Positions 1-64,000 of a stretch of DNA of 64,000 nt are shown piece after piece. Made by a program: the position numbers and the translations under genes. The notes beneath the pieces were generated by a model that saw nothing but the letters and a program-made list of their open reading frames with translations, did no database searches and was not told the DNA's origin. Within the stretch, counting starts at the first letter, position 1; every line of letters begins with the position of its first letter. The stretch is taken from contig JBCCHT010000006.1 in NCBI GenBank assembly GCA_039028615.1, positions 192,001-256,000 of the forward strand, read 5' to 3'. The DNA comes from Myxococcota bacterium. GTDB lineage: Bacteria; Myxococcota_A; Polyangia; Nannocystales; Nannocystaceae.

Positions 1-2
1 GC

Positions 3-3000
3 GTGTTCACGGCGGAACCGCGAGTGCACATCGCGGGCAAGGTCATCAGCTACCTGCCCGAGGCCGGCGCCCCCCAAATGGTGACGGTCCGACCGCACGA
101 GGGCCCGCAGGTCGGCCCCGCAGTGGCGCCCGAGGTGCTCTTCGATCAGCCGGTGACCTTGGCGCAGGCCAAGACCCAGCTCGAAGGCGAGGTCGACGGC
201 AAGCCCTGCGAAATCACCCTGGCTCACCCGGAAAAGGACCTCTTCGACGGCGCCGCCGTCGACCGGGAGCACGTGGTGATCGCCCGCCCCGCCAAGGCGC
301 TCGATGCCGGCTCGTCGCTGGTGCTGCGCGTGAGCGAGCCCGACGGCTCCGACGATGTCGAGTTCGCGTACGAGGTCGCCGAGCCCCTCGCCTTCGAGAA
401 GATCGAGTGCGAGGAGGACTACTGGCGCGACGACACCTGCACGTGGAAGGACCAGGTCCTGTCCACGCAAGGCGAGCGCGTCAAGGTTCGCTTCAACAAC
501 CCCATCGGCACCAGCGACAAGGCCCTCGGGCGCAAGCTGAAGGTGAGCCCTCGGGTCGACGAGCTACGGATCCAGCGCGACCCCTGGGCCAGCGACGGCA
601 CGGTCTGGATCTCGGGTCGCTTCAAGCCCTCGACCACCTACCGGGTCGAGCTCGGCCGGGTCAAAGACCGCTTCGGCTCGCGCAGCGCCGCGCCGCTGAA
701 GTTCGAGGTCGACGTGGCCCCCATGGCGTCGAGCGTCTCGATGCCCGAGGGTCAGCAGGTCCTCGACGAGGCCGCCAGCCGCACCTTTGCCATCACCACC
801 CGCAACGTGAAGGAAGCCCGCCTCGACCTGTGGGAGGTCGAGCCCAACGCACGGGCGTGGACCGAGGCGCGTCAGCGCGTCAGCGCCCGCGAGCGCCCCA
901 TCTCCGCCCCGGACCTGAGCATCCCCGTGCGCCCTCGAAGCCGACGCGACAAGCCGGTCACCACCCGCCTCGACCTGCTCGACTCGTTGGCGCCCGGCAA
1001 GACCTACCTCGCGCGCCTCGAGCTCGGCCACGCCGCATTCGGAGCACCGCCGCCCGCCTATCCCGAGTGGGCGATGGCGGCTCGGCCCTCGACCGCTCTC
1101 ATCACCCCCCACGACGACCGAGCGCTGGCCGTGCACGTGCACGAAGGCACCGACAAGACGCTAATCCAGGTCGCGCGGCTCGGCGACGGCAGTCCGGTCC
1201 GCGGCGCGCAGGTGCTGGTCGACGGGACCCGGCAGCCGGGGATCAAGACCAACGCCGATGGTGTCGCCGTGCTGAAGCGACCGCTCGACGCGGACACCGC
1301 TCGACGCGTGCACGTGGTCGAGGTCGAGTCCGACGATCGCCGCGCCGTGCTGGCCCTGGGTGTCGGCTCGCTCGACGAGCGTGAGCTCGCCCCGGAGCTG
1401 GCCGGCACGCCCGCCCCGCTCGAGGATATCCGCGCCCTGCTGTTCAGCGACCGCGGCGTGTACCGCCCCGGCGCCACCGTGGAGCTCAAGGGCATCGTCC
1501 AGTTCCGCAAGAAGGGCCGCCTCCACCCCGCCCCCGCCATGCCGGTCGGGATGCGCATCCACTCCCCCACGGGCAAGGAGGTCTTCGCCGAAGCCAGCGT
1601 GACCTCGACCATGGGCAGCACGGTGGACAGCTTCTCGGTCCCCGCCAACGCCGAGATCGGCCGCTACCGCGTCGAGCTGGTCGCCCCGCTCCGCGCCAAC
1701 GCGGTCATCGCCCGCTACGGCATACAGGTCGCCGAGTTCGAGCCCCCGCGCTTCACCGTCGACGTGGAGACCAAGGCGGCCGAGAGCGGCAAAAAGCTCG
1801 AGGGCACCGTCAACGGCCGCTACCTGTTCGGCGCGGTGATGGAAGACGCGCCCGTGACCTGGACGCTCCGCCGCAGCCCCGCCGCCATGCCCAAGGGTCC
1901 GCTGCCGAGCAAGGGCTTCGTGTTCCGCCCCGTCCGCAGCTACTGGGAGGACGACGACACCGAGGCGTGGGTCCGCGTGGGTGAAGGCCAGCTCGACGCT
2001 CGCGGCCTGCTCGCGGTGACCCCCGCCGTGGAGCTGCCCGCCGACCAGGGCCCGCAGCGCTTCGTGCTCGAGGCCGAGGTCACCGACGAGTCTCACCGTG
2101 CCATCGCCAGCCGCAGCTCGGTGGTCATGCACCCCTCCGAGCGCTACGCCGGCATCAAGCTCGCCGAGCGCTGGCTCGACGTCGGCACTGCGATTCCCAT
2201 GGAAGCCGGCGTCGTCGACCAGAGCGGCGCCACGGTGAGCGGCGTGCCCGTGGAGCTGAGGCTCGAGCACCTCGAGTGGAAGCGCGTGCGCAAGCCCGGC
2301 CCCGGCGGCGCCGCCAGCCAGCGCTGGCACCAGGTCTCCGAAGAGGTCGCGCGCTGCACCACCAAGGGCGCCGACACCTCGGCGTGCTCGCTGGTGCCCA
2401 AGCGCTCGGGCACCTACCGCGTCAGCGCGTGGCTCGACGGGCGCCGAGGCGGCTCGATGCGCGTCTGGGCCTGGGGCCGCGGCTCCACCACCGCCGCGCC
2501 GTCCCCCGGGCGGCGGCTCGAGATCATCGCCGACCGCAGCGGCTACGAGCCCGGCGACACGGCCGAGCTGATGGTCCGCAACCCCTTCCCCGCGGCCACC
2601 GCGATCCTCACCGTGGAGCAGGGCGGCATCCTGCACCACGAGACGCGGCAGGTGACCGAGTCCGCGGTGCGCTTCGACGTGAAGCTGGGCAACGAGCATG
2701 CCCCGCACGCCCACGCCACCGTGACCCTGCTGCCGCGAGACGCCAAGGACGACGCCCGCGTCGACTGGAAGATCGGCGCGGTGCGGTTGCCCGTCGACCT
2801 GAGCGACAACCGGCTCGACGTCACCATCGCCAGCGACCAAGACCGCTACGCCCCCGGTGACTCGGTAGACATCGTGATCGACGTCAGCCAGTCCGGCACC
2901 GCCATCGAGGGGGCCGAGGTCGCGCTGGCCGTGGTGGACGAAGGCGTCCTGCGCATGACCAACTTCCACGCGCCCGATCCCGTCTCCGCCCTCTACCCGG

Positions 3001-5216
3001 GGCAGGGCCTCAACTTCCGCGTGGACGACAGCCGTCGCCTGCTCGCCGAGCAGCTCGGCCGCAGCCATGTCGCGGGTGACGGCAGCGGAGCCGGAAGCCA
3101 CAGCGTGGTCTCCACCCGCAAGAACTTCGTCAAGACCGCCCTGTGGAAGCCGCAGCTGCGGACCGACGCGGACGGCCGGGCCCACGCTCGCTTCACCTTG
3201 CCCGACAACCTCACCCGCTTCCGCATGATGGCGGTGGTGGTCGACACCGAGGGTCGCGGTGGCGTCGACGAGGACGACTTCGAGGTCCAAAAGCCCCTCA
3301 TGGCCATCCCCGCCGTGCCGCGCTTCGCCCTCATCGGCGACAAGTTCGAGGCCGCCGTGCTGGTGCACAACAACCAGGAGACGACCCAGACCGCGGCGGT
3401 GTCCGAGGGCGGGATGACCAAGACCGTCGAGATCGCCGCGGGCGGCCGGGCGCGCGTGCCCTTCGAGCTGTCCTTCTCCAAGGGCGGCACGAAGCTCCTG
3501 CACTTCACCGTCGCCGACGCCGAGGGCACGGTCCGCGACGCCGTCCAGGTGAAGGTGCCCGTCCAGGCCCCCGGCATCGACGAGCGCCCCAATCTGCACG
3601 GCACCTTCCTCGGGAGCCAGGAGGTCACCCTCCGGGTCCCCGAGAAGGTCTTCGCCGACGCGACCGGGGACGACTTCGTCACCGTCACCATGGGCGAGAA
3701 CCTGTGGCCGGAGCTGGGCACTCGCCTGCAGTACCTGCTCGGCTACCCCCACGGCTGCGTCGAGCAGACCACCTCGAGCACGCTGCCGCTGCTGGCCGCG
3801 CGCGAGATTCTGCCGCGCCTGGGCATGACCCCCTACGACGACGACGAGCTGCGCAAGATGATCGAAGCGGGCGTCGTGCGACTGTCCACCATGCGGACCA
3901 GCGCGGGCGGCCTCGCCTACTGGCCGGGCGGACACGAGCCCAACCCCTTCGGCACCGCCTACGCCACCCTGGCCATCGCCCGCGCCCAGGAGCTGGGCAT
4001 CGAGGCCCCCGAGGGCATGGTCGACGGCATGCGCGACTACATGCTGAGCATGCTCGAGAGCGACTCGTTGCCCCATGGCTACGGGGTCGAGGTCCGTGCC
4101 TCCTTGGCGCTGGCGCTCGCCGAGCTCGAGGCCCTGCCGCCCGAGCGCGCCGACTCGCTGTGGGACACCGTGCCCGCGCAAGGAGCCTTCGGCGTCGGCA
4201 CCCTGGCCCTCGCCCTGTCGACGCTGCCCGGACAAGAGGACCGCGTCGAGAGCCTGCTCGACCAGCTCGAGGCCTCGTTCGGTGACGACGGGACCCTCCG
4301 CTCCGAGCGCAAGGACGACGACTTCCTCTACTTCGGTTCCGATCGTCGCACCACGGCGCAGGCCTTGATCGCCTTGCACCGCCTGCGCCCGCAGTCGCGG
4401 GTCGTGCCCCACCTCGTGGGCAACCTCGTCCGCATGACGCCGGGCTACACCACCCAGAGCACCGCGTACTCGCTGCTCGCCCTGGCCGAGAAGATCCAGG
4501 ACGAGGACGGCACCGCGTCTCGTCAGCGGGCCCTGCTCGACGGCGAGGTGCTCACCCCCGAGGTCTCGGGCGCCATGGCGCTGGGCCCCAACATCCGTCG
4601 CTATCGGATCCCGCTGTCGAAGCTGCGCGGGCGCTCGATGACCCTGACCCTGCAGAGCGAGTCCACCCGTGCCCAGGCCTTCATGGTCTCGGCCCGCTGG
4701 CGCCGAGCCGGCGCGGGTACGGAGACGCTCGCCGAGACCACCAGCGAGCACGGCCCCGACCTGTACCGCGTGTACACCGATGCCAAGGGGCGCTCCATCG
4801 ACCCCACCGCCATCGAGCCGGGACAGGTCCTGCGGGTGGTGTTGCTCGCCCGCATGCCGCGGGACCTGCCGAGTGAGCGACGCGGCTACCTGGCCCTGAC
4901 CGATCGGATCCCCGCCGGATTCGAAGCCATGCAACCCGACCTGTGGACGGTGGCCACCGTGCCCGAGCTCGACGACTCGCACCCGCTGTACGACCACCTG
5001 CGGTGGCGCGGAGGCTCAGCGGACCACCTCGAGCTGCGGGACGACCGAGCCCACTTCTACTTCGACCGTGTCTGGGGACAGTGGGCGCATGCCACCTACC
5101 TCATCCGCGCGACCACGCCGGGCATCTTCGCCACGCCGCCGGCCATGGCGGAGCTGATGTACGAGCCGGACAGCGCTGGCTACACCGACGCTCGCAACTT
5201 CACCGTCGTCCAGTAA
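3..5216 (+). CDS. Bacterial alpha-2-macroglobulin family protein (5'-truncated by window)
   Basis: 1737-aa ORF with thioester motif GYPHGCVEQ, MG-domain motifs (SDRGVYRPG, LPDNLTRFRMMAV) and C-terminal AELMYEP; followed by PBP1C. Confidence 0.95.
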   Translation: MFTAEPRVHIAGKVISYLPEAGAPQMVTVRPHEGPQVGPAVAPEVLFDQPVTLAQAKTQLEGEVDGKPCEITLAHPEKDLFDGAAVDREHVVIARPAKALDAGSSLVLRVSEPDGSDDVEFAYEVAEPLAFEKIECEEDYWRDDTCTWKDQVLSTQGERVKVRFNNPIGTSDKALGRKLKVSPRVDELRIQRDPWASDGTVWISGRFKPSTTYRVELGRVKDRFGSRSAAPLKFEVDVAPMASSVSMPEGQQVLDEAASRTFAITTRNVKEARLDLWEVEPNARAWTEARQRVSARERPISAPDLSIPVRPRSRRDKPVTTRLDLLDSLAPGKTYLARLELGHAAFGAPPPAYPEWAMAARPSTALITPHDDRALAVHVHEGTDKTLIQVARLGDGSPVRGAQVLVDGTRQPGIKTNADGVAVLKRPLDADTARRVHVVEVESDDRRAVLALGVGSLDERELAPELAGTPAPLEDIRALLFSDRGVYRPGATVELKGIVQFRKKGRLHPAPAMPVGMRIHSPTGKEVFAEASVTSTMGSTVDSFSVPANAEIGRYRVELVAPLRANAVIARYGIQVAEFEPPRFTVDVETKAAESGKKLEGTVNGRYLFGAVMEDAPVTWTLRRSPAAMPKGPLPSKGFVFRPVRSYWEDDDTEAWVRVGEGQLDARGLLAVTPAVELPADQGPQRFVLEAEVTDESHRAIASRSSVVMHPSERYAGIKLAERWLDVGTAIPMEAGVVDQSGATVSGVPVELRLEHLEWKRVRKPGPGGAASQRWHQVSEEVARCTTKGADTSACSLVPKRSGTYRVSAWLDGRRGGSMRVWAWGRGSTTAAPSPGRRLEIIADRSGYEPGDTAELMVRNPFPAATAILTVEQGGILHHETRQVTESAVRFDVKLGNEHAPHAHATVTLLPRDAKDDARVDWKIGAVRLPVDLSDNRLDVTIASDQDRYAPGDSVDIVIDVSQSGTAIEGAEVALAVVDEGVLRMTNFHAPDPVSALYPGQGLNFRVDDSRRLLAEQLGRSHVAGDGSGAGSHSVVSTRKNFVKTALWKPQLRTDADGRAHARFTLPDNLTRFRMMAVVVDTEGRGGVDEDDFEVQKPLMAIPAVPRFALIGDKFEAAVLVHNNQETTQTAAVSEGGMTKTVEIAAGGRARVPFELSFSKGGTKLLHFTVADAEGTVRDAVQVKVPVQAPGIDERPNLHGTFLGSQEVTLRVPEKVFADATGDDFVTVTMGENLWPELGTRLQYLLGYPHGCVEQTTSSTLPLLAAREILPRLGMTPYDDDELRKMIEAGVVRLSTMRTSAGGLAYWPGGHEPNPFGTAYATLAIARAQELGIEAPEGMVDGMRDYMLSMLESDSLPHGYGVEVRASLALALAELEALPPERADSLWDTVPAQGAFGVGTLALALSTLPGQEDRVESLLDQLEASFGDDGTLRSERKDDDFLYFGSDRRTTAQALIALHRLRPQSRVVPHLVGNLVRMTPGYTTQSTAYSLLALAEKIQDEDGTASRQRALLDGEVLTPEVSGAMALGPNIRRYRIPLSKLRGRSMTLTLQSESTRAQAFMVSARWRRAGAGTETLAETTSEHGPDLYRVYTDAKGRSIDPTAIEPGQVLRVVLLARMPRDLPSERRGYLALTDRIPAGFEAMQPDLWTVATVPELDDSHPLYDHLRWRGGSADHLELRDDRAHFYFDRVWGQWAHATYLIRATTPGIFATPPAMAELMYEPDSAGYTDARNFTVVQ

Positions 5217-5248
5217 GCCCCGCTCGACCAAAAACCGGAGACCACGTC

Positions 5249-7696
5249 ATGGACCGCCGATCCCCGACCCCCCCGAAGCGCACTCGACCTCGCCGCCGCC
5301 GTCGGATCGTCGTCGTCGCGCTCGGCCTGCTGGTGACCGTGGCGTGGATCTCCTGGGCGGCCATGTGGTCGTGGCTCCGCAGCGAGGTCGACCGCCCGCG
5401 CGAGTCGCTGAACGACGACTGGTACTCCGGGCACCGGGTCCTCGACCGCGAGGGCCGGCTGCTCCGCGAGCTGCCCGGTGAAGAGGGTCGACGCGGGCAG
5501 CCGCTCGCGCTCGACGAGGTCGGACCGCGACTCATCGCCGCCACCGTGGTCAGCGAGGACGCGCGCTTCTTCGAGCACGAGGGCGTCGACGGCGGGGCCA
5601 TCGTGCGGGCGGTGGGACAGAACCTTCGGCATCGGCGCGTCGTCTCGGGCGCGAGCACCATCACCCAGCAGCTCGTCAAACTCCTGGATACCCGCGGTCA
5701 GCCCGGCGTCCGCGATCCGTGGGTCAAGCTGCGCGAGGCGGCCCGGGCTGCCAACCTCGACGAGGCGCTCGCCAAAGAAGAAATCCTCGAAGCCTATCTC
5801 AATCGCCTTCCCTACGGCCATGGGCTCGTGGGGCCCGAGGCTGCCGCACGAGGCTACTTCGGCGTGGCCGCCCGCGACCTGTCGTGGAGTCAGGCTGCGT
5901 TCCTCGCCGTGCTGCCGCGCGCCCCCTCGTTCCTCGATCCCTATCGTCACCACGACCGCGTCACCTTGCGGCAGCACGCCCTGCTGCACGCTCTGCACAA
6001 CGCCGGTGAAATCGATGAGCCGCAGCTGCACCGTGCTCTGGCGGAGGCCGTCAAACCGCGTGAGCTCGAGCGTCCTTTTTCCGCTCCGCACCTGGTGGAG
6101 ACCCTGCGCCAGCGCGGTCAGCTGAGCTCGGGCACCACCACGCGCACGACCCTCGACCTGCCGTTGCAGCAGGACGTCGAGGGGCTCGTTCGGACCCACA
6201 TGGCCCGCATGGTCGAGCACGGCGCGGGCGATGCCGCCGTGCTGGTCGTCGACAACGCCACCGCCGAAGTGCTCGCCTACGTCGGCTCAGCCGACTTCCA
6301 TGATCCCACCATCGCCGGCCAGGTCGACATGGTCGTCGCCCCGCGCCAGCCCGGCTCCACGCTCAAGCCCTTCGTCTACGCGCTGGCCTTCGAGCAGGGC
6401 CACTCGCCCGTCGAGCTTTTGGCCGACGTCCCCACCACCTTCCGCGAGGGGCCGGGGCACGTCTACGCCCCCCGCAACTACCACGGCCAATTCACCGGTC
6501 CCGTCTCCGCTCGCGTGGCCTTGGCGACCAGCCTCAACGTGCCCGCCGTGCGCCTCGCCGCCGATCTACCCCACGGCGAGCTGCTCGAGACGCTCCAGAG
6601 TCTGGGTCTGCACAGCCTGACCGAGCCCGCCGAGCACTACGGCCTCGCATTGGCCTTGGGCAGCGGCGAAGTCGGCCTCCGCGAGCTGACCGAGGCCTAT
6701 GTCGCGCTGGCGCATGGCGGTGAACATCGACCCCTGCGCACCATCCTCGACGCCTCGGAAGGCCCCCGCACGCAGGTCTTCGAGCCCTACGCCGCCGCGG
6801 CCATCACCGAGGCGCTGTCGGACCCGATGGCCCGCATTCGCCTGTTGCCCGCCGGCCATCGCCCCTTCGACATCGGCTTTCCCGTCGCGCTCAAGACCGG
6901 CACCAGCTCGGGCTACCGCGACGCCTGGACGGTCGGCTTCACCCACGAGCGTACCGTGGCGGTGTGGATCGGCAACGCCGATGCCACGGCCATGAACGAG
7001 GTCACGGGAGCGGGCGGAGCGGGTCCTTTGTTCGCCGACGTCATGCGGCGCGCCATGGAGACCGTGCCCACTCGCGAGCCGCTGTGGGACTCTTCGCTGC
7101 TGACGACGGTGGAGGTCTGCCCGTTCTCCGGCCAGCGCCCGGGGCCCGCCTGTCCGCATGCGGTTCAGCGCAAGCTTGCGCATGAGCACATTCCCCATGA
7201 GGCGTGCACGATGCATGTGCACGCGACGCCTCGCCCCTCGACCTCGCGGCCTTTCACCTGCGACCCCGAAGGGCATGCCTCCATCGCGGTGCTGCCCGAG
7301 GAGTACAACGGCTGGCTCGACGAGCGGCCGGTCGGGGCGCCGGGCGAGGATGCCAACGGCACGCCGTGGCTGGCTCGTGCGCGGGTTCCGGGCTGCGCCG
7401 AGCAGACCGATCGTCCGACGATGGCGATCGTGGAGCCCGTGAATGGGGCGGTGGTGTGGTCGGGGCGCGATGGTGATGTGGTCGAGTTGCGGGCGGAGCT
7501 TCAGGGGACGACTCGGGAGCCGGACACGGTTGTTTCGGAGGTCGAGTTTGTGGCCGATGGTGAGGTGGTGGCTCGGAGTGCTTGGCCGTATCGGGCGTTG
7601 GTGGAGTTGGGGCCTGGGGATCACCGGGTGGTGGCGCGGCCTCGTCGATCGCGGTCGGGCATGCCTACGCAGGGCGCTCGCTTTAGTGTTCGGTGA
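5249..7696 (+). CDS. pbpC: Penicillin-binding protein 1C (transglycosylase/transpeptidase)
   Basis: N-terminal TM; EDARFFEHEGVD and GASTITQQLVK transglycosylase motifs; STLK, SLN, KTG transpeptidase motifs; ATG 5249 with GGAG upstream; canonical A2M partner. Confidence 0.92.
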   Translation: MDRRSPTPPKRTRPRRRRRIVVVALGLLVTVAWISWAAMWSWLRSEVDRPRESLNDDWYSGHRVLDREGRLLRELPGEEGRRGQPLALDEVGPRLIAATVVSEDARFFEHEGVDGGAIVRAVGQNLRHRRVVSGASTITQQLVKLLDTRGQPGVRDPWVKLREAARAANLDEALAKEEILEAYLNRLPYGHGLVGPEAAARGYFGVAARDLSWSQAAFLAVLPRAPSFLDPYRHHDRVTLRQHALLHALHNAGEIDEPQLHRALAEAVKPRELERPFSAPHLVETLRQRGQLSSGTTTRTTLDLPLQQDVEGLVRTHMARMVEHGAGDAAVLVVDNATAEVLAYVGSADFHDPTIAGQVDMVVAPRQPGSTLKPFVYALAFEQGHSPVELLADVPTTFREGPGHVYAPRNYHGQFTGPVSARVALATSLNVPAVRLAADLPHGELLETLQSLGLHSLTEPAEHYGLALALGSGEVGLRELTEAYVALAHGGEHRPLRTILDASEGPRTQVFEPYAAAAITEALSDPMARIRLLPAGHRPFDIGFPVALKTGTSSGYRDAWTVGFTHERTVAVWIGNADATAMNEVTGAGGAGPLFADVMRRAMETVPTREPLWDSSLLTTVEVCPFSGQRPGPACPHAVQRKLAHEHIPHEACTMHVHATPRPSTSRPFTCDPEGHASIAVLPEEYNGWLDERPVGAPGEDANGTPWLARARVPGCAEQTDRPTMAIVEPVNGAVVWSGRDGDVVELRAELQGTTREPDTVVSEVEFVADGEVVARSAWPYRALVELGPGDHRVVARPRRSRSGMPTQGARFSVR

Positions 7697-7707
7697 TCGA
7701 GTTTAGT

Positions 7708-8465
7708 CCGCGTCATCTCGCGTGCGTACATCCGGTAGGCTCTGCTCTATCGATGGCTGGGAGTGCTTCGAGGCCGCCTGCACGTGTTTCGAGCGAAGGG
7801 CTCGCCTGTTGACGGCTGGATCCCTCCCCGGACGTGCTCGTCGGTCGTTGCACCCGGCTGTTTCGCGACCACATTGGGGAACGACTCCGCGCGACCGGGC
7901 CCCCTCCATCCTACGCGGCTTCGCTTCAGCCCTCCCCCCGCGTCGTCTCCCGTCCGTACAGCGATCAGTTCCTGCTCTATCGATTGCTAGGAATGCTCCG
8001 CATTGGCTTGCGAATGTTCGAGCGAAGGGCTCGCCTGTTGACGGCTGGACCCCTCCCCGGACGTGCTCGTCGGTCGTTGCACCCGGGTGCTTCGCGGCGG
8101 TACTGGGGAACGACTCCGCGCGACCGGGCCCCCTCCATCCTACGCGGCTTCGCTTCAGCCCTCCCCCTGCAGCACCTCCCGTGCGTGCACTCAGCAGTTC
8201 CTGCTCTATCGATGGCCAGGAGTGCTTCGCATTGGCTCGCGGAGTGTTCGAGCGAAGGGCTCGCCTGTTGACGGCTGGACCCCTCCCCGGACGTGCTCGT
8301 CGGTCGTTGCACTCGGCTGCTTCGCGGCCACTTGGGGAACGACTCCGCGCGACCGGGCCCCCTCGATCCTACGCGGCTTCGCTTCAGCCCTCCCCCCGCG
8401 TCGTCTCCCGTGCGAGCACACAACGAACCCAGCTCTGTCGAAGGCCAGGAGCCCTTCGCGTTGGC
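7708..8465 (+). repeat. Tandem array of ~230-bp repeat (about 3.3 copies)
   Basis: CTGCTCTATCGAT recurs at 7742, 7972, 8201 and (degenerate) ~8431; period 229-230 bp; two near-invariant ~60-bp blocks per unit. Confidence 0.95.
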
Positions 8466-8647
8466 GCCGGCGGTCGGCAGAGGCTGTGGCTTGCAGCCAC
8501 TCTCCAGCTGTTCGTAGCCCGTTCTGCAGCCTGGCGGTTTGGAACGTTTGGGCGTTCCGTCTACGGCTACTGCGGCGAAAGTGATTTCCCTGGCATCAGG
8601 CCGAGTCACGTTGATCCCGGAGTTTTGGCCAGTGTTTCCTCGGCCGC

Positions 8648-9169
8648 ATGGTGGGTCGTATCCTGTGGCCGCAGAGTTGTCTCTCGATGAGTTCGTCGAC
8701 CTCCAAGCTCTACCTCGTGCCACCTCTGGAGCCCGGGAGTTTCGACTGGCAGATCTGGTTGACCGAAGACGAGGCGAACGATCCCTACGAGAAATCCGCT
8801 CATGTGAACGACGGCACCCGTTATCTCGTCGTTCTCGAGGGCATGGCACTGGCCGAGTGCACGGCCCACCACCTCTCGGAGGTGTACTTGTGGAGCGATG
8901 GTTCGGGGGACCACGACAACTACGTAGTCCTTCGCATCGAGGTCGTGCTGGACTCCGAGCGCTGGCAGACGCTGCCGTGGGGCCACCGTTCCCCGGGCGA
9001 GCTGTTCTACGGGTGGAGTCACTACGAGGACGAAATGATCCGCGACGACCCCGAAGGCATCGGTTGGAAAATGGCGAGCTGGGAAGAAGTCGAGCAAGCA
9101 CTCGCGGCCGGAGAATGCAGGCTGGAGTACTTCGACGGCCACCGACACCCGCCAAAGCCCCAAGCGTGA
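8648..9169 (+). CDS. Orphan acidic hypothetical protein (alternative start 8687)
   Basis: 173-aa ORF with protein-like composition, acidic and Trp/Tyr-rich; no recognisable motif; lies between the two repeat arrays. Confidence 0.7.
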   Translation: MVGRILWPQSCLSMSSSTSKLYLVPPLEPGSFDWQIWLTEDEANDPYEKSAHVNDGTRYLVVLEGMALAECTAHHLSEVYLWSDGSGDHDNYVVLRIEVVLDSERWQTLPWGHRSPGELFYGWSHYEDEMIRDDPEGIGWKMASWEEVEQALAAGECRLEYFDGHRHPPKPQA

Positions 9170-9265
9170 ACATCAGCTGGACAGGACCACATCGTTCCTC
9201 ATGGTAAGAACTCCCCTGTCACAACTCGTTACACAGACCTTCTCGCCCAGCCCCAAACTACGCTT

Positions 9266-9745
9266 CACCTCGAAGCACTCCCCCCCCCATCGATAGAGCG
9301 GGGCCTGCTGTATGCGCGCACGGGAGATGATGCGCGGGGAGGGCTGAAGCGAAGCCGCGTAGGATGGAGGGGGCCCGGTCGCGCGGAGTCGTTCCCCAAT
9401 GTGGTCGCGAAGCAGCCGGGTATAACTACCGACGAGCACGTCCGGGGAGGGATCCAGCCGTCAACAGGCGAGCCCTTCGTTCGAACACTCGGTAAGCCAC
9501 CTCGAAGCACTCCCCCCCATCGATAGAGCAGGGCCCACTGGCGGTACGCACGGGAGACGACGCACGGGGAGGGCTGAAGCGAAGCCGCGTAGGATGGAGG
9601 GGGCCCGGTCGCGCGGAGTCGTTCCCCAAAGCGGTCGCGAAGCACCCCGCTGCAACTACCGACGAGCACGTCCGGGGAGGGATCCAGCCGTCAACAGGCG
9701 AGCCCTTCGCTCGAACATTCCGCCAGCCCCCTCCAAGCACTCCCG
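9266..9745 (-). repeat. Inverted array of the same ~230-bp repeat (about 2 copies)
   Basis: Reverse complement of the 7708-8465 unit; CACCTCGAAGCACTCCC at 9266, 9498 and degenerate at ~9729. Confidence 0.95.
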
Positions 9746-9813
9746 ACCAACGCCAAAGCCCCCTCGGCAGCTCCCAAGGTGCGCCGTCCCCCCAGCCTCC
9801 CGCCGAGACGAAT

Positions 9814-11031
9814 TCACCCCACCCGCGGCGAATACCGAGCAAAGTACTGCCGCATGAGCCACCGCCGAAACCAAACATTGATCGCCGGAAAGTCGATCTT
9901 CAAAGCCCCATAGACCACCAACGACCGCCCCCCCAAACTAACCCCATACGCAAACCGAGGCCGCAACACATGAGGCCGCAACACCGGCACCTCCCCCCGA
10001 TTCTTCGGCGCATGCTCAGCCAAGATCGCAACATTGCGCGCCACCACCTTCGCCTGCCAAAGGCACTCGATGGCCCGCTGCATCGTCGGCCAGACCCCAT
10101 CTCCGCCCACCACTCGCACCGCATCCCCGCACGCGAAGATCTCCGGATGCGTAGGCTCCGGCGTAGGAAAGCACTGCAACGTCGGCCCCACCGCCAGCCA
10201 ACCATCGTCGGTCCGCGGCAGCCCCAAGTGCTCGAGAATCGGCGCCGGCCGAATCCCCCCCGCCCAGAAGGTCAACGCCGCATCGAGCGATTCCACCGTC
10301 TCCTCGTGACGCAGTTGCACCGACGACGGCCCGGCTTCGACCAGTCGCGTCTCCAAGCGCAGATCGACCCCCTGCCCCACCAACGCCGAGGCCGCCTTCC
10401 GCCCCACCCCGGCCGCGAGCTCGGGCAGTAGCCGGGCCCCAGCACTCACCAACGTGACCGCCGGCGCCCGCCACCCCTCGGGTCGCCGCCGCCGCAGCAA
10501 GGCCAGCTCGCCCGCCAGCTCCACGCCAGAGATGCCACCGCCCACCACCACCATCCGCGGCTCGGCCGATGCATCCCCCTCGGACCCCAGCGTCTCCGCC
10601 AGTCGCGGCCGCGCCTCGTCGATCTCCGCCTCGAACTTGTGCCCGAGCATGTGCTCGGCCCCGGGCATCCCCGGCGGGGGCGTGACCACGGAACCCAAGG
10701 CCACGACCACGAAGCGCGCCGCGATCCGTCGCCCCGACCCCAGCTCGACGACCTTGCGCTCGGGATCGAAGGACACGACCTCGTCGCAGACGAAGTCGGT
10801 GCCCGGCAGCGAGCGCACGAAGTCCTCGGTGGGCAGGATGCTCTGCTCGTCCGTGAGCACGCCGCACAGCCGCTCGTGCACCAAGGGGATGTAGCCATGA
10901 CTGCGCTGCCGATCGACGACGGTGATCTTCAGCGGTTTGGACAGGCGGCGCTGGATCTGGAGCACGACCTCGATGCCGGCGAAGCTCGCCCCCAGCACCA
11001 ATAAGTCGGTGCGCTCAGGTGCCGAAGACAT
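9814..11031 (-). CDS. NAD(P)/FAD-dependent oxidoreductase (NDH-2-like)
   Basis: Two Rossmann motifs (VLGASFAG; VVGGGISGVELAGE) and FACGD. Confidence 0.85.
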   Translation of the reverse strand: MSSAPERTDLLVLGASFAGIEVVLQIQRRLSKPLKITVVDRQRSHGYIPLVHERLCGVLTDEQSILPTEDFVRSLPGTDFVCDEVVSFDPERKVVELGSGRRIAARFVVVALGSVVTPPPGMPGAEHMLGHKFEAEIDEARPRLAETLGSEGDASAEPRMVVVGGGISGVELAGELALLRRRRPEGWRAPAVTLVSAGARLLPELAAGVGRKAASALVGQGVDLRLETRLVEAGPSSVQLRHEETVESLDAALTFWAGGIRPAPILEHLGLPRTDDGWLAVGPTLQCFPTPEPTHPEIFACGDAVRVVGGDGVWPTMQRAIECLWQAKVVARNVAILAEHAPKNRGEVPVLRPHVLRPRFAYGVSLGGRSLVVYGALKIDFPAINVWFRRWLMRQYFARYSPRVG

Positions 11032-11848
11032 GCACCTTGTCCCGGACCGAGGCGGGGAAGCGCTCTTGGACGATGCGCTCGGCATCGGCCTTGGTATGGC
11101 GCGCGCTCCGGTGCACCAACACCAGGGCCTCTCCCTCGAACTGCTCGGCCCGCTCGATCATCTCTTCGACGTGGGTATGGCCCCACTGCCGCACCTGCTC
11201 GGGAGTGCGACGCTCGTCCCAGCCGGTCACCTCGTGCACCAGCACCCGGCACCGCCGCAAGTCGGGCTCCCGATCGAACAGCTCGATCTGCGTGTCACCG
11301 GTGACGCAGATCAGCGGCTCGATGTGCGTCTCGGTGATCGTCTCGCCGCGACGACGACGGGCGCCCAGCTCTTCGCCGGGCAGGCCCTTGAGCGACTCCA
11401 GCAAGCGCTCGCTCCGTCGCTCGAACATCCACGCCAGTGATGGCACACGATGCACCGAACGCAAGCAGCGGGCGTGTCCCTGGCGTAGCGGCACGGTGCT
11501 GCCCGGCGCGTGCCCGTGCAGGTCGACCTCGATGTCGAAGTCCTCGATCTCTTCCCAGGCGGCGAAGATGCGCTGCAGCGGGTCGAGGATTTCCTCGGGG
11601 ACGTGCACGGCCGGCGCCCCGCCCCGCACCATGTGCCGCTGCGAGACCATGTACGGCAGCCCGCCCAGGTGATCCTGGTGCCCGTGCGAGACGAGGATGG
11701 TGTCGAAGCGCATCTGGCCCGGCACCATGGGCGCGGCATCGAACATCAGGCCCAGCTCGGGGACCATCAGGCACGTGCGCACGCCGCCCAGGGCCACCCC
11801 GCGGAGGGTCAGTCCGGCGACCTTCAGCTCATCGTGACCGAGTCTCAT
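11015..11848 (-). CDS. MBL-fold hydrolase, short-arm (TM-type) tRNase Z-like
   Basis: SHGHQDHLGG (HxHxDH), HRVPS, TGDT, GHTH; short arm LKGLPGEELGARRRRGETITE. Confidence 0.75.
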   Translation of the reverse strand: MRLGHDELKVAGLTLRGVALGGVRTCLMVPELGLMFDAAPMVPGQMRFDTILVSHGHQDHLGGLPYMVSQRHMVRGGAPAVHVPEEILDPLQRIFAAWEEIEDFDIEVDLHGHAPGSTVPLRQGHARCLRSVHRVPSLAWMFERRSERLLESLKGLPGEELGARRRRGETITETHIEPLICVTGDTQIELFDREPDLRRCRVLVHEVTGWDERRTPEQVRQWGHTHVEEMIERAEQFEGEALVLVHRSARHTKADAERIVQERFPASVRDKVHVFGT

Positions 11849-11900
11849 GCGCGGTAGGCCCCGGCTCGAGCGCCCGACTTGCGGGCGCTCGTCGTCGCCA

Positions 11901-14168
11901 TCAGCTGACGAAGTTGCGGTTCGGGGTCCACAGGACCTGGGCCGGAGCGGCCGCGGGCGCAGCTGCGGCCTGGCCACTGCTGACCCGAGTCTCGAGCACC
12001 GCCTTGGCCGCGACCAGCACCTTGGCGGGCGACACGACGATCTGGTCCTCGAGCACGACGCTCTGGGGCACGCCCGGCACCGCGTCCTGACCCAGCACGC
12101 GCGTGGCCACGTGACGCTCACCGAAGTGCTCGTGCACCGACCCCTGGAGCTCCCGGCCGATGCTCGAGAACACGCGGTCCTCGTGCACGACCAGCAACCG
12201 GCCAGTCCGGCCGACGCTCTCGTAGATGGTCTCGAGGTCGGGCGGCACGATGGTCCGCAGGTCGATGAGGTCGACGGAGACGCCGTCGGCGGCGAGGGTC
12301 TTGACCGCCTCCTGGCAGAACAAGGTGCAGCGACCCCAGGTCACGATGGTGAGATCGTCGCCGCGCTGCAGGTGCGCCGCCTTGCCCAGCGGGACGCGGA
12401 AGTCCTCGGGCAGCGGGGGCGCATGACCCTCGAAGGCGATGGCGCGCTTGAGCTTGCGGACCTCTTCGGGATCGGTGGGCTCGCCTGGGAACGCGTCGCC
12501 GAGCGTCATGCGGTACAGGCCCTTCGACTCGAAGAAGAGCACGGGTCCGCTGTACTCGGCCGCCGTTCGCAAAAGGCCGTACATGTCGCGCGAGGTCGAG
12601 GGCGCCACGATGGTCAGGCCCGGGATCGCCCCGTAAAAGCCCTCCATGCACATCGAGTGGTACACGGCGCCGCCGTGCAGCGGCTCGACGGGCAGGCGCA
12701 CGATGACGTTGGCCCGCACGCTCGAGTCCGAGGTCCACAGCAGGTTCCCCATGTGCACCAGCCAGTGCAGGGTATTGAGGCTGTAGTCCGAGAACTGGAT
12801 CTCCGGCAGCGCGGTCGAGCCCTCGTGCAGGGCGAAGCCCAGCGCCGCGCCCAGGATGAAGGGCTCGTTGATCGGTGCGTCGCGGACCTGGTTGGGGAAC
12901 GACTCGTGCAGACCCTTGGTGGCCTGCATGACGCCGCCCTTGGCCCCCACGTCCTGGCCGTAGATCCAGGTCATGGGGTTGTCGCGCAGGATGGCCCCCA
13001 TGGCCGCCCGCACCGCGCCGTTGATCGAGATGATGGTGCGGCGACCGGTGGCCGGCGCCTCCTCGACCTCGGGGAAGGGATCGCGAATGTTGTCGTAGAT
13101 CCGGTCGTAGCTGGGGTGCGGCTCCGACTCGGCCTGCTCCATCGTGTGCACGATGTGGGCGTCGGCGTGGGCTCCGAGGCGGCCGAGCTCGTGGCGGGCG
13201 TAGTAGTCCTTGGACTCGCCGTCCTTGCGCCGAATGATGTCGTCCGGCGCCAGGATCCCGCGATCGACCAGGGCCTGACCGAAGTCGATGAGCGGGTCGT
13301 ACTCGTGGAACTTGAAGGTGACGTCGGCGGCCGAGCTGTGGTCATTGAGCCGCGAGAGGTTGCGAACCCACATCAGGGCCGGCTTCTGCTCGTTGCGGCA
13401 GTACAGCGCGGCGTCGCGGGTGGTCTCGTAGACGTCGAGGAAGTCGTTGCCGTCGCAGGTGAAGTACTTGAAGCCGAACGCCTTGGCGTAGGACTCGAAG
13501 TCTCGGATCCCGCGGCCGTCCTCGGGCTTGACGCTGATGGCGACGTTGTTGTCGGTGACGGTCAGCAGCCAGGGCAGCTGGAGGATGGACGCCCCGGTCA
13601 TGCCCTCGTGGACATCGCCCTCGGCGCAGGTTCCGTCACCGATGATGCACTGGCACAGCGCGTCGGTATGGCCCTTGTGCACCAAGCCCTGCGTGTAGCC
13701 GATGGACTTGGAGACCTGCATGCCCAGCGCCGACTGGATCGGCAGGGTGTTGTGGGCCAGGTCGTTGAAGTGGGCCGTCATCTGGCGGCCGCCGCTCCAC
13801 GGGTCGGTGGCGCGGGACAGCTGCTGCCGCATGTGGTTGAGGTGGAAGTCCTCGTGCCCCTGCAGCCGGCTCCACAGCGCGAGCAATGAAGCGGAACGGT
13901 AGTGACCGGCGATGGCGAAGGCCTCGGGGTTGGCGACCTCGTGCAGCGCCAGCGCGGTCGCGGTGCCGTGGATCTCCTCGCCTGGGCCCCAGATGGCGAA
14001 CTTCACCTTGCCCTTGAGGCACTCCTGCACCACGCGCTCCACATGGAGGCGCGCCAAACACGCTTCGTGGTACGCGAGCTGCAATCGCTCGGTGGTCAGC
14101 TCCGGAAATTCATCCAGGCGAGCCAGGTCATACTTGAGCGTCCGAACCGGCGAGGATCCTTCGGGCAT
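11901..14168 (-). CDS. 2-oxoacid dehydrogenase E1, fused alpha/beta subunits
   Basis: TPP-binding GDG...DNN; beta-type motifs GQDVG, DAPINE, EIQFSDY, DLRTIVP; strong SD (TAAGGAG). Confidence 0.9.
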   Translation of the reverse strand: MPEGSSPVRTLKYDLARLDEFPELTTERLQLAYHEACLARLHVERVVQECLKGKVKFAIWGPGEEIHGTATALALHEVANPEAFAIAGHYRSASLLALWSRLQGHEDFHLNHMRQQLSRATDPWSGGRQMTAHFNDLAHNTLPIQSALGMQVSKSIGYTQGLVHKGHTDALCQCIIGDGTCAEGDVHEGMTGASILQLPWLLTVTDNNVAISVKPEDGRGIRDFESYAKAFGFKYFTCDGNDFLDVYETTRDAALYCRNEQKPALMWVRNLSRLNDHSSAADVTFKFHEYDPLIDFGQALVDRGILAPDDIIRRKDGESKDYYARHELGRLGAHADAHIVHTMEQAESEPHPSYDRIYDNIRDPFPEVEEAPATGRRTIISINGAVRAAMGAILRDNPMTWIYGQDVGAKGGVMQATKGLHESFPNQVRDAPINEPFILGAALGFALHEGSTALPEIQFSDYSLNTLHWLVHMGNLLWTSDSSVRANVIVRLPVEPLHGGAVYHSMCMEGFYGAIPGLTIVAPSTSRDMYGLLRTAAEYSGPVLFFESKGLYRMTLGDAFPGEPTDPEEVRKLKRAIAFEGHAPPLPEDFRVPLGKAAHLQRGDDLTIVTWGRCTLFCQEAVKTLAADGVSVDLIDLRTIVPPDLETIYESVGRTGRLLVVHEDRVFSSIGRELQGSVHEHFGERHVATRVLGQDAVPGVPQSVVLEDQIVVSPAKVLVAAKAVLETRVSSGQAAAAPAAAPAQVLWTPNRNFVS

Positions 14169-14260
14169 GGCGACGGTTGCTCCTTATGGGTCGACCGCCG
14201 ACCCCCACGGTCGCCGTCGACTCGCGCCGAGCCTATTCGATCAAACCGTGCCTCTCAACG

Positions 14261-14290
14261 ACCACGGGGGCCTGCAAGGGCCCCCGCGGT
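14261..14290 (-). terminator. GC-rich hairpin downstream of FHA gene
   Basis: ACCACGGGGGCC/GGCCCCCGCGGT inverted repeat; weak U-tract. Confidence 0.4.
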
Positions 14291-14336
14291 GTGTGCTTAC
14301 GCTTCGATTTTCGTTGAGGAATTTCGCTTGGCCTTT

Positions 14337-16679
14337 TTATTGACCGTACGGGTTGTAGCCCCCCGGTCCGGGCGGTTGGCCCGGCTGCGGCGGATACCCC
14401 GGCTGCGGCTGTCCCGGCTGCGGCGGGTACCCCGGTTGGGGCTGTCCCGGCTGCGGCGGGTACCCCGGTTGGGGCTGCGCCATCCCCGGCTGCGGCTGTC
14501 CCGGCTGCGGCGGGTAGCCGCCCGGCTGCGGCATTCCCGGCTGACCCGGGGGCGGAGCCATCCCCGGCTGCGGCTGACCCGGCTGCGGCGGGTAGCCACC
14601 CGGCTGCGGCATTCCCGGCTGACCCGGGGGCGGAGCCATCCCCGGCTGAGGCATCCCCGGCTGACCCGGAGGCGGTGCCATGCCCGGCTGAGGCATTCCC
14701 GGCTGCCCGGGAGGCATCCCCGGCTGACCCGGAGGCATCCCCGGCTGCCCCGGTGCGGGAGCCATGCCCGGCTGCGGCTGACCCGGCTGACCCGGGTATC
14801 CACCCGGCGCCGGCTGACCCGGGGCGTGAGCCATGCCCGGCTGCGGCTGTCCGGGCTGACCCGGCTGCTGGCCGAACTGGCCCGCGTTGGCGGGAACACC
14901 CGGGATGTCCGGGGCCCCCGCAGCCATCGCCTCGAGGGCTTGCTTGGCGGCGGGACGGGGATCGGCCCCCTCCATCTGCTCGCGAACCTCGAAGTAGATC
15001 CGCAGGGTCATCGCGGCAAAGATCGGCGTGATCGCAGCGGTCACCACGTTGGTGACCAAGGAGCTGAGGGCCCCCGCCACTCCGGCCATGTACTCGCCGA
15101 TTCCAGCGAGCAGCCCGAAGATCACACCGACGATGGCGATCGCCACACCGGCCGTGACGAACAGGATCAGCGCGCCGATGATGGTCCGGCCGATGACCGG
15201 CTTCCACAGCTCGAGGCTGCGCATATTGAGGTCGATGAACTTCTTGTCCGTCTCGAACAACCAGATCGCGCCGACGAAGAAGCCGAGCGGGAAGAAGGTG
15301 AACGGACCGACGAGGCCGCCGATGATGCTGGCGACGATGAAGCTGACGATGCTCATGCCGCCGCGCCCCAGCACCGCCTTATAGGCGTCGATGAAGCTGA
15401 CCGGCGTGCCGAAGTGCGCCTGCGCGATGAAGTAGAACACCGCCGGGAAGGTGATGATCCCGGCCAGGTTCAGCAGACCACCGATGATCACGCCGACCGC
15501 GGGAATGGTGACCAGCGCGAACAGCAGCATGATCAAGCCCGCGAGGATCAGCGGGGCACCCACGACCAACACGGACTGGATCAGGTTGGCCATCACCAGC
15601 GAGATGCCGGCCTTGATGTCGTCCATGAACCCGCCGCTGCTGGTCTCGGCCGCCGCGAAGGCTTGGTTCATGCCCTGACCGACTTGCTGCATGCCCTGGT
15701 TGAACTGCTGCCCGGCTTGACCGAACTGTCCTTGGGGCGGCTGCCCGGGCTGGCCCGGCATCCCCGGCTGGCCCGGCGGCTGCCCGGGAGCACCCATGCC
15801 CGGCGGTTGGCCTGGAGCACCCGGCATCCCGGGTTGACCCGGCGGCTGCCCGGGAGCACCCATGCCTGGCGGTTGACCCGGTGCGCCCGGCATCCCCGGT
15901 TGACCCGGCGGCTGCCCGGGAGCGGCCATGCCCGGCGGTTGACCCGGTGCACCGGGCATCCCCGGTTGACCCGGCATCCCTGGCTGTCCGGGGGGCTGAC
16001 CCGGTGCGCCCATCCCAGGCGCGGGAGGTTGGCCGGGCATGCCCGGCTGTCCGGGAGGCTGACCCGGTGCGCCCATGCCCGGCGGTTGCCCCATGGCACC
16101 CGGCGGCTGACCTGGCATGCCCGGCTGCCCCGGGGGTTGCCCCGGTGCGCCCATGCCCGGCGGTTGCGCGGGGGCGCCGGGCGGCTGGCCCGGTGCGCCG
16201 AGGGTGCCGGCGGAAGGAGGATAGCCCGGACGGGGCCCGGCCGACATCGGCGGGTTCACGCCGGGGATCGGCGGCGGAGGTCCTCCACCCGGCGCGGCGC
16301 CGGGCGCTGCTCCGGCAGCCGGCGGCGCGCCACCGGGCGCGAACATGGTGCGGCTCGCCGGCTGTGCGGCGGCCCCCGGAAAGTCGATGTGCTGGACGGT
16401 GATCGTCGACTGACCCAGTCGCACCGCGTTGCCGATCCCCATCTCGACGGGACCGGTGATTCGCTCACCGCTGGGAAGAAACGATCCGTTCGTCGAACCG
16501 AGATCTTGAAAGACGAGCTTGCCGTTAGTGAATCGAAGCTCGGCGTGCCGACCGGACACTTGAGCATCCATGAGGGCGATGTCACCGACATCGCGGCCGA
16601 TGACGATCGACTCCTTGTCGAACGGCTTAGTTTCCGGGGGACGTCCCGAGTACTGGACGTACAGGGTGTATAGCGCCAT
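14337..16679 (-). CDS. FHA-domain membrane protein with Pro/Gly/Gln-rich repeats
   Basis: FHA motifs [18 protein letters not shown]; central multi-TM block; long PGQPGM and PQPGYP repeats; AGGAG SD. Confidence 0.9.
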
Positions 16680-16806
16680 GTGGCTCCTGGGGTGCGTGGG
16701 CTCCCGGAGTGTCACAAATGGCGGCGGTCTCGCGCAACTCGCTGCGCACAGATTCTCGACCGCGTCGGATCGAATGTTCGCGAACCGGTCCGCCCGGCTC
16801 AGCGAG

Positions 16807-17037
16807 TCAAGACCAAAGCTCGACGAACCAGACGATCAAACGCGAAAACCATGACTCGGGCCAATGGGCGCCCAGCAGGGCCCCACTACCAAAAAGGACC
16901 CCGATCACCGTGCTGGGCAACAGAACCCAGCCCACGGCCCACGATGCCCAGCTCTTTTTGCCTTCGGGCTCGGAATCGCCGGAGCCGGCCTCGGTGGCCT
17001 CGCTCGTGCTCGGTTGCTTACTTTGAGGATCCGACAT
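16807..17037 (-). CDS. Small membrane protein
   Basis: 76 aa with hydrophobic segment; AGGAG upstream. Confidence 0.6.
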
Positions 17038-17073
17038 CGTGCGGAAATCTCCTAGGGGCCAGCGACGGTCCGC

Positions 17074-18138
17074 TCAGGGCTGGGCCTCGGCCGGGGTGGG
17101 CTCGGGCTCGAACGGCCACTGTTTGCGTTCCAACACCCGTTTGCGGTTGGCCTCGTCGATCCACGGGTCTTGGGTCTCGGGCACGGCCGCGTAGCTCATC
17201 CAGCTGCCGGCCTTCCACGCGGGATCCTCCGGCTCGTTGATGTCCACGGCCCCCATGAGCCGACTGAGCCGGTGCAGCAGGGTCCGCAGATGGGTCTCTC
17301 GGTGGCCATTGGTGCCATAGACGACCCCGTAGGCCCCGTTGAAGGGATCGTCCTCGGTGGGCGGGCCCGCGCGCTCGGGGCTGGTGCCGTCGAAACGACG
17401 ATCGGTGAACCCGAGCAAGATCTGCGACCCCTCCCGGGGGCGCGTGCGGAGGTCGTCGAGCAGGGCGGCAGCGTTCATGCCCTCGGAGGGCACGGACCAG
17501 CGACCGACCGCCCACAGCTGGAGGCGGATGCCGAACTGCTCCTCGTAGATATGGGAGGCCCGGCTCACCGTGCGCTGCACGACGTCGATCCAGTCGGGAC
17601 GCGCGTCGATGAAGGAGCGATCGACCAGCACCTTGACTTGGACCACTTTCTCGACTCCACGGGCCTCGGCGGCGGGACCCTCGAGGGGATCGACCTTGGT
17701 CCGCGGCGGCGGCAGTGGAGCGGGCACCCCCGCGACGGCGCCGTTGTTGGTCGGCGGCACGGCGGGGCTGGTCGGCGCGGGCTGAGGCGGCTGCACGGGA
17801 GGCTTCGCCGGTTGAGGTTGGGGCTCGACCTTGGCGACCACCTCGGGCTTGGTGTCGGGCTCCGACTTGGTGTCGGGCTCCGACTTGGTGTCCGCGTCGC
17901 TCTCGGGCGCGTCGGACTTCGACTCACTCTTGGACTCGTCGGACTTCGACTCGCTCTTGGACTCTTCGCCCGGCACCTCGACGTCGATGCCGAGCCAGTC
18001 ACGCTCGAAGCCGAGGATCCCGGCTCGATTTTCGACCCCGCAGTACACCCCGCAACTGAACAGCCCGAAGATCAGAGACAGCGGCCCCCCGAACAGGATG
18101 GCCAGTTTCGCGATGGCGATGATGCGCGTGCGGTTCAT
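17074..18138 (-). CDS. Membrane-anchored reprolysin/M12-like protein with degenerate Zn site
   Basis: N-terminal TM, SESKSD/EPDTK/Pro linker, C-terminal domain with metzincin-like pattern (VKVLVD...ILLGFT...LLHRLSRLMGA...WMSY). Confidence 0.65.
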   Translation of the reverse strand: MNRTRIIAIAKLAILFGGPLSLIFGLFSCGVYCGVENRAGILGFERDWLGIDVEVPGEESKSESKSDESKSESKSDAPESDADTKSEPDTKSEPDTKPEVVAKVEPQPQPAKPPVQPPQPAPTSPAVPPTNNGAVAGVPAPLPPPRTKVDPLEGPAAEARGVEKVVQVKVLVDRSFIDARPDWIDVVQRTVSRASHIYEEQFGIRLQLWAVGRWSVPSEGMNAAALLDDLRTRPREGSQILLGFTDRRFDGTSPERAGPPTEDDPFNGAYGVVYGTNGHRETHLRTLLHRLSRLMGAVDINEPEDPAWKAGSWMSYAAVPETQDPWIDEANRKRVLERKQWPFEPEPTPAEAQP

Positions 18139-18279
18139 CGAGGAGCCGAGAGTATAGAGCGGACGGGGGCACAAGTCCGATGGTTGCAGGCCTATTCCCA
18201 CCCCGGGACGACGGCCCGAACCTGGGGCATCGAGCCCCGATGACACCGCCATCCGCGCATGGAGGGAAGAGGTCGGCCT

Positions 18280-18957
18280 TCAGGCCGGGAAGTCCCGTAC
18301 GTTGAGCAGCCCACGCTCCGCGAGAGATACGACTTCGGTTCGCGTGACCACCAGGTGATCGATGACCGGGATGTCCAGCATGACCCCGATGCTGGCGAAG
18401 CGATGGGTGAGCAGCAGGTCGGCGTCGCTCGGATCCGGCTCGCCGCTGGGGTGGTTGTGGACCAAGATCACCGAGTGCAGCCCGGCCTGCACCAGCGGGC
18501 GAAACACCTCGCGGGGATGGACGTGCACCGCCGCAGCCGAGCCCACCGCCACCGTGCGGACCAGCTGGAGCCGCTGCCGGACGTCGAGGCCGAGAATGAG
18601 GAAGGTCTCCTGGGCGGCGCTGCCGAGCGAGGCCCGGAGAAAGTCGGCCACGTCCTCGGGACCCGAGATGGTCTGGGCGAAGGGCAGGCATAGTCGCGCG
18701 ACGCGACGACCGAGCTCGAACGCGGCGCAAACGGCGGTCGCCCCGGCCATACCGATGCCGGGGGTCCGGCACAGCTGACGGGGCCCTGCCCCTTGCAGGC
18801 CCACCAGGCCTCCGGCCTCCTGGAACAAGGCCATGCCTCGGGTCACGGCACGACCTCCGCCGAGGATGAGAGCCAACAGCTCGACATCGGCGAGGTGCTC
18901 GCGGCCAAAGAGCATCATGCGCTCGCGAGGGCGCTCTTGGGGAACGGACGTCATCAT
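18280..18957 (-). CDS. radC: RadC / JAB-domain protein
   Basis: ERPRER, ELLALILG, HhH PGIG, HPREVF, HNHPSGEPDPSDAD. Confidence 0.95.
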   Translation of the reverse strand: MMTSVPQERPRERMMLFGREHLADVELLALILGGGRAVTRGMALFQEAGGLVGLQGAGPRQLCRTPGIGMAGATAVCAAFELGRRVARLCLPFAQTISGPEDVADFLRASLGSAAQETFLILGLDVRQRLQLVRTVAVGSAAAVHVHPREVFRPLVQAGLHSVILVHNHPSGEPDPSDADLLLTHRFASIGVMLDIPVIDHLVVTRTEVVSLAERGLLNVRDFPA

Positions 18958-19122
18958 CGACCCTCGTCGTTTCAAGGGGCGTGCCGCGGGCAAGTTCGCG
19001 AAACCTCATCCCTGGCGTGGGGCCCTGGCCCACACGTGGGTCATTTCGTGGCCCAGGGTGGCCAACGGGCGGGCCAGCCCCGCTGCCGCATTGCGTCAGA
19101 CGCGTGCTATCGTTGCGGGCCA

Positions 19123-19716
19123 GTGCGAGCACCGCCCAATCGCCTTCGGCCGTGGTTGCACCCTCGCGTCATCGCCCGCTGGAGCGCCGTATTCGCGCTC
19201 CTGGCCGGGACCCACTGCGTCGACAGTGGATCCCCCGGGGTCGGCGGAGGGTCACCCGGTAAACAGGCTCCCGACGCGAGCGGACCGCCCGCGCCTCGAG
19301 TCGCCACCGCCCCGAGCAACGGCTTCAACGACGCGATCGCCTGGCGCTCGCTCGAAGACGGCTTGGCCGAGTCCGCGAACACCAGCATGCCGCTGATGTT
19401 GGTGGTGCACGCCAGCTGGTGTGGCAGCTGCAAGCGGCTCAAGCCCAAGTTCCAAGACGCCCGGCTGGCCGAGGTCTCCAACAAATTCGTGATGGTGAAC
19501 TCCGACCAAGACCTGGTGCCGGCCGTTCACCAGTACGTGCCCGACGGCAGCTATGTCCCCCGGGTGCTGTTCTTCGATCCGCAGACCGGCGAGCTGGACC
19601 CCGACCTGCTGAACCCCGATCGGAGCCGCAACCTGTACTACTACGGCCCCAAGGACGACTTGGTGGCCATCATGGAGAAGGCCCTCGAGCGCCATGGCAA
19701 CAAGACCAAGAGCTAA
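19123..19716 (+). CDS. Exported thioredoxin-family protein (ERp18/AGR-like); start uncertain
   Basis: WCGSC active site, FVMVN, DGSYVPRVLFFDP; N-terminal hydrophobic stretch ending in Cys. Confidence 0.85.
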   Translation: MRAPPNRLRPWLHPRVIARWSAVFALLAGTHCVDSGSPGVGGGSPGKQAPDASGPPAPRVATAPSNGFNDAIAWRSLEDGLAESANTSMPLMLVVHASWCGSCKRLKPKFQDARLAEVSNKFVMVNSDQDLVPAVHQYVPDGSYVPRVLFFDPQTGELDPDLLNPDRSRNLYYYGPKDDLVAIMEKALERHGNKTKS

Positions 19717-21568
19717 ACTGGCATGGGCGGGCCTGGCCGGGCTCGCCGTGCTGTCCGCCGGGCTCGCGACATTCGAATCCTCGAAGGCCGAGGCCGCTCG
19801 CCCTCCCGAGACCATGCCGGTCTCCGAGGTCAAGCCGGGCATGCGCGGCCATGCGGTCACCGTGTTCTTTGGCGACAAGAGCGATCGCTTCGAGATCGAG
19901 GTCGTCGACACGATGCGCAACTACCTGCCCAAGCAGGACGCGGTGCTGTTCCGCTCCAGCGACCCGCGGCTCGAGCACTCGGGCATCGTCGGGGGCATGA
20001 GCGGCTCGCCGATCTTCGTCGACGACAAGCTGGTCGGCGCGCTGTCCTACGGCTGGCGCTTCAACAAGGACCCGCTGGGCGCCCTGACCCCGATCTCCAA
20101 CATGCTGGAGGTGGGCGAGCTGCCCTACCGCCCCGACGTGCTGCCCCGCCCCACCGTCGGCCGCGGCCGCACGCGCGACGGCTCCAAGGCCTGGGCCGAC
20201 CAGATGCTCGGCCTGCAGACCTCGCCCCTGCCCGCCCGCCAGCGGCCGGGCGAGGCGGACGGCAGCATGGGGCTCGACCCCCTGCCCTTGCCGCTCACCA
20301 TCTCCGGGCTCGGCCCCTCGACCGCGCGCATGCTCGGCGACACCTTCGGCATGGTACCCGTGCGCGGCGGTGGTGGCCCCACCGGGCAGCAAACCGAGGA
20401 AGCCAAGCCCCGCAACTGGAAGCCCGGCGACTCGGTCTCGGTGGTCCTGATCCGCGGCGACAGCTCGGCCGCCAGCAACGGCACCATCACGTGGGTGGGC
20501 CCCAAGGGCAAGCGCCTGCTGGCCTTCGGGCACTCGATGTTCGAGGACGGCCCCAGCAACCTGCCCATCGCCGACGCGCACGTACACACCATCCTCAACA
20601 GCGTCGATCGCTCGGTGAAGATGTCGAGTCCGCAGACGATCCAGGGCGTGATGGTCCAAGATCGCCAGCCGGCCATCGCCCTGCGCACCGACCTGCGAAC
20701 CCCGATGATTCCGGTCTCGACCACGATGACCGGGCCCGACCCCGACCTGGCCCCGCGCACCTACGACAACGAGGTGGCCTTCGGCGTCGATCTCACGCCC
20801 AACCTCGTGGGGGGCATCCTGGCCGAGGCGGTCGACGAAGCGGGGCGTGACGCCACCGCGGTCGTCATTCAGCTGCACCACGAGATCGCAGTCGAGACGA
20901 CCAACGGGCCGCGCACCCTCGAGATCGACGAAGAGGTCTTCTTCCCGCAGGGCCTCATCGGGCGCATCCTGTCCCGCAGCCGGGGCGTCATCGCCATCGC
21001 GGCCATGCTCGACAACGACTTCGAGGTCGCCAAGATCCGCGGGGTCAAGCACGAGATCCGCATGCAGTACGGGTCGCCGATCGAGGCCATCGAGAAGGTG
21101 CGCCTGGTCGACCACGAGGTCCGCGAGGGCGACGTCGTTCGCCTGGCCCTGACCATGCGCGCCTACAAGGGCGACACCCGAGAGCTCGAGATCCCCATCC
21201 GCATCCCCGACGACGCGGGCGGCGAGGAGATCAAGATCGTGCTGACCGGCGGCGACGCGGCCGTGCCCTATCGCCCCATCGCGGACTCGCTCGACACCCT
21301 GCTCGACACCATCGCCCAGACCTACTCGCCGCGCTCGATCGTGGCCAGCGTCTATCGGCAGTCCGAGGGCCTGTCCACCAAGCACGGGCTCATCGAAGAC
21401 CTGCCCGACAGCGTGCTCGAGTCCCTGGTGGACCGTGGCAGCACCAACGACGCGGTCCGCTTCAAGCGGCTCGCCCGTCGCGTGATCCCCACCGAGACGC
21501 TCATCGAGGGCAAGCACACCCTCAAGCTCGACGTCCTTCCCCGCAAAGCTTTCGACGACACACCATGA
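19694..21568 (+). CDS. SpoIVB-like peptidase S55 domain protein
   Basis: Signal peptide; GIVGGMSGSPIF and LLAFGH motifs; overlaps upstream gene. Confidence 0.85.
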   Translation: MATRPRAKLAWAGLAGLAVLSAGLATFESSKAEAARPPETMPVSEVKPGMRGHAVTVFFGDKSDRFEIEVVDTMRNYLPKQDAVLFRSSDPRLEHSGIVGGMSGSPIFVDDKLVGALSYGWRFNKDPLGALTPISNMLEVGELPYRPDVLPRPTVGRGRTRDGSKAWADQMLGLQTSPLPARQRPGEADGSMGLDPLPLPLTISGLGPSTARMLGDTFGMVPVRGGGGPTGQQTEEAKPRNWKPGDSVSVVLIRGDSSAASNGTITWVGPKGKRLLAFGHSMFEDGPSNLPIADAHVHTILNSVDRSVKMSSPQTIQGVMVQDRQPAIALRTDLRTPMIPVSTTMTGPDPDLAPRTYDNEVAFGVDLTPNLVGGILAEAVDEAGRDATAVVIQLHHEIAVETTNGPRTLEIDEEVFFPQGLIGRILSRSRGVIAIAAMLDNDFEVAKIRGVKHEIRMQYGSPIEAIEKVRLVDHEVREGDVVRLALTMRAYKGDTRELEIPIRIPDDAGGEEIKIVLTGGDAAVPYRPIADSLDTLLDTIAQTYSPRSIVASVYRQSEGLSTKHGLIEDLPDSVLESLVDRGSTNDAVRFKRLARRVIPTETLIEGKHTLKLDVLPRKAFDDTP

Positions 21569-23694
21569 TGGCCCGCCGCATTCGCACCATCTCCTACGCC
21601 AGTGCCACGCTCGCCGCGGCTCTGGTTGCCACTGCCCCGACCCCGTCTTCCGCGGGCGGCACCCGTAGCCTCGAGCTGTCCGACCACGGTGACTTCGACC
21701 GCGGCGAGACCGAAGGCGCCGCCATCGAGGCCAGCGGCCGCGTCACGGTGGGCTTCACCCCCGAGCGCGGCGAGCCGGTCGATGCCACCTCCGCGTTCTC
21801 CTGCCTCGGCCGCAAGGGCGAGGTGCTGGTGGGCACCGCCGACAAGGCCGCCGTGCACCGCGTCAGCGTGGGTACCCGCGGCAAGAACAAGGGCAAGGTC
21901 CAGGTCGAGCGCCTGGCCGAGCTGTCCGGCGTCGTGGTCACCGCGATGGCCGAGCTGCCCGGCGGCGACATCGTCGTGGCCACCCTGCCCGGCGGCAAGC
22001 TCATGCGCATGGACAAGCGGGGCAAGCTCTCCGACTTTGCCGAGCTCCCCGTCGATCACGTGTGGGCGCTCGAGGTCCACAAGGGCAAGGTCTACGCGGG
22101 CACCGGTCCCAAGGGCGAGCTGTTCGAGATGAGCACCTCGGGCAAGGACCCCAAGGTCGTGCTCGACGACTCCGACAAGCACATCATGAGCCTGCTGCCC
22201 GTCGGCGACGCCCTGCTCGTGGGCACCGCCCCCGGGGCCCGGCTGCTGCGCGTGGGCGACGAGACCGAGGGCGTCCTGCTCGAGGACTTCAACGGCGACG
22301 AGCTCAAGGACATGGTCACCACCCGCCAGGGGCTGATGGTCGCGGTCAACACCTTCGAAGATCGCAACCTCGGCTCGGTGGACGCGCTGGCCCAGAACCT
22401 GGCGCGGACCAGCCTGACCGGCACGCCGCCCGCGGGCGACCTCGCCCAGACCCGCCCGGCCAAGGCCGACGCGACCGTCTACCACGTCGACCTCGGCAAG
22501 GGCCGCGACCTCGACCGCGCCATGGAGGCCCCCTGGGATCGATGGTTCTCGCGCGACGGTCAGTACTTCACCTCGATGCTGGCCCTCGACGACACGGGCA
22601 CCGTGCTGCTGTCCAGCTCGTCGGAGGGCAAGGTCTACCGGCTCCGAGGCCCCCGCGACGCCGCCACCGTGGCCGACTTCGAGGAGCGCCAGAGCACCGC
22701 GCTGTGCCGCGCCGACAAGGGCCCGATCTTCGCCACCGTGGGTCAGGGCGCCGCCGCCTATCACCTGCAGGCCAGCCCCGCGGACAAGGCTCGCTACCGA
22801 ACCCGGGTCTTCGACGCCAAGCATCCCGCCGACTACGGGGCGCTGGTGCTGCGCGGCAAGGGCCCGCTCACCGCCCGCGTGCGTACCGGCCCCAGCATCG
22901 AGCCGGGCGAGCGGTGGTCGGAGTGGACCAAGGTCGAGCTGAAGTCCGCCCCCGGGGCGCAGTACCGCGGCGACCTGTCGAAGGCGAAGCGCCGCCGCTA
23001 CATGCAGCTCGAGATCGGCCTGGGCTCCCCCGACGCCGAGCTCCGCGAGCTGCGGCAGTTCTACGCCCCGGAGAACCTCGCCCCGCTGCTCGAGCGCGTC
23101 GACGTCAGCCGGCCCAGCTTCGACACCGATTCGGTCTCCGAGCCGAGCACCAAGGTCACCATTCGCTGGAAGGTCGACGCCCGCGATGACGACGACCTCA
23201 TCTACGACGTCCGGGCCCGCCCCGAAGGCACGGGCGAGACCCAGTGGATCCCGCTGCACAAAGACGACGAGCGCGTCACCAAGCGCGAGCTGTCGTGGGA
23301 CCTCAGCACCGTGCCCGACGGCGTCTACGAGATCGAGGTGGTGGCGAGCGACGAGCCCAGCAACGGGGCCGGGAATGCTCGCACCGACGAGCTGACCTCG
23401 GCGCCCTTCGTGGTCGATCGCCAGCGGCCTCGCATCGAGGACCTTCGCTTCGGCGCCGGCACCCTGAGCGCCACCGTCCACGACGACGGCGGCTACGTGC
23501 ACGACGTCGCCATTCGGGTCGACGACATGCCCTTCCAGCGGGTCGCCGCCCGCGACGGGCTCTACGACGAGCCGGACGAGGTCATCTCCGTCGCGCTCAC
23601 CGACCTGCAGCCGGGCACCCACCGCGTGGTGGTCCGGGCCCGCGACTCCTTCGGCAACATCGAGACCGAGGCGATCATCGCCCGCGTCGAGTAG
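21565..23694 (+). CDS. Secreted beta-propeller plus FN3/Ig-like domain protein
   Basis: Signal peptide; repeated blades (VYAGTGPKGELF, LLVGTAPGARLL); C-terminal PDGVYEIEVVASD; ATGA overlap with peptidase gene. Confidence 0.75.
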   Translation: MMARRIRTISYASATLAAALVATAPTPSSAGGTRSLELSDHGDFDRGETEGAAIEASGRVTVGFTPERGEPVDATSAFSCLGRKGEVLVGTADKAAVHRVSVGTRGKNKGKVQVERLAELSGVVVTAMAELPGGDIVVATLPGGKLMRMDKRGKLSDFAELPVDHVWALEVHKGKVYAGTGPKGELFEMSTSGKDPKVVLDDSDKHIMSLLPVGDALLVGTAPGARLLRVGDETEGVLLEDFNGDELKDMVTTRQGLMVAVNTFEDRNLGSVDALAQNLARTSLTGTPPAGDLAQTRPAKADATVYHVDLGKGRDLDRAMEAPWDRWFSRDGQYFTSMLALDDTGTVLLSSSSEGKVYRLRGPRDAATVADFEERQSTALCRADKGPIFATVGQGAAAYHLQASPADKARYRTRVFDAKHPADYGALVLRGKGPLTARVRTGPSIEPGERWSEWTKVELKSAPGAQYRGDLSKAKRRRYMQLEIGLGSPDAELRELRQFYAPENLAPLLERVDVSRPSFDTDSVSEPSTKVTIRWKVDARDDDDLIYDVRARPEGTGETQWIPLHKDDERVTKRELSWDLSTVPDGVYEIEVVASDEPSNGAGNARTDELTSAPFVVDRQRPRIEDLRFGAGTLSATVHDDGGYVHDVAIRVDDMPFQRVAARDGLYDEPDEVISVALTDLQPGTHRVVVRARDSFGNIETEAIIARVE

Positions 23695-23711
23695 CCGTCG
23701 AAGCCTCGACG

Positions 23712-23801
23712 ACGAAGGCCGCGGCGCCCCTCGGGGACCGCGGCCTCTTCGTTTCGAATGCACGAAGGCCGCGGTCCTCAAGGGGAGCCGCGGCCTTCTT
23801 T
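23712..23801. terminator. Pair of related hairpins between convergent genes (bidirectional terminator or REP-like doublet)
   Basis: Two stems GAAGGCCGCGG...CCGCGGCCT; the second is nearly the reverse complement of the first. Confidence 0.75.
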
Positions 23802-23830
23802 GGTGGGGGCGCCGTAGGTGCCCGGTGCGC

Positions 23831-24172
23831 TCAGCCGGCCTTCTTGGCCGCGCGCTGGAGGCTCTGGGTCATGTCGACCAGGCGTCCGAGCGAGAGCGTC
23901 TTGAGGCTGTCGGCGAACTCGTGGTCCTTGGTCTGCCCCTTGAGCTCGAGGATCGCCTTCACCATGCCGTCGCGGCCGCCGAGCGCCTCGACCTTCTCGG
24001 CCAGGGCCACCAGGTGCAGCAGCTTCGCGTTGGAGGCGTACTTGAGGCGCTTCTTCTGCTCGTCGTCGCTCTCGCCGTCCAGGTTGTCGATGAGGGCCGC
24101 GACCTTCTCGACGAGCTTGTCCTTGGACTCGTACTTTTCCTTGACGATTTGGAGCGGGGTTTTCTTGGCCAT
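23831..24172 (-). CDS. Small Lys-rich hypothetical protein
   Basis: 113 aa, strongly biased codons, GAGGA upstream. Confidence 0.8.
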   Translation of the reverse strand: MAKKTPLQIVKEKYESKDKLVEKVAALIDNLDGESDDEQKKRLKYASNAKLLHLVALAEKVEALGGRDGMVKAILELKGQTKDHEFADSLKTLSLGRLVDMTQSLQRAAKKAG

Positions 24173-24316
24173 TTTCCGTGTCTTCCTCGATGTTCGCCGC
24201 CATGAGCAGCTACGAGCTCCGTGCCGCGGATGCGACCCGGTTCCGGGGGGAAGTTCCCGCCGGGCCGCGGACTATGGCGTGCCTGGGCGACGACCGCAAG
24301 TGAGGCCGTAAAACGC

Positions 24317-25315
24317 TCAGGAGCCGCCCCCACGGGCCCCTTGCAGCCGCGTGACGATGGTCTCTAGGTCCTGCTCGGACGCCTTGGCGGTGGCGGTGAC
24401 CGCGGGTCCCGATGTGTCGAACTTCACGCTCTCCATGACCTTCGCGGGAACCCCGAAAGAGGTCGCCATGCCCTTCAGCACGCTGAACTGCTGCTCCATC
24501 GTCTGCTGGGTCTTCTTGGCGCCGTCCTCGGAGCCCACGTTCACGGCGGCGTAGAACTGCACGCCATCGCTGAGGTCGAGCCAGGCCGCGATGTCCTTGG
24601 GCTTCGGCGAGTCCGGGTCGGCGGCGGCCAGCTGCTTGCCCGCGGCCGCGGGCACGACCCCGGCAAACCATACGTGCTTGCTCGTGTCGGTGCGCTGCAG
24701 CGCCCGGCCGAGCTCACCGTCGAAGGCCGAGCGTCCCTTGCCATCGCGCAGGCGCTCGACATCGGGGATCCACGGCATGCCCACCACCAGCACCGTGTCG
24801 TCATCGATCACGTAGGCCAGCGTGCCGCGGTCGAGCTCGACGACCTTGCCTCCTTCGCGAATGACCCACGGTTTGTCGCCGCTGCTCTGGGCGACCTCGC
24901 GGACGGCACACTCGAGGGTCGAGGCCTTGCCCAGCCCCTCGGCCACGATGGCCGCGGCGAAGCGGAGCTCGCCCTCGGGATCGAGACCGAAGGTGACGCT
25001 GCGCCAGTGCTCGAGGCCGAGCTTGCAGCGCTGCAGGGCGTCGAGGGTGGTCTTGCCTTCGCGCAGGACCTCGTCCGAGTGCTTGCGCCACAGCCCCGTA
25101 CTCTGCAGCCCGGCCAGATCGACACCCCCCACCACCGTCGCCACATCGGGGATGGACCGCTTGGCCGCATCGAGCTGCTTAGCCGCGGCCGTCTGCGCGC
25201 TGGCTTTTTCGTTCGCCGCCGCGGGCGGGTCTTTCTTGCACCCGACGAGCAGCAGCAGCCCGGCTCCGACCAGGCTCGCTCCCCACCGCCGTCGCACTCG
25301 GTTCGCGCTACGCAT
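24317..25315 (-). CDS. Lipoprotein, paralogue of 25427-26344 (start uncertain)
   Basis: Lipobox LLVGC; shares VVGGxDLAGLQ, CKLGL, KHVWFAG with neighbour. Confidence 0.8.
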   Translation of the reverse strand: MRSANRVRRRWGASLVGAGLLLLVGCKKDPPAAANEKASAQTAAAKQLDAAKRSIPDVATVVGGVDLAGLQSTGLWRKHSDEVLREGKTTLDALQRCKLGLEHWRSVTFGLDPEGELRFAAAIVAEGLGKASTLECAVREVAQSSGDKPWVIREGGKVVELDRGTLAYVIDDDTVLVVGMPWIPDVERLRDGKGRSAFDGELGRALQRTDTSKHVWFAGVVPAAAGKQLAAADPDSPKPKDIAAWLDLSDGVQFYAAVNVGSEDGAKKTQQTMEQQFSVLKGMATSFGVPAKVMESVKFDTSGPAVTATAKASEQDLETIVTRLQGARGGGS

Positions 25316-25353
25316 GCCGACCCATGGTGCCACTTTCATTCGGCGAACCAATT

Positions 25354-25387
25354 GAAAATGGGGAAGGCCCTACGACCTTCCCCATTT
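25354..25387 (-). terminator. Intrinsic terminator
   Basis: AAATGGGGAAGG/CCTTCCCCATTT stem; T-rich tail on minus strand. Confidence 0.75.
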
Positions 25388-25426
25388 CGGGATTTGGCGA
25401 AACCGCCGGGTCCCGGAGCCAAAGCC

Positions 25427-26344
25427 TTACATGAAGGCTTTGAGGCCCTCCATGCTCTTGGCGAGGTCGGCGTCGGAAGCCTTGGCCTCGACGGTGAAGA
25501 ACTCACCGCTGGTGCCGAACTTGACGCTGTTGATGACCTCCTCGGAGGTCTGGGCCTTGGCCATGTCCTTGAACATGCCGTCCCACATCCCCTGGACCTT
25601 GGTCTTGACCGACTCGGCCTCGTCGCCGCTGGCGAACCCGACCAGGATCTTGGTCTCGACGCCGCTGCTCAGGTCGGCGTAGCCGGCGAACGAAGCGGGG
25701 GCAGCACCGAGCTGCTCGGCCGCGCCCTTGCCCTCTTTCTCGGGGACCTTGCCGGCGAACCAGACGTGCTTGCCGGTGTCGGTCTTGCCCAGGACGTCCT
25801 TGAGCGAGCCGTCGAACGCGGACTTGCCCTCACCCTTGGTGAGCTTCTTGACGTCCTCGGCCCAGTCCTTGCCGGACACCACGAGGGTGTTGTCGTCGAC
25901 GACGTAGGCCACGGCGCCGCCGTTGGCCATCTTGAGGACCTTGCCGTCTTCTTCGGCGGTCCAGGGCTCCTTGCCCTCTTTCTCTTTGATCTTGTCGTGG
26001 GCGCAGTCGAGGTTCGCCTTCACGCCAATGCCGTCGGCAGCGATGACCACGGCCATCTTGTCGTCACCACCGTTGGGGTCGACGCCGAAGGTCACGCTCT
26101 TGAACTTGTCGAGGCCGAGCTTGCACTCGCCCATGGCGGCAAGCTGCTCTTTACCGTTGGACTCGACCATGCCCTTGAGGTTGTCGGTCCAGAGCTTGGT
26201 CTTCTGAAGGCCGGCCAGGTCGGCACCGCCGACGACGGTGGCAGCTTCAGGGATGAACTTGGCAGCGTCGCCGCCGCCACCCTTGCAGGCGGCCACGCCC
26301 AGGAGGGCAACGGCGAAGGTGGAGGTGGCAAACGTCCGTTTCAT
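25427..26344 (-). CDS. Lipoprotein of unknown function
   Basis: MKRTFATSTFAVALLGVAAC signal and lipobox; strongly biased codons. Confidence 0.85.
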   Translation of the reverse strand: MKRTFATSTFAVALLGVAACKGGGGDAAKFIPEAATVVGGADLAGLQKTKLWTDNLKGMVESNGKEQLAAMGECKLGLDKFKSVTFGVDPNGGDDKMAVVIAADGIGVKANLDCAHDKIKEKEGKEPWTAEEDGKVLKMANGGAVAYVVDDNTLVVSGKDWAEDVKKLTKGEGKSAFDGSLKDVLGKTDTGKHVWFAGKVPEKEGKGAAEQLGAAPASFAGYADLSSGVETKILVGFASGDEAESVKTKVQGMWDGMFKDMAKAQTSEEVINSVKFGTSGEFFTVEAKASDADLAKSMEGLKAFM

Positions 26345-26506
26345 AGCGGGCTTCTCTACACGACGGGTACGGGGGGTGCAAGGCGAAAGTGGGGTCATGT
26401 CGGTTTTCCTGAACGCGGCGGTGGGGCACTCACTGGTGTCGACCAGCACCGCTACAGACGGACCTTGGCGCGCTCGGTTGCGGACGGTAGTGTCGATTAA
26501 GAACCG

Positions 26507-27202
26507 ATGCCCTGGAAACAGTACGAATTCAAGGGACAAACGGTGTACGTACGGGTGCTTCCCACCGGTAAACCCATCGTTCGCCATGGTCGCGTCGAGC
26601 TTCGTTACAAGCTCGGTGCTCGCAAATCTTATCGCGCGTCGCCCGATGGCCTCGAAGCCATGGAAGGCGACATGATCGAAGACAGCGAGATGAGCGGCAA
26701 CGCAGGTGCAGCCGCGACGACGGCCGCCCTCAAAGAGACCCCAACGACACCCGCCGACGCCGATACGATCGTCATCTACACCGACGGTGCGTGCTCGGGA
26801 AATCCGGGCCCAGCGGGCATTGGCGTGTACTTCGAGCGCCCCGGGCAATCCGTCGAAATCTCGGAGTTCCTCGGTAGCGGCACCAACAACATCGCCGAAC
26901 TGAGTGCGATTTTGCGGGGTCTACAGACCCTACGCGACGACGAACGTGAGGGTCTCATCCACCTCTATACCGATAGTGCATGGTCGCTCGGCGTGCTCAT
27001 CGGCGGGTGGAAGGCCAAGACGAACACGGACCTCATCGACAAGATCAAAGCGGAGATGGACACGCTGCCGCGCTTGGAGTTGCTCAAGGTTCGCGGCCAC
27101 GCCGGGCATCCCGGCAACGAAGAAGCCGACCGTCTCGCCACGCAAGCGACCCGCCGTGAAGCGTCGTCGGAGCCTCGAGTTCGACGCCGCCGGGTGAGCT
27201 GA
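26507..27202 (+). CDS. rnhA: Ribonuclease HI with N-terminal extension
   Basis: YTDGACSGNPGPAG, TNNIAEL, YTDS, VRGHAGHPGNEEADRLA. Confidence 0.93.
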   Translation: MPWKQYEFKGQTVYVRVLPTGKPIVRHGRVELRYKLGARKSYRASPDGLEAMEGDMIEDSEMSGNAGAAATTAALKETPTTPADADTIVIYTDGACSGNPGPAGIGVYFERPGQSVEISEFLGSGTNNIAELSAILRGLQTLRDDEREGLIHLYTDSAWSLGVLIGGWKAKTNTDLIDKIKAEMDTLPRLELLKVRGHAGHPGNEEADRLATQATRREASSEPRVRRRRVS

Positions 27203-27381
27203 AGCGTCCCTCGTCGGGCCAGCCGGACAGCCGTAAGGCAAACCCCAGCGGGGCGTCCCGAATTATTCTCGCGCACGATCTCCGCCGTGCGCGAGGACGC
27301 GAGCGCATTCGTTCCGATTGAGGCCATAGGGGCCGCGCGCGCCATCGGGTCGTCCCTTCACGCGGCGCCGTGACCTCGCCC

Positions 27382-28284
27382 TTACGCGACCGCGTCGCGG
27401 AGAGGAACGGCACCTCCGCGGCGCGACAACAACTCCCATAACCGATCGTGTCGCATGCGCCACGGCACGCGGAGCTCGGGCTGCAATCGCCGCAGAGCCG
27501 CCGCCACCGGATCGCGATCGGGGTCGGCCAGGTCGATGCCGTGCAGCTCGAGATGAAAGTGCGCGCGCGCCAGGGCGGCACGACGTAGTCCGGCGGCCAG
27601 CGGACCGGACAGCGAGAGCAACGACGTCCCGATGAGCGGCAGTCGCAGCAGCGGCGAGACGGACATGGGCAGCTCCCACAGCGGCGCGTCGTCGCGACGA
27701 TAGGGCCGCGCGCGACCGAAGAAGGAGCGACCGCCCGTGGCCAGCGACTGCGACCGTCGACCGCGGAGGGCCATGTGCCCCATGACCGCCAGCTTGGCCG
27801 CGTAGTACGGCGGCGAAGGCAGCACCGAACTGTCGTAGTCGTAGCCGAGCGCCGCGACCCGAGCCATCAGGCCTGCGTCGTGGGTGTAGCCCGGCGCCCG
27901 GAAGCCCTGCACCGTCGCGCCCAGCTCGCGAAGTCGCGCGTCGCAGGCCTCGAGATCGGCCGCTTGCTGCGAGGCGGGCCATCGCACCAGGTCGTAGGCA
28001 TGGGCAAAGCTGTGGTTGCCCAGCTCGTGTCCCTCGGCCAGCGCCTGCCGAAGCAGCGCCGCGCCTCGTCCCGCCCGCTGCATGTCTCGCTCGAGGTCGC
28101 GACCGATGACGAAGAAGGTGGCCCGGGTCCCCGTGCGTGCGAACAGCTCGAGGAAGCGCGGGAGCCAGCGCTCGAGGCCGGCCTCCTCCTGCTCGGCGGT
28201 GGGCGGCGGCAAGCCGTGGATGCCGTGGTAGCAGGCCGCGTCGTCGAGGTCGACGCTCACCAACGTGGTCGGCACGGCTGCCAT
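27382..28284 (-). CDS. Polysaccharide deacetylase family protein
   Basis: SVDLDD, ATFFVIG, GHELGNHSFAH, GFRAPGY, YDSS. Confidence 0.9.
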   Translation of the reverse strand: MAAVPTTLVSVDLDDAACYHGIHGLPPPTAEQEEAGLERWLPRFLELFARTGTRATFFVIGRDLERDMQRAGRGAALLRQALAEGHELGNHSFAHAYDLVRWPASQQAADLEACDARLRELGATVQGFRAPGYTHDAGLMARVAALGYDYDSSVLPSPPYYAAKLAVMGHMALRGRRSQSLATGGRSFFGRARPYRRDDAPLWELPMSVSPLLRLPLIGTSLLSLSGPLAAGLRRAALARAHFHLELHGIDLADPDRDPVAAALRRLQPELRVPWRMRHDRLWELLSRRGGAVPLRDAVA

Positions 28285-28300
28285 CGCGACTCCGGGGCGC

Positions 28301-29068
28301 TCAGGACTCGGGCACGTCGGAGTTCACCCCCGACGAAAGGTGAATCGAGACCATCAGGCGGGCCAAGTTGCGCAGCACTCGGGGCACGCGACGCGCCAGG
28401 TGGATCGACGGCGCGCGCTTCTCCTCGATGGTGACCGGAATCTCGCTGACCCGCAGTCCATTGCGCTCGGCCCGGATCACCAGCTCGCTGGCGAACACGT
28501 CGTGCTCGACCACGCAGCGCGCCACGACCGGCAGCACCGCCTCGCGCCGCAGCGCCTTGAGGCCGTGGGTATCCGTGCCGGAGAAGCCCAGCGTCACCCG
28601 CAGCACCGCGTTGTAGAACTTGGTCGCGGCGCGGCGAGGCAGCGGCCGGGTGTCTTCCGCCCCGCGCATCGCCTTGGAGCCGATGACCACGTCGACGGTG
28701 CCCGTGCGCAGCAGCTCGAGCGCCCGCAGGTGAAAGCCCACGTCGCACAGGTCGATTTCTTCGCAGATGACGAAGCGCCCCTGGGCCCGATAGATGCCCT
28801 CGCGCAGCGCCCCGCCGTAGTTCGGCTCGGGATACGAGATCATGCGGACCTGGGGTCGCTGCGCCGCGACCCGCTCGCCGATCTCCACCGTGCGGTCCTT
28901 GCTGCCGTTTTCCGCCAGCACCACCTCGTAGCGCAGGTCCGCGGCATCGAGCTTGTCGCACAGCTGGTTCAGGCTGTCCTCGAGGATCTGCTCCTCGTTG
29001 TAGACGGGGATGACCAACGACAGCTCGGGCTTGTCGTGGGCCTCCGCCTCGTTCAGCTCTCCGCCCAC
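28301..29068 (-). CDS. Glycosyltransferase family 2 (polyprenol-phosphate type)
   Basis: LSLVIPVYNEE, ENGSKDRT, EID at DxD position, DTHGLK; GTG 29068 preceded by GGAGG. Confidence 0.88.
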   Translation of the reverse strand: MGGELNEAEAHDKPELSLVIPVYNEEQILEDSLNQLCDKLDAADLRYEVVLAENGSKDRTVEIGERVAAQRPQVRMISYPEPNYGGALREGIYRAQGRFVICEEIDLCDVGFHLRALELLRTGTVDVVIGSKAMRGAEDTRPLPRRAATKFYNAVLRVTLGFSGTDTHGLKALRREAVLPVVARCVVEHDVFASELVIRAERNGLRVSEIPVTIEEKRAPSIHLARRVPRVLRNLARLMVSIHLSSGVNSDVPES

Positions 29069-30372
29069 GCCGCCGCCTCCATGCCTTGAATGATGCTGTC
29101 TTCCATCGAATTGTAAATCCAAGCTCCGTAGCGTCCACAGGAGCGTAGCCCGCCTACCTGCTCGAGCCAGCCGTGGATGGTGCGCTTGGCTTCTTCGCAC
29201 GCATCGTCGAAGAGCACATAGGCGTACTCGATCTCGCGCAGGAGGCTGAACTCGATGTCGTCGGCCGAAGCCAGGGCGCCCATCGCTACGAGGTGTTTGA
29301 CGATCTGTGGCATGTCGGGCGTGCCAGTCCGATCGGCCAGCTCGACGTAGAGCGACCCGCGGCCGGGCGGGGCCATGGCCGGCAGGGCGTTGCTGTACAC
29401 CCCCACCCGGAAGAAGGGGATGTGGGGCTCGGGCACGTAGACCCAGTGCTCGTCGATCGGCGGCGCGGTGCGGGTGGCGATGTCGAGGTAGCGCCACGAG
29501 GTCCAGCGCAGAGCCGCCGCCGCGTCGCGGACCTCGGCCGGGGCGTCGGGGATCCGGGCGACCAGCTGCGGCAAGGGGATGCTGGAGACCAGGGCGCGGT
29601 AGTCGATCCAGTCGGGCTCCCCGCGGAGCTTGACCCGACGGCCCTGCACGTCGACCTCCTCGAGCGAGCGGCCCAGCTCGATCGCCTCCGGGTTGCGACC
29701 CCGTAGACGCGCCGCCATGGCCTCGGGCAGGTGATCGATGCCTCCCGCCCGCGGGTACGAGAAGCGGACGTTGTAGCCGAGCCCGTCCTGGCGGACGCCC
29801 AGCGCACCGCCGATGACCTGGTCGATCTCGGGCAGCGGGATGAAGCGCGAGCCCCAGTTGGGGGTCAGCTCCTCGGGGCCCACGCCCCATAGCTTGGTGT
29901 TGTAGGGGACGAAGAACAGCTCGGCCATGCCTCGGCCGAAGCGACGCTCGACGAACTCGCGAAAGGTCTTCGGGGCCGGGGCATCGGGGCGCGCCGACTC
30001 GATCTGCGCCTTCACGAAGTCGACCAGGGCCTCCTGCACCACGGGCAGCGGCAAGCCGTGCAAGTTCGCCTGAAACGGGTACGGCAACATGACCCCGTGG
30101 GTGTAGACGCCCGTGCGCCGCTCGATCTCCACCAGCTGACCCGGCTCGAAGAGCTCGTCGACCAGCGCCTTGACCCGCGAGTCTCGCAAGTGCAGCCAGT
30201 GACCGGTCACATCGAAGGTGTAGCCATCGCGTCGCTCGCTGCGGGCCTTGCCGCCCACGCGTTGCTCGCGCTCCACGAGGCGGAACGGGGCGTTTCGCAG
30301 GTGCAGCGCAGTGGATAGCCCGGTCAGACCTGCACCCAGGATCACTACGGGCAGACCTTCGGGCGACGTCAC
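29053..30372 (-). CDS. FAD-dependent oxidoreductase (HemY / UDP-galactopyranose mutase-like fold)
   Basis: ILGAGLTGL, VGGKARS, FDVTGHWLH, CGRYGAWIYNSMEDSI; GTG 30372 follows TATGGT-N7. Confidence 0.8.
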   Translation of the reverse strand: MTSPEGLPVVILGAGLTGLSTALHLRNAPFRLVEREQRVGGKARSERRDGYTFDVTGHWLHLRDSRVKALVDELFEPGQLVEIERRTGVYTHGVMLPYPFQANLHGLPLPVVQEALVDFVKAQIESARPDAPAPKTFREFVERRFGRGMAELFFVPYNTKLWGVGPEELTPNWGSRFIPLPEIDQVIGGALGVRQDGLGYNVRFSYPRAGGIDHLPEAMAARLRGRNPEAIELGRSLEEVDVQGRRVKLRGEPDWIDYRALVSSIPLPQLVARIPDAPAEVRDAAAALRWTSWRYLDIATRTAPPIDEHWVYVPEPHIPFFRVGVYSNALPAMAPPGRGSLYVELADRTGTPDMPQIVKHLVAMGALASADDIEFSLLREIEYAYVLFDDACEEAKRTIHGWLEQVGGLRSCGRYGAWIYNSMEDSIIQGMEAAAWAES

Positions 30373-30528
30373 GTCCGGGACCATACCCGCGTTCGCCGAG
30401 GGAAGAAAAACCGCGTCTGAGTGCCCGCTCACGGGCGCGTAGAGCCGTGCTGCGCCGCACCACGCTCGGCCCTGCGGGGCGAGCGTCGGCCTGGACAGTC
30501 GGATCCGCGGCATGCACACTGCATCACC

Positions 30529-31473
30529 ATGGAGCTGCGAGGACTGGGCCGATACCGACTGGCGGACGAGTTTTCGGGCCCCAGCCCGCACGCCCGCTAC
30601 CATCATGCTCGGCACGAAGACGAGCCCGGCGACGACACTCCGGGCTACGTGGCCAAGCTATTGAGCCCGGGCCGCGGCGAAGACGGCCAGCGTCGTCGCG
30701 GCCAGTTCGAGCACGAGACGCGCCTGCTCAAGAGCTTCAATCACCCCTGCATTCCGACCCTGCACGCCTCTGGCGACCAAGACGGCGTCGCGTACATGGT
30801 GCTCGACCGGGTCGACGGGGTGAGCCTGGCTCGCCTGCTGCATCACCACACCGACACGCCGCGCCCGCTCACCAAGGAAATCGCGGTCTACGTCATGGGG
30901 CAGCTGGTCGACGCGGTGCGACACGTGCACTCGCTCGAGTACCTCGACGAGGGCGAGCCCGCCCCGCTGTCGGTCATCCATCGCGACCTCGGCCCGCACA
31001 ACGTGTGGGTCTCTCGCTCGGGCGACGTCATCCTCTACGACTTCTCCGTGACCTCGAGCGCGTGGCTGCCCGAGGCGCACGACGATCCCGGGGCCGGCAA
31101 CCTGGCGTACATGGCTCCCGAGCGGCTGGCCCCCGGGGCCCACGCCAACGAAAAGACCGACCTGTTCGGCATGGCCTCCATCCTGTGGGAGTGCCTGCGA
31201 GGCCAGCGGCTGTTCCAGGGCGCCACCGATGCCGCCACCCGCGAGGCCATCGAGCGCTTCGACATCAGCCAGCCCAGCCGTAGGGTCCCCGGCTTGTCGC
31301 CCAAGCTCAGCGAGATCGTCCGCAAGAACCTCGACCGCGATCCCGCCCGGCGCTACACCGGCGCCTACCAGATGCTGCAGCGCCTGGCCCAGGCCCCCGA
31401 AGCCAAGGTCGCCGAGCAATCGCGGCAGGCCCTGGCCGAGCTGGTGACCGAGGCCCTGTCCGCGAGCCAGTGA
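30529..31473 (+). CDS. Ser/Thr protein kinase-like protein with degenerate motifs
   Basis: VAK, HRDLGPHN, YDFS (for DFG), YMAPE; no Gly-rich loop. Confidence 0.85.
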   Translation: MELRGLGRYRLADEFSGPSPHARYHHARHEDEPGDDTPGYVAKLLSPGRGEDGQRRRGQFEHETRLLKSFNHPCIPTLHASGDQDGVAYMVLDRVDGVSLARLLHHHTDTPRPLTKEIAVYVMGQLVDAVRHVHSLEYLDEGEPAPLSVIHRDLGPHNVWVSRSGDVILYDFSVTSSAWLPEAHDDPGAGNLAYMAPERLAPGAHANEKTDLFGMASILWECLRGQRLFQGATDAATREAIERFDISQPSRRVPGLSPKLSEIVRKNLDRDPARRYTGAYQMLQRLAQAPEAKVAEQSRQALAELVTEALSASQ

Positions 31474-32945
31474 AGCCGCCGTCCGTCCTCGCTCCGTTGT
31501 GGGAGCACAAACGCCGCGTCCTGCCCCTGGGCATCGCGCTGTTGGTCACCTACGCGTACTTCGTGGGCGAGCCCGCGTGGAACCAGAACTCGCGCCTGGC
31601 TCTGACCCGCGCGCTGGTCGAGCACGGCAGCACGATCATCGACGACTACCACGTCACCACGGGCGACAAGAGCTACCGCGACGGCCACTTCTACTGCGAC
31701 AAGGCGCCCGGGGCTTCGTGGGCCGCCGTGCTTCCCTACGCCGCCTTCGTGGGGATTCGTCGGCTCACGGGAGGTGAGCTGCCGGGCGCCCGGGTCCGCC
31801 CGCTCGACCCCCGCGCGCCCGTGCCCGAGCCCGACGATCGCCAGCCCGGCGACGTGCTCGTCTACAACCTCGCGCACCGGGTCGCGCTCTATCTGTGTGG
31901 GCTCTTCACCGGGGTCTTGCCCACGGTCGCAGCCGCGATCGCGATGTTCCTGCTCGCGCTGCGGCAGAGCGCCGGTCGCCTTCGACCCGCGCTCATCGTC
32001 GCCCTCACCTTTGCGCTGGCCACCCCCGCCCTCCCCTACGCCACGGTGTTCTACGGGCACCCGCTGTGCGCCAGCCTGCTGCTGTGGGCCTTCACCCTCG
32101 TCACGCTGACGCCCGAGGAGGAGGCCGGCCCGCGCACGGGGGTGGTGGTGGGCACCTTGCTCGGCGTGGCGGTGTGCACCGAGTATCCCGCCGCCGTACC
32201 CACGCTGATCCTCATGGGGCTCGCCGCGTGGCGACTGGGCTGGCGCTTCACGGTGTACGTCGCGCTCGGCGGCCTGCCTTGGGCGGCGGCGCTGGCCGGC
32301 TATCACGTGGCTGCGTTCGGCTCGCCCTTCAAGACCGGCTACGACTTCGTGTACCTCGAAGAGTTCGCCGAGGGCATGCGCGTCAACTACGGCATCGGCG
32401 TGCCTCGGCCCGAGGTGGCGTGGTCGCTGCTGTGGGGGAGCTATCGCGGGCTGCTCTACCTGTGCCCGGTGCTCATGCTGGCGCTGTGGGGCTTGGTCCC
32501 CGTGATCCGCGACCCGGGGTCACTGCCGCGGGCCTCGGTCGTCGCCGCCATCGCCATCGCGGCGTTCTTCCTCCTGCTCAACTCCGGCTACTACATGTGG
32601 GACGGCGGCGCGGCCTTTGGACCGCGTCACCTCGTGCCCTTGCTCGGCCTGCTCATGCTCGGCGCCCTGCCGGCCTACCAGGTCGCGCCCCGACTCTTCG
32701 CCGTGCTCGCGGTGGTCAGCGTGATCCACATGGTGCTGGGCGCGGCCGCCACCCCCGAGGCGCCCCAGTTCGGCAACCCCCTGTGGGAGTACGCCTGGCC
32801 CCGGACCCAGGGGGCCGTGGCCGCGGTCCCCGGGCGAGCCACCAACGTGGGGCTGCTGCTCGGCCTCCCCGGCCTGCTCAGCCTGATCCCGTTGCTCGGC
32901 CCGTGGCTGTGGGCCGCCCCGGCCGCTCTCAAAAACGACCCGTGA
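31470..32945 (+). CDS. Polytopic membrane protein, probable GT-C glycosyltransferase
   Basis: Many TM segments; YYMWDGGAAFGPRHLVP motif shared with 36439 gene; GTGA overlap with kinase. Confidence 0.65.
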   Translation: MKPPSVLAPLWEHKRRVLPLGIALLVTYAYFVGEPAWNQNSRLALTRALVEHGSTIIDDYHVTTGDKSYRDGHFYCDKAPGASWAAVLPYAAFVGIRRLTGGELPGARVRPLDPRAPVPEPDDRQPGDVLVYNLAHRVALYLCGLFTGVLPTVAAAIAMFLLALRQSAGRLRPALIVALTFALATPALPYATVFYGHPLCASLLLWAFTLVTLTPEEEAGPRTGVVVGTLLGVAVCTEYPAAVPTLILMGLAAWRLGWRFTVYVALGGLPWAAALAGYHVAAFGSPFKTGYDFVYLEEFAEGMRVNYGIGVPRPEVAWSLLWGSYRGLLYLCPVLMLALWGLVPVIRDPGSLPRASVVAAIAIAAFFLLLNSGYYMWDGGAAFGPRHLVPLLGLLMLGALPAYQVAPRLFAVLAVVSVIHMVLGAAATPEAPQFGNPLWEYAWPRTQGAVAAVPGRATNVGLLLGLPGLLSLIPLLGPWLWAAPAALKNDP

Positions 32946-33765
32946 CGCCCACGCCCGAGCCCGTACGGCCGGCGTAGGGCACCACGAAGACCCGCGCCTG
33001 CGAGTCGCTCGACGACTTGCGCGACAGCATCCACCAGCGCACGCCGCCGGCCGCCCCCACCGCGAGGCCGACCCCGGTCAGGATGCCGCCGCCCAGCAGC
33101 AGCTTGGGCTGCAGCTCCAGGCGATCGACGAAGGTCCCGTAGTCGGGCGCGCGATCGGGCGAGAGCACGCCGGCCGAGATGAGCAGCGCCGCGCCGACCA
33201 ACACCGAGGTTCCACCCACGCCCACCAGCGCTCCGCCGAGCGGATCGCGATACCAGGGGTTGTCATCCCGTGGGGTGGGCTCGGGCGTAACCGGCTGGAT
33301 ATCCAGGTCGTCATCGCCGGGCGCGGGCCCGATGTCTTCACCCGTACCGTCGTCGGTGGCCCGAGCGCTCGCGGCGAGTTCCTCGGCGCAGATTCCCTTG
33401 GCCTGCAGCGCGTTTTGTTTCATGTCCTCGTTCGTCGTCATCTCGATGAACGAGTTGAACAGCGGCACCGCCTCGACGCAGTTGCCGTTCTGGCGCTCGG
33501 CCTGGGCCCACAGAAACAGCAAGCCCTCGTTGGGCTCGAGCTCGTAGCCGGCCTCGGCCTCCCGAATGGCCCCGTCGAAATCCTTGGCGGTATAGAACTC
33601 GACCGCGCGATCGAAGTGCGCCCGTGCCTTGGCGTTCTTGGGCTTGGAGGGCGCCGCTTCGGCCGTGGTCGCCGCGAGACTCAGGGCGGCTCCCAGCGCA
33701 AACGCCAGGCCCACCCGGCGACGGGAGCTTCGGGTCAGATCGGAAAAGGAGAGTCGGGATCCCAT
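32929..33765 (-). CDS. Secreted/membrane TPR protein (start uncertain)
   Basis: Signal-like segment, TPR pattern ARAHFDRAVEFY...LLFLWAQAER, C-terminal hydrophobic segments ending GRF. Confidence 0.75.
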   Translation of the reverse strand: MGSRLSFSDLTRSSRRRVGLAFALGAALSLAATTAEAAPSKPKNAKARAHFDRAVEFYTAKDFDGAIREAEAGYELEPNEGLLFLWAQAERQNGNCVEAVPLFNSFIEMTTNEDMKQNALQAKGICAEELAASARATDDGTGEDIGPAPGDDDLDIQPVTPEPTPRDDNPWYRDPLGGALVGVGGTSVLVGAALLISAGVLSPDRAPDYGTFVDRLELQPKLLLGGGILTGVGLAVGAAGGVRWWMLSRKSSSDSQARVFVVPYAGRTGSGVGVTGRF

Positions 33766-35381
33766 TGTTTGGGCTTGGAGCCAGACGAGCCGCTGGAGGT
33801 GGGTCGCTTGGTCCGCTTCTTCGTCCGCTTGGCCGGGGCCTCGGCGGGCGAGTCCGTCTTATCATCTTTCGACTCGTCCGAGGATTCGGGCTCCGCCGTC
33901 CCCTCCTCGGACGCAGGCTCGTCGACCACGATTTCCGGCTCGGGTTCGGGCTCCGGTTCCACCGGGACGATTTCGGGCTCGGGCTCGGGCTCGGGCTCGG
34001 GTTGAGGCTCGGCGACCGGCTCGGCCGGAGCGGGCGACTCGACGATCGTGCTCGGCACGAGTCGTTCTTCGCCGGTCGGAGACTCGCTGCCCGCAAAGAA
34101 GCTGAGGTAGACGGTGGCCACGATTCCACCGATCAAACCGATCGCCGCCACCAGAGCCAACGCGAACACCGCGGGGCTGGTCTTGCGCTGCTGCTCACCG
34201 AGCCGAATGTCGGTGGCCGACGCCGCCGCGTGGCCGAGACCCCCGGGCGCGGGCGTGCCTTGCATCTGGCTGTGGCGAACCTCGCTGGGGGTGAGGTCCG
34301 CGACGGCATCCTGCATCGGGGGCGGCGCTCCGGCGCCCAGCATCTCGCGCGACAACGCGGGCCGCGGCGTCGTCGGTTGCTCCTCGAGCCGGTCGAAGGC
34401 CAGTCGCTGCTGGCTCTCGCGAATCTCGTCCTCGAACAGCCCGCGCATGAACTTCGCCATGCGAGCGGAGGACACGGGCAGGCGAGCCTCTCGGGCGAAG
34501 TCCTCGAGGTCGACTTGCAGGTCGAGCGCCGAGCGATAGCGGTGGTCGCGATCGGCCTGCAGCGCCCGCATCACGATGGCTTCGAGCTCGGGCGGATAGT
34601 CGCCGCGAATGGTCGTGGGCAGAGGCACCTCGCCCTTGGCGACCTTGTTGATCACCGCGAACTCGTTGTCGCCCGCGAACAGCCGCGCCCCGGTGGTCAG
34701 CTCCCACATCAGCGTACCGATGGAGAAGATGTCGCTGCGGCGGTCGACCAGCTCACCCCGACACTGCTCGGGCGACATGTAAGGGATCTTGCCCTTGAGC
34801 GTGCCCGCCACCGTGTTCGACTGCGCCGTCGCTGCCTTCGCGATGCCGAAGTCCACGATCTTCACCCCGCCGTCGTAGGTGACCAGCACGTTCGACGGCG
34901 AGACGTCGCGGTGCACGATGCCCAGCGGTTGCCCGTCCAGGCCAATCTTCTCGTGGGCGTGGTTGAGGCCGGCCGCGACCCCCATGATGATGTGGAGGAT
35001 GTGCTCGAGCGGGAGCGGTTGTTGTGCCCGCCGAGCCGCCCGAACCAAGTTGCGCAGGTCCTGACCCGCGACGTACTCCATCGTGAAGAAGTACGACTCG
35101 CCGTGCTCCCCGATGTCGTAGACCTGGACGATGTTGGGGTGGTGCAAGGTCGCGGCGAGCCGAGCCTCGGCCAGGAACATGCGGATGAAGTCGTCGCTCT
35201 GCGCGTGCTGGGGCAGAATCTTCTTGAGGACGACGATCTTCTCGAACCCGTGAATTGCGGTCGCACGGGCCAAGAAAATCTCGGCCATGCCCCCCGTCGC
35301 GAGGCGCTGGATCAGCTGGTACTTGCCCAGCATGGCTCCGGCTCCGCCTAGAACCGGGTCGACTCCTAAGCCCCCCTTCAC
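33735..35381 (-). CDS. Membrane Ser/Thr protein kinase (start 35381 or 35333)
   Basis: LATGGMAEIF, HRDVSPSN, DFGIAK, YMSPEQ; TM then PE-repeat tail. Confidence 0.95.
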   Translation of the reverse strand: MKGGLGVDPVLGGAGAMLGKYQLIQRLATGGMAEIFLARATAIHGFEKIVVLKKILPQHAQSDDFIRMFLAEARLAATLHHPNIVQVYDIGEHGESYFFTMEYVAGQDLRNLVRAARRAQQPLPLEHILHIIMGVAAGLNHAHEKIGLDGQPLGIVHRDVSPSNVLVTYDGGVKIVDFGIAKAATAQSNTVAGTLKGKIPYMSPEQCRGELVDRRSDIFSIGTLMWELTTGARLFAGDNEFAVINKVAKGEVPLPTTIRGDYPPELEAIVMRALQADRDHRYRSALDLQVDLEDFAREARLPVSSARMAKFMRGLFEDEIRESQQRLAFDRLEEQPTTPRPALSREMLGAGAPPPMQDAVADLTPSEVRHSQMQGTPAPGGLGHAAASATDIRLGEQQRKTSPAVFALALVAAIGLIGGIVATVYLSFFAGSESPTGEERLVPSTIVESPAPAEPVAEPQPEPEPEPEPEIVPVEPEPEPEPEIVVDEPASEEGTAEPESSDESKDDKTDSPAEAPAKRTKKRTKRPTSSGSSGSKPKQWDPDSPFPI

Positions 35382-35535
35382 CGCGCACCGACTCTATCGT
35401 GAGCTTTCGCGGCGGATCAAACGCCCGGCGCGCACCGTTGCGGAATGAACGGCGTTCGGTGGCGCGAGCCCCCAGACCCGAACGGGCGCGACGGCCGTCG
35501 GCGCGCCCCGTTTTCGATGCGCTATCCTCCCCGCG

Positions 35536-35772
35536 ATGTCGCACCCCCGTGTCGTCCGAGCCGCGCTGATGGGCCTGTTGATGGTGGGCGTGTTGGCGTG
35601 GGCCGACGCCACGCCCGCGCACGCATCGACCGAAGACGTCCTGGTCAACGACGAAGCCGCGGCCGAGTCCGGCTCGTCCGGCTGGGGTCCCATCGTGGGC
35701 GGGTGCCTCGGTGTGCTGTTCGGCGGCGGGCTCGCCGTCTGGCAGATCCGCAGCATGGCCAACCGGGATTGA
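35536..35772 (+). CDS. Small exported/membrane protein
   Basis: Signal peptide (AHA) plus C-terminal TM; TATCCT 7 nt before ATG. Confidence 0.65.
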   Translation: MSHPRVVRAALMGLLMVGVLAWADATPAHASTEDVLVNDEAAAESGSSGWGPIVGGCLGVLFGGGLAVWQIRSMANRD

Positions 35773-35969
35773 TCACTTCCTGGGTCCAGAGGTCGAAAAT
35801 GCGCATTCGCCCCACGGGCAGTGCGAAAATCTCGGGCCTGGCGCGCATCCCGTATGCCGCAGAACGTTGATCCCATTAGGCAATCAGCGCTGAACCGGCA
35901 TGCGCAATCGTGAGCGCCCGCGTGTGCAGACACTTGACCACCCGCGCACAACCGGGCCAAAGTGGCCCC

Positions 35970-36404
35970 ATGGTTCGGCAGGGGCTCTTAGCTTTTCTCG
36001 TCATTGGACTCGTCGCCTGCACGCAGGACGTCGACGACCCCGCCACCTTTACGGCTGGTAACACTGCGGGCGCCAGCACCACTGGCGAGGTCAGTGCTCA
36101 GACTTCGTCGACCACCGACCCCGGCAACACCTCGGTCGACGACAACGGCAACGGAATGACGTCGACGACCGGCGACGCGGCCGACTCGAGTGGCGGCGGC
36201 GGCATGAACACCTCGACCGGCGGCGGCGGCAACGGCAACTGCGGGAACGGGGCCATCGACGCGGGTGAGCAGTGCGACGGCATGGACCTGCAGGGCTTCG
36301 ACTGCGCGGCCCTTGGCCTCAGCGGCGGCACCCTGGCCTGCGACCCGATGATGTGCACGTTCGATACTTCGATGTGCAACGCCGGCCCCGGCACCTCGGG
36401 CTGA
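35970..36404 (+). CDS. Lipoprotein with myxobacterial Cys-rich repeat
   Basis: Lipobox LVAC, T/G/S linker, CGNGAIDAGEQCDG. Confidence 0.8.
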   Translation: MVRQGLLAFLVIGLVACTQDVDDPATFTAGNTAGASTTGEVSAQTSSTTDPGNTSVDDNGNGMTSTTGDAADSSGGGGMNTSTGGGGNGNCGNGAIDAGEQCDGMDLQGFDCAALGLSGGTLACDPMMCTFDTSMCNAGPGTSG

Positions 36405-36438
36405 GCCTCCTGTTCCCCGGCTAGCCGGCTCGCTCGCC

Positions 36439-37947
36439 GTGGGTTCGAGACCGCGCATCGCCCTGTGGCTGTTGTGCGCGGCCGTCTATCTTTGCTTCGC
36501 CCCGGGCCGGATCCTCTACCCGGACGACGAGATCGTCTTTCAGACCACGCGCTCGCTGTGGGAGAGAGGCGATCTCGCAATTGAGGGGATCCCCAAACGA
36601 ACCGGGGAAAACAAAGGCCGACCCGACGGCACGTTCGGCTGGGCCCACGGCGTCGACGGGCGCCGCTATGGGTTCTTCGGCCACGCCCAGTCCATCGTCG
36701 CTCTGCCCCTTTATGGCGTAGGCCGGGCCGCGATCACGAGCACCCCGCCTGCCTGGCGCCACGTGATCCGCTCGGATCACTACTTCATGCACCGCCGCTC
36801 ACCGCAGGCGGACTGGCCCCGGCTCACCGTCAGCCTCACCAACGCGTTCATCACCGCGTTCGCGGTGCTGCTGCTGGTGGAGTGGCTGCGTGCGCTCGGC
36901 TATCGCGACCGCATCGCGGTGCTCGTGGGCTTGGTCTACGCCTTCGGCACGACCGCCTGGGCGTATAGCGGCACCTTCCTGTCGGAGCCGCTGTCGAGCG
37001 CGATGTTGCTGGCCACCGCGTGGGGCATCGCGAAGTTCCATCGGCGAAGACGCGACGACCCCGACGACCCGATCGCACGCCGTTGGTTGTGGATGGCGGG
37101 ACTCGTCGCCGGGCTGTCCGTGCATGCCCATGTGCTGAACCTGCTCGCGGTCCCTCCCCTGCTCGCCTACGCGCTGGTGCCCATCCATCGCGACGGCGCA
37201 TGGCGACGGGAACGAAGCGCGTGGATCGGCGCCGTCGTGTTGGGCGCCCTGGGCCCGCTGCTGCTCGGCCTGACCCAGTACCTGCGCTTCGGCGATCCCT
37301 GGCAGACGGGTCGCTACGATCACTACGGCTACTGGGTGAACCCGCTGCCGGGTGCCATCGGACAGCTGGTGGGGCCGGGTCGCAGCATCCTGTGGTACTC
37401 GCCCGCGCTGCTCGTCGCCGCGCTCGGCTGGAAGCGCGCCTGGGTGCGTCACCGCGACGTGGCCATCATGGTGCTCGCGGTGTTCGTCATTCGCTGGCTG
37501 TTCACCGCGACGCGCAGCGACTGGTGGGGCGGCTGGGGCATCGGGCCGCGCTACCTCGTGCCCATGCTTCCGCTGTTGCTGTTGCCGCTGGCGCCCCTGC
37601 TCGAAGGGCTCACCGACGCCTCGCGACGCAAGAAGGTGGCGGTCGCCATCGCTCTGGTCGCATGTGGGCTGGTGCAGCTGCACTTGGCCCTACACAGCAT
37701 CTTCGAATGGATGCTCCGCCTGCTGGCCCAGACGGACGCTTCGCTCGACTACCTCGATCGCTCGCACTGGGACCCCACCGCCAGCCCGTTGCTCGGGTTC
37801 TTCTCGCTGCCGCCCGACGTATTGTCGTGGCAAGCCTGGCGCCTGGCCCAACATGGACACACGGGGCCGCTGTGGATCTATGGGGGTGTCGTGTTCGTCG
37901 GCCTCATCGGTGCGTTCTTACTGATACGATGGTTGCTCGAGAGGTGA
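36439..37947 (+). CDS. Polytopic membrane protein, probable GT-C glycosyltransferase
   Basis: PDDE acidic motif after TM1, many TMs, WWGGWGIGPRYLVP. Confidence 0.7.
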   Translation: MGSRPRIALWLLCAAVYLCFAPGRILYPDDEIVFQTTRSLWERGDLAIEGIPKRTGENKGRPDGTFGWAHGVDGRRYGFFGHAQSIVALPLYGVGRAAITSTPPAWRHVIRSDHYFMHRRSPQADWPRLTVSLTNAFITAFAVLLLVEWLRALGYRDRIAVLVGLVYAFGTTAWAYSGTFLSEPLSSAMLLATAWGIAKFHRRRRDDPDDPIARRWLWMAGLVAGLSVHAHVLNLLAVPPLLAYALVPIHRDGAWRRERSAWIGAVVLGALGPLLLGLTQYLRFGDPWQTGRYDHYGYWVNPLPGAIGQLVGPGRSILWYSPALLVAALGWKRAWVRHRDVAIMVLAVFVIRWLFTATRSDWWGGWGIGPRYLVPMLPLLLLPLAPLLEGLTDASRRKKVAVAIALVACGLVQLHLALHSIFEWMLRLLAQTDASLDYLDRSHWDPTASPLLGFFSLPPDVLSWQAWRLAQHGHTGPLWIYGGVVFVGLIGAFLLIRWLLER

Positions 37948-37992
37948 TCGTTCCGTCGCTTCTCGGCACTACCGTGGCAGAGGTGCGCCTTG

Positions 37993-39012
37993 ATGCAGAC
38001 CCGATTTAGCTTTGTTAGTTCCTTACTCTCCCTCTCGACAGCAGCGTTCGTTTCGATGGCGGCTAGCGGCTGTTGGTCGTCCAGCAACGCCGACGACGAC
38101 GACTTCGAGCTCGACGACGGTGACCCCATCGACAACGACGAAGTCGTCGACCCGCACTCGTCCGACTCCATCTCCACCGAAGATCTGCTCCAGTGCGCGG
38201 ATCGGGAGGACATCGACCAATCCCTCGCGATCACCTTCGATTTCGAGATCAGCGCCCACGAGATGATCGCCTGCGGTGGCCTGGTCTTCGGCATCGTCGG
38301 CGCGTTGGTCGAGGGCATCATCGAGCTGGCCGAGAACCCCAACGCGTCCACGCTCCCCGATGGCGTCGAGTTCGATGGCGAGGGCACCTACTTCGTCCAG
38401 CCCGCGACCTTCGACGACCTCCGCATGGAGAACCGCTTCTACTTCGGCCGCGACTACGAGGTCGGGGCGCGGGGCGAGCTCATCACCGACAACCTGTTCG
38501 TGATGTCGAGCTACCTCCGGTCGCCGCAGACCACGGTCGACGTCTCCAACTTCCCCGAGGTCCGCATCGAGATCAGCCACGACGGCCCGGGGCCCTTGGT
38601 CGAGCTGCTCGGGCTGGGTGCCGAGCCGCCCAACCCCATCGTGGTCGGGAACAGCACCCTCAACGAGGCGCAGGCCAACCTCCGCGACATCGAGGTCGAG
38701 TCGATCATCTTCTTCACCGATCGCCCCGGCTCCTCCACCATCGAGTACTCGGTCGACTCGCCGCGCATGCTCGCGCAGTCCTTCCTGACCGGCAGCCCGA
38801 TGGCGCTGAACATGGTCAACGCCAGCGGTACCGGCATCCCGCTCGACCAGGAGCTCACCGTCGATGTGTGGGGCATCGAGTACGACGATGGCGTGGGCGC
38901 CCTCAACGGCAACATCGACTTCACCGTGCGGGGCGGCCCCTTCGACTACGTCTCGCGCTTCTTCTACGACGGATCGGGCTGGCCCGAGATTTCCTTCGCC
39001 TGCGCCGAGTAG
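37993..39012 (+). CDS. Acidic lipoprotein of unknown function
   Basis: Signal ending ASGC; strong codon bias. Confidence 0.8.
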   Translation: MQTRFSFVSSLLSLSTAAFVSMAASGCWSSSNADDDDFELDDGDPIDNDEVVDPHSSDSISTEDLLQCADREDIDQSLAITFDFEISAHEMIACGGLVFGIVGALVEGIIELAENPNASTLPDGVEFDGEGTYFVQPATFDDLRMENRFYFGRDYEVGARGELITDNLFVMSSYLRSPQTTVDVSNFPEVRIEISHDGPGPLVELLGLGAEPPNPIVVGNSTLNEAQANLRDIEVESIIFFTDRPGSSTIEYSVDSPRMLAQSFLTGSPMALNMVNASGTGIPLDQELTVDVWGIEYDDGVGALNGNIDFTVRGGPFDYVSRFFYDGSGWPEISFACAE

Positions 39013-39017
39013 CGCGC

Positions 39018-40649
39018 TCAGCCGGCGGGCGGCGGCGGTGGCTCGGCGATGACCGAGACCCCGCTGCCCCCGGGATAGCCGTAGCTCACGTCCTCGGAGT
39101 AGCCCACCGACACGATGCCGAACCCGACGTCCTCGGTCTCGGTGCGGATCACGTGCGAGCCGACGCCGACGGGGACGTGGGCGTATTCCCAGCCCGCGCC
39201 CTCGAGCAGCGGCCCCGGGTGCCAGGTGACACCACCGACGACCTGCTCGTCGAGCAGGATGGGCTCGCCCTGCGGGCGATACACGGTCACGTAGTTCGCC
39301 TCGTAGCCGGCCGGCACGAGGAACACATACCGGTCGCGGAACTGGGCCGCGGCCGGCAGGGCGATCATGGCCGGGTCTCCGGGCTGCCCTGCCGGCCCCG
39401 CGAGGAACACGTTGCTCAGCAGGAACTGCGTGAGCGAGATGGGCTTGTCCGGGTCGAGGCTCCGCACCGAAAAGGGCGTGCTCGACTCGAAGCGTAGGGT
39501 CTGCCCCGCGTCGATGGTCATCGGCGCGCCCGCGGGCGCAGCGGGGGAGTACTCGAGTAGGGTGCCGTCGTAGACCCCGGTGATCCGAAACGCGCTGCGA
39601 TCCCCCGTGCCTGCACCCGAAGGCGCCGCCGCGGGGGCGGCCAGGTACGCGGTGCCCCAGGCCACCATGGGGAGCATCTGGTGCTCGAGGTGGTCGGCGC
39701 AGCACTGGCCCGGCTGAGGCTCGAGCGCGGCCACGTTGCCCGAGAACACCGCCACCGGAGCATCGGCCGTGACTCGACTGCCCGACAGGTTGCCGTCGCC
39801 CACCTGCCCCGGCACGGAGCCCGAAGACAAGAAGGTCGCCACCTCGCCGCGATCGAGGGTCACCTGGGTCGAGCCGGGATACAGCGACGCCGTCGCGTAC
39901 AGATCGACGGTGGTGCCGTCCTCGGTCGCGACCACCGAGACGAAGGCCCCCGCGTTGCTCGTGCCCGCGTCGGTGGTCAGCATCAGGCTGTCGCCAGTCA
40001 CCGCCGTATAGGCCTCGCCGAGCACGTGGGAGGGAAAGAGCAGCGAGGCATCGTTCGAGAACACGGGCGTCGTGTTGTCCAGCGGCTGGAACTGGTACGC
40101 GGTGATCGGCACGTCGGCCTCGATGCGATAGGCCATGCCCACGCTGTTGCCCTGCGAAGGCACGCTGGCCGCGGGCAGCCGGAACTCGTGCACCCCTCCC
40201 ACCGAGACGGTGGCCGCATCCACGGGCTGGTCGCTCGCCCCCGCGAAGATGTGCACCTGCGCCTCCACGTCACCCGCCGTATTCGCGACCACGACCGCGA
40301 ATTGCTGGTCTTCGGGCGGAGGGTTGCCGTGGGTGCTGGCCCAGACGTTGGGCAGATCGACCGCCCAGAACTCGCAGCCCTGGTTCGATGCCGCCTCCGC
40401 GACTTCCTGGCAGGGATCTTCGTGGCCGTCGCCCGCGTTGCCCTCGGCGCCCGCCGTGCCGGCCACGTCGAGCTTGTCGCCCGTGTCGTCGCCATCGGGG
40501 CTCACCCCGCCCGTGCTGCCGTCGCCGCCGTCGGTGCCGAAACCGCCGAGGCCTCCGCCCGCGCTCGCCGCGGTCGTTCGCGTTCCGTCATTGCCCCCGC
40601 ACCCGGCCGCGATGATGCACGCGGCCAATCCCCTCGTGACTGCTCCCAT
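39018..40649 (-). CDS. Lipoprotein with IgGFc-binding-protein N-terminal-like domain
   Basis: Lipobox AAGC; NQGCEFWAVDL, YQFQPL, SNDASLL, DHLEHQM, GDPAM, SYGYPGG. Confidence 0.85.
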   Translation of the reverse strand: MGAVTRGLAACIIAAGCGGNDGTRTTAASAGGGLGGFGTDGGDGSTGGVSPDGDDTGDKLDVAGTAGAEGNAGDGHEDPCQEVAEAASNQGCEFWAVDLPNVWASTHGNPPPEDQQFAVVVANTAGDVEAQVHIFAGASDQPVDAATVSVGGVHEFRLPAASVPSQGNSVGMAYRIEADVPITAYQFQPLDNTTPVFSNDASLLFPSHVLGEAYTAVTGDSLMLTTDAGTSNAGAFVSVVATEDGTTVDLYATASLYPGSTQVTLDRGEVATFLSSGSVPGQVGDGNLSGSRVTADAPVAVFSGNVAALEPQPGQCCADHLEHQMLPMVAWGTAYLAAPAAAPSGAGTGDRSAFRITGVYDGTLLEYSPAAPAGAPMTIDAGQTLRFESSTPFSVRSLDPDKPISLTQFLLSNVFLAGPAGQPGDPAMIALPAAAQFRDRYVFLVPAGYEANYVTVYRPQGEPILLDEQVVGGVTWHPGPLLEGAGWEYAHVPVGVGSHVIRTETEDVGFGIVSVGYSEDVSYGYPGGSGVSVIAEPPPPPAG

Positions 40650-40657
40650 GTCTCCAG

Positions 40658-40685
40658 AGTCGGGAGCGGGAGCCGAGCGGTTCAC
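40658..40685 (-). promoter_or_regulatory. Putative ECF sigma promoter GTGAACCG-N13-CCCGACT
   Basis: Same boxes and spacing as 44344-44371; 8 nt before ATG 40649. Confidence 0.75.
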
Positions 40686-41320
40686 TCCGGTTGTTCGAAA
40701 TCTCGAACGGCCCGCGCCCAGCCCTCCAGATCGCGCAAGGTGGACTCGCGCAGCGCCTCCGAGGGGGTCACCAGGGCAATGGCTTCCCGGAGCTTGGTCC
40801 GCCCCCGCATGAGCCGCGTCTTGATCGTGCCCTGAGGTACATCGAGCACCGTGGCGATCTCGGCCGTGGACAGGTCCTCCCAGTAGTGCAGCTCCAGGGC
40901 GATCTGGAGGTCGAGCGGGAGCCGGCGCAGCGCGACCAGCAGGACCCGCTGCTCCTCCCCCCGCACCGCGACCACGCTCGGCGAGGCCTGAATCTCGTGC
41001 AGCGAAAGCTCGCCGCGCTCCAGAGCGCCCAGCGAGGCCTGGTCGGGCACTCGGGTGCGCAAGCGATCGAGCAGCTTGAAGCGAGCGATGCCCAGCAGGT
41101 AGGCCACGAAGCTGCCTTCGCCCCGAAATCCGCGGCCCGCCTCCGACTCGACGCAGGCCAAGAAGGTCTGCTGCACCAGGTCGTCGACCCCGTCGTCGAC
41201 CTTGCCCGCGAAGAACCGAAACACCGAGCGAAAGTGGCGCGTCACGAGCCGATTGCCCGCGTCCGCGTCCCCGGCCCGCCAGGCATCGAGCAGCGCGAGG
41301 TCTGTGGCGGGCTCGACCAA
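40682..41320 (-). CDS. ECF RNA polymerase sigma factor
   Basis: Region 2 (DDLVQQTFL, FVAYLLGIAR) and region 4 (LELHYWEDLSTAEIATVLDVPQGTIKTRL). Confidence 0.93.
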   Translation of the reverse strand: MVEPATDLALLDAWRAGDADAGNRLVTRHFRSVFRFFAGKVDDGVDDLVQQTFLACVESEAGRGFRGEGSFVAYLLGIARFKLLDRLRTRVPDQASLGALERGELSLHEIQASPSVVAVRGEEQRVLLVALRRLPLDLQIALELHYWEDLSTAEIATVLDVPQGTIKTRLMRGRTKLREAIALVTPSEALRESTLRDLEGWARAVRDFEQPE

Positions 41321-41379
41321 GGACCGCAGTGTAGTGCGCGACCCGGTCGGGGAGAAACCGGCGCGGGCCCGAGGCGCGT

Positions 41380-44298
41380 TCACGAGGGCACGACGTGGTC
41401 CTCGAGCCACTGCGCGACCGCATCCGCATGATGACGACGCAGCCGCGGCGTGCCGAGGTCGGCGGCCCCACGCTCGGCCAAGGCGCGGGCCTGCACTGGG
41501 TCTCGGGGCCACAGCGCGCGGGCCAGCGCCACGCGCAGCCGGGCGAGCTCACGACGATTGCCGCTGACCGCCTCCACCAACTCGATGGCCCGTCGCAGCC
41601 GCGCCACCGCTTGGTCGTGCTCCCCTCGCTGCGTCTCGATGACCGCGAGCCCCCACAAGGTCTCGACCATGGCCGGGTGCCGAGGCCCGTGCACCCGCTC
41701 CCACACCTCCAGCGCCCGCTCGAACCACGGGTAGGCTTCGTCGTCTCGGGACAGCTCGAGCAGCGAAAAGCCCAGGTTGGAGTAGCTGGGCGCGAAGTCC
41801 CCGTGCGAGGGGTCGAGCGTGGACTTGCGCAGCTCCAGCACCCGCAGGTGTTGCTCGAGCGCCTCCTCGTGCCGACCCAGCATGTCCAGCGCGGCCCCTA
41901 CGTTACCCAGCGCTCGCGCATAGTCGGGATGGGTCTCGCCCACCGTCTCGCGGTAGATCGGCAGCGACTGCTCGTGGGCCCGCAGCGCCCGCTCGAGCTG
42001 CCCCGAGGCCAGATACACGTTGGCGAGGTTCCCCCGCGTCGCGCCCACTTGATACGCCCGGGGCCCCAGCGTCTGCTCGAACCCGGCGAGTGCATCCTCG
42101 TAAAACGCGACGGCCTCGTCGAAGGCACCGACCTCGAACGCCTGGTTGCCGAGATTGGACTGGACCCGCCCCACGTCGGGATGCCCCGGTCCGAGCTTCG
42201 CTTCCAGGATGGTGCGGGCCTGCTCGAAATGCCCCCGCGCGTCGTGGGCCCGCCCGGACAGCAGCGCCACCACCCCGAGGCCGTTGTGGCAGTCGGCGCT
42301 CGGAAGCGACTGCGGCCCGAGCTGCGCGTCGAACACGGCCAACGCCTCGCGATAGTCGGCCGCCGACTCCGGGTAGCGACTCGCTGCTTGCCGTAGCTGA
42401 GCCGTCGCGAACGACAGCCGAGCCCCCAGTAGCGGCCGCTCACCGAACCCCGAGATCTTGGCCCGGGCCAGGCGGCCCAAGTGCTCGGCCCGCTCGGTTC
42501 GCGCCAGGTGCAGCCCCGTCGTCGTCACCAGCCCCAACACTGCCTCCACCGCCAGGGCGGAGTCTCCCGTGCGCTCCGCCTCGACCCAGGCTTGCTCGTA
42601 CGCCCGCTGGGCTTCGGCATGGTCGTCACGCGCTCCGCTGACCCGCGCCAAGGTCAGTCGGGCATGGGCCCGCGTGGACGCATGGTCGAGCGACGAGGCC
42701 GCGTCCACGGCCTCTCGCGCCTTCGCTCCTGCCTCCGCCAGCCGCCCCGCCTGCTGCAGCGCCTGCGCCCGCAGTCGCACCCGCTGGACCTCCGTGACCT
42801 GGTCGCGCTCGTGGGCCGGCACGGGCAGCGCCGACGCCAGGCTCTCGTCGTCTTCACAGGAGGACAGCGGCGTCAGGGCGGAGACCGAACGCACCGCTCG
42901 GGCCACCGCCGCATCGTCGGCCTCGGCCAAGACCTCGGTCAGCGCCTCGGTCTCGCGGCGGGCCAGCTCCAGGCACTCGATACGACGATTGGCGACCGGG
43001 CTCCCCTGCGCTTGCTCGACCTTCATGCGACAGGCCTCGGCCCGCTGCTCGGTCCACCGCTGCGCCCGGGCATCGAGGCCCTGCTTCACCAACGCCCAAG
43101 TCGACGCCCCCAGCGGCCCGCGTTCCACTCCCTGCTGCACGCGCTCGCGGGTCTGGGAGCCCCAGGCGTCGTCCAGATGGGCCTCGAACGAGCCGAGTTC
43201 ACACGCCTGCTCGACCGCGGAGGCCCCCGACTCTCGCCCCGACAACAGCCCCGCCACGCTCGCGCCCGTGAGCACGGCCGTGAGCGCGAGGGCCCAGCGA
43301 CGCCGCGTGGGTACGGCCAGCGCCCGCAGCAGCGCCTCCATCGAGGGGAATCGTTCCGCCGGATCCGCGGCCAAGCCCCGCCGCAGCGCTCGACCGATGG
43401 AGCGGGGCACGGCGCTGTCTTTGGTGGGCGTCGCGAAGCGGCCGGCTTCTTTGGCCGCCTGCATCTGCCCGATGTTCTCCCCGCGAAACGGCACCGTGCC
43501 GTGCAAGCACTGGTAGAGCGCCACACAGAAGCTGAACTGGTCCGCCCGCGCGTCGACCGGCTCGCCGCGGTACTGCTCGGGCGCCATATACGAAGGCGTG
43601 CCCGCCACCGAGGTCGTCTGATCGAAGTCGGTCTTGCGCCCCGCCGTGGCCGGTGAGGGGGCACCCTTGGAGTGACTGCGGCGGGCCAGGCCGAAGTCCA
43701 GCACCCGCACCCGCCCATCGGCGCCCACCATCACGTTGCCCGGCTTGAAGTCGCGGTGCACCAGCTGGCGGGCGTGCGCCGCGACCAGCCCGCGGCCGGC
43801 CTGGAGGAAGACCTCGACCACCGCCCGCCACGATCGCGGCGTCTCGATCCACTCCGACAAGCGCTGGCCGTCGACCAGCTCCATCACCAAGTACACGCCG
43901 CGGCGCAGGGCGTCGGAGCCCGCGCGAGGGTCGGTCGGCTCCGCCGAGGGTTCCTCGCCCCAGTCGTAGGTACCCACGTCGTGGATCGCCACCACGTTGG
44001 GATGCGACAGCTGAGCGATGGCCTTGGCCTCGCGCAGAATCTCCTCGGAGCCGCTCTTCGAGCCCTCGCCCAGGCCACCGCCGTGCAGCAGCTTCACCGC
44101 GACCTTGCGATCGAGGCTCGGGTCGAACGCGTGATAGACGACACCGGCCCCGCCCGCGCCGATCCGCGACAGCAGCAGGTAGCGATCGAGGTGCATCGCC
44201 GGCCGCGGTCGACCGAAGAGCCGTGATTGCAGCTCGGCCAGCCCCTCTCGTTCCCGCGGGGTCAGCCGCCGGGTGCCGTCGTCACCAGGATGGTTCAA
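41380..44298 (-). CDS. Membrane Ser/Thr kinase with C-terminal TPR repeats
   Basis: IGAGGAGVVY, VAVK, HRDFKPGN, DFGLA, YMAPEQ; TM; kinesin-light-chain-like TPRs (LGPGHPDV); TTG start with GGAG. Confidence 0.93.
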   Translation of the reverse strand: MNHPGDDGTRRLTPREREGLAELQSRLFGRPRPAMHLDRYLLLSRIGAGGAGVVYHAFDPSLDRKVAVKLLHGGGLGEGSKSGSEEILREAKAIAQLSHPNVVAIHDVGTYDWGEEPSAEPTDPRAGSDALRRGVYLVMELVDGQRLSEWIETPRSWRAVVEVFLQAGRGLVAAHARQLVHRDFKPGNVMVGADGRVRVLDFGLARRSHSKGAPSPATAGRKTDFDQTTSVAGTPSYMAPEQYRGEPVDARADQFSFCVALYQCLHGTVPFRGENIGQMQAAKEAGRFATPTKDSAVPRSIGRALRRGLAADPAERFPSMEALLRALAVPTRRRWALALTAVLTGASVAGLLSGRESGASAVEQACELGSFEAHLDDAWGSQTRERVQQGVERGPLGASTWALVKQGLDARAQRWTEQRAEACRMKVEQAQGSPVANRRIECLELARRETEALTEVLAEADDAAVARAVRSVSALTPLSSCEDDESLASALPVPAHERDQVTEVQRVRLRAQALQQAGRLAEAGAKAREAVDAASSLDHASTRAHARLTLARVSGARDDHAEAQRAYEQAWVEAERTGDSALAVEAVLGLVTTTGLHLARTERAEHLGRLARAKISGFGERPLLGARLSFATAQLRQAASRYPESAADYREALAVFDAQLGPQSLPSADCHNGLGVVALLSGRAHDARGHFEQARTILEAKLGPGHPDVGRVQSNLGNQAFEVGAFDEAVAFYEDALAGFEQTLGPRAYQVGATRGNLANVYLASGQLERALRAHEQSLPIYRETVGETHPDYARALGNVGAALDMLGRHEEALEQHLRVLELRKSTLDPSHGDFAPSYSNLGFSLLELSRDDEAYPWFERALEVWERVHGPRHPAMVETLWGLAVIETQRGEHDQAVARLRRAIELVEAVSGNRRELARLRVALARALWPRDPVQARALAERGAADLGTPRLRRHHADAVAQWLEDHVVPS

Positions 44299-44343
44299 AC
44301 CTGCTCCGCCCCAATTCAGCCTGTCACGTTTTTTTCGCCTCGT

Positions 44344-44371
44344 GTGAACCGATCGCCGCCGGGCCCCGACT
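44344..44371 (+). promoter_or_regulatory. Putative ECF sigma promoter GTGAACCG-N13-CCCGACT
   Basis: Same boxes and spacing as 40658-40685; 8 nt before ATG 44380. Confidence 0.75.
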
Positions 44372-44379
44372 TGTTCGGT

Positions 44380-46020
44380 ATGGACCCCTCCGTCCTGCGA
44401 TTGTTGGTCGCGCTGCCCTTGGCGTGGTTGATGGCCTGCACCATGCCCCCGCCCGAAGGGCACAACCCCTTCGACGACGTGCCCACGCCTGCCGCGGACG
44501 ACGATGCATCGGCGGACACGGACGGCACCGCTGACGGCTCGACGGATGAATCGACCGGGGATGCCCCCACCGATCCGCCCCCGGCCGGGCTCGCCGCGGG
44601 CATCACCGTCACCCGGGTTACCGCCAACCAGGGCGTGCAGGTCGACATCGGCCGCGACGGGTTCGGCGTGGGCCCGGCCGAGCGCCAGGCCCCGCTCGTC
44701 GCGGGCCGTCGCACGCTCGTCCGCGCGTTCTGGACCCTCGACGACGATTTCGAAGCGCGAGAGATCCGAGCCCGGCTCACCCTGCGCTCCCCCGCCGAAG
44801 AGCACTCGCTGACCTACACGCAGACGATCGACCGAGACGCCGAAGACCACCCCGAGGGGCCCTACTTCTGGTGGATCCTCGAGCCGGACGACGTGGTGCC
44901 CGGCCTCGAGTACTCCGTGGAACTCAGCGACGCCGAGCCCTCCGAGGCCCCGGTCGATACCGACACGAGCGCGGCTCGACTCCCCGTGTCCGGCGTGACC
45001 GCCTTCGGCGTGGAGGCCAGTCCGACCCAGCTGCGCGTCGTGGTCGTGCCCATCGTGCACCAGCTCGGAGGCTGCGCTCAGGTCCCGCCCATCGGCCCGT
45101 CCGAGGCCGAGATCTTCAGCCGCACTCTCGATCAACTCAACCCCGTCGCGCAGCTCGACCTCCAGGTCCGCGACGCGGTGCTCTACGAGGCCAGCCTGGG
45201 CGGCGCCTCGGACTTCTCCGACCTACTCACGGGCCTCAGTCAGCTCCGCAGCCAAGACGGCGCCGCGCCCAACGTCTACTACTACGGCATCGTCGCGTCG
45301 TGCGATGGCCTGCCCGGCGGCGGCATCGTGGGCCAAGCCTTCAACACCATCCCGTCGCCGCTGCCCGAGCTCGGCTACCAACGCGTGGCCGTGGGCTGGT
45401 GGGGCGGCAACGCGGCCACCACCGTCATCACCATGATCCACGAGCTGGGACACACCCAGGGTCTGCGGCACGTCGCGTGCGCGGGCACCGAGGGCGCCCC
45501 CGATCCCAGCTATCCCTGGCCGGGCGGCATCACCAACACCTGGGGCTTCGGCATTCACGACGAGTCGCTGCACGCTCCCGGCACCTCGCGCGACTACATG
45601 ACCTACTGCGCCGGCTACTGGGTGTCCGGGTTCACGTGGCGCAAGACCTTCGACGTCATCCGCACGCTCAGCGGTTGGGACGGGCAGGCCCCCGACCCGG
45701 GCTCGTCCCCCGGCATGGTCGTCCACGCCGCCATCTACGGCGACGGGCGCTCCGACTGGTGGACGACGAGCGGAGACCTCGGAGCCGCGGTCGTCGACCC
45801 GAGCCTCCGACTCCGGGCTCGGGTCGACGGCCGAGACCACGACGTGCCCGTGTTGATCTCGCAGCGCCCGCACGGGCACACCATCGACATCGCGGCCGCG
45901 CTGCCCCGGGGCACCACGCTCGATGCCCTGGCGCTGCACGGTCTCGATGAAGTGATACGCCCCGTCGATTCCGCGGCCGTGCGTCGCCTCGATGGCGCCG
46001 CGGACGAGCTCAGCCCGTAG
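44380..46020 (+). CDS. Lipoprotein zinc metallopeptidase (metzincin, M66-like)
   Basis: Lipobox LMAC; HELGHTQGLRH; Met-turn DYMTYC. Confidence 0.85.
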   Translation: MDPSVLRLLVALPLAWLMACTMPPPEGHNPFDDVPTPAADDDASADTDGTADGSTDESTGDAPTDPPPAGLAAGITVTRVTANQGVQVDIGRDGFGVGPAERQAPLVAGRRTLVRAFWTLDDDFEAREIRARLTLRSPAEEHSLTYTQTIDRDAEDHPEGPYFWWILEPDDVVPGLEYSVELSDAEPSEAPVDTDTSAARLPVSGVTAFGVEASPTQLRVVVVPIVHQLGGCAQVPPIGPSEAEIFSRTLDQLNPVAQLDLQVRDAVLYEASLGGASDFSDLLTGLSQLRSQDGAAPNVYYYGIVASCDGLPGGGIVGQAFNTIPSPLPELGYQRVAVGWWGGNAATTVITMIHELGHTQGLRHVACAGTEGAPDPSYPWPGGITNTWGFGIHDESLHAPGTSRDYMTYCAGYWVSGFTWRKTFDVIRTLSGWDGQAPDPGSSPGMVVHAAIYGDGRSDWWTTSGDLGAAVVDPSLRLRARVDGRDHDVPVLISQRPHGHTIDIAAALPRGTTLDALALHGLDEVIRPVDSAAVRRLDGAADELSP

Positions 46021-46930
46021 CGACCCGCTGCGGTCGTTTGTTGTGCGCCCCTCCGGCCGCGGCCGCGGGCGAGAACAGCCGCCCGAGAAAATCGACGACG
46101 GCCCGGATCCGTGCCGCCCCGACCAGGTCTCGATGCACCGCCTGCCACACCACGCGAGGTTCGGGGCAGCCCTCGAGCGGGGTGCGGATGAGCCCCGCGT
46201 CCCGCTCGGCGACGTAGCAGGGCAGCAGCGCAATGCCCAGCCCGCCCAGCGCCGCCGACATCACCGACGACACGCTGTCCGAGCGGAGCACGACTTGTCC
46301 GTCGCCCACGTGCTCTTGCAGCCACGAGTTCTCGCGACGGAAGGGCCGGGTGTCGGCGAACAAGATGAAGCGATGCCCCGCGAGCTGCCCGGGCGTCGGC
46401 ATGCCCTTCTCGGCGACGTAGGCCTCCGACGCGTACAGGCCCAGCTCGATCGACAGCAGCTTCTTGACCACGATGTCCTCTTGCCGCGGCCGAGACAGGC
46501 GCAAGGCGATGTCCGCCTCGCGGCGCCCGAGGTCGACCTCTTGGTTGGTGCACCACAGCTCGAGCTGGATGCCGGGATAGTCCTCGTGGAAGCGGGCGAG
46601 GTACGGGGTGATGACCCGGGTCGCGGTCATCTCGGTGCAGGTCAGGCGCACGCGCCCTTCGAGCTTCTGGTCTTCTCCGGCCAGGTCGAGGCCGAGCGCC
46701 AGCGCCTCGCGCTCGATGCCCTCGGCGCGCGGCAGCAAGCGGTGCCCGGCCGCGGTGAGCGCGTAGCCCCGTGGCGTGCGATCGAACAGCCGCGCGCCCA
46801 GCTGCCGCTCGAGGTTGCCGAGGCGCCGCCCCACCGTGGTCGCATCCAGGGACAGCGCTGTTCCCGCGCGCGCCAGGTTGCCTTCGCGAGACACCGCCAA
46901 GAAGAAGCGCACGTCGTCCCAGTTGAACAC
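46010..46930 (-). CDS. LysR-family transcriptional regulator
   Basis: NWDDVRFFLAV...TVGRRLGNLERQLGARLFDR HTH; EADIALR. Confidence 0.95.
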   Translation of the reverse strand: MFNWDDVRFFLAVSREGNLARAGTALSLDATTVGRRLGNLERQLGARLFDRTPRGYALTAAGHRLLPRAEGIEREALALGLDLAGEDQKLEGRVRLTCTEMTATRVITPYLARFHEDYPGIQLELWCTNQEVDLGRREADIALRLSRPRQEDIVVKKLLSIELGLYASEAYVAEKGMPTPGQLAGHRFILFADTRPFRRENSWLQEHVGDGQVVLRSDSVSSVMSAALGGLGIALLPCYVAERDAGLIRTPLEGCPEPRVVWQAVHRDLVGAARIRAVVDFLGRLFSPAAAAGGAHNKRPQRVATG

Positions 46931-46931
46931 C

Positions 46932-46947
46932 CCTGCATTCTTGCAGG
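46932..46947. promoter_or_regulatory. Putative LysR operator CCTGCA-N4-TGCAGG
   Basis: Perfect inverted repeat abutting the LysR start in the divergent region; related TGCA...TGCA at ~46975-46991. Confidence 0.55.
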
Positions 46948-47036
46948 CTATGGCGGCATCGCAACCGGTGATTATGCAGGCGCGTTCTGCACGCTTGGGG
47001 GCGGCCTCACGTCTTCGGACGTCTCAGGCTGAAGTC

Positions 47037-47969
47037 ATGGCGCTCCACAACGATATCGAGATCCCCACCGGCGACCTGAGGACCCTCGGAGCGCGCCTGT
47101 ACGAACCCGGTCGCGAAGCGGTCGCGCAGGTCGTGATCCACGGCGCCACCGCGGTGCCCCAGCGCTTCTACGACGCCTTCGCGCTGCACCTCGCGCAGCA
47201 GGGCTTCCGCGTGCTGACCTACGACTACCGTGGCATCGGACAGTCTCGCGTCGAGCCGATCGCCGAGGACCCGGTCACCATGGAGGGCTGGATCGAAGAC
47301 GCCGAGGCCGCGCAGCGCTGGTTGGTCGGCCGAGCCCCCTCCCTGCCGCTGCTCACCGTCGGCCACAGCTTCGGGGGCCAGGTCGCCGCTTCCATCGATG
47401 CTGGCCGCCGCCCCGACGGACTCATCTTGGTCGGAGCCCAGAGCGGCTGGTGGCGCGCCTTCCCTCCGACCTCACTCGCGCGCATGTGGCTGACCTGGTC
47501 CGTGCTGCTGCCGGTCGTGACCCGCTCCTTCGGCTACGTGCCGGGGTGGACCGGCCTCGGCGAGGACCTGCCCGCGGGCGTCGCCCAGCAGTGGGGCCGC
47601 TGGTGTCGCTCCCCCAACTACTTCCTGTCCGAGCTGCCGCACCTGCGCACACGCCTGGCCGCCTACGACGGCCGCATCCTCGCGCTGAGCTTCACCGACG
47701 ACGAGCTCGCGCCTGCGGCCAACGTGCACTGGCTGCTCGATCGCCTCGGCGGAGCACACATCGACCACCTGCACCTCAGCCCCGAGCAGCTCGGCCTGCC
47801 CCGCGTCGGCCACTTCGGCTTCTTCCGCACCCGCTCGGCGCCGACGCTGTGGACCCGCGCCGCCAGCTTCTTGCTCGAGACCGCACAAAAAGCGGGGGAA
47901 CGCGGCCCTCGGCCACTTTCCCCCGCCCTCGAGGAGATCCTGGTGGATCTCCACTACGGTCGCGACTGA
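47037..47969 (+). CDS. Alpha/beta-fold hydrolase
   Basis: YDYRGIGQS, GHSFGG nucleophile elbow, FTDD, GHFGFF; divergent from LysR. Confidence 0.9.
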   Translation: MALHNDIEIPTGDLRTLGARLYEPGREAVAQVVIHGATAVPQRFYDAFALHLAQQGFRVLTYDYRGIGQSRVEPIAEDPVTMEGWIEDAEAAQRWLVGRAPSLPLLTVGHSFGGQVAASIDAGRRPDGLILVGAQSGWWRAFPPTSLARMWLTWSVLLPVVTRSFGYVPGWTGLGEDLPAGVAQQWGRWCRSPNYFLSELPHLRTRLAAYDGRILALSFTDDELAPAANVHWLLDRLGGAHIDHLHLSPEQLGLPRVGHFGFFRTRSAPTLWTRAASFLLETAQKAGERGPRPLSPALEEILVDLHYGRD

Positions 47970-47972
47970 GGG

Positions 47973-48845
47973 CTACTCGCCCGCGTCGGCCTCGCCCGTG
48001 CTGCTGCCCCCGTCGGTGCCGGAGGACGATTCACCCCCCGTGGTGCCTCCGGTGTCGCCGGTCGAGTCGCCCGCGGTCTCGTCCTGACCCACGGTCTCCG
48101 AGCCGCTGTCCCCGGTGTCCATGGTCTCCGAGCACGACACCAAGCTGACCTCGTCGACGAAGAAGCTGGTGAGCCCCGTGCCCGCGTGGTCGGAGGCGAA
48201 GGACAGCTCGTAGGTCCCGCCGTCGGCCCACGGCGTGACGTCGATGTCGACCTGCGTGTAGTCGCTGTACTCGGGCATGTCCATGTCGGTGACCATGAAC
48301 AGCGCGTCGCCGTCGAGGCTCACCGTGAACATGTCGTCGCCCGTGCCCGCGCCGCTGCGGATCTGGAACCAGAACGAGAGGAACGCGGTGTCGGGCTCGA
48401 TGGTGACTCGCTGCGTCACGCTGGCCATCTCGGGCTCGTCCTCGACGCCACCCAGCCAGACCCAGTGCTCACCCATGTAGGGCTCGGCGCCCTCTTCATC
48501 GGTGCAGGTCGAGTCGCAGATGGGCGTGCCGAACACGTCGGACACCTCGTCCCAGTCGTTGTTGGGTGTGCCCGCCTCGAAGCCCGGGTCGATGATGATG
48601 TTGTCGCCGCAATCCCCCACCGGGCCGCCGGTCGTGGGATCGGTGTCGTCGTCGTTACCGTCGGTGTCGGGATCGCCACCGGTCGTCCCCGGCGTCTGCT
48701 CACCGGTGGCCGGCGGCGTGCCGTCGTCGGTCGCCTCGAGCGAGCCGTCGTCGTCGTCGGTGGTGTTGATGATGCAGGCGGTCGACAGCAGGCAGAGCCC
48801 GACGGCGCCGACCAGAGGACGAAAGGAAAGTTTGGATATGGTCAT
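47973..48845 (-). CDS. Acidic lipoprotein with beta-sandwich-like domain
   Basis: Lipobox STAC; IDPGFEAG...FFVDEVSL pattern; T/G/D-rich linkers. Confidence 0.78.
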   Translation of the reverse strand: MTISKLSFRPLVGAVGLCLLSTACIINTTDDDDGSLEATDDGTPPATGEQTPGTTGGDPDTDGNDDDTDPTTGGPVGDCGDNIIIDPGFEAGTPNNDWDEVSDVFGTPICDSTCTDEEGAEPYMGEHWVWLGGVEDEPEMASVTQRVTIEPDTAFLSFWFQIRSGAGTGDDMFTVSLDGDALFMVTDMDMPEYSDYTQVDIDVTPWADGGTYELSFASDHAGTGLTSFFVDEVSLVSCSETMDTGDSGSETVGQDETAGDSTGDTGGTTGGESSSGTDGGSSTGEADAGE

Positions 48846-49066
48846 CGAACTACGCCGTCTGTTTGGACGGTAAGGCTGGCTTCAGGATGCAAGGAAGCCT
48901 GAAATTCGCAACAAAAACCGGCGATTCGTAGGGGTTGTCGCCCACCGAGGGACCCCGCGGGGGGTCGATCCCCGTGGGGCGATTCCCCCGGTACGTACCG
49001 ATCACTCCAGGCTCGCGGTCGCGCGCTCCCACCTGGGCCTACCGCCCGACCGCGCGACGCGAACGC

Positions 49067-49822
49067 TCAGGTCTTGCGACGACGCAGCAGCTCGGGACGG
49101 CCTTCGAGCGCCTTGTTGAGCTCGGCCACCTCTTCGGGCTTCACGTAGCTCAGGCTCGTCGCGCCGGCCAGGTAGAGCTTCACGATGTGCTGCTCGCCCT
49201 CGACCACGGTCTCGAAGGACTCGCAGCGCTCGATGCTCGTCATCAGCCGCCCCATGCGTGGCGACTTGAACTTGTGCGCCTTGATCTCCCGCTTGTAGCG
49301 GAAGACCTTCTTCACCTTGAAGCCCTGCGTGCCCTCGGCGCGGGTGAACGAGTCGACCACGTCGTTGAGCCGCGAGTTCATCGCGTTGTTCTGCTGACGC
49401 AGCTCGTTGTGCTCGAGGTCGCTGATGTCGGCATCGTGATGCCCCATCACCGTTTGCTCCTCGAGCTCACCGTTGTCGACGGCCCACTTTCGGCACTCGA
49501 CCTGAACCCGGCGCCGATGGAAGAGCGACGCCACCGTCTTGAGCACGAGCAGCGGCACTTTCGCCTCGCCTTGGACCAGACGCGCCAGATCGCGAACGAT
49601 CTGGTCGTCGTGCACGCGGATCGCGAGCACGCCTTCGCCGTTGTCGAGTAGCTCGAGCGCGGTGAGCTTCTCTTCCGGGTCTTCTTCCTCCGGCGGCGCT
49701 TTGCCGGAGTAGGTCTTGGCGTAGCCCAGATGCGTGAGGGCCTTGTCCATGGCCTTCTCGAGCTTCGGCATCTTGAGCTCGCCTCGGGCCTCTATGATTC
49801 CCAATCCCCAGTGCTGAGCCAT
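49067..49822 (-). CDS. Hypothetical protein
   Basis: 251 aa, strong codon bias, GAGGG before ATG. Confidence 0.75.
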   Translation of the reverse strand: MAQHWGLGIIEARGELKMPKLEKAMDKALTHLGYAKTYSGKAPPEEEDPEEKLTALELLDNGEGVLAIRVHDDQIVRDLARLVQGEAKVPLLVLKTVASLFHRRRVQVECRKWAVDNGELEEQTVMGHHDADISDLEHNELRQQNNAMNSRLNDVVDSFTRAEGTQGFKVKKVFRYKREIKAHKFKSPRMGRLMTSIERCESFETVVEGEQHIVKLYLAGATSLSYVKPEEVAELNKALEGRPELLRRRKT

Positions 49823-50166
49823 GAGTCCCTCGTCGGGCGCCGAGTATGGCACAGGCCCCCTGGTCGGGAAAAATCGCCAAAAACTGGCCCCTCCACGGGG
49901 GGCTACGGCACGGTGGCCGCATGCCCACCCTCCGACACATCGACGAGCTGCTCGGTAACGCCTGGGCCTGGGACGAGGACGACGACGAGCCCGAGGGCCG
50001 CGCCACGGACGAAGAGCCCGGCTCCCGGACCGACGACTGCCCCTAAAAGGCGTTCTACTGCGGTTTCCCGGGGGTTTGGCCCGCGCGATTCCGCTGACCG
50101 CGCGCATCCCGGCTCGCCCCCGTGGCGCGAACGCGTCATCATTGAGGTTCGCCCCGAGGCACGCCC

Positions 50167-50676
50167 ATGGCCAAGGCCCAGCTCCCCGTCTTCATCACCC
50201 CCGAGGGGTACGCCAAGCTCCAAGCCGAGGCGGACCACCTGTGGAAGGTGGAGCGGCCCAAGGTCACACGTGAAGTCGAGGCCGCGGCCGCCCTGGGCGA
50301 TCGCTCCGAGAACGCGGAATACAAGTACGGAAAGCGGCGGCTCCGAGAGATCGACAGCCGGATGCTCTTTCTCAAGCGCCGCATGGAGAAGCTCAAGGTC
50401 ATCCATCCCGCGGCTCAAGCCGCCGCGGGCACGGACAAGGCGGGCTTCGGCGCCTGGGTGACCATCGAAGACGACGACGGGGCTCGGTTCTGCTATCGGC
50501 TGGTCGGACCCGACGAGCCCGATCCCGACAACGGGCACATCAGCATCCGCTCGCCGGTCGGTGCCGCCCTGCTGGGCAAGCACATCGACGACGAGGTGGA
50601 GGTCCGACGCCCGCGCGGCGAGGCCTACTACACCATCGTGTCCGTCGCGTACGGCGAGCGCCCCCCCGACGTCTAG
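50167..50676 (+). CDS. greB: Transcription elongation factor GreB
   Basis: ITPEGY, LWKVERP, LGDRSENAEY, RRLREID, ISIRSPVGAALLGK. Confidence 0.9.
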   Translation: MAKAQLPVFITPEGYAKLQAEADHLWKVERPKVTREVEAAAALGDRSENAEYKYGKRRLREIDSRMLFLKRRMEKLKVIHPAAQAAAGTDKAGFGAWVTIEDDDGARFCYRLVGPDEPDPDNGHISIRSPVGAALLGKHIDDEVEVRRPRGEAYYTIVSVAYGERPPDV

Positions 50677-50691
50677 AGCCCTCGAGGCCGA

Positions 50692-53600
50692 CTAGAGCGC
50701 TTCCGCGAACGCTCGCGCGAACTCCATCGGGTAGGGTCGATCGGCGGGGTTCATGGCCGTCGCCGCGCGCAGCAGCTTGGCGACCTCGGTCGGGTAGACC
50801 CGCAGCGGGCTGTCGTCCTCGAAGGGGTCGCGCTGCATGTGGGCGAGGATGCGATCGCGGTAGTTCTCGACGTCCTCGAAGAACGAGCGCCCGGTGGTGA
50901 CGTTGAAGATGGTCCCCGCCAGCGCGTAGACGTCGGCGCGCGGGTCGAGCTCGACGGGATCGAGCACCTGCTCGGGAGCGATATAGCCCACGGTGCCCGC
51001 CACGAAGCGGCCGCCGACATCGGGCGCGACCTTGGCCGCCCGCACCATGCCGAAGTCGATGACCACCGTGGACAGCGGCGCGGCCACGGCTGGGTCGCGG
51101 TGCTTGGCCGGGTCGAAGCGCTCACCGCCTTGCAGCGGCAGCCGCAGCCACAGGTTGGCCGGCTTGATGTCGCGATGGATGAGCCCCGCGGTGTGCAGCG
51201 CCGACAGCCCCGCGCAGGTGTCGAGCACCACCTTGCGCAGCTCGAATAGCGACATCTTGCGCGCCGCCGCGTACTGCTTGAGGTCGGCCCCGATGAGGTA
51301 CTCGAGCACGAGATAGGGGGAGCCGTTGGAGACCCCGCGATCGATGATGTTGGCGACGTTGGGGTGATAAAGGCCCGCCAGCGCGGCCGCCTCTTCCACG
51401 AACGAAGCCAAGATGCCCTCGCGTTCGAAGTCCGAGGCGGCCTCGAGCGCCTCGACCTTGGGGATCTTGAGCACGAAGAGCCGATCGGCGCCGGGCTTGC
51501 GGACGAGCCACACCGTGCCCACGCCGCCTTCGCCGAGCGACTTGACCAGCTCGTACCCCTCGATGACGGTGATCTCTTTTTTCGCCTTGGGCGGGGGCGG
51601 AGGCGTACGCGAGATGGCGCCGCGAATCGCCGCATCGACCAGGGCCGAGACCACCGGGCCGAGCGAGGCCAGCCACACCTCGACGATGGAGGGATCGCGG
51701 GCGGAGATGGCCCGCGCCACCAAGCTGGCGACACGCGGCGCGTTGGGGGCCGCGTCGCGGGTCAACGAGTCCGGCATCTCGCCGCCGGGCTCGGCCGTGT
51801 GCAGCGCCTTGACGGGGTCGGCCAGGGCACGGACCAGGCGATCGGAGGCGAGCACCAGCTCGACGCACAGCCCCTCGAGGCCCGCGCTTCGCCCCACCGC
51901 CCCGGAGAAGCCTCCGATGGCGCGCGACAGGCCCACCAAGGCCTGCGCGAGCTCGGTCTCGGCGGCGTGCAACGAGTGCAACGCGGCCTCGGCTTGCAGG
52001 ATCCAGTCGGGATTGGCCGCCCCCGCCGACACGGCCGTGCGCAGCACCTCGGCCCGATCGCAGCACGAGGCCAGCGCATCGTCGTCGACCATGGGCAGCG
52101 CGTTGGCCAGTCGCCGCAGCACGGCGGGGCGATCGACGACCAGCGCCCACCAAGCGGCAAAGGGCCCCAGCCACTCTTCGTCGTCGTCATCGATGCCGCG
52201 GGTCGTGCCGCGGGTGGTGTCGACCAGCCGCCAGAACACGTCGCTGAGCGCTCGCTCGAGCACGGGCGGGAAGGTCCGCGAGCCATCGGACAGCCCCTCG
52301 AGCTTACGGAGCCACCGACAGGTGTGGTGCGCCGTCTTGCCGTCGGTGCGATGGTCGGTGGTGCAGGGGTTGGACCCCGCGTCGAGGGCATAGCCGCCGA
52401 GGGTCAGCGCCAGTACTTCGAGCGGAACGTCGACGTGCAGCTCGGCTCCGTCGTCGCGCCGACGCTGCCGTACGACCTCGAGGATCTCGGCCGGCATCTG
52501 CAAGATGGCCGTGCGGGCGTCCTCGGGCTGCTGCACCTCGACCGCCTCGCCGCGGGGGTTGGTGGCCAACAGCGGCGCCCACAGCCCGAGCGCGAAGGCC
52601 CGCGTACAGGCGACCAACGAGTTCATGGCGGCGGCGCGATGCCGCGGCCGGTCGGTGCTCATCGAGATGCGATGGGTCTCGACGATCGCGGGGCCGAGCG
52701 CGGCGGCGAAACGAGCCGCCCGGGCGTCCGCCTCCTCGTCGTCGTACTGCGCCGCGATGCGCACCAGGTTGTCCATGCCGCGCTCGAGATCCAGCGGGTC
52801 GCGCTCGGCTCCGTCGAGCACGTCGGTGATCGCGATGACCTCGATCCAGCCTCGCAGGTCCTCGGGGCTCGACGAGGGCGGGAAGCGAGCGATGTCGCGA
52901 AGCGCCCGCAGCGGGCTCGCCACGGGGTCGTTGGTGTTGCCGCCCCGCCACAGCGCCGCCAGACCGCGGGCCAACGAAGCCGCCGCCAGCGGGCCGCCGT
53001 CGCCGTCGAGGATGCGCGTGCACAGCCGCGTCCAGATGTCGTTGCGCTCGTGGAACAGATACGGCGTGGCCGCGGCCGCGGCCGCCAGGACCCAGGGATC
53101 TTCGTCGGGCGACGACACGATGGCGCGCAGCTGCCCCGCCATGAACCCCAGGCGCTCGGCGGGCACCGAGGCCAGCGCGGTGATGGCCCGCTGCCGCAGC
53201 ACCTTGGTCTCGCCGTTGACCCAGTCGAGCAGCATGCCTTGGAGCTGCTCCATCGGCCCGAGCAAGCGCCCGAGCGCCCGAGCGGCGTGCACCCAGACCA
53301 TCGGCTCGGGATGCAGCAACAGGGGCTGGAGGGCGGCGAGCGTGGGCGCGAGCGGATCGCTCGGGCCCGACGTGGGCATGCCGCTCACGCTGATCTCCAG
53401 CCCGCGCGCCGCGAGCACGCGTCCCCGCAGCGAGCCGAAGGCCGGGCGCGAGATCATCGTGTCGAAGGTCGACGGCGAGCCCCACATCCACGGGCCGAGC
53501 TCCGGCACATGCAGCGCGGTGGCCCCGGCCTCCCACACCAGGATCTCGAGCCGGGCACGAACTTGGGCGTGCTCGTCCCGGTCGATCTGCGCTCCGTCGC

Positions 53601-54006
53601 CGAAGAGCGGAGCGCACCGCAGCGCATCGAGCAACGGCCCGGCCACCACGCGATCGCCTGCCGCCGCGGCGACCCGCGGCGCCAGCTCGGGGTGCTCGGC
53701 CGCCCGCTCGAGCAAGGGCGCGATGCGAGGCTGAGCCCGCCATGCGCTCGCCGAGCACCACGCCAAGATCGTCGACCCGCCCGGCCCGGCCAAAAGCGGC
53801 AGTAGGCCCGCAATGCCATCGTCGGTCTGACTCCGCTCGGGGATCTGTTGCGACAACACCGTCGCCGCCTTGGCCAGGTCACCGCTCAGCGCTCCCGGGC
53901 GCGGCGATGCGGTACGCCACCACGCGCGCACCTCCTCTTCGAGCTGGGGCGAACGAGTGACCGCCTCGGTCAGGGTTTCTACGGCCGTTTCGAGCTCGCC
54001 CACCAT
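50692..54006 (-). CDS. Large protein with C-terminal Ser/Thr kinase and ~800-aa helical N-terminal region
   Basis: LGEGGVGTVW, HRDIKPAN, DFG, YIAPEQ in last ~290 aa; Ala/Leu-rich N-terminus, no signal peptide. Confidence 0.88.
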   Translation of the reverse strand: MVGELETAVETLTEAVTRSPQLEEEVRAWWRTASPRPGALSGDLAKAATVLSQQIPERSQTDDGIAGLLPLLAGPGGSTILAWCSASAWRAQPRIAPLLERAAEHPELAPRVAAAAGDRVVAGPLLDALRCAPLFGDGAQIDRDEHAQVRARLEILVWEAGATALHVPELGPWMWGSPSTFDTMISRPAFGSLRGRVLAARGLEISVSGMPTSGPSDPLAPTLAALQPLLLHPEPMVWVHAARALGRLLGPMEQLQGMLLDWVNGETKVLRQRAITALASVPAERLGFMAGQLRAIVSSPDEDPWVLAAAAAATPYLFHERNDIWTRLCTRILDGDGGPLAAASLARGLAALWRGGNTNDPVASPLRALRDIARFPPSSSPEDLRGWIEVIAITDVLDGAERDPLDLERGMDNLVRIAAQYDDEEADARAARFAAALGPAIVETHRISMSTDRPRHRAAAMNSLVACTRAFALGLWAPLLATNPRGEAVEVQQPEDARTAILQMPAEILEVVRQRRRDDGAELHVDVPLEVLALTLGGYALDAGSNPCTTDHRTDGKTAHHTCRWLRKLEGLSDGSRTFPPVLERALSDVFWRLVDTTRGTTRGIDDDDEEWLGPFAAWWALVVDRPAVLRRLANALPMVDDDALASCCDRAEVLRTAVSAGAANPDWILQAEAALHSLHAAETELAQALVGLSRAIGGFSGAVGRSAGLEGLCVELVLASDRLVRALADPVKALHTAEPGGEMPDSLTRDAAPNAPRVASLVARAISARDPSIVEVWLASLGPVVSALVDAAIRGAISRTPPPPPKAKKEITVIEGYELVKSLGEGGVGTVWLVRKPGADRLFVLKIPKVEALEAASDFEREGILASFVEEAAALAGLYHPNVANIIDRGVSNGSPYLVLEYLIGADLKQYAAARKMSLFELRKVVLDTCAGLSALHTAGLIHRDIKPANLWLRLPLQGGERFDPAKHRDPAVAAPLSTVVIDFGMVRAAKVAPDVGGRFVAGTVGYIAPEQVLDPVELDPRADVYALAGTIFNVTTGRSFFEDVENYRDRILAHMQRDPFEDDSPLRVYPTEVAKLLRAATAMNPADRPYPMEFARAFAEAL

Positions 54007-54042
54007 GCGTTGGGCGTAGCGTACCCCGAACCGGCGGCCGAA

Positions 54043-56640
54043 TCAGCCGACGATGGCCCGCAACCGGAGTAAGGGCTCGTCGACCGCATCGGGCTCGCGC
54101 AGGTCGACCTCCGCCTGCACGCGCCACGGCGAGGGCCCTTGGGGGCCCACCAGCGTGTGCTCGACCGACCACCGTCGCTCGCCCGCCGACTCGATCTTGG
54201 TCAGCGCAGGGGCCCGGGCCTCGGCCCCGAAATGCAGCGTTCCTTCTTCCTCGAACACCGGTTCCAGCGCTTTTTCGAGGCGCTCCACCGTCCACGCGTC
54301 GTCGGGATCGACGGCCAGACCGACCAGCGCTTCTTCGTGGTCGCCCATCGCCATCGCCTTGGCCACCGCGTGCAGCTCGGCGCGAACGCGGGCCGTCAAC
54401 GCCTTTTTGTCCTTGGCCAGGTCGTAGGGCTCGGGCTCGGCCTCTTCTTCCACCTCGGCGTCCGACTCGCCGGGCTCCGGGCCGCCCTTCAAGATCCGCT
54501 CCCACTCGCTGACCAGGCTCGAGTCCACCCGCGCGAGCATGGCCCGCAAGAACGCGATCACGTCCTCGACCTCTTGGTTGTGATAACTGACGGGGACGTT
54601 CTGCAGCAGGGTCTTGTAGGTCTGGCTCAGGTAGCGCAGCAGCACGCCTTCGATACGGCCGAGCCCGTACTCCTTGACGTACTCGTTGAAGCTGGCGAAG
54701 CGCTCCTGCATGTCGCGGGCGACCGACTTGGGGGCGACGTTCTCGCCCCGTACCCACGGGTGCCCGGTCCGAAACTCGTCGAAGGTCCGATAGATGAGGT
54801 CGGCCAGCGGCTTGGGGTAGTCCGCCTTCTCGAGCTCGGTCATGCGGTCTTCGTACTCGACGCCTTCTTGCTTGAGGCGCGCCACGAGCTCGCCCTTGAC
54901 GTAGTCGAGCTGGCGCATGAGCACCGCCCGCGGGTTCTCGAGGATCGACTCGACCAGGCTGAGCACGTCGAGCCCGAAGCCCTCCGACTCGGCGTCGAGC
55001 TGCGCCAGCGCCTCGAGCAGGTACAGCGACAGCGTGTGGTGGAGCGAGAAGTCGCGCTGCAGGCCCGGGCTCACCCGCACGCAGCGTCGCGGCCAGCCCT
55101 CGGGGCGCTCGACCTCGATGATCTCGGCCTCCCGCAGGTGTCGAAACAGCATCGCCGCCTGTCGACGATGCCGCTTGCGGGCCCCCGAGCGCTCGTAGGA
55201 CCGCCCGATGATCTCGATGATCGTCTTGTACCCGCCGTGGGGCTGATCGACGTTGAACTCGCGATCGAGCACCGTCATCAGCATGCCGTGCGTGACCGAG
55301 AACCGGGACTCGAGCGCCTCCGGGTCGGACTCGATCAGCTTTTGGAAGGTGTGCTCGTCCCAGGGCACGTAGCCGCGCTCGGGCGGCTTCTTTCGCACGA
55401 AGCGCTTCTTGTTGCCCTTGCCCGCCGCCGCCTTGGCCTCGAGCTTCTTGTTCTCGATGACGTGCTCGGGCGCCTGAGCCAGCACCCAGCCGTGATCGTC
55501 GAAGCCCTTGCGACCGGCTCGACCCGCGATCTGCTTGAAGTCCCGCACCGCCAAGATGCGCACCTTCTCGCCGTCGAACTTGCACAGCTTGGTGAACAGC
55601 ACGGAGCGAATGGGCACGTTGACGCCCACGCCGAGCGTGTCGGTGCCCGAGATGATCTTGAGCAATCCCTGCTGCGACAGGCGCTCGACCAAGGTGCGGT
55701 ACTTGGGCAGCAGGCCCGCGTGGTGCAGGCCGATCCCGTGGTGGAGGAAGCGCTTGATGTCCTTGCCGTAGTGGGTATCGAAGCGAAAGTTGCCGATCAC
55801 CTTGGCGATCGCCCGCTTCTCTTCCTTGGTGCACAGGTTCACGCTGGTGAGGTTCTGCGCCTGCTCGGCCGCCTCGCGCTGGGTGAAGTTCACCACGTAC
55901 ACGGGGGCTCGACCGGCTGCGGCCAAGTCCCCGATGGTCTCGTGGAGCGGCGTCTCGCGGTACTCGAACTCGAGCGGCACCGGGCGCTGGCGCGAGCGCA
56001 CCACCGTGACCGGCTTGCCCGTGAACGCCTCGATCTGCCGTTCGAACTCCCCGACGTTGCCCAGCGTCGCCGACATCAACAAGAAGGTCGCGTGAGGCAT
56101 GGTCAATAGCGGCAGCTGCCACGCCATGCCCCGATCTGCGTCGCTGTAGTAGTGGAACTCATCCATCACCACGATGTCGGTCGAGGTGTACGCCCCGTCG
56201 CGGAGGGCCTGGTTCGCCAAAATCTCGGCGGTGCAGCACTGCACGGGCGCGCGCGGGTTGATCGACGCGTCACCCGTCATCATTCCGACGTTTTGCGCCC
56301 CGAGCTGTCGGCACAAGTCGAAGAACTTCTCGCTCACCAGCGCCTTGATGGGGCTGGTGTAGGCGCTGCGCTTGCCTTGGCACAGCGCCTTGAAGTGCAG
56401 CGCCAGGGCGACCATCGACTTGCCCGACCCGGTCGGAGTGGCGAGCACCAAGTGCTGCCCGCCCATGAGCTCCAAGATCGCCTCTTCCTGGGCGTCATAA
56501 AGGTCGATCCCCCGCTGGCCTACCCACTCGAGGAAGCGCTCGAGGATTTCGTCTCCGTCGAGCGTGCCTTCGGTCGGGAGGTACTGCTCGAGGGTGGCTG
56601 CGTCAGCGGAGGGCGGCACAGGGGGCTGAGCGTATCTCAC
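54043..56640 (-). CDS. Ski2/HelY-like DExH RNA helicase (DUF3516-type)
   Basis: [48 protein letters not shown]. Confidence 0.93.
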
Positions 56641-56709
56641 AACCCCGCGACGTCGTCATCCGCGAGCCCCCCCGGACTCGCGGAAGCACCACGGAATTGA
56701 CGTTGCCTT

Positions 56710-56964
56710 CGAAAAGGGACTGGGCCCGTCTCGGGGGAGAGACGAGCCCAGGTGGGGATTGAGCCTCGCGTCGGGGGAGATACGAGGTCTCTTCGGGGAT
56801 GGCCTCCGAACTCGGGGGAGAGGGAGGAGGCCGGGGTCGAACTCGGGAACCGGGGAGAACCCGAGTCGGACGAAGTGGGGAAGACTTGGGGTCGGGCGGC
56901 TCACGCGCCCCGGAGGGGAACCGGGGGCGGGGGAAGTAGGGGAAGGCGGAGCCTGCCCGACCCC
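56710..56964 (-). ncRNA. Candidate structured RNA: tandem hairpins with UCCCC loops ending in a terminator-like stem
   Basis: Stems at 56720-56751, 56761-56791, 56801-56832, 56841-56866, 56888-56964; loops GGGGGA/GGGGA on + strand; AAAA at 56712-56715. Confidence 0.6.
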
Positions 56965-56970
56965 GGCGGA

Positions 56971-57849
56971 CTACTCGAGGTCGTACTGCTTGAGCTTGCG
57001 GTACAGAGTGGTCTTGCCGATGTGCAGCAGTCGAGCGGCCTTGCGCTTGTTGCCGCGGGCGTAGCTCAGCGCGCGACGGATGGCTTGCTTCTCGGCCTCT
57101 TCGAGGCAGAGCTGACGCTCGGGCGACTCGGCGCGAGTCTGGTGCACGTCGCGAACGCGAAGCTTGGCCGGAAGGTCGCGAAGCTCGATCTGCTCCGACG
57201 CACCGGCTGCGATGGCGTGGACCATGACCTCTTCGAGCTCGTCGACGTTGCCGGGCCAGGGGTAGCTGCGCAGGCAGTCGAGGGCGTTGTCGGCGATGCC
57301 ACCGATGGGGCGTCGGGTGGGCGTGCGCCGGATGATGTCCATGGCCAGCAGCTCGAGGTCTTCGATGCGCTCGGCCAAGGTCGGCACGTCGATGCGAACT
57401 CCGCTGGCCCAGCGAACGATCTGCGGGTGAAGGCGGTTGCGGCCTTCCTCGCTCTCGGGGCGAAGCTGAGTGCCGATGACGATGCGGCCGAGGCCGGTCA
57501 GCGCGGGAAGGCGAGCTTGCTCTTCGAGGGGGAGGTCTTCGAGATCGCCGAGGTAGGTGAACCCACCGAGACCAACGAGGCGCGACTGCTGGTCGCAGGC
57601 GCGGATGACCTCGAGCGCGGGGGACTCACCTCCACTAAAGTGGTGAAGGACCCGGGCGATGGTCTCTCGACCGGTGCCCGTGGCTCCGACCAACAAAACA
57701 GGGAGGTTGCTCCGAACGGCGCGATGCACCAACGCCTGCACACGGCGAGACGCAGGCGCGTGGCCTACGAACACCGGAGGCGGAGTACGAATCCGCGCCT
57801 CGGCAATGTTGTCGGAGAACGATGGGGAGAAATGATCGGCGATTTGCAT
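56971..57849 (-). CDS. Degenerate sigma54-activator-like (AAA+/Fis-HTH) regulator
   Basis: VLLVGATGTGRE, YPWPGNVDELE, GNKRKAARLLHIGKTTLYRKL; no GAFTGA, no receiver domain. Confidence 0.88.
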   Translation of the reverse strand: MQIADHFSPSFSDNIAEARIRTPPPVFVGHAPASRRVQALVHRAVRSNLPVLLVGATGTGRETIARVLHHFSGGESPALEVIRACDQQSRLVGLGGFTYLGDLEDLPLEEQARLPALTGLGRIVIGTQLRPESEEGRNRLHPQIVRWASGVRIDVPTLAERIEDLELLAMDIIRRTPTRRPIGGIADNALDCLRSYPWPGNVDELEEVMVHAIAAGASEQIELRDLPAKLRVRDVHQTRAESPERQLCLEEAEKQAIRRALSYARGNKRKAARLLHIGKTTLYRKLKQYDLE

Positions 57850-57887
57850 CGGGGGCTTCCGCTCTCGCGAGGGGTTTCCTGCAACCG

Positions 57888-57902
57888 GCATGCGAGATGC
57901 CA
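57888..57902 (-). promoter_or_regulatory. Putative sigma54 (-24/-12) promoter TGGCATCTCGCATGC
   Basis: GG-N10-GC spacing, about 40 bp upstream of ATG 57849. Confidence 0.6.
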
Positions 57903-58214
57903 CTAGGAACGCCGAAGATCCGTATTTTCAACGATTTGCCGGCGATGCGCGACTTTGTCTAGTGTCAAAGTAGTGTTTACCCTTAGTAAAACCGTCATGA
58001 TGATGGCGGCTTGGGCCACCAACGACCACCCAAGGCCCAATGTCGGACAAAAAATCGTCAGGGGTTTGGCACCCGAGTTCCCGTTCGAGCCACGGGACTC
58101 TGACGGTCCGCTTTCGGATCGAGATCGTCCCGCATTGAGATCCCGACCACGCGGCTGGCGCCGGCACGGATCGATCGCTTGCGCCAGGAGCAGGGACCCG
58201 GCAAAAGGTGCGTC

Positions 58215-59063
58215 ATGTCGAAGGCCGACGAAGCCGAGCTGAGCACTTTGCGCACCCGCGTCAATGCCGCGTGGGAAGACCGAGCCTTGCTCGAGGACGA
58301 CGATCACCGAGCCGCTGTGCGACGGACGATCGCCCTGCTCGACGCCGGCTCGATCCGGGTCGCGTCCCCTCCCGCCGAAGACGGTGGCGACTGGGCGGTG
58401 CACATCTGGATCAAGCAGGCGATCGTTCTCTACTTCATTACTCAGAAGCTGCGGACCGATAACGTCGGCCCCTTCGAGTACTACGACAAGATCCCGCTGG
58501 GACGAGACTGGGCGCAAGCCGGCGTCCGCGTGGTGCCTCCCGCGACGGCGCGGTATGGCGCGTTCATCGAGTCGGGCTGCGTGCTCATGCCCAGCTACGT
58601 CAACGTCGGTGCCTATATTGGTACGGGCACGATGGTCGACACCTGGGCCACGGTGGGCAGCTGCGCCCAGATCGGTCGCAACGTGCACCTGTCGGGCGGC
58701 GTGGGCATCGGTGGTGTGCTCGAGCCCCCCGGAGCCACCCCGGTCATCATCGAGGACGGCTGTTTCGTGGGCTCCCGCGCCATCGTGGTCGAGGGCGTCC
58801 GCCTCGAGCGTGAGGTGGTCCTCGGCGCCAACGTCGTCATCACCGCGTCCACGCCCATCATCGACGTCACTGGCGAGGAGCCGGTGACGTACAAGGGCCG
58901 AGTGCCCGCGCGAAGCGTGGTCATCCCGGGCACCCGACCCAAGAAGTTCCCCGCGGGGGAGTACCAGGTTGCCTGCGCCCTCATCATCGGACGACGCAAA
59001 GAGAGCACCGATCAGCGCACCAGCCTCAACGATGCGCTGCGGACCTTCGACGTCCAGGTGTAG
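58215..59063 (+). CDS. dapD: Tetrahydrodipicolinate N-succinyltransferase
   Basis: YYDKIP, RVVPPATARYGAFI, MVDTWATVGSCAQIGRNVHLSGGVGIGGVLEP. Confidence 0.97.
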   Translation: MSKADEAELSTLRTRVNAAWEDRALLEDDDHRAAVRRTIALLDAGSIRVASPPAEDGGDWAVHIWIKQAIVLYFITQKLRTDNVGPFEYYDKIPLGRDWAQAGVRVVPPATARYGAFIESGCVLMPSYVNVGAYIGTGTMVDTWATVGSCAQIGRNVHLSGGVGIGGVLEPPGATPVIIEDGCFVGSRAIVVEGVRLEREVVLGANVVITASTPIIDVTGEEPVTYKGRVPARSVVIPGTRPKKFPAGEYQVACALIIGRRKESTDQRTSLNDALRTFDVQV

Positions 59064-59210
59064 CGACCGGGGCAAAACGCTCGCAGGGCGGGCGGACGGG
59101 GGCCGCATCACGCAACGACACGGGCTGCGGTGCGTCCCCTCTGCTACGATGAACTCACCGTCGATGACTCGCGTTCATCAGCCGTCCGCATCGCCTCGGG
59201 GGACTCGCTC

Positions 59211-60026
59211 ATGAGTCGCCCTCGCGGTCGTCGTCTGCTCGAGCGGGTTCGGCGCAATCGTGTCGGCTCCGGCGGGAGCAACAACCAGCGGGGCCCTTCG
59301 CCCGGCACTGGTTTCGGTCTCGAAGATGAAGGGCCTCCGCCCGAGTCCGTGCCGGCTGGCGTCGGGTGGGATCACACCGCCCGCACCGCCGACGCCTCGT
59401 CGCCCAGCGCGGGCATGAGCAGCGACGAACTCCGCTCCGCGTTGCTCAGCTTGCTCGCCGATCCACGCACGAGCTCCGTCACCGCGTCGGTGGCCGCCAA
59501 GACCCTCGGGCTCCCGGCCACCGACATCGAGAACACCCTCGACACCATGGTGCAGGCCGGCGAGCTCCAGCGAGCGGGCGGCGTGCCCAAGCGCTACCAG
59601 CTGCCCGCCGAGCAAAAGGCTCGCCTCGAGAACCTCTTCGTCGAGAGCGCGCGCGAGCTGGGTGAGCACGGGGTGTTGATGCAGGCGTCGCCCGACGACG
59701 CCCTCGCCACCCTCGACGACGAAGCCGAAGAGCCGCGCCTGCCCGTCACCGCGGGCTTGCTCAGCATGTTCTTGCCGGGCACGGGGCAGCTGCTCAACGG
59801 CGACGTGGGCCGAGCCTCGCTCGTGTTCGCGGTGTGGAGCCTGGCCTGGATCACCCAGCTGTCGCCCGTCTGGACCTTCGTGTGTCTGTACGCGGGCGCC
59901 GAGGCGTTCTTCACCGCGAAGATCCGCAGCATGGAGCGCAAGCTCGCCAAAGAGACCGCGCTCGGAAGCGGTGGGGCACCGCCGCCCTCCCCTCCTCAGC
60001 TGCCGCCCAAGCCGTCGACGCCCTGA
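59211..60026 (+). CDS. Hypothetical membrane protein (wHTH-like segment plus TM2-like C-terminus)
   Basis: ASVAAKTLGLPATDIENTLDTMVQAGEL; AGLLSMFLPGTGQLLNG. Confidence 0.7.
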   Translation: MSRPRGRRLLERVRRNRVGSGGSNNQRGPSPGTGFGLEDEGPPPESVPAGVGWDHTARTADASSPSAGMSSDELRSALLSLLADPRTSSVTASVAAKTLGLPATDIENTLDTMVQAGELQRAGGVPKRYQLPAEQKARLENLFVESARELGEHGVLMQASPDDALATLDDEAEEPRLPVTAGLLSMFLPGTGQLLNGDVGRASLVFAVWSLAWITQLSPVWTFVCLYAGAEAFFTAKIRSMERKLAKETALGSGGAPPPSPPQLPPKPSTP

Positions 60027-60124
60027 TCCCGCTCACTGCTGGAGCGAACGCTTCGGCGCGAAGTCCCGCGAGGCGTTCGGAGTGCGATGCCGTTCAACCC
60101 GTGCTTCCATCGGACTGGGGTGAG

Positions 60125-60799
60125 ATGAAGCTTCGAGACATCGTCCCGTGGGGCCGGTCGCAGACCGAGTACCGCAGCATGTTCAACCTCTCGGATGCGG
60201 ACCTCGGCGGCACGCTGCTCGGCTGCGGTGATGGTCCGGCGTCCTTCAACGCAGAGATCACCGCGTCGGGCGGCCGCGTGGTGTCCGTCGATCCGATCTA
60301 TCGCTTCGATGCGACGCAGCTGCGGGGGCGGATCGAAGCGGCGTACGAGGAGGTCATGCCCCAGGTCATCGCTCGGCCCGACGAGTACTCGTGGAAGAGC
60401 ATCCGTGACCCGGACGAGCTCGGGCGCGTGCGCATGAGAGCGATGGAGACCTTCCTCGGGGACTATGAACGAGGCAAGGCCCAGGAGCGCTACATCGAAG
60501 GCGCCCTGCCCGAGCTGCCCTTCGCCGATGAGCGCTTCGATCTCGCGCTGTGCTCTCACTTCCTGTTTCTGTACAGCGAACGCGTCTCGCTCGAGCAGCA
60601 CCTCGCGTCGGTGCGAGAGCTGTGTCGAGTCGCCAAGGAAGCACGCATCTACCCGCTGCTCACGCTCGCGGGCGAGCCTTCTCCGCACGTGGATCCGCTG
60701 CGCGGCATCCTGAACGACACGGGCATCGATACGCGCCTCGTCACCGTGGAGTACGAGTTCCAGAAGGGCGCGACCCAAATGCTGGTCGCCCGCGCGTAG
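60125..60799 (+). CDS. SAM-dependent methyltransferase-like protein
   Basis: LGCGDGPASF, VSVDPIY, LPFADERFDLALCSHFLFLYS. Confidence 0.85.
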   Translation: MKLRDIVPWGRSQTEYRSMFNLSDADLGGTLLGCGDGPASFNAEITASGGRVVSVDPIYRFDATQLRGRIEAAYEEVMPQVIARPDEYSWKSIRDPDELGRVRMRAMETFLGDYERGKAQERYIEGALPELPFADERFDLALCSHFLFLYSERVSLEQHLASVRELCRVAKEARIYPLLTLAGEPSPHVDPLRGILNDTGIDTRLVTVEYEFQKGATQMLVARA

Positions 60800-61168
60800 C
60801 CACTACGGGAAGCAACCGGAGGTGTCGAAGGCGCACGACCCGTCGCACGCCAACGCCCCGCCCGAAAATCCACCGTGGGTAGGAAGTTGCTGACTCTCAA
60901 CCAACGCTCATGCGTCGAGCACCGCGAATCCGTGGGACTTTTTCTCGACGATTCGACATCGAGAAAAGTCGGCTCGGCGATGTAATGCCCGAGCCGATCA
61001 CGGAAAGGGCAAGTCGTAGAGACGCTATCCGCTGGCCACGATGACCGAGCTTCGGTTCGCCACCCATAGAGTGGACGCGAAGCTTCGGGTTCGACCTCGG
61101 ACCTCGGTCGCTCGACGACGAGCCGCGGCCGCACGGATGCGTCGCACCGAGCAAAGGAACGACGAGCC

Positions 61169-61810
61169 ATGAAGAAACTACTGTCTGTTTCGTGTCTGAT
61201 GACCATCCTCTTGCCGCTGACGATGGCGAGCGGATGCGATTTCGAGTTCCCGCATCCCGATCTCCCTGGCGGGGACACGGGAGAACGAGGCGGTGACGAA
61301 GCTGGCGAGGGCGGCGACCTCGAAGCATGTGATGCGGTGTTCGAGGCCTGCCTGGACGAAGGCGCCGACGAAGAAGCGTGTGTCGAGGTTCTCGAGGCCT
61401 GCTGGGACGAGGGCGGTGCCGAAGCCAACGGCGGTGGCGAGGAGCCCCCGATCGACGCGTGCGCGGGGGAGTTCGAGCTGTGCCTGGAAGAGGGTCACCC
61501 GATCGAGCTGTGCGAGGAGATCCTCGACGCATGCGACCCCGACGGCGAAGGCGAGTGCGAGGACCCCGACGGTGACGGCGAGGGCGAGCCCGACGGCGAG
61601 GACCCGGGAGGCGAGGAACCGGACGGGGAGGAGCCCGATGGCGAGGGCGAGCCCGATGGCGAAGACCCGGGAGGCGAGGAACCGGGCGGTGAGGAGCCCG
61701 ATGGCGGACCCGCAAGCGAGCACTGCGTAGAGGAACTCGTCGCCTGTCTCGAGGCGGGCGAGCCCGCGTGGGTCTGCGAAGAGCTGCTCGAGGCCTGCGA
61801 ACCGATGTAG
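61169..61810 (+). CDS. Acidic Cys-repeat lipoprotein
   Basis: AAGGA upstream, lipobox ASGC, three C-x6-C-x9-C-x6-C repeats, DGEGEP repeats. Confidence 0.8.
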   Translation: MKKLLSVSCLMTILLPLTMASGCDFEFPHPDLPGGDTGERGGDEAGEGGDLEACDAVFEACLDEGADEEACVEVLEACWDEGGAEANGGGEEPPIDACAGEFELCLEEGHPIELCEEILDACDPDGEGECEDPDGDGEGEPDGEDPGGEEPDGEEPDGEGEPDGEDPGGEEPGGEEPDGGPASEHCVEELVACLEAGEPAWVCEELLEACEPM

Positions 61811-61828
61811 TCCGAGAGCGAGACGGTC

Positions 61829-61864
61829 TGGGGCGCGGCTCCTTCGGGAGTCGCGCCCCATTTT
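61829..61864 (+). terminator. Intrinsic terminator
   Basis: TGGGGCGCGGCTCC-TTCG-GGAGTCGCGCCCCA followed by TTTT. Confidence 0.85.
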
Positions 61865-61923
61865 CCACGGCGCCCAGGCCCACTCGCGCAGGCCAGCGGC
61901 GACCCGGAAGGCGAGCGCGTCGC

Positions 61924-64000
61924 TCAGACCTTCGAGGGGGTCGTCAGCGGCAGGAAGGGCACGCGTTCCTCCGCATCGCCTTCGCCGTATAGCCACCGAT
62001 ACGCGAGCCAGCGCCCGAGCACGGACTGCGTGTACTTGCGCGTCTCGTCGTAGGGAATCGACTCGATGAACAGGTCGAGATCCCACTTGCCCCGCTCGCC
62101 CAGCCAGCGATCGACCGAGCCCGCCCCCGCGTTGTAGCTGGGGATCGCCAGGGCCACCGCCCCGTTGCCGCCGCCGTAGCGCGCGGTGAGGCGGCCGAGG
62201 TAGCGCATGCCGAGATCGAGGTTGAGCGCGGGATCGAAGAGCACCCGCTCATTGTCGATGGAGACCCCCGCCGACTTGGCCAGGCCGCGCGCGGTGGCGG
62301 GCATCAGCTGCACCAAGCCCCGCGCCCCTGCGAACGAGGTCACGCCCGGATCGAAGCGACTCTCGGTCTGCATGATCGCGAAGGTGAGCAGCGAGGGCAC
62401 CTCGTGGGTCGTCTCGCCGACGCCGATGATCTCGGTGAAGGGCTGCGGATAGGCCCCACGCCAGCGATCGAGGTTGCCGGCCCCGGGTGCGTCGGCACGC
62501 CAGCGCGCGCCGAGATTGGCGATCTCCCGCTGAGCGGCGGGATACAGCCCCGCCTGGTTGAGCACCGCCACCGCGGGCCACCCCTTGACCTCGGCGTGCC
62601 GAAGCTCGGCGCGGGCCTCGGTGCCCAGCCCCAAGCGCGCGAGCACGTCGGCGCGATGCAGCGCGTCGTCGCCCGCCGCCGCAGGTGCGGACGGCTCTGC
62701 GGGTGCACCCCGCAGGCGGTCGAGTCCCTGGGTGAGCAGCTCGGGCCCGCGCTCGCGAAGCCGCGACAGGGCCTGCAGCGAGGGGTAGTCGAGCGGAGCC
62801 GCCTCCACCGCTTCGAGCCAGGCCTGCTCGGCGTCCTCGGGGCGCCCGAGGTGATCGAGCGCCCGCCCACGGAAGTACAGCAGCTTGGCGCGCTCGGCCG
62901 GGTGCGCGATCGAACCTTTGAGCGCGGCATCGATCAGCGCGAGCGCCTGCTTGTGCTTGCCCCCGGCGAAGTGCATCACGAGCAGCCGGCGTCGGGCCTC
63001 GTGGCGCTTGTCGCCGGGGTGCTTTTCGATGGCGCGCACATACGCCTTGGCCGCGCGCGCTTCGTTGCCGTGGGACTCCCACGACTCGCCCGCGAGCACC
63101 AGCGCATCATCGGCATAGCTGTGCTCGCCGTGATCGGAGGCCAAGGCCTCGAAGCGCTCACCCGCCTTGGAGTACTGACCCGCGGCATACCACCCGCGCG
63201 CGCCCTGGTATCGCGACTTGACGCGTAGGGTCTCGAACTTCTTGCCCGCGGCCTTGCAGTCGCGATCGGCCCGGTCGAAGGCATCCCGTGCTTCGGCGCG
63301 CTTGCGTTGCTTGAAGATCGACGACCCCTTCACGTACCAGAGCCGACAACGCTGGGCCGCGCTGAGCTTGGACTTGGACTTCACGCCGTCGACGGCCTTG
63401 ACCGCCGAGGCATAGCGATGGCGATCGAGCAGGGCCTCGGCCCGCAATACCGACAGCTCTCGCCTGTGGCTGGCCGCCGCCCCGCCCTTGCGCAAGGGCC
63501 CGAGCTCCCGCTCCAGCTTGGGGATCGTCTTCTTGGCTTCTTGGCCGTAGTCGCTCAGCGGCACCGCGGTGCGCAGACCATCGTAGAGGGTCAGCCCTTC
63601 GCGACGGCGCTCGTCGTCGTCGTCCTCGACCAGCATGCGCGCGAGCTTGGCCCGCACCTCGAAGCGTCGGTCTCCCTTTTTGTGGTCGGCGAGGTACTGG
63701 CGATAGGCCTTCTCCGCCCCGTCGGGATCCTTGGTGCGACGATGCGCGTCACCTTCGATGACCAGCAGATCGCCGCCGACGGCGGAGGCCGTCCACACCT
63801 TGCGGTCGAGGCCTTCGAGCAAGCTCCGTGCGACCTCCGGCTGGCCAGCGTCGAGCCGTGCTTGGGCCTCCCAGCGAACCAACCAGACCGCCACCGACTC
63901 GAGCCCGGGCGCCTTGCGAGCCGCCGCGAACCGATCGGCCGCCTCGGCGTCTTGCCCCTGCTTTTGATGCTCGAGGGCGCGAAGGAGCTCGGCCGCGCCG
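61924..64000 (-). CDS. Soluble lytic transglycosylase with TPR-like repeats (5'-truncated by window)
   Basis: IMQTESRF, GARGLVQLMPATA, SYNAGAG, IPYDETRKY; frame stays open to window end. Confidence 0.92.
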   Translation of the reverse strand, partial: GAAELLRALEHQKQGQDAEAADRFAAARKAPGLESVAVWLVRWEAQARLDAGQPEVARSLLEGLDRKVWTASAVGGDLLVIEGDAHRRTKDPDGAEKAYRQYLADHKKGDRRFEVRAKLARMLVEDDDDERRREGLTLYDGLRTAVPLSDYGQEAKKTIPKLERELGPLRKGGAAASHRRELSVLRAEALLDRHRYASAVKAVDGVKSKSKLSAAQRCRLWYVKGSSIFKQRKRAEARDAFDRADRDCKAAGKKFETLRVKSRYQGARGWYAAGQYSKAGERFEALASDHGEHSYADDALVLAGESWESHGNEARAAKAYVRAIEKHPGDKRHEARRRLLVMHFAGGKHKQALALIDAALKGSIAHPAERAKLLYFRGRALDHLGRPEDAEQAWLEAVEAAPLDYPSLQALSRLRERGPELLTQGLDRLRGAPAEPSAPAAAGDDALHRADVLARLGLGTEARAELRHAEVKGWPAVAVLNQAGLYPAAQREIANLGARWRADAPGAGNLDRWRGAYPQPFTEIIGVGETTHEVPSLLTFAIMQTESRFDPGVTSFAGARGLVQLMPATARGLAKSAGVSIDNERVLFDPALNLDLGMRYLGRLTARYGGGNGAVALAIPSYNAGAGSVDRWLGERGKWDLDLFIESIPYDETRKYTQSVLGRWLAYRWLYGEGDAEERVPFLPLTTPSKV

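What the first reader, a model, noticed from the sequence alone, without database searches (positions are those of the whole stretch)
7440..10100. Mirror-image loss of cytosine at synonymous sites in both host genes leading into the repeat arrays
Seen: the last ~84 codons of pbpC (7442-7696) switch from the usual C-ending codons to T/G-ending ones (hand count about 24 T-ending vs 9 C-ending; mid-gene 6300-6480 is mostly C-ending). The last ~88 codons of the convergent oxidoreductase (9814-10080, minus strand) do the same (about 22 T vs 11 C, rest mostly G). Both frames stay open. In each case the C-depleted strand is the one reading 5'->3' into the adjacent array, so the effect follows repeat orientation. 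Inference: a repeat-directed, strand-specific mutational process, for example nicking or unwinding at the repeat that exposes ssDNA to C deamination and error-prone repair. This could be the footprint of an undescribed repeat-targeting system.
Basis: partly seen in the sequence, partly recalled or inferred. Interest (0 to 1): 0.78.

Follow-up and report, generated by a model that had tools for sequence, protein, structure and literature searches.

The report
One-strand mutation halo around hairpin repeats
In this marine bacterium, a small hairpin-shaped repeat is surrounded by ordinary genes whose silent letters have lost C and gained G and T on one particular DNA strand, most likely because that strand is repeatedly left single-stranded and mutates there, an effect I did not find described.

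Summary
The counts are exact (pbpC tail T24/C9/G50; oxidoreductase T22/C11/G55) and not an assembly artefact. The effect follows a ~133-nt covarying hairpin repeat (106 hits, 68 arrays in this genome): 8 of 29 long genes ending at it have ≤11 C in the last 84 third positions, against 7 of 5,900 others. It is not C-to-T alone: C falls, G and T rise, A falls, the same vector as the leading/lagging skew but 3-5 times larger. An empty site in a relative shows the tails were C-rich before insertion; near-identical young copies have no halo. Rho-terminator selection is excluded: no Rho in 61 family genomes. Best reading: mutational footprint of chronic one-strand exposure. The trigger is open: the hairpin carries a REP-type GTAG foot and both Y1-HUH genes have the same halo, but no Y1 gene is flanked by the hairpin. 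No mutation rate could be measured. Interest 0.7.

The parts
5249..7696 (+). pbpC (transglycosylase + transpeptidase), host gene reading into the plus array
   Evidence: Pfam PF00912, PF00905; orthologues in 5 of 5 same-genus genomes
7361..7696 (+). C-depleted halo in the last ~112 codons of pbpC (top strand)
   Evidence: C3 2-6 per 28 codons versus 10-21 before; orthologue-consensus C kept at 4 of 18 sites versus 112 of 140 in the body, P=2e-6
5900..6950 (+). Weak reversed zone (top strand C-rich) beyond the halo
   Evidence: four-fold sites C144:G62 here versus C17:G51 at 7300-7696; genome-wide 47 of 58 arrays negative at 800-3000 nt
7728..8465 (+). Plus array: three ~229-nt units, each with a ~133-nt rod-like hairpin core (core 5' motifs at 7799, 8028, 8258) and a GTAG tag on the opposite strand at the stem foot (7911-7914, 8140-8143, 8369-8372)
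   Evidence: TRF period 229, 3.0 copies; nhmmer; covariance model match 8026-8157; motif positions
8648..9169 (+). Cargo ORF, 173 aa, unknown; itself mirror-skewed by the two arrays
   Evidence: no Pfam or NCBIfam family; Atlas best 0.89, unnamed; third-position T11/A3 in first third versus T2/A13 in last third, P=0.0007
9266..9762 (-). Minus array: two ~230-nt units inverted to the plus array (core 5' ends at 9474 and 9704; GTAG at 9359-9362 and 9589-9592)
   Evidence: TRF period 230, 2.1 copies; inverted arms 84-89% complementary
9814..11031 (-). Pyridine nucleotide-disulphide oxidoreductase, host gene reading into the minus array
   Evidence: Pfam PF07992; orthologues in 5 of 5 same-genus genomes
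9814..10650 (-). C-depleted halo in the oxidoreductase tail (bottom strand), strongest in the last ~90 codons
   Evidence: C3 1-7 per 28 codons over the last 280 codons; consensus C kept at 7 of 24 versus 13 of 20, P=0.03

Best explanation
The arrays are copies of a mobile, non-coding rod-like hairpin (single, tandem, or as inverted pairs round cargo). After a copy lands, its plus strand (the strand reading the core 5' to 3') is repeatedly left single-stranded from about 650 nt upstream to about 2 kb downstream, as if it were a long-lived lagging-strand template. Over evolutionary time this drives the usual exposed-strand changes (C lost, A lost, G and T gained) at sites free to change, while selection keeps the proteins. 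An inverted pair gives the mirror image seen in the window. Shown: the association, polarity, extent, substitution vector, post-insertion origin, and independence of gene strand and fork direction. Inferred: single-stranded exposure as cause. Open: the trigger. My ranking within this explanation: nicking and gapping of the GTAG-tagged minus strand by a Y1-HUH or similar nuclease (about 45%), a protein-free or host-protein replication block or local re-priming at the hairpin (about 30%), an R-loop of plus-strand RNA that persists because the lineage has no Rho (about 25%).
For: Upstream 0-500 nt: 39 of 44 measurable arrays shifted to G, mean +0.275, 35 of 44 above the 95th percentile of control gene ends (mean +0.017); downstream 0-1200 nt: 15 of 17, +0.21. 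Joint fit of 88 elements: +0.43 just upstream, +0.26 to +0.33 for 750 nt downstream, near 0 by 3 kb. Same DNA strand for genes on either strand; 7 of 10 arrays with a divergent upstream gene exceed the control 95th percentile. Equal on both replichore orientations: +0.32 [0.23,0.38] versus +0.34 [0.27,0.40] upstream. All six log-odds shifts (G/C +1.25, T/A +0.95, T/C +1.34, G/A +0.86, two-fold T/C +1.55, two-fold G/A +0.84) have the sign of the leading-minus-lagging shift (0.37, 0.19, 0.31, 0.25, 0.33, 0.25), 3-5 times larger. First-position CTG to TTG shifts (lnOR 1.53) but CGG to AGG does not (0.18), as for transitions rather than selection against C. Empty site in G001 and 5 of 5 pbpC orthologues with normal tails. 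Halo grows with copy divergence (rho 0.40, P=0.019, n=34); G004 haloed, G035 with near-identical copies not. All 4 flanks of the 2 Y1-HUH genes show the same profile (+0.32 to +0.47). PMC10030826 (passages) for exposed-strand deamination and G/T excess.
Against: No rate was measured: no close strain pair was found, and the one pair with halos (L175/L181) is near saturation. Recent differences between repeat copies show no C-specific excess (variable part C>T 30/598 versus G>A 43/1110, P=0.26; C>G equal), only A>G over T>C and G>T over C>A. Protein identity in the tails is not lower than between relatives. C-to-G is not a deamination product and needs an indirect route or another lesion (it does dominate the replication skew too). 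G002 halos are weak and mixed, G068 and Planctomycetota copies have none. 5 of 44 arrays are negative upstream. The reversed zone at 800-3000 nt is unexplained, is not a clean mirror (two-fold G/A not reversed) and is not clear in G004 or G002. One of five oxidoreductase orthologues (L226) has a G-rich tail without an A/B hairpin hit.
Confidence: 0.68

Rival explanations
1. Selection for Rho utilisation sites: the C-rich, G-poor minus strand evolved to let Rho stop antisense transcripts coming out of the element.
For: Minus strand is C-rich and G-poor next to the element; REPs act as partly Rho-dependent terminators in E. coli (10.64898/2026.03.23.713779, abstract and outline).
Against: No Rho: PF07497 0 of 1 in G000 and 0 of 5 genomes including a one-contig genome; TIGR00767 over cut-off in 0 of 61 family genomes while 8 of 14 controls pass. 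Minus strand gains A and loses T, and the skew runs more than 1 kb into translated sense strands.
Confidence: 0.02
2. RRS-type gap: the hairpin folds on the lagging-strand template, blocks the Okazaki fragment and leaves a gap 5' of itself.
For: E. coli RRS (222 bp) leave ~650-700-nt gaps, highest at the element and trailing off (PMC10592627, PMC13308219, passages); the upstream halo has this side, strand and length.
Against: RRS gaps form on the lagging template only; here the halo is equal when the plus strand is the leading template (37 elements) or lagging template (32); both outer flanks are shifted in 4 of 7 measurable inverted pairs at +0.2 or more, including this window; the downstream same-strand halo is not predicted; canonical G4 pattern in 0 of 44 family A cores.
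Confidence: 0.1
3. Non-Rho selection on base composition, for example keeping neighbouring RNA or ssDNA from pairing with the hairpin, or favouring G-rich R-loop-forming sequence.
For: Proteins are not more diverged in the tails; no C-specific excess among recent repeat differences; G gains more than T at four-fold sites.
Against: Holds on the same DNA strand for sense and antisense genes over 2.5 kb; matches the mutational replication vector in all six ratios; CGG to AGG unchanged while CTG to TTG shifts.
Confidence: 0.12
4. Target-site preference: the element inserts into regions that were already skewed.
For: The pbpC-oxidoreductase junction is an insertion hot spot with different 2-13 kb inserts in four relatives.
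Against: Orthologous tails without the element are C-rich (pbpC 5 of 5, oxidoreductase 4 of 5); 18 young G035 copies sit in unskewed DNA.
Confidence: 0.03
5. Assembly or sequencing artefact, or a general property of gene ends, convergent pairs or hairpins.
For: Many copies sit at contig ends (21 array ends within 900 nt).
Against: Independent contigs match both tails exactly; 2,251 convergent and 3,618 co-directional repeat-free genes keep C4 near 0.49-0.50 at the end; 244 convergent ends with strong short hairpins and 6 copies of a long palindromic MITE show no halo.
Confidence: 0.01

Closest known systems
REP/REPIN elements with RAYT (TnpA-REP) Y1-HUH nuclease (PMC3479197, PMC3733652, PMC3116915, PMC5581495; passages read)
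   Same: Intergenic imperfect hairpin, mostly after 3' ends (50 of 60 arrays), single, tandem or inverted doublets; GTAG or GCAG at the stem foot on one strand; a RAYT-like gene in the genome; TnpA-REP cuts the tagged strand on either side of the hairpin, which would expose the other strand on both sides.
   Different: Core ~133 nt rather than 20-40 nt; the Y1 genes are not flanked by this hairpin and score below the NCBIfam RAYT cut-off; no flanking compositional halo appeared in the passages read (term 'skew' absent from PMC5581495, unrelated in PMC3116915).
E. coli Replication Risk Sequences (PMC10592627, PMC13308219; abstracts and passages read)
   Same: GC-rich structured ~220-nt repeat; one-strand gap of about 650 nt on the 5' side, peaking at the element.
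   Different: RRS are two fixed G-quadruplex sites acting on the lagging template; this is a mobile multicopy hairpin without a canonical G4, acting in both fork orientations and on both sides.
Replication-associated strand asymmetry (GC skew; PMC10030826, passages read)
   Same: Same substitution vector; sign change ~700 nt upstream looks like a miniature origin.
   Different: Local (about 3 kb), 3-5 times the full leading-lagging difference, tied to a repeat, independent of replichore.
msDNA-like repeats of Nannocystis exedens (Retron-Nex1/Ne160; seen only as a passage in review PMC6868368)
   Same: Long hairpin repeats in a myxobacterial chromosome without an adjacent reverse transcriptase.
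   Different: The single reverse transcriptase of this genome has its own upstream structure with no hit to the repeat; the Ne160 sequence itself could not be compared.
Strand-coordinated clusters at resected breaks (kataegis, APOBEC; recalled, plus one line in PMC10030826)
   Same: Mirror-image one-strand C loss around an inverted pair.
   Different: Single copies have the same strand affected on both sides, which break resection does not give; no TpC preference.

Membership tests
REP/REPIN-RAYT | GTAG (or GYAG) tag at the foot of an imperfect hairpin | tested here: met
   GTAG 74, GCAG 14, none 7 of 95 hits in G000; 41, 25, 6 of 72 in relatives (the pattern allowed only TAC/TGC, so it is partly anchored; the columns are invariant in family A)
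REP/REPIN-RAYT | Short (20-40 nt) palindrome | tested here: not met
   model length 133, 24 pairs in 7 helices
REP/REPIN-RAYT | Intergenic, inverted doublets and tandem clusters | tested here: met
   40 of 68 arrays have an inverted partner within 6 kb; 26 of 68 are multi-copy
REP/REPIN-RAYT | RAYT gene flanked by the same repeat | tested here: not met
   no model hit at either G000 Y1 locus or at 12 Y1 loci of G002 and G068; NF047646 34 bits versus cut-off 80; no PF01797 hit in G001, G004, G035 (72-93% complete)
REP/REPIN-RAYT | Cleavage of the tagged strand by the Y1 protein | not testable with these tools
   needs an in vitro assay
Replication Risk Sequence | G-quadruplex on one strand | tested here: not met
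   canonical four-run pattern in 0 of 44 family A cores on either strand, 3 of 18 family B windows
Replication Risk Sequence | Acts only when the folding strand is the lagging template | tested here: not met
   halo equal in 32 lagging-template and 37 leading-template elements (15 of 84 unclassified and left out)
Replication Risk Sequence | Gap of ~650 nt to 2 kb on the 5' side, peaking at the element | tested here: inconclusive
   the compositional halo has this shape but gaps were not measured
Replication Risk Sequence | Two copies at conserved chromosome positions | tested here: not met
   68 dispersed arrays; site empty in G001
Rho-dependent terminator | Rho encoded by the host | tested here: not met
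Retron-derived (msDNA) repeat | Sequence matches the msr-msd of a resident retron | tested here: not met
   one RT; no repeat hit at that locus
Retron-derived (msDNA) repeat | Identity with the published Ne160 repeats | not testable with these tools
   primary papers not in the library (one search found only the review)
Deaminase-type clustered hypermutation | Sequence-context preference of the lost C | tested here: not met
   C falls after A, C, G and T alike; weakest after T at four-fold sites
Known Rfam RNA | Match to a curated family | tested here: not met
   0 matches at E<=1 in 7300-10200; 1 sub-threshold match away from the hairpin in 6 other loci

The most novel reading that the evidence does not exclude
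The hairpin is the cis signal of an undescribed class of selfish element that, independently of the replication fork, opens a polar single-strand gap or primes local DNA synthesis (a miniature origin with a switch ~700 nt upstream) each generation, and so rewrites synonymous sites of host genes over about 3 kb. The same internal-loop module in Planctomycetota in front of four-helix-bundle genes and the matching halos at Y1-HUH genes would point to one shared protein-DNA mechanism.
Probability: 0.25. Interest if true: 0.88.

Novelty: new variant of a known kind. Interest (0 to 1): 0.7.

Why it matters
It shows that a small non-coding repeat can reshape codon usage of neighbouring core genes several times more strongly than replication does. 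If the cause is one-strand exposure, the halo is a sequence-only read-out of where single-stranded DNA forms, which would let one screen genomes for gap-forming elements (the RRS paper notes that no such screens exist) and test what domesticated RAYT/REP systems actually do in cells. This Rho-less lineage removes the main selective rival that could not be excluded elsewhere.

Tried and rejected
General 3'-end, convergent-pair, long-gap and short-hairpin effects: no halo. Rho selection: no Rho. Retron origin: no match. Mobiliser search in G000: DUF559 none, four-helix bundle PF05635 none, three GIY-YIG hits, the small one not haloed, one IS110-type gene with no hairpin; 126 neighbouring proteins share no recurring family beyond 5 pairwise hits; cargoes are unrelated. 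MutL is present in 5 of 5 genomes tested, haloed or not. The two G002 Y1 genes are IS200-like in foreign DNA with ambiguous skew. Y1 loci in other family genomes: mean flank skew small, clear mirror in a minority of the 29 loci. A motif shared by Y1 ends and the hairpin: not established. Rate test: no close strain in the metagenome scan (15 stretches); L175/L181 saturated; tree-based substitution model printed nothing. Single-sequence folding of the unit is no better than shuffles (z +1.1 to +2.2); only the alignment shows the structure. Folding strand undecided: family A equal on both strands, family B slightly better on plus. No RNA holder listed. No promoter-like site in 6500-11000. No plasmid match; Y1 protein has no PDB match. 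Model R1 not found in 150 phylum-wide genomes (only 22 candidates scored per genome). Literature searches without a description of such halos: (listings only, except the papers named); subscription journals and supplements were not seen.
Full report
Observation. The genes are pbpC and a pyridine nucleotide-disulphide oxidoreductase. Between them lie three 229-nt units on the plus strand, a 173-aa orphan ORF and two inverted units. Contigs of a public marine metagenome run cover both tails with no differing letter. The host is a 12.3-Mb, roughly 68% GC genome; I infer a myxobacterium from the titles of records with close hairpin copies.

Link to the repeat. With my own gene calls (9,249 genes), repeat-free convergent (2,251) and co-directional (3,618) genes keep four-fold C at 0.49-0.50 in their last 28 codons, whereas 28 genes with a repeat downstream fall to 0.26. 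A profile built from the window's unit finds 106 hits in 68 arrays, families A and B. Of 5,929 genes of 250 codons or more, 15 have 11 or fewer C in the last 84 third positions: 8 of the 29 that end at an A/B copy in matching orientation, 3 of 3 at Y1 genes, 2 of 6 and 1 of 13 at related families D and C, and 1 of 5,878 others. Families C, D and the Y1 ends were noticed partly through skew peaks, so only the A/B count is free of circularity. Of 65 raw skew peaks genome-wide, 33 lie near A/B copies, 32 of them with the matching sign; at the gene-level statistic 143 of 170 peaks are not near A/B copies, so codon bias also makes local peaks.

Geometry. The skew belongs to the repeat's plus strand. 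Genes reading into the repeat have four-fold C 0.21 and G 0.65; genes on the opposite strand downstream have C 0.70-0.77, G 0.13-0.19 and two-fold A 0.42-0.61 against a background of 0.15. After correcting for local replichore skew, 39 of 44 measurable arrays are positive at 0-500 nt upstream, 15 of 17 at 0-1200 nt downstream, and 47 of 58 are slightly negative at 800-3000 nt upstream; 448-487 measurable controls from 500 sampled of 836 gene ends average near zero. A joint fit of 88 elements gives -0.05 to -0.07 from -2750 to -750, +0.10, +0.31, +0.43 approaching the core, +0.26 to +0.33 for the first 750 nt beyond it, and zero by 3 kb. The window's mirror image is therefore two polar halos back to back; the cargo ORF carries the inner halves. 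The halo does not depend on fork direction (69 of 84 elements classifiable).

What changes. G over C, T over C, G over A and T over A all shift in the direction of the genome's own leading-versus-lagging difference, 3-5 times as far. No context preference is seen. CTG to TTG shifts strongly, CGG to AGG does not. Against orthologue consensus, C is kept at 4 of 18 tail sites versus 112 of 140 body sites in pbpC, and 7 of 24 versus 13 of 20 in the oxidoreductase. In G001 the two stop codons abut and both tails are normal, so the change followed the insertion. Against a simple C-hypermutation reading, recent differences among 35 of 60 family A copies show no C-specific excess, and protein identity is not reduced in the tails.

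The element. Single copies fold no better than shuffles, but 69 distinct copies from relatives support a rod of 24 pairs: 93% of cells paired, 18 pairs with two-sided changes, covariation 0.377 versus 0.152 shuffled and at most 0.073 when slid (the alignment was fitted to this structure). No Rfam match. The minus strand carries GTAG or GCAG at the stem foot in 88 of 95 hits, the REP hallmark described in PMC3733652 and PMC3479197 (passages). The model hits 8 of 60 family genomes and 0 of 150 phylum-wide genomes. Halos are strong in G004 (10 copies), weak and mixed in G002 (22 copies measured of 36 hits) and absent in G035 (18 near-identical copies); within G000 they grow with copy divergence. 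A related hairpin stands before four-helix-bundle genes in Planctomycetota records without a halo.

Trigger. Both Y1-HUH genes of the genome sit in mirror halos with the same profile, but they have their own short inverted ends, no hairpin hit, and G004 and G035 show no Y1 hit. TnpA-REP cuts the tagged strand on either side of its hairpin (PMC3479197, passages), which would expose the other strand on both sides as seen; this is inference. E. coli RRS give ~650-nt gaps 5' of a structure but on the lagging template only (PMC10592627, PMC13308219, passages), which the fork-independence contradicts. Rho selection is excluded because Rho is missing from G000 and from 61 family genomes; PMC11347177 (passages) lists one Rho-less myxobacterium among 12.

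Novelty and verdict. Nine literature searches returned no description of such halos; subscription papers and supplements were not visible. Five unchecked notes of this scan report similar halos in other genomes; they are leads, not support. This case adds the single-element polarity, fork independence, an empty-site control and a Rho-less host. The feature is real and repeat-caused; a mutational footprint of one-strand exposure is the best reading (0.68); the enzyme, if any, is unidentified. Interest 0.7.

Noticed in passing
G000 and 60 family genomes: No Rho gene in any genome of this family searched, including near-complete assemblies; wider than the single Rho-less myxobacterium listed in PMC11347177.
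   Followed up: partly
L185-L188, L191, L197-L199, L201, L203, L206 (e.g. L188:3470-3955): In Planctomycetota records a related rod hairpin with the same internal-loop module lies directly before a TIGR02436 four-helix-bundle gene and its 3' arm holds the ribosome-binding site; a possible undescribed cis-regulatory or mobility signal.
   Followed up: partly
G000:C13:40464-41393 and G000:C8:231440-232330: Two 310-aa RAYT-like Y1-HUH genes between convergent host genes, each with short inverted ends and strong mirror halos; the family has up to 31 copies in other genomes of the family.
   Followed up: yes
G000:C18:17900-19650: Non-coding stretch with several copies of a 16-nt palindrome that I recall as the parS consensus; flanks are mirror-skewed without an A/B hit, while orthologous loci L175 and L181 carry a family B hairpin here.
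   Followed up: partly
L127-L136 (G035), e.g. L127:3238-4191: Inverted hairpin pairs about 700 nt apart bracket the same degraded cargo, a young composite MITE; the cargo looks to me like a remnant of an IS1380-type transposase start (recalled, not tested).
   Followed up: no
G000:C1:32397-36774, C53:821-1546 and others: Two further hairpin families (C, 20 copies; D, 15 copies) share motifs with A/B; C has the same halo, D a weak and mixed one. A long perfect-palindrome MITE (F, 6 copies) has none.
   Followed up: yes
L051 (G000:C16:158387-162022): A single reverse transcriptase gene with a structured upstream region and a neighbouring gene, retron-like by my reading; unrelated to the repeat.
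   Followed up: partly
window 7697-9813 and orthologous junctions: The pbpC-oxidoreductase junction is empty in G001 and holds different 2-13 kb inserts in G002-G005: an insertion hot spot.
   Followed up: partly
window 14337-16715: Pro/Gly/Gln-rich repeat gene; its last 84 codons are low in C3 (14) without T gain, probably from amino-acid repeats rather than a halo.
   Followed up: no
G000:C20:157272-160092: The one very C-poor tail (C10, T13) with no recognised element within 500 nt; a 1.5-kb gap follows and may hold another family.
   Followed up: no
window 3-7696: Bacterial alpha-2-macroglobulin gene directly upstream of pbpC, the usual pairing (recalled).
   Followed up: no

What the first reader, a model, noticed from the sequence alone, without database searches (positions are those of the whole stretch)
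56710..56964. Candidate sRNA: tandem hairpins with different stems but the same loop
Seen: five hairpins whose stems differ in sequence while the loops repeat (GGGGGA at 56733, 56773, 56814; GGGGA at 56852, 56915), with further GGGGA in the linkers, about ten in 250 nt. This pattern suggests selection for displaying the motif. On the minus strand the loops read UCCCC(C), the element starts 6 nt after the regulator stop, and the last stem gains a G-U pair and is followed by UCCCUUUU, favouring a 3'-UTR-derived RNA. Established (from memory, not aligned): C-rich loops act as anti-SD seeds, and the Myxococcus Pxr sRNA has a C-rich loop and lies downstream of a sigma54 activator gene. Alternative: a plus-strand CsrB-like multi-GGA sponge. 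Either way a multivalent regulatory RNA, next to an RNA helicase gene.
Basis: partly seen in the sequence, partly recalled or inferred. Interest (0 to 1): 0.82.

Follow-up and report, generated by a model that had tools for sequence, protein, structure and literature searches.

The report
C-rich multi-hairpin RNA in marine myxobacteria
The tail of a regulator gene's message in a marine myxobacterium folds into five hairpins that display the same short C-rich word ten times, probably to grab G-rich spots on other RNAs, and relatives carry anywhere from none to about twenty copies of that word.

Summary
Ten UCCCC motifs lie in 210 nt, the densest such cluster in the 12.3-Mb genome. The element is single-copy, and the C-runs are predicted unpaired in five hairpin loops and their linkers. 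It reads on the minus strand, as the 3' UTR and terminator of a degenerate sigma54-activator-like gene (no receiver domain, no GAFTGA) of Nannocystaceae. The terminal hairpin is paired in 60 of 60 cells across five relatives, with three compensatory pairs, while a C-rich loop is kept. A sister species has the same five-hairpin order with mostly rewritten stems. Motif number varies from 0 to 20 among 10 close orthologues, partly by recent tandem duplication; 3 of the 10 have no real array. It is not Pxr, cuckoo/ar14 or 6C by Rfam. Best reading (0.5): a chaperone-independent C-loop pairing RNA of the 6C/LhrC kind with unusually high, variable valency. The CsrB alternative is poorly supported although csrA exists. 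Rho was not found in 51 family genomes. Expression, processing and targets are not shown.

The parts
56971..57849 (-). Host gene: degenerate sigma54-activator-like protein, 292 aa (AAA+ remnant and lid, Fis-type HTH; no receiver domain, no GAFTGA loop)
   Evidence: Pfam AAA_lid_14, Sigma54_activ_2, HTH_8; below every NCBIfam cut-off; GAFTGA-like motif in 0 of 59 orthologues; 23% identity to an intact activator of the same genome over the AAA+ region
56888..56964 (-). Hairpin 1: composite stem with a C-rich internal loop (two motifs) and an apical UUCCCCU loop
   Evidence: outer stem kept in L002 with a 23-nt identical stretch and C-G to U-G changes
56868..56887 (-). Single-stranded linker with UUCCCC
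56839..56867 (-). Hairpin 2, loop (U)CCCC
56801..56832 (-). Hairpin 3, loop UCCCCC
   Evidence: stem partly rewritten, C-loop kept in L002
56791..56800 (-). Linker with AUCCCC
   Evidence: same linker in L002 and L022
56761..56790 (-). Hairpin 4, loop UCCCCC
   Evidence: covered by a related contig in run X2
56752..56760 (-). Linker with AUCCCC
   Evidence: a C-run before the last stem in 5 of 5 aligned loci
56720..56751 (-). Hairpin 5: terminal, terminator-like stem, loop UCCCCC
   Evidence: 12 pairs, 60 of 60 cells paired, 3 pairs changed on both sides, 3 pairs with U-G variants; paired double change at 56721 and 56750 in X2
56712..56719 (-). Pyrimidine tail UCCCUUUU, probable 3' end
   Evidence: inferred, not mapped
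54043..56640 (-). Downstream DEAD/DEAH helicase with DUF3516; syntenic neighbour, not part of the element
   Evidence: follows the regulator with or without an array; own promoter-like motif in relatives

Best explanation
A structured RNA in the 3' UTR of the degenerate activator's mRNA, ending in that gene's intrinsic terminator. Strong stems hold UCCCC(C) words unpaired so that they can pair, without Hfq or ProQ, with G-rich single strands (GGGGA, GGGAG) near ribosome-binding sites of other mRNAs and block or tune their translation, as 6C and LhrC RNAs do. It would act as part of the mRNA or as a nuclease-released 3' fragment. Valency changes by tandem duplication of hairpin-plus-linker units. 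Shown: sequence, fold prediction, covariation of the last stem, location, variable motif number. Inferred: transcription through the array, release as an sRNA, pairing, targets.
For: Densest motif cluster in the genome; top of 131 C-rich candidates folded out of 3896 3' gaps. C-runs unpaired in all ten motifs. U precedes 10 of 13 C-runs against 24% in intergenic DNA (copies not independent). Terminal stem covaries (6 of 500 shuffles reach it, slid controls lower). Its UCCCCC loop is identical in L022 and L023 at 81-82% protein identity. L002 keeps hairpin order and C-loops with mostly rewritten stems. X2 keeps 56684-56808 with 9 differences and 1 gap in 125 nt while both flanks are replaced. 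Different stems carry the motif in L001, L002, L019 and L005. Hfq and ProQ not found, RNase E/G present. Precedent: 6C binds G-rich RBS through C-loops without chaperones (PMC6486639); LhrC uses UCCC in two loops and a linker (PMC4132741); Hfq-less M. xanthus has sRNAs that pair near SD sequences (10.1101/2025.09.11.675593). Weak hint of transcription: a 214-nt RNA-library contig spans the stop codon and hairpin 1.
Against: No stranded expression data; the RNA contig may be DNA, and X4 and X5 look like one data set. Patchy: L004 and L006 have no array, L020 one motif, and L005/L020 have a changed terminal loop. The seeds prefer start regions only 1.5-fold (328 vs 216 of 2026) against 3-fold for a canonical anti-SD word (209 vs 69). 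No coherent target set among 45 GGGGA-RBS genes. An automated strand tally over 36 hairpin calls gave 14 G-U against 24 A-C, i.e. against the sense strand; several of those calls are spurious diagonals, and only the terminal hairpins favour sense (7 G-U, 2 A-C in 8 loci). Only 5 sequences, chosen for likeness, enter the covariation count. Ten to twenty identical seeds exceed the 2-4 loops of the families I read about.
Confidence: 0.5

Rival explanations
1. Multivalent protein decoy: the RNA titrates a C-tract-binding protein, CsrB-style in architecture but with a UCCCC site and an unknown protein.
For: The same word in loops and linkers, five successive motifs 20-21 nt apart, up to 20 copies: an architecture typical of sponge RNAs (recalled). 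Poor fit to the genome's SD. Two KhpA/B-type KH proteins are encoded.
Against: No protein with this specificity is identified. Rho, the obvious C-binder (recalled), was found in 0 of 51 family genomes. C-loops in the bacterial RNAs I read about pair with RNA (PMC6486639, PMC4132741).
Confidence: 0.2
2. A terminator hairpin with a C-rich leader that has been duplicated repeatedly; the array only stabilises or insulates the mRNA end, or is nearly neutral, and persists because there is no Rho to punish C-rich RNA.
For: Fresh tandem repeats in L019 (63 nt x 3.2 and 47 nt x 4.3). Hairpins 3-5 resemble each other. Array missing in close relatives. C-runs precede terminator stems genome-wide (15 vs 3 G-runs among 198). 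Low-complexity C tracts occur elsewhere in these genomes.
Against: Stems diverge while loops stay fixed. No tandem repeat is detectable in the window copy, yet three loops read UCUCCCCCGA exactly. C-loops are not a general terminator feature (35 CCCC vs 29 GGGG among 713 loops).
Confidence: 0.2
3. Plus-strand CsrB-like sponge displaying GGA for CsrA.
For: csrA is in the genome and in 63 of 73 family genomes. 18 GGA on the plus strand. Some L019 modules pair slightly better on that strand.
Against: Only 2 of 18 GGA are in ANGGA context and none in CANGGANG (consensus recalled). No plus-strand sigma70 promoter or terminator at the element. csrA is followed by fliW, a protein partner (title of PMC13407953). 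csrA is family-wide but the array is not, and csrA was not found in G004 (88% complete), which has the array.
Confidence: 0.05
4. Cis autoregulation: the C-loops fold back on, or pair between copies with, the host gene's own G-rich ribosome-binding site.
For: AGGAGGG precedes the start in L002, L003, L019, L022 and L023, all with C-loops.
Against: The window's own copy has no such site. UCCCCC mismatches GGAGGG. L006 has AGGAGG and no array.
Confidence: 0.05

Closest known systems
6C RNA (Rfam RF01066; Actinomycetota)
   Same: Stem-loops with C-run loops in a high-GC, chaperone-poor host; binds G-rich RBS (PMC6486639, passages). Best Rfam resemblance of the terminal hairpin (22.5 bits).
   Different: Far below the 47-bit cut-off (E 5.9); five hairpins and ten motifs rather than two loops; abuts a coding gene; restricted to one genus-level clade.
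Cuckoo / ar14 / CcsR RNAs (RF02344; Alphaproteobacteria)
   Same: [quoted passage not shown] L002 hits ar14 at 22.1 bits.
   Different: Loop is UCCCC(C), not CCUCCUCCC (the one such word in the window copy is mostly in a stem); cut-off 58.8 not approached; more than 4 modules; no Hfq.
LhrC (Listeria), RsaE and RNAIII (Staphylococcus)
   Same: Redundant UCCC motifs in loops, linker and terminator loop; Hfq-independent pairing (PMC4132741, PMC2790875, passages).
   Different: No Rfam hit to these families; three sites in LhrC against 10-20; low-GC Bacillota.
Pxr (RF01812; Cystobacterineae)
   Same: Myxobacterial; lies downstream of a sigma54-activator-family gene.
   Different: Own sigma54 promoter in a 260-bp spacer, response regulator with a cognate kinase, three stem-loops (PMC5684412); none of these here, and no Rfam hit.
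CsrB/RsmZ-type sponges
   Same: Many copies of one word in loops and linkers; variable number (recalled).
   Different: Word and strand do not fit; no Rfam hit.

Membership tests
Pxr | Match to RF01812 | tested here: not met
   No hit at E <= 10 in 55500-58500. Genome-wide searches (0 of 5 and 0 of 141) had no positive control and are inconclusive.
Pxr | Downstream of an NtrC-like response regulator (PxrR) with a spacer that holds a sigma54 promoter | tested here: not met
   No receiver domain, no GAFTGA; stem begins 6 nt after the stop.
Cuckoo/ar14 | 2-4 adjacent hairpins with variable stems | tested here: inconclusive
   Same style, but five hairpins here and at least 8 C-loops in L019.
Cuckoo/ar14 | Loop motif CCUCCUCCC in each hairpin | tested here: not met
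   Loops are UCCCC(C); CCUCCUCCC occurs once in L001 and once in L068 among 9 loci.
Cuckoo/ar14 | Rfam RF02344 score above 58.8 bits | tested here: not met
   No hit in the window; 22.1 bits in L002.
6C RNA | Rfam RF01066 score above 47 bits | tested here: not met
   22.5 bits, E 5.9.
6C RNA | Loops with six or more C (definition recalled) | tested here: not met
   C-runs are 4 or 5 long, 13 of 13 in the window copy.
UCCC-motif pairing sRNAs (functional class) | Unpaired UCCC in conserved loops or linkers | tested here: met
UCCC-motif pairing sRNAs (functional class) | Discrete stable transcript | not testable with these tools
   Only assembled contigs were available.
UCCC-motif pairing sRNAs (functional class) | Pairs with G-rich ribosome-binding regions of targets | tested here: inconclusive
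   1.5-fold preference for start regions; 45 of 2028 starts carry GGGGA.
CsrB/RsmZ | Repeated ANGGA in loops | tested here: not met
   2 of 18 GGA in ANGGA context, 0 CANGGANG.
CsrB/RsmZ | csrA in the genome | tested here: met
   followed by fliW.
Dispersed repeat (REP-like) | Many copies in the genome | tested here: not met
   BLASTN single copy. Model R1 gave strong hits only at the orthologous locus in G000 and G004, both training loci, plus 2 marginal hits (32-33 bits, not examined) among 73 genomes.

The most novel reading that the evidence does not exclude
An 'accordion' regulatory RNA: a 3' UTR whose number of C-loop binding sites expands and contracts between species (0 to 20 copies), working as a tunable multivalent sponge for G-rich mRNA leaders or an unknown C-binding protein. 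It would be the output arm of a degenerate sigma54-activator gene, and loss of Rho in Nannocystaceae would have permitted it.
Probability: 0.2. Interest if true: 0.8.

Novelty: new variant of a known kind. Interest (0 to 1): 0.5.

Why it matters
My searches found no paper on sRNAs of Nannocystaceae, and the myxobacterial sRNAs they returned are from Myxococcus and kin. If real, this gives the group a candidate riboregulator. It extends C-loop, chaperone-free pairing to a lineage in which Hfq, ProQ and Rho were not found. It also offers a natural series of valencies (0, 1, 3, 6, 10, 20 UCCCC-type motifs) on one orthologous gene, with which to test whether more seeds mean stronger or broader regulation and where a pairing RNA becomes a sponge.

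Tried and rejected
Rfam scans of the window region and of 6 related loci: nothing at a gathering score. Dispersed repeat: rejected. Genome-wide class of C-loop terminators on regulator genes: not supported (35 vs 29 loops; upstream genes mixed by my reading). Rho utilisation site: rejected because Rho was found in 0 of 51 family genomes, against 34 of 53 other class members. A motif scan of the six frames found no Rho; its AtpD control rang and its NusG control did not. Leader or attenuator of the helicase: rejected; relatives have a conserved promoter-like motif after the array. Internal promoter in the regulator's last 120 nt: none seen by eye or by the sigma70 scan. A CsrB-like RNA elsewhere in the genome: no convincing cluster among the top 8 of 406. 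16S 3' tail: not found in the assembly. Pxr genome searches had no positive control. The automated G-U/A-C tally was mixed. In one search the L005 row was given in the wrong orientation and is ignored. The tree is the quick version; the careful search did not finish. Earlier-findings look-ups returned nothing. Gene calls for genome-wide counts are from my own simple caller, so starts are approximate. One notebook entry says 43 distinct loci and a 56-nt repeat; the correct figures are 59 and 63 nt.

Full report
Observation. Against a genome mean of 0.29 per 260 nt per strand, ten in 210 nt is the top of 12 clusters with six or more in the 12.27-Mb assembly, and BLASTN finds no second copy. Read on the minus strand they are UCCCC(C). 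The fold has z = -7.5 against -3.0 for the plus strand (partly compositional). The first three C of all ten motifs are at least 91% unpaired. With my own gene calls, it ranks first among 131 C-rich candidates folded out of 3896 gaps behind stop codons, with 5 C-loops and 9 unpaired motifs against at most 3 and 3 elsewhere in the rows shown.

Setting. Titled relatives place the genome in Nannocystaceae; the closest record with a species name is titled Paraliomyxa miuraensis (85% identity in the regulator). The upstream gene (57849-56971, minus) encodes a 292-aa sigma54-activator-like protein with AAA+ lid and Fis-type HTH but no receiver domain. It falls below all NCBIfam cut-offs, and a GAFTGA-like loop is present in 0 of 59 orthologues. 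It matched in 16 of 24 family genomes and 0 of 16 other class genomes at E <= 1e-40. The first stem opens 6 nt after its stop codon. The last hairpin plus UCCCUUUU is the one minus-strand terminator-like site in 56500-58250. So the array most simply lies in this gene's 3' UTR. The downstream DUF3516 helicase follows the regulator in many relatives without an array and has a promoter-like TTGCGC-N17/18-TACG motif after the array in relatives (read by eye), so it is not the element's client.

Relatives. I examined 76 regulator loci, dropped 16 duplicates and one without a stop codon, and kept 59. In the quick tree, ten rows form the window's clade (SH-aLRT 99). Seven of these ten have two or more unpaired UC3+ motifs behind the stop (L001 10, L019 17, L002 5, L003 3 before its contig ends, L005, L022 and L023 2 each). 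Three of the 49 rows outside do (L068, L057, L010). L004 and L006 have none and L020 one paired motif. Kin are not independent, so this is description, not a test. The terminal hairpin aligned across five loci chosen for likeness is paired in 60 of 60 cells, with three pairs changed on both sides and three with U-G variants; 6 of 500 shuffles reach this and slid controls are lower. Its loop is UCCCCC in L001, L022 and L023, UCCCC in L019 and UCCUCCCA in L002. L002 (90% protein identity) keeps the order of five hairpins and both AUCCCC linkers while most stems are rewritten. A contig from an independent study (X2) keeps 56684-56808 with 9 differences and one gap, including a paired double change at 56721/56750, while both flanks are replaced; one listed change (56769) has no listed partner, and 193 rows were not shown. 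L019 has 20 UCCCC in 610 nt, built by recent tandem duplications of 63 and 47 nt. The window copy shows no tandem repeat, but hairpins 3-5 align better than shuffles (1, 1 and 5 of 500; the shared loop contributes). A covariance model of the last hairpin hit strongly only its two training loci among 73 family genomes.

Strand. Terminal hairpins favour the sense strand (7 G-U against 2 A-C in 8 loci). An automated tally over all 36 hairpin calls went the other way (14 against 24), with several spurious calls and some L019 modules that pair better on the other strand. The sense reading therefore rests on the terminator position and the terminal stem. The only expression hint is a 214-nt contig, identical in two RNA libraries that are probably one data set, over 56891-57097 with 3 differences and 2 gaps; strand is unknown and DNA is not excluded.

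Mechanism. Hfq and ProQ were not found and RNase E/G is present (genome 96.7% complete). C-loops that pair with G-rich ribosome-binding sites without chaperones are documented for 6C RNA (PMC6486639, passages), LhrC (PMC4132741, passages) and RsaE/RNAIII (PMC2790875, passages). Hfq-less M. xanthus has sRNAs that pair near SD sequences (10.1101/2025.09.11.675593, passages; supplements not seen). I take this as the likeliest function (0.5). The fit is imperfect: SD sites here are AGGAG/GGAGG, GGGGA is in 45 of 2028 confident start regions, and the seeds prefer start regions 1.5-fold against 3-fold for a true anti-SD word. That would suit a selective subset of targets, as for 6C, but no target is shown. 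Ten to twenty copies also suit a protein decoy (0.2); KhpA/B-type proteins exist but no binder is identified. Rho is excluded as the partner: 0 of 51 family genomes against 34 of 53 other class members. A duplicated terminator with little function beyond stability remains possible (0.2), given the patchy distribution and a genome-wide C bias before terminator stems (15 vs 3); fixed loops on changing stems argue against it. A plus-strand CsrB (0.05) is weak: csrA is present, but beside fliW, and in 63 of 73 family genomes regardless of the array; only 2 of 18 GGA are ANGGA.

Comparison. No Rfam family reaches its cut-off. It works most like 6C, LhrC or cuckoo RNAs (PMC4615179, first of six parts read) but fails each membership test. 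It is not Pxr: Pxr has its own sigma54 promoter 260 bp behind a response regulator and is described from Cystobacterineae (PMC5684412 part 1 of 4; PMC5568312 parts 1-2 of 6 and passages; PMC11928866 passages). The claim that Pxr's loop is C-rich could not be checked. Searches returned no paper on this RNA or on sRNAs of Nannocystaceae; the library lacks most subscription papers.

Verdict. A real, selected, lineage-restricted RNA structure; a new variant of the C-loop regulatory RNA kind, notable for high and evolving valency. Interest 0.5, held down by lack of expression and target data and by loss in close relatives.

Noticed in passing
G000 and 50 other Nannocystaceae genomes: Termination factor Rho was not found in any of 51 family genomes at least 85% complete, but was in 34 of 53 other class members. 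One literature search (listing only) showed no paper on this loss.
   Followed up: partly
G000:C44 about 12890-14990, locus L018: csrA followed by fliW, directly behind an intact sigma54 activator gene; csrA is in 63 of 73 family genomes. Flagellar genes were not checked.
   Followed up: partly
window 56971-57849 minus: Family-restricted sigma54-activator remnant without receiver domain or GAFTGA loop but with an almost invariant C-terminal HTH in 59 orthologues: probably a repressor or sigma54-independent regulator (function inferred).
   Followed up: partly
window about 57880-57896 minus, and L002-L006, L019, L020, L022, L023: In the ten-row clade the regulator's upstream region shares GCAYG-N4/5-TGCA, like a sigma54 promoter without the -25 G or a TGCA-N7-TGCA operator; many other family members have a TTGC-N17-CAATAG sigma70-like motif instead (read by eye). 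A promoter swap coincides with the clade that has the arrays.
   Followed up: no
window 56915-56942 plus: A canonical four-tract G-quadruplex motif on the template strand; similar motifs in L002 and L019, none in six other loci.
   Followed up: no
L068 (stop at 3371) downstream 110 nt: Outside the clade, a regulator 3' region with CCUCCUCCC and AUCCUCCCCA loops and a U7 tail: a closer anti-SD fit, perhaps convergent.
   Followed up: partly
G000:C4:220621-220730 plus; C59:20008-20080 plus; C25:34487-34560 plus; C18 near 105393 minus: Other 3' ends with a C-rich linker and C-loop terminator; two tandem C-loop hairpins at C4; the C25 gene looks like an ECF sigma factor by my reading.
   Followed up: partly
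G000:C55 minus and C29 minus: Genes with GGGGA at the ribosome-binding site include proteins that read like ribosomal L2, L22 and a type IV pilin (names from my reading of the sequence, no scan).
   Followed up: no
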